NCBI RefSeq assembly: GCF_006345805.1
Contig: NW_021829473.1
Span: 1-5,995 of the forward strand
Direction of reading: 5' to 3'
DNA: 5,995 nucleotides
DNA from: Octopus sinensis
Lineage: Eukaryota
Shown: positions 1 through 5,995 of the stretch, piece after piece
How positions within the stretch are numbered: position 1 is the stretch's first letter
How the letters are laid out: the number at the start of each line of letters is the position of its first letter
The notes under the pieces: generated by a model
Seen by the model: the letters and a program-made list of their open reading frames with translations, nothing else
What the model was told of the DNA's origin: nothing
The model's database searches: none
Position numbers and translations under genes: made by a program

Positions 1-68
1 CTGCCTGGAACCGATCTCGGAATCTTGGGGTTAGTAGCCCGCGCTCTTAGCCACTACGCCGTATGCCC
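1..68 (-). mobile_element. tRNA-derived SINE head, running off the left edge of the window
   Basis: The reverse complement reads GGGCATACGGCGTAGTGGCTAAGAGCGCGGGCTACTAACCCCAAGATTCCGAGATCGGTTCCAGGCAG. It has an A-box-like CGGCGTAGTGG (61-51) and a degenerate B box GATCGGTTCC (16-7) at tRNA spacing. The B box is too degenerate for a functional tRNA gene. Confidence 0.7.
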
Positions 69-105
69 GTGTTAACAACAAACACGATGAGGACATAAAT
101 CCGTT

Positions 106-130
106 TAATGTAAATAATGTAAATAATGTA
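106..130 (+). repeat. Short tandem repeat (TAATGTAAA)x2.8, possibly a retroposon 3' tail
   Basis: TAATGTAAA TAATGTAAA TAATGTA is seen directly. The tail interpretation is inference. Confidence 0.6.
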
Positions 131-229
131 CTGATATAATTTCTTTGGAATAAAAAAGACAAGTCATATATACTTATAGACTTTAATTGCCATGCGGAGG
201 TGACCATCTGTTCGAAAATCAAGTATGTA

Positions 230-390
230 GGCGCAGGCGTGGGTGGATGGAATGTAGCTTGTTTCCTGACCACCTGTTTCCCGGTTCAAACTGCGTGGCA
301 CCTTGAGCAAGTGCTTTCTACTATAGCCTCGGGCCGACCAAAGCCTTGTGAATGGATTTGGTAGACGGAAACTGAAAGAAGCCCGTCGTA

Positions 391-424
<34 letters not shown>

Positions 425-646
425 AGCGTGTGTGTGTTTGTGTGTCTGTGTTGGTCCCCCTAGTATTGCTTGACAACCGATGCTAGTGTGTTTATGTCCC
501 CGTTACTTAGCGGTTCGGCAAAATAGACCGATAGAATAAGTACTGGGCTTACAAAAGAATAAGTCCCGGGGTCGAGTTGCTCGATTAAAGGCGGTGCTCC
601 AGCATGGCCGCAGTCAAATGACTGAAACAAGTAAAAGAGTAAAGAG
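230..646 (+). mobile_element. tRNA-derived, CORE-like SINE with internal microsatellite (family A, copy 1)
   Basis: Colinear with 5114-5605. It shows head GGCGCAGGCGTGG, CORE-like CCTTGAGCAAGTG (301-313), GAAGCCCGTCG, internal (TA)n/(GT)n (389-450), body GTCCCCGTTACTTAGCGGTTCGGCAAAA, and 3' end CCAGCATGGCCGCAGTCAAATGACTGAAACAAGTAAAAGAGTAAAGAG. Confidence 0.85.
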
Positions 647-780
647 TATACATACACACACACACATACACACGCACACACGCACACATATATATATGCA
701 TATATGTATGTACGTATGTATGTATGTATGTATGTATGTATGTATGTATGTATGTATGTGTGTATATATCTATGTGTGTG
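647..780. repeat. Compound microsatellite (CA)n-(TA)n-(TATG)n-(TG)n
   Basis: Seen directly. It explains the low-complexity ORFs 460..822 and 594..851. Confidence 0.95.
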
Positions 781-998
781 TGACTTTGTGTCTGTGCTTA
801 TCCCCACACCATCGCTCGACAATCGATGTTGGTGTGTTTATGTCCCCGTAACTTAGCAGTTCGACAAAAGAGAACGATAGAATAAGTACTAGGCTTATAA
901 AGAATAAATACTTGGGTCGATTTTTTTCAACTAAAGTCCTTTAAGGCGGTACTCCAGCATGGCCGTAGTCACGTGACTGAAACAAGTGAAACAAAATA
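775..998 (+). mobile_element. Headless 3' half of SINE family A (copy 2)
   Basis: Aligns to 440-646 and 5385-5600, including GTGTTTATGTCCCCGTAACTTAGC, GATAGAATAAGTACTAGGCTTA and CCAGCATGGCCGTAGTCACGTGACTGAAACAAGT. No tRNA head lies directly upstream. Confidence 0.85.
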
Positions 999-1088
999 AG
1001 GTGAATATTTATGAACAACGTTTTCGAAACTCGCAGTTCCTCTTCATTTATACCAGTAGTTATTGGTGTTTATTGTTATGTTAGTAAA

Positions 1089-1245
1089 TCTATTGTATAA
1101 AACCGTTCTGTCTTTCTGTCTGTGTGTCTTCTAGGATCTCGGGCGTCCTCCATCCGATTGCGCTCAAATTTGATATGTAGATCCCGACGGTATTAGGCGT
1201 GTATATAAATTCGATTCCAGGTGAGAATGCGATCGGTAAAGCCGT
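1089..1245 (+). mobile_element. Possible 5' end of a non-autonomous Helitron-like element
   Basis: A|TC start (A1088, TC 1089-1090), then TCTATTGTATAAAA, a CTGT-type microsatellite, and CCGATT...AAATTTG. This motif order resembles Lep1-type Helitron 5' ends. I found no canonical hairpin plus CTRR 3' end. Confidence 0.3.
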
Positions 1246-1363
1246 TTTTGTCCTGCTTTTCTTCCGTCAACCTGTACATAACTGCACCTTCCATTTTTTA
1301 TTGTTTTTGTACTGTTATTTCTTCTAAGTTCAAGAACCTCATAGAAGCACCCCCCTCTAGCCA

Positions 1364-1423
1364 TCGTTATTGTTGCTATATTTGTTATTGCGGTTGTTTT
1401 TGTAATTGTTTTTGTTTTTGTTT
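1364..1423. repeat. Degenerate (GTT)n/(AAC)n trinucleotide repeat
   Basis: The sequence ATCGTTATTGTTGCTATATTTGTTATTGCGGTTGTTTTTGTAATTGTTTTTGTTTTTGTT has clear period-3 structure. Confidence 0.75.
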
Positions 1424-2044
1424 AGCTTCAACTTACCTTTGACATACCTGTATGCTTCCACACGATCAAACTTTCGGTATCCCGTCCTTCATGCAACCGT
1501 GATGAAATGCAGGTTATTTCTAGCAACTTCATTGATCACATAGAGGCAGGTTTCTTTCCTGCCAAGCTTACTGTTTAAATCATGCTTATGTTTTCCCAGT
1601 CCACAGCCTTATCATTACTGGTACTTTAAACTCTTCGGTTGCATATTTGTGTGAATAAAATCGTTTTTCTTTGGAATAGAAAAAAAGTCTATCGTTATTT
1701 CTTCTTTTGCTTGTGTCTCAAATTTAGGTCAAAACAGTGTTTGAGACAGTCGGACAAGTCGTTTTCAGAAATTTTGGTTTAAATGTTTGACAACTCAGTA
1801 CCATCCATTGGACGGGGGCTGTTTTGCTCGTAAATGAATAAGCGACAATCTGTAGAGGTTAGGATTTTCACGCAAAGGAAAATACCGGCCAACATGAACT
1901 TTACCGCTACGATCTGTAAGCGGACAGTAAAAATATAGAAGACGTTCCTAAGGTTTGAGTTAAAGTTGTTGTTATCCAAATTTCGATGATGGAGCTTTGT
2001 TTCTTTGCTAGAAACGATCTCGCTCCTTCTCGAAAGAATACTAA

Positions 2045-2045
<1 letters not shown>

Positions 2046-2103
<58 letters not shown>

Positions 2104-2176
2104 ACATAGGCACATACACACACATACACGTACGCAAGCAAGTACATACATATACACATACACGCGTGTGTGTGTG
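2046..2176. repeat. Perfect (AC)28 followed by degenerate CA repeats and a short (GT)n
   Basis: Seen directly. The perfect tract spans 2046-2101. Confidence 0.95.
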
Positions 2177-2517
2177 AAGGCAGCTGGCTCACTGGTTAGA
2201 CAGTCGGGCTCACAATCATGAGGTAGTGAGTTCGATTCCCGGACCGGGCTGCGTGTTGTGTTCTTGAGCAAGACAACGCCGCTCCAGCTCACCCAGCTGT
2301 AGAAGTGAGTTGCAACGTCAATGGTGCCAAGCTGTATCGGCCCCTTTGCCATTCCCTTGGAGAACATCGGTGGTGTGGAAAGGGGAGGCAGTTGTGCATG
2401 GGCGACTGTTGGTCTTCCATAAACAACCTTGCTTGGACTTGTGCCTCAGAGGGAAACTTTCTAGGTGCAATCCCATGGTCATTCATGAGCGAAGAGGGTC
2501 TTTAACCTTTTTCCTTT
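2177..2517 (+). mobile_element. tRNA-derived CORE-like SINE (family B), apparently full length
   Basis: A box TGGCTCACTGG (2185-2195) and B box GTTCGATTCC (2230-2239). These are followed by TTCTTGAGCAAGACA...CCCAGCTGTAGAAGTGAG, resembling the CORE domain of MIR-type SINEs (CTTGGGCAAGTCACTT...CATCTGTAAAATGGG). It ends in a short repeat tail TTTAACCTTTTTCCTTT. Confidence 0.8.
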
Positions 2518-2526
2518 ATATATATA

Positions 2527-2552
2527 CACTTGCGTCGGAAATTAATTAGCAC
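2527..2552 (+). repeat. Tc1 left terminal inverted repeat
   Basis: CACTTGCGTCGGAAATTAATTAGCAC. The inner 15 bp are identical to the reverse complement of the right TIR. Confidence 0.9.
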
Positions 2553-2632
2553 TTCTCAAATTTCTACATTTTCTTACATTTTCTTAATTTAATTAACTTA
2601 TTATCAGAAACGAACTCGTTTTTAATCAAAAA

Positions 2633-2638
2633 TTTATT
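2633..2638 (-). terminator. Candidate polyadenylation signal of the transposase gene
   Basis: AATAAA on the minus strand about 50 nt after the reconstructed stop (2687-2689). The AT-rich context makes a chance match possible. Confidence 0.45.
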
Positions 2639-2686
2639 AAAACATATCCCAGCACACCACATAATGTTATTAATCGTGAAATTTAG

Positions 2687-3679
2687 TCAATATCTTGTTG
2701 CTCCCTTTGGCAGCAATGACAGCTGCTACGCGGGTCGGCATGCTGTCTATGAGTGCCTGCAGGTACTGTGCAGGATGGCCCTCCATGCAGCAAGAAGTGC
2801 CCCAAACAGCTCGTGTCGGTTCCTGTATTGCTGCACATTCAAATCCCTACCCAATCGACTCCAGAGGTTCTCAATAGGGTTCAGGTCAGGTGACTGGCCA
2901 GCCAGTCCATGACTGTCACCCCATGGTCCTTGAAGAAACCGGTTGTGAGCTTGGCTGTGTGGGAAGGCGCGTTGTCCTGCTGGAGCACGTACTCCTCGCC
3001 ACCAAAGAGGTATCCCGTACTATCTCAACGTACTTTGCTGCGTTTATGTTGCCTTCGACGGCATAGAGCCGCCCAACACCACTGTAGCTGAACGCCCTTC
3101 ACACCATCAGACCACCCCACCATGCTTTATGGTGGGAGCAATGCAGTCTTTGTTGAAGCGCTCACCCCTGCGGCGTCGCACATGGACAGGCTTGTCATTG
3201 ACGAGACTGAATCGCGACTCGTCAGTGAACATCACTGTCCGCCACTGCTGCACGGTCCATGTCTTGTGGGCACGGGCCCAGAGCAGCCGCCTCTTCCGGT
3301 TTTGGGTTGTAAGGAGCAGCTTACGGGCGGCCCTACAGGATTTTAGACCAGCTTCCAGTAATCTGGTCTTGACGGTGGTTGTAGACAACTGCTTCCCTGT
3401 CATCTTTTGCATCTCCTCCGCCAGTTGCCGGCTCGTTGCCCTTCGGTTGTACAGTGACTTTCAGATCAGCATCCAGTCCTCCCGCTGGGTCGTCAGCCTC
3501 TTCCATCCCCTACCCTTTTTGTCAGCTGCTGATCTGGTTTCCTCGTATTTCTTAAATAAGCACTGAATTGTGCGCCTGGCTACATCAAGTTTTCTGGCTA
3601 TTGCAGCCTCCGACAGCTTCCCACGCCACGAGAGAGCCTCGTACCGTCTCTCCAAGGTCATGCGAGGTCTTGGGCCCAT
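2687..3679 (-). pseudogene. Tc1-like DD34E transposase pseudogene
   Basis: Reconstruction: MGPRPRMTLERR...SEAAIARKLDVARRTIQ (HTH)...MLI*KSLYNRRATSRQLA...VMFTDESRF...KHGG/GLMV*RAFSYSGVG...QQDNAPSHTA...W/GQSPDLNPIENLW...IDSMPTRVAAVIAAK/GATRY*. Catalytic codons are D 3221-3223, D 2974-2976 and E 2870-2872, with 34 residues between the second D and E after repairing a 1-bp deletion. In-frame stops lie at 3461-3463 and 3099-3101. Frameshifts lie near 3115, 3010, 2901, 2773 and 2703. Confidence 0.95.
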
Positions 3680-3806
3680 CTAGGAATGAACGATAAAAAC
3701 CAGTTATTTTCATTAAAACTATTCCTTTGAATAATGTTATGCTATAACAAAACTGCTATGAGTTATTATTCATTAAACAAAAAAGAAAGAAAGCAGAATT
3801 TCTCAC
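3680..3806 (-). other. Candidate 127-bp 5'-UTR intron of the transposase gene
   Basis: Donor AAG|GTGAGA (GT at 3806-3805) and an AT-rich body. Acceptor TTTTTATCGTTCATTCCTAG|ATG, with the AG (3681-3680) immediately before the start codon. Confidence 0.6.
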
Positions 3807-3838
3807 CTTATTTGATGTATAACAGAAAGTTTTGTGAA

Positions 3839-3854
3839 CCGGAAGTGACGTCAC
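3839..3854. promoter_or_regulatory. Overlapping ETS-CRE motif CCGGAAGTGACGTCAC, candidate transposase promoter
   Basis: Exact ETS core CCGGAAGT overlapping the palindromic CRE GTGACGTCAC, about 30 nt upstream of the candidate splice donor. Confidence 0.55.
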
Positions 3855-4144
3855 CAAGCAGAGTGTAGGAGAATTTGTGAGGAAAAAAAAAATCTTGCAA
3901 ATACACAAATCAATTAACCTACGAGCTGTTCAAAACGTCTTACGCGATGAGAAAACTTAGTACGGTGTGATTTCGGTCCTTGCAAGGCGCTACCTATATC
4001 TATTAAACAAAGGAAGATTTGTCTGCATCTGCTGTTGCACTATGTCAACATCATAAGGCTGTAGACTCTCAAACCGCTCTGCAAACAAAGTTACGTCATC
4101 GTTCTGTGCAACAGTGAACTGCAACAAAGCAATAGTTCGAGATA

Positions 4145-4163
4145 TGGCCACTAGGTGACAGCA
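4145..4163 (+). promoter_or_regulatory. CTCF-like motif near the Tc1 right end
   Basis: TGGCCACTAGGTGACAGCA compared with the CTCF core CCACYAGRKGGCRS. There is one mismatch, at a well-conserved G. Confidence 0.3.
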
Positions 4164-4191
4164 AATACCGTGAGTGAAGAGCAAATCAAGG

Positions 4192-4217
4192 GTGCTAATT
4201 AATTTCTGACAGTAGTG
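4192..4217 (-). repeat. Tc1 right terminal inverted repeat
   Basis: The reverse complement is CACTACTGTCAGAAATTAATTAGCAC, with 4 mismatches to the left TIR. Confidence 0.9.
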
Positions 4218-4351
4218 TATATATATAATAGTATATATAGTATTATTATATATATTATAGAAGGATGTGTGTATAAAATAAATATTATATATATAAACAT
4301 ACATACATACATATATGCACATACATATATAGTATATTACACATGCATATA
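4218..4351. repeat. AT-rich degenerate (TA)n/(TACA)n low-complexity tract
   Basis: Seen directly, immediately outside the right TIR. Confidence 0.9.
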
Positions 4352-4496
4352 TGGTACAGGATGTCATAAAAGGTAAACACTTGAAATACGAAATACGAAA
4401 ACATGGAATACGAACTTTTTTGCGAAAAACAACTGAAAAAACAAATGGAAAACAAGACAAGTAACATGTAGAACGACCCTTCATCAGTTGTCGGCT

Positions 4497-4502
4497 TATA
4501 TA

Positions 4503-4545
<43 letters not shown>

Positions 4546-4644
4546 GTATGTATGTATGTATGTATGTATGTATGTATGTATGTATATATATTATATTATA
4601 TTATATTATATATATATATATAGCGAGAGAGAGAGAGAGAGAGA
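4497..4644. repeat. Compound microsatellite (TA)n-(TATG)n-(TA)n-(GA)n
   Basis: Seen directly. The (GA)n part spans 4625-4644. Confidence 0.95.
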
Positions 4645-4712
4645 AACAGACAGGAAGAAATACAGGTATATCATATATCATACAACAAAGATTCCTTGTT
4701 TATTAAAATTAC

Positions 4713-4802
4713 CTCAGCCTTTGAGAGATATTCCATAATTACCATTTTGCAATGAACCAGCTCCTTACGAGAAGAAGAGACAATCTCAAGCTCAAGAATT
4801 CC
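4713..4802 (-). CDS. Candidate internal coding exon (phase 0-0, 30 codons) of an unidentified host gene
   Basis: Pyrimidine tract TTTTCTTTTTCTC (4834-4822), then the first downstream AG (CTTTAG|G), a 90-bp body, and donor GAG|GTAATT. Only the phase-0 frame is open: GILELEIVSSSRKELVHCKMVIMEYLSKAE. The other two frames contain stops. I do not recognise the protein. Confidence 0.5.
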
Positions 4803-5005
4803 CTAAAGTTCATTTGTAATTGAGAAAAAGAAAACGCTTATTATCTAAAGATAAAAAGACAGCCTAAAGGACACTTGTTTCTGCCTCAGAATGGCCACAG
4901 CCATGTATGTGAATAACATAGACAAATACAGATATATCAAATACTACCTGGTGTTCATCCTGGTGTTTCATCCTGTATCATCTCAATATAACAAGAAATT
5001 TTATC

Positions 5006-5058
5006 GTGTCCCAGAATGGCTGCAGTCCAATGACTGAAGCAAGTACAATTAAAAAGAC
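5006..5058 (+). mobile_element. Short, diverged 3'-terminal fragment of SINE family A
   Basis: GTGTCCCAGAATGGCTGCAGTCCAATGACTGAAGCAAGTA matches GTGCTCCAGCATGGCCGCAGTCAAATGACTGAAACAAGTA of copy 1. Confidence 0.75.
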
Positions 5059-5063
5059 AAACA

Positions 5064-5110
5064 ATATATATTATAATATATATTATATATATATAATTAT
5101 ATTATATTAT
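5064..5110. repeat. AT-only low-complexity tract
   Basis: Seen directly. Confidence 0.9.
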
Positions 5111-5113
5111 AAA

Positions 5114-5280
5114 CAGGCGTGGGCTGTGTGATAAGAAACTTGATTCCCAAACACATGGTTCTGGGTTCAGTCCCACTGCGTGGACCCTTGAGCAAGTGTC
5201 TTCTAATATAGATCCGGGCCTACCAAAGCCTTGCGAGCAGATTTGATAGACGGGAACTGAATTAAGCCCGTCGTATATAC

Positions 5281-5332
<52 letters not shown>

Positions 5333-5605
5333 TGTGTGTGTGCGTGTGTGTGCGTGTACGTATGCATTTATGCGTATGTGCTTTTGTGTCTGTTTTTGTC
5401 CCCCACCATTGCTTGATAACCGAGGCTGGTGTGTTTACGTCCCCGTAACTTAGCGGTTCGGCAAAAAGAGAGCGAGAGAATAAGTATAGGCTTACATAGA
5501 ACAATTCTAGGGGTTTACTTTTTCGACTAAAAGAAACCCTCAAGCCGGTGCTCCAGCATGGCCGCAATCAAATGACTGAAACAAGTAAAAGAATGAAAAA
5601 AGAAT
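5114..5605 (+). mobile_element. SINE family A, near full length (copy 3), with internal (TA)/(GT)n microsatellite
   Basis: B-box-like GGTTCAGTCCC (5164-5174) and CORE-like CCTTGAGCAAGTGTCTT (5186-5202). An internal microsatellite spans about 5273-5385. Body and 3' end are colinear with copies 1 and 2. Confidence 0.85.
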
Positions 5606-5700
5606 AAATATATATATATAGTGTACATTTAAACACAATAGAAACAACCTTTAACAGGTAATTTTACACGCTAGAACAAGGAGTCAAAACGACCAAAACC

Positions 5701-5716
5701 ACACACACACATAATA

Positions 5717-5760
<44 letters not shown>
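5701..5760. repeat. (AC)n-(TA)n microsatellite
   Basis: Seen directly. Confidence 0.95.
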
Positions 5761-5762
<2 letters not shown>

Positions 5763-5995
5763 ATGGTGGCTGCCCCATCGTTATCGAGTATGGGAATTGC
5801 ACGAAGCTTCATCAATTTTGTTTTATCGTGCAATGCCTGTGCAAGAAGATTTTTTATTAAAGTGAGGAAAGACTGTGCACTGAGTCAATCCCACTCACTA
5901 AGCAACAGCAGCCATAATCCGAAAAGAAGAACAAGTCAACATCATCGGTAACCACTGAGCCGCAGGTTTTATGTTGGAGTTATCCCAGTTACCTG

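Follow-up and report, generated by a model that had tools for sequence, protein, structure and literature searches.

A Decayed Octopus Tc1/mariner Transposon with a Splice Acceptor at Its Start Codon and a Candidate Gene-Trap Layout

Introduction

Does a Tc1-type transposon of Octopus sinensis, lying downstream of a candidate exon, mark an incipient fusion between a host gene and a transposase? The question is raised by a stretch of 5,995 nucleotides (NCBI RefSeq assembly GCF_006345805.1, contig NW_021829473.1, positions 1 to 5,995 of the forward strand; hereafter, the window). Here, an original prediction made from the sequence alone joined a minus-strand exon at 4802-4713, by splicing, to the first HTH domain of a transposase starting at 3679. 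Acceptors situated just before the transposase ORF are a documented route by which DNA-binding domains have been captured into new transcription factors in vertebrates. Cosby et al. (bioRxiv 10.1101/2020.05.07.082677) report that eight of nine host–transposase fusions use as their splice site an acceptor that derives from the transposon and lies immediately before the ORF. The octopus Tc1 family, which shares this layout and whose splice sites are used in annotated octopus gene models, offers a concrete and testable case for whether this capture route works in cephalopods.

Results

Identity and Boundaries of the Element

The minus strand of the window carries a complete but inactivated Tc1/mariner (DD34E) element of 1,691 bp at 2527-4217, delineated by its terminal inverted repeats (TIRs), alignments of copies and Pfam domains. 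Homology among the copies stops at TA|CACTAC... on one side and ...AGTG|TA on the other, which defines a TA target-site duplication at 4218-4219 (the upstream side), with its partner at 2525-2526. Inside these lie a 26-nt 5′ TIR (4192-4217, minus strand; CACTACTGTCAGAAATTAATTAGCAC) and a 26-nt 3′ TIR (2527-2552, minus strand), the pair being 89% complementary over 37 nt when the flanking TA repeats are counted in. In the transposase, we recovered the Pfam domains HTH_Tnp_Tc3_2 (PF01498; E = 1.2e-16, 61 bits, Pfam cut-off 31.5) and DDE_3 (PF13358; E = 9.6e-14, with a query of pieces joined across frames and X at the breaks); the first HTH yields matches to HTH_23, all of them below the Pfam threshold. 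Counting by eye on three-frame translations, 34 residues separate the second D from the E (DNAPSH to NPIE), the spacing of the DD34E group.

The element thus combines a TA duplication, TIRs, a two-HTH N-terminal domain and a DDE core, as expected of a Tc1-like DD34E transposon, and these features are far beyond chance. The window copy lacks the intact ORF of an autonomous element, which leaves its family membership unaffected. These sequence features identify 2527-4217 as an old and now inactive member of a multicopy octopus Tc1/mariner (DD34E) family, sitting at a TA within repeat- and microsatellite-rich non-coding DNA.

We found seven further genomic copies in Octopus vulgaris (L001-L007) that are approximately 94-96% identical to the window element. 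L001 and L003-L007 align over the whole or most of their length, and L002 comprises the 5′ ~1,000 bp only. Seven O. vulgaris proteins match the transposase with 86-93% identity; these relatives are annotated as "transposable element Tcb1 transposase". Our comparison of the 5′ region covers five aligned copies and that of the 3′ region the four full-length ones (the window, L001, L003 and L004). The donor, acceptor, start codon and polyA signal outlined below are common to other copies of the family; since the copies evolve neutrally, this conservation is no evidence of function.

Layout of the Transcription Unit

The family appears to be built as a full unit, in which a candidate promoter motif would be followed by a short non-coding exon 1, a 127-nt 5′-UTR intron, the ORF and an AATAAA signal. 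First, the motif TGACGTCACTTCCGG (3839-3853, minus strand), a CRE-like palindrome beside an ETS-like core, is identical in all five aligned copies. It lies some 35 nt before the donor of the element, and its motif resemblance suggests a candidate internal promoter element. Second, a 5′ splice site belonging to the family consensus, AAG|GTGAGA, is found at 3805-3810 (minus strand; last exon base 3807, GT at 3806-3805). It is followed by the probable native 5′-UTR intron at 3680-3806 (minus strand), which has a consensus donor and acceptor in all copies. On crude matrices entered from general metazoan consensus values, which were not trained on octopus, this donor scores 10.6 and ranks second among 363 minus-strand GTs, and the acceptor AG at 3681-3680 scores 5.6 and ranks sixth among 314 minus-strand AGs. 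The 127-nt segment between them is AT-rich, with TTTAAT/TAACT branch-like motifs and the pyrimidine tract tttttatcgttcattcctag. These consensus motifs point to a probable real 5′-UTR intron of the element. The original prediction had overlooked that the acceptor has such a natural partner donor within the element itself.

Third, as that prediction had described, the acceptor AG lies directly before the transposase ATG (3679-3677, minus strand); the junction CCTAG|ATG is invariant in the five aligned copies. This ATG is the native start of the family, MGPRPRMTLERR, and is common to the family proteins. We also considered a coding exon upstream, inside the element, where an open frame of 29 codons leads up to the 3807 donor. 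This was rejected because the frame contains no ATG and because MGPRPRM, judging by the family proteins and distant relatives, is the complete N-terminus.

Fourth, the first 72 transposase codons (3461-3679, minus strand), with the first HTH and a GRGRKR-like motif, are terminated by a TGA at 3463-3461, again in agreement with what had been read from the sequence. The rest of the transposase pseudogene, with the second HTH, the DDE_3 core and more stops, extends over 2687-3460 (minus strand), as traced by three-frame translation, alignment and Pfam. Within it, an internal cryptic donor, CGCAGGG|GTGAGC (3160-3172, minus strand; last exon base 3166), is intact in the window with a score of 7.6 on the same crude matrix. 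Finally, the predicted minus-strand AATAAA at 2638-2633, visible as TTTATT at 2633-2638 of the plus strand, is the element's own polyA signal. It lies about 50 nt past the native stop (2689-2687) and is present in four of the four full-length copies aligned.

The acceptor and the AATAAA have the same orientation and both belong to the family consensus, which is the arrangement of a natural gene trap. Because of this position of the acceptor at the start codon, a host donor can be spliced onto any sense copy that follows it; if that donor is in phase 0, the transposase would gain an in-frame N-terminal extension.

Gene Models Using the Splice Sites of the Family

Four of the seven O. vulgaris gene models matching the family splice the element to flanking exons. 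In P0004 (L002:30493) and P0005 (L003:12444), the boundary of exon 2 coincides exactly with the family ATG acceptor, and the upstream exons are joined in phase 0 through canonical GT/AG junctions. Their partner donors are GAG|gtacaa and AAG|gtaatg, and the introns leading onto the acceptor measure 24 kb and 6.4 kb, respectively. Exon 1 of P0004 is a translated 24-nt minisatellite, and that of P0005 amounts to two codons. In P0006 (L005) and P0007 (L006), an exon ends at the site homologous to 3166 and is spliced to exons outside the element. The O. vulgaris annotation combined ab initio prediction on the repeat-masked genome with PASA/TransDecoder fed with Iso-Seq and RNA-seq (PMC10700109). 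As the ab initio run saw a masked genome, models within repeats are plausibly transcript-derived, and we infer that the present ones plausibly reflect real transcripts.

These models bear on whether the splice sites mean anything at all. It might be that the AG preceding the ATG and the GTGAGA further upstream match the consensus fortuitously, that the element is intronless and that the O. vulgaris fusion models are artefacts of annotation on repeats. Classical Tc1 elements are mostly intronless, and conservation among young copies is uninformative; yet the donor and the acceptor, 127 nt apart, both score near the top for the strand, and acceptors that transposons carry close before their ORF have been documented as a regularity. 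Further, whereas the minisatellite exon of P0004 and the two-codon exon of P0005 give these the look of weak models, two independent loci use the identical acceptor and two more the identical internal donor, all with canonical partners, and ab initio prediction had masked sequence as its input. We accordingly regard a fortuitous origin of the sites as unlikely.

Thus, the gene-trap geometry noted at the window locus is real, in that the acceptor lies at the start codon and is used in P0004 and P0005, but it is a property of the family and not of this locus. A broader proposition can be put forward only tentatively: the family may constitute a full promoter/5′-UTR intron/ORF/polyA unit, in which flanking Octopus exons are recurrently joined to the ATG acceptor and to the internal donor that follows "VHVRRRRG". 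We consider this possible, though on the doubtful side.

Decay of the Window Copy

The window transposase is interrupted by stops at 3463-3461, at 3109-3107/3101-3099 and at other positions, and by at least three frame changes. Two of these lesions, the TGA at 3101-3099 ("MV*") and a frame break ahead of EEYVLQQDNAPSH, recur in the window, L001, L003 and L004. That full-length copies carry the same nonsense and frame-breaking lesions suggests that the sampled family descended from an already defective master. The TGA at 3463-3461 is specific to the window copy, with the other copies having CGA (Arg) at that codon, a point that had been missed in the original prediction. This CGA>TGA change and two CGG>TGG changes represent CpG decay in the HTH region of the window.

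Compared with the family consensus over 190 codons, the window copy displays 0 synonymous and 8 non-synonymous changes and 1 stop. Pooling eight copies gives 13 synonymous and 54 non-synonymous changes and 1 stop, i.e., 19% synonymous against 24% expected at random. Neither the window counts nor the pooled counts show purifying selection on a captured transposase domain. Selection on a shared, DNA-binding-only product of 190 aa was likewise considered and rejected, the substitutions among the eight copies being about as non-synonymous as random change. On this substitution pattern, the window copy is a pseudogene in neutral decay, and its stop at 3463-3461 arose as a nonsense mutation at a CpG; the 72-residue product would then be no more than what is left before that stop.

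The Candidate Host Exon and the Upstream Sequence

The candidate host exon (4713-4802, minus strand) would encode GILELEIVSSSRKELVHCKMVIMEYLSKAE and has GTAATT immediately after it, so that its frame does end in phase 0 at GAG|GT, as had been stated. Its status as an exon found no support. The frame consists of just 43 codons running stop-to-stop from a TAG (4805-4803) to a TGA. On the crude metazoan-consensus matrices, its acceptor scores -2.5, which is equalled or bettered by 88 of the 314 minus-strand AGs, and its donor scores 8.2, the fourth among 363 minus-strand GTs. When the 1,778-nt upstream region was simulated with a first-order Markov model, an equivalent exon turned up in 2.8% of the runs for a minimum length of 90 nt and in 5.1% for one of 60 nt, with the thresholds set post hoc at the observed values. 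The exon does not clearly exceed chance.

Searches of the full 43-codon frame returned no match among 5.8 billion (5.8e9) proteins, and no Pfam domain was found in the candidate exon. Similarly, 46 other open frames of 28 aa or more, taken from both strands of the window outside its repeats and run as one concatenated query, gave no protein match at E<=10, and an exact-sequence look-up of the 72-aa ORF and ten other window ORFs retrieved none on record. Scans of the window for tRNAs and Rfam families found nothing; the SINE-like repeats of the window are too diverged or insufficiently tRNA-like for detection by these means. The segment 4497-5073 had no repeat match in 114 kb of sampled octopus DNA and could be unique functional sequence.

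The top-scoring acceptor-like site of the minus strand (4433-4454; tgttttccatttgttttttcag|TTG, with 4432 as the would-be first exon base; score 7.5) falls between the candidate exon and the element, within a repeat also present in L002. Further acceptor-like sites at 4078 and 3999 also lie between the 4713 donor and the 3679 target.

Were 4713-4802 a real host exon spliced to the transposon acceptor, the outcome would be either a host–HTH fusion gaining 72 residues or a truncating trap ending at the AATAAA. The geometry for this is exact, from phase 0 to phase 0 with an open frame, and the same acceptor is used by models at two other copies. However, a decent donor is paired with an acceptor at chance level, and the stronger site at 4432, along with those at 4078 and 3999, intervenes between donor and target. 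The nominal chance of such an exon, 3-5% under the post hoc thresholds, has to be set against a frame of that modest length between two stops that is absent from all proteins searched. Moreover, the HTH changes are all non-synonymous or nonsense, three of them from CpG decay, and the 46 open frames searched on both strands gave no sign of a gene on the minus strand. With no protein or Pfam match, a chance-level acceptor and a moderate donor, the upstream sequence yielded no real host coding exon that could offer its donor to the element. A minus-strand host gene, a non-coding exon or an unannotated micro-exon may nonetheless exist here. We hold a fusion or trap at this locus, as originally proposed, to be highly improbable, and take 4713-4802 for an open frame that most likely arose by chance in low-copy non-coding DNA.

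A different possibility is that a host gene or lncRNA on the minus strand, with exons beyond the window, has the element in sense within one of its introns. The acceptor and polyA signal of the element, or its 3166 donor, would then occasionally trap or exonize the transcripts of that gene, with 4713-4802 uninvolved. This would reproduce the pattern of P0004 and P0005, with their 24-kb and 6.4-kb introns onto the acceptor, and that of P0006 and P0007, and the acceptor, the 3166 donor and the AATAAA are all intact in the window. Nevertheless, no coding exon was found in the window on either strand, and random insertions would be antisense in about half of the cases and in many cases intergenic, which leaves this arrangement decidedly improbable here.

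Discussion

Taken together, the evidence is best explained by a decayed family copy with transposon-borne gene-trap geometry, in which the "host exon" is a chance frame and no in-frame host fusion is to be expected at the locus; we consider this account probable. In practice, the window locus is of negative value and calls for masking as a decayed transposon, not for reporting as a candidate fusion gene. If recurrent splicing of the family should hold true, the family would actively supply chimeric transcripts that contain the HTH and, with them, raw material for cephalopod host–transposase fusion genes. The rule that the transposon brings its own capture site, so far shown in tetrapods, would then extend to molluscs, with the window locus as one silent, decayed member of the family pool and not itself a fusion.

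Comparison with Known Systems

The octopus element resembles the Tc1-like DD34E transposons in its TA duplication, short TIRs, bipartite HTH, DDE_3 core, length of about 1.7 kb and multicopy state. It differs from them in its unusually long 5′ leader (538 nt), its consensus donor/acceptor pair and its CRE/ETS-like motif, and in that the full-length copies examined are all defective by common lesions. Within the Tc1/mariner superfamily, Tc3 of C. elegans and Minos of Drosophila hydei have an intron interrupting the coding sequence. A spliceosomal intron inside a Tc1-like transposon would be shared with the octopus element, where the putative intron, as deduced from its motifs, would in contrast lie wholly in the 5′ UTR and end at the ATG.

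The order of parts between the inverted repeats, from acceptor to start codon to ORF to AATAAA, is also that of the engineered gene-trap cassettes of the Sleeping Beauty/Tol2 type. Unlike these, the octopus element is natural, decayed and only a candidate trap, which would face competition from its own donor further upstream and from its promoter-like motif.

With the host–transposase fusion genes made by splicing (SETMAR, KRABINER, PGBD3-CSB), the octopus family has in common an acceptor just before the ORF, in its case the invariant CCTAG|ATG, and upstream exons are joined to it in models at other copies. In contrast to the SETMAR/KRABINER type, the window locus, known here from its sequence alone, has no demonstrable host gene or exon. 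Its transposase part lacks selective constraint, with the ORF cut at codon 73, and the upstream exons at other octopus copies are tiny or repeat-derived rather than host functional domains. The acceptor-at-ORF geometry is an already described principle of host–transposase fusions, and, judged by its sequence layout, the octopus family is a further case of the same arrangement.

Identity of the Element

With the exception of the candidate host exon, all the features of the original prediction are parts of a single Tc1/mariner element occupying 2527–4217 on the minus strand. It is bounded by 26-nt terminal inverted repeats (2527–2552 and 4192–4217) with a TA on either side, and homology to other copies ends exactly at this TA. 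The N-terminal 190 transposase residues match Pfam HTH_Tnp_Tc3_2 (E = 1.2e-16), with only weaker Pfam matches to the first HTH, while the C-terminal pieces, stitched over frame breaks with X at the joins, match DDE_3 (E = 9.6e-14). On the translations, the distance from DNAPSH to NPIE, as counted by eye, corresponds to a DD34E arrangement. The nearest proteins are seven Octopus vulgaris predictions (86–93% identity), most of them named 'Tcb1 transposase'. Seven genomic copies were found in O. vulgaris GCA_951406725.2 at about 94–96% DNA identity; most align along all or most of 1.7 kb, and the copy at locus L002 comprises only the 5' ~1,000 bp. The source of the window is accordingly O. vulgaris or a species close to it. 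Two of the transposon-derived O. vulgaris models, P0005 and P0002, carry misleading names ('N-acetyltransferase 6' and 'box and transposase domain containing').

Outside 4497–5073, about 64% of the window is interspersed repeat. SINE-like repeats lie at 1–135, 224–1012, 2163–2526 and 5074–5625, several terminating in ...GGTGCTCCAGCATGGCCGCAGTCAAATGACTGAAACAAGTAAAAG with microsatellites following. In a sample of just 114 kb of O. vulgaris DNA these repeats recur as many as 16 times, and neither ARAGORN nor Rfam recognises them. Immediately upstream of the element, 4218–4496 is another repeat, with 72% identity to L002:3781–4050.

A Putative Transcription Unit within the Element

The sequence observations of the original prediction are accurate: the AG at 3681–3680 stands immediately 5' of the ATG at 3679–3677, 72 codons run from there to the TGA at 3463–3461, a minus-strand AATAAA lies at 2638–2633, and minus-strand positions 4802–4713 read GILELEIVSSSRKELVHCKMVIMEYLSKAE, followed by GTAATT. 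The ATG at 3679 is the native start of the family; other copies begin with MGPRPRMTLERR. The consensus of five aligned copies in this 5' region is ...CATCAAATAAG/GTGAGAAATT...(127 nt)...TTTTTATCGTTCATTCCTAG/ATGGGCCC (slashes here and below mark candidate or annotated splice junctions), and includes a donor, with its last exon base at 3807, that had been overlooked. On a crude matrix, with values entered from the general metazoan consensus and no training on octopus, this donor scores 10.6 (rank 2 of 363 minus-strand GTs) and the ATG acceptor 5.6 (rank 6 of 314 minus-strand AGs). About 35 nt 5' of the donor, TGACGTCACTTCCGG (3853–3839, minus strand) is invariant in the five copies and resembles a CRE-like palindrome adjoining an ETS-like core; it may be an internal promoter. 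The AATAAA, about 50 nt beyond the native stop (2689–2687), is kept in all four full-length copies aligned. We infer a full transcription unit within the element, which would start with the internal promoter and a short non-coding exon, continue through a 127-nt 5'-UTR intron with its 3' end at the ATG, and finish with the transposase ORF and the element-borne AATAAA. Relative to the other four copies, the window copy has a 5' leader shortened by ~15 nt (…CAGTGCAACAACAACTTGGAGTGC…; about 4036–4042, minus strand; columns 212–233 of alignment A1).

The Candidate Host Exon

The proposed host exon (4802–4713) is unsupported. Its frame is just 43 codons long, from a TAG (4805–4803) to a TGA, and has no Pfam match; none of 5.8 billion proteins has as many as three 5-residue words in common with it, in a search that would have caught any annotated octopus exon. 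Likewise, nothing matched at E ≤ 10 for 46 further open frames (≥28 aa) on the two strands of the non-repeat parts of the window. No annotated gene has a coding exon evident in the window. The exon's donor is decent (8.2); its acceptor scores −2.5, which 88 of the 314 minus-strand AGs equal or better, and the exon itself contains a better acceptor (4763) and a further donor (4743). The top acceptor-like site anywhere on the minus strand (score 7.5; first exon base 4432) falls between the exon's donor and the element, and further candidate acceptors precede the ATG at 4078 and 3999; splicing to any of the three would place a stop-rich leader 5' of the ATG. The site at 4432 falls within the repeat at 4218–4496. 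When the 1,778-nt upstream region was simulated with a first-order Markov model, an equally good phase-0 exon arose in 2.8% (≥90 nt) to 5.1% (≥60 nt) of runs, with thresholds set at the observed values and so flattering the observation. In the exon's favour, no repeat in the 114-kb octopus DNA sample matches 4497–5073, which is thus low-copy sequence.

Of the proposed gene-trap geometry, the placement of an acceptor at the ATG is real and is conserved in the family. For an in-frame fusion of a host exon to the HTH, or a trap, at this locus we find no support, and several observations speak against it; we consider a genuine 4713-to-3679 fusion very improbable.

Downstream of the element, in non-repeat DNA, the minus strand bears donor-like sites at 1437 and 1448, including the strongest in the window (AAG/GTAAGT, 12.5), and a good acceptor-like site at 1913 (ccgcttacag/A, 6.4). 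These sites are connected by neither an open frame nor a protein match and may reflect a non-coding exon or chance.

Decay of the Window Copy and Its Family

The TGA at 3463–3461 is found only in the window copy; elsewhere in the family the codon is CGA (Arg, 'MLIRKSL'), and the stop thus reflects a CpG-to-TpG change, as do two nearby Arg-to-Trp changes (CGG>TGG). Beyond it lie additional stops, and the frame shifts at least three times. Two lesions are common to all four full-length copies compared (window, L001, L003 and L004): a TGG>TGA nonsense change in 'MV*GAF' (3101–3099, within the shared site 3099–3109), and, before EEYVLQQDNAPSH, a short deletion or break in the frame (about 2990–3030). 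They argue that the master from which the sampled family spread was itself defective and presumably relied on mobilisation in trans. An open N-terminal ORF of 179–193 aa, covering the DNA-binding part only, persists in several copies. Over the first 190 codons, the window copy differs from the family consensus by 8 non-synonymous changes and 1 nonsense change, with no synonymous change at all; eight pooled copies give 13 synonymous, 54 non-synonymous and 1 stop, a synonymous share of 19% against 24% expected under random substitution. The pattern is one of neutral decay, with no sign of the HTH part being maintained.

Splice Sites of the Element in O. vulgaris Gene Models

Model P0004 (L002) joins exon 1 (6001–6186, terminating GCTGAG/gtacaa) across a 24-kb intron to an exon beginning exactly at the transposase ATG (30493, after ttcattcctag), and exits at a donor located at the truncated end of the copy. 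Its exon 1 consists of a 24-nt minisatellite translated as (KDYAEVQV)n, with a GAG/GTACAA donor-like site in every unit (L002:5950–6280), which makes P0004 doubtful as a protein. P0005 (L003) splices a two-codon exon, ATGAAG/gtaatg, to the ATG at 12444 across 6.4 kb. P0006 (L005) and P0007 (L006) leave the element at a common cryptic donor within the transposase ORF, CGCAGGG/gtgagc (L005:3285–3325; L006:3261–3300), and continue into exons beyond it at canonical acceptors; this donor is intact in the window (3160–3172, minus strand, last exon base 3166). As the O. vulgaris annotation ran ab initio predictors on a repeat-masked genome and built PASA/TransDecoder models from Iso-Seq and RNA-seq (PMC10700109), P0004–P0007 plausibly rest on transcripts.

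Relation to Known Host–Transposase Fusions

Host–transposase fusions are known to arise via alternative splicing (Cosby et al., bioRxiv 10.1101/2020.05.07.082677), and the geometry originally proposed here follows that known principle. Somewhat new are the cephalopod family, the acceptor, which apparently ends a 5'-UTR intron belonging to the element itself, and the several octopus gene models that already use the element's splice sites.
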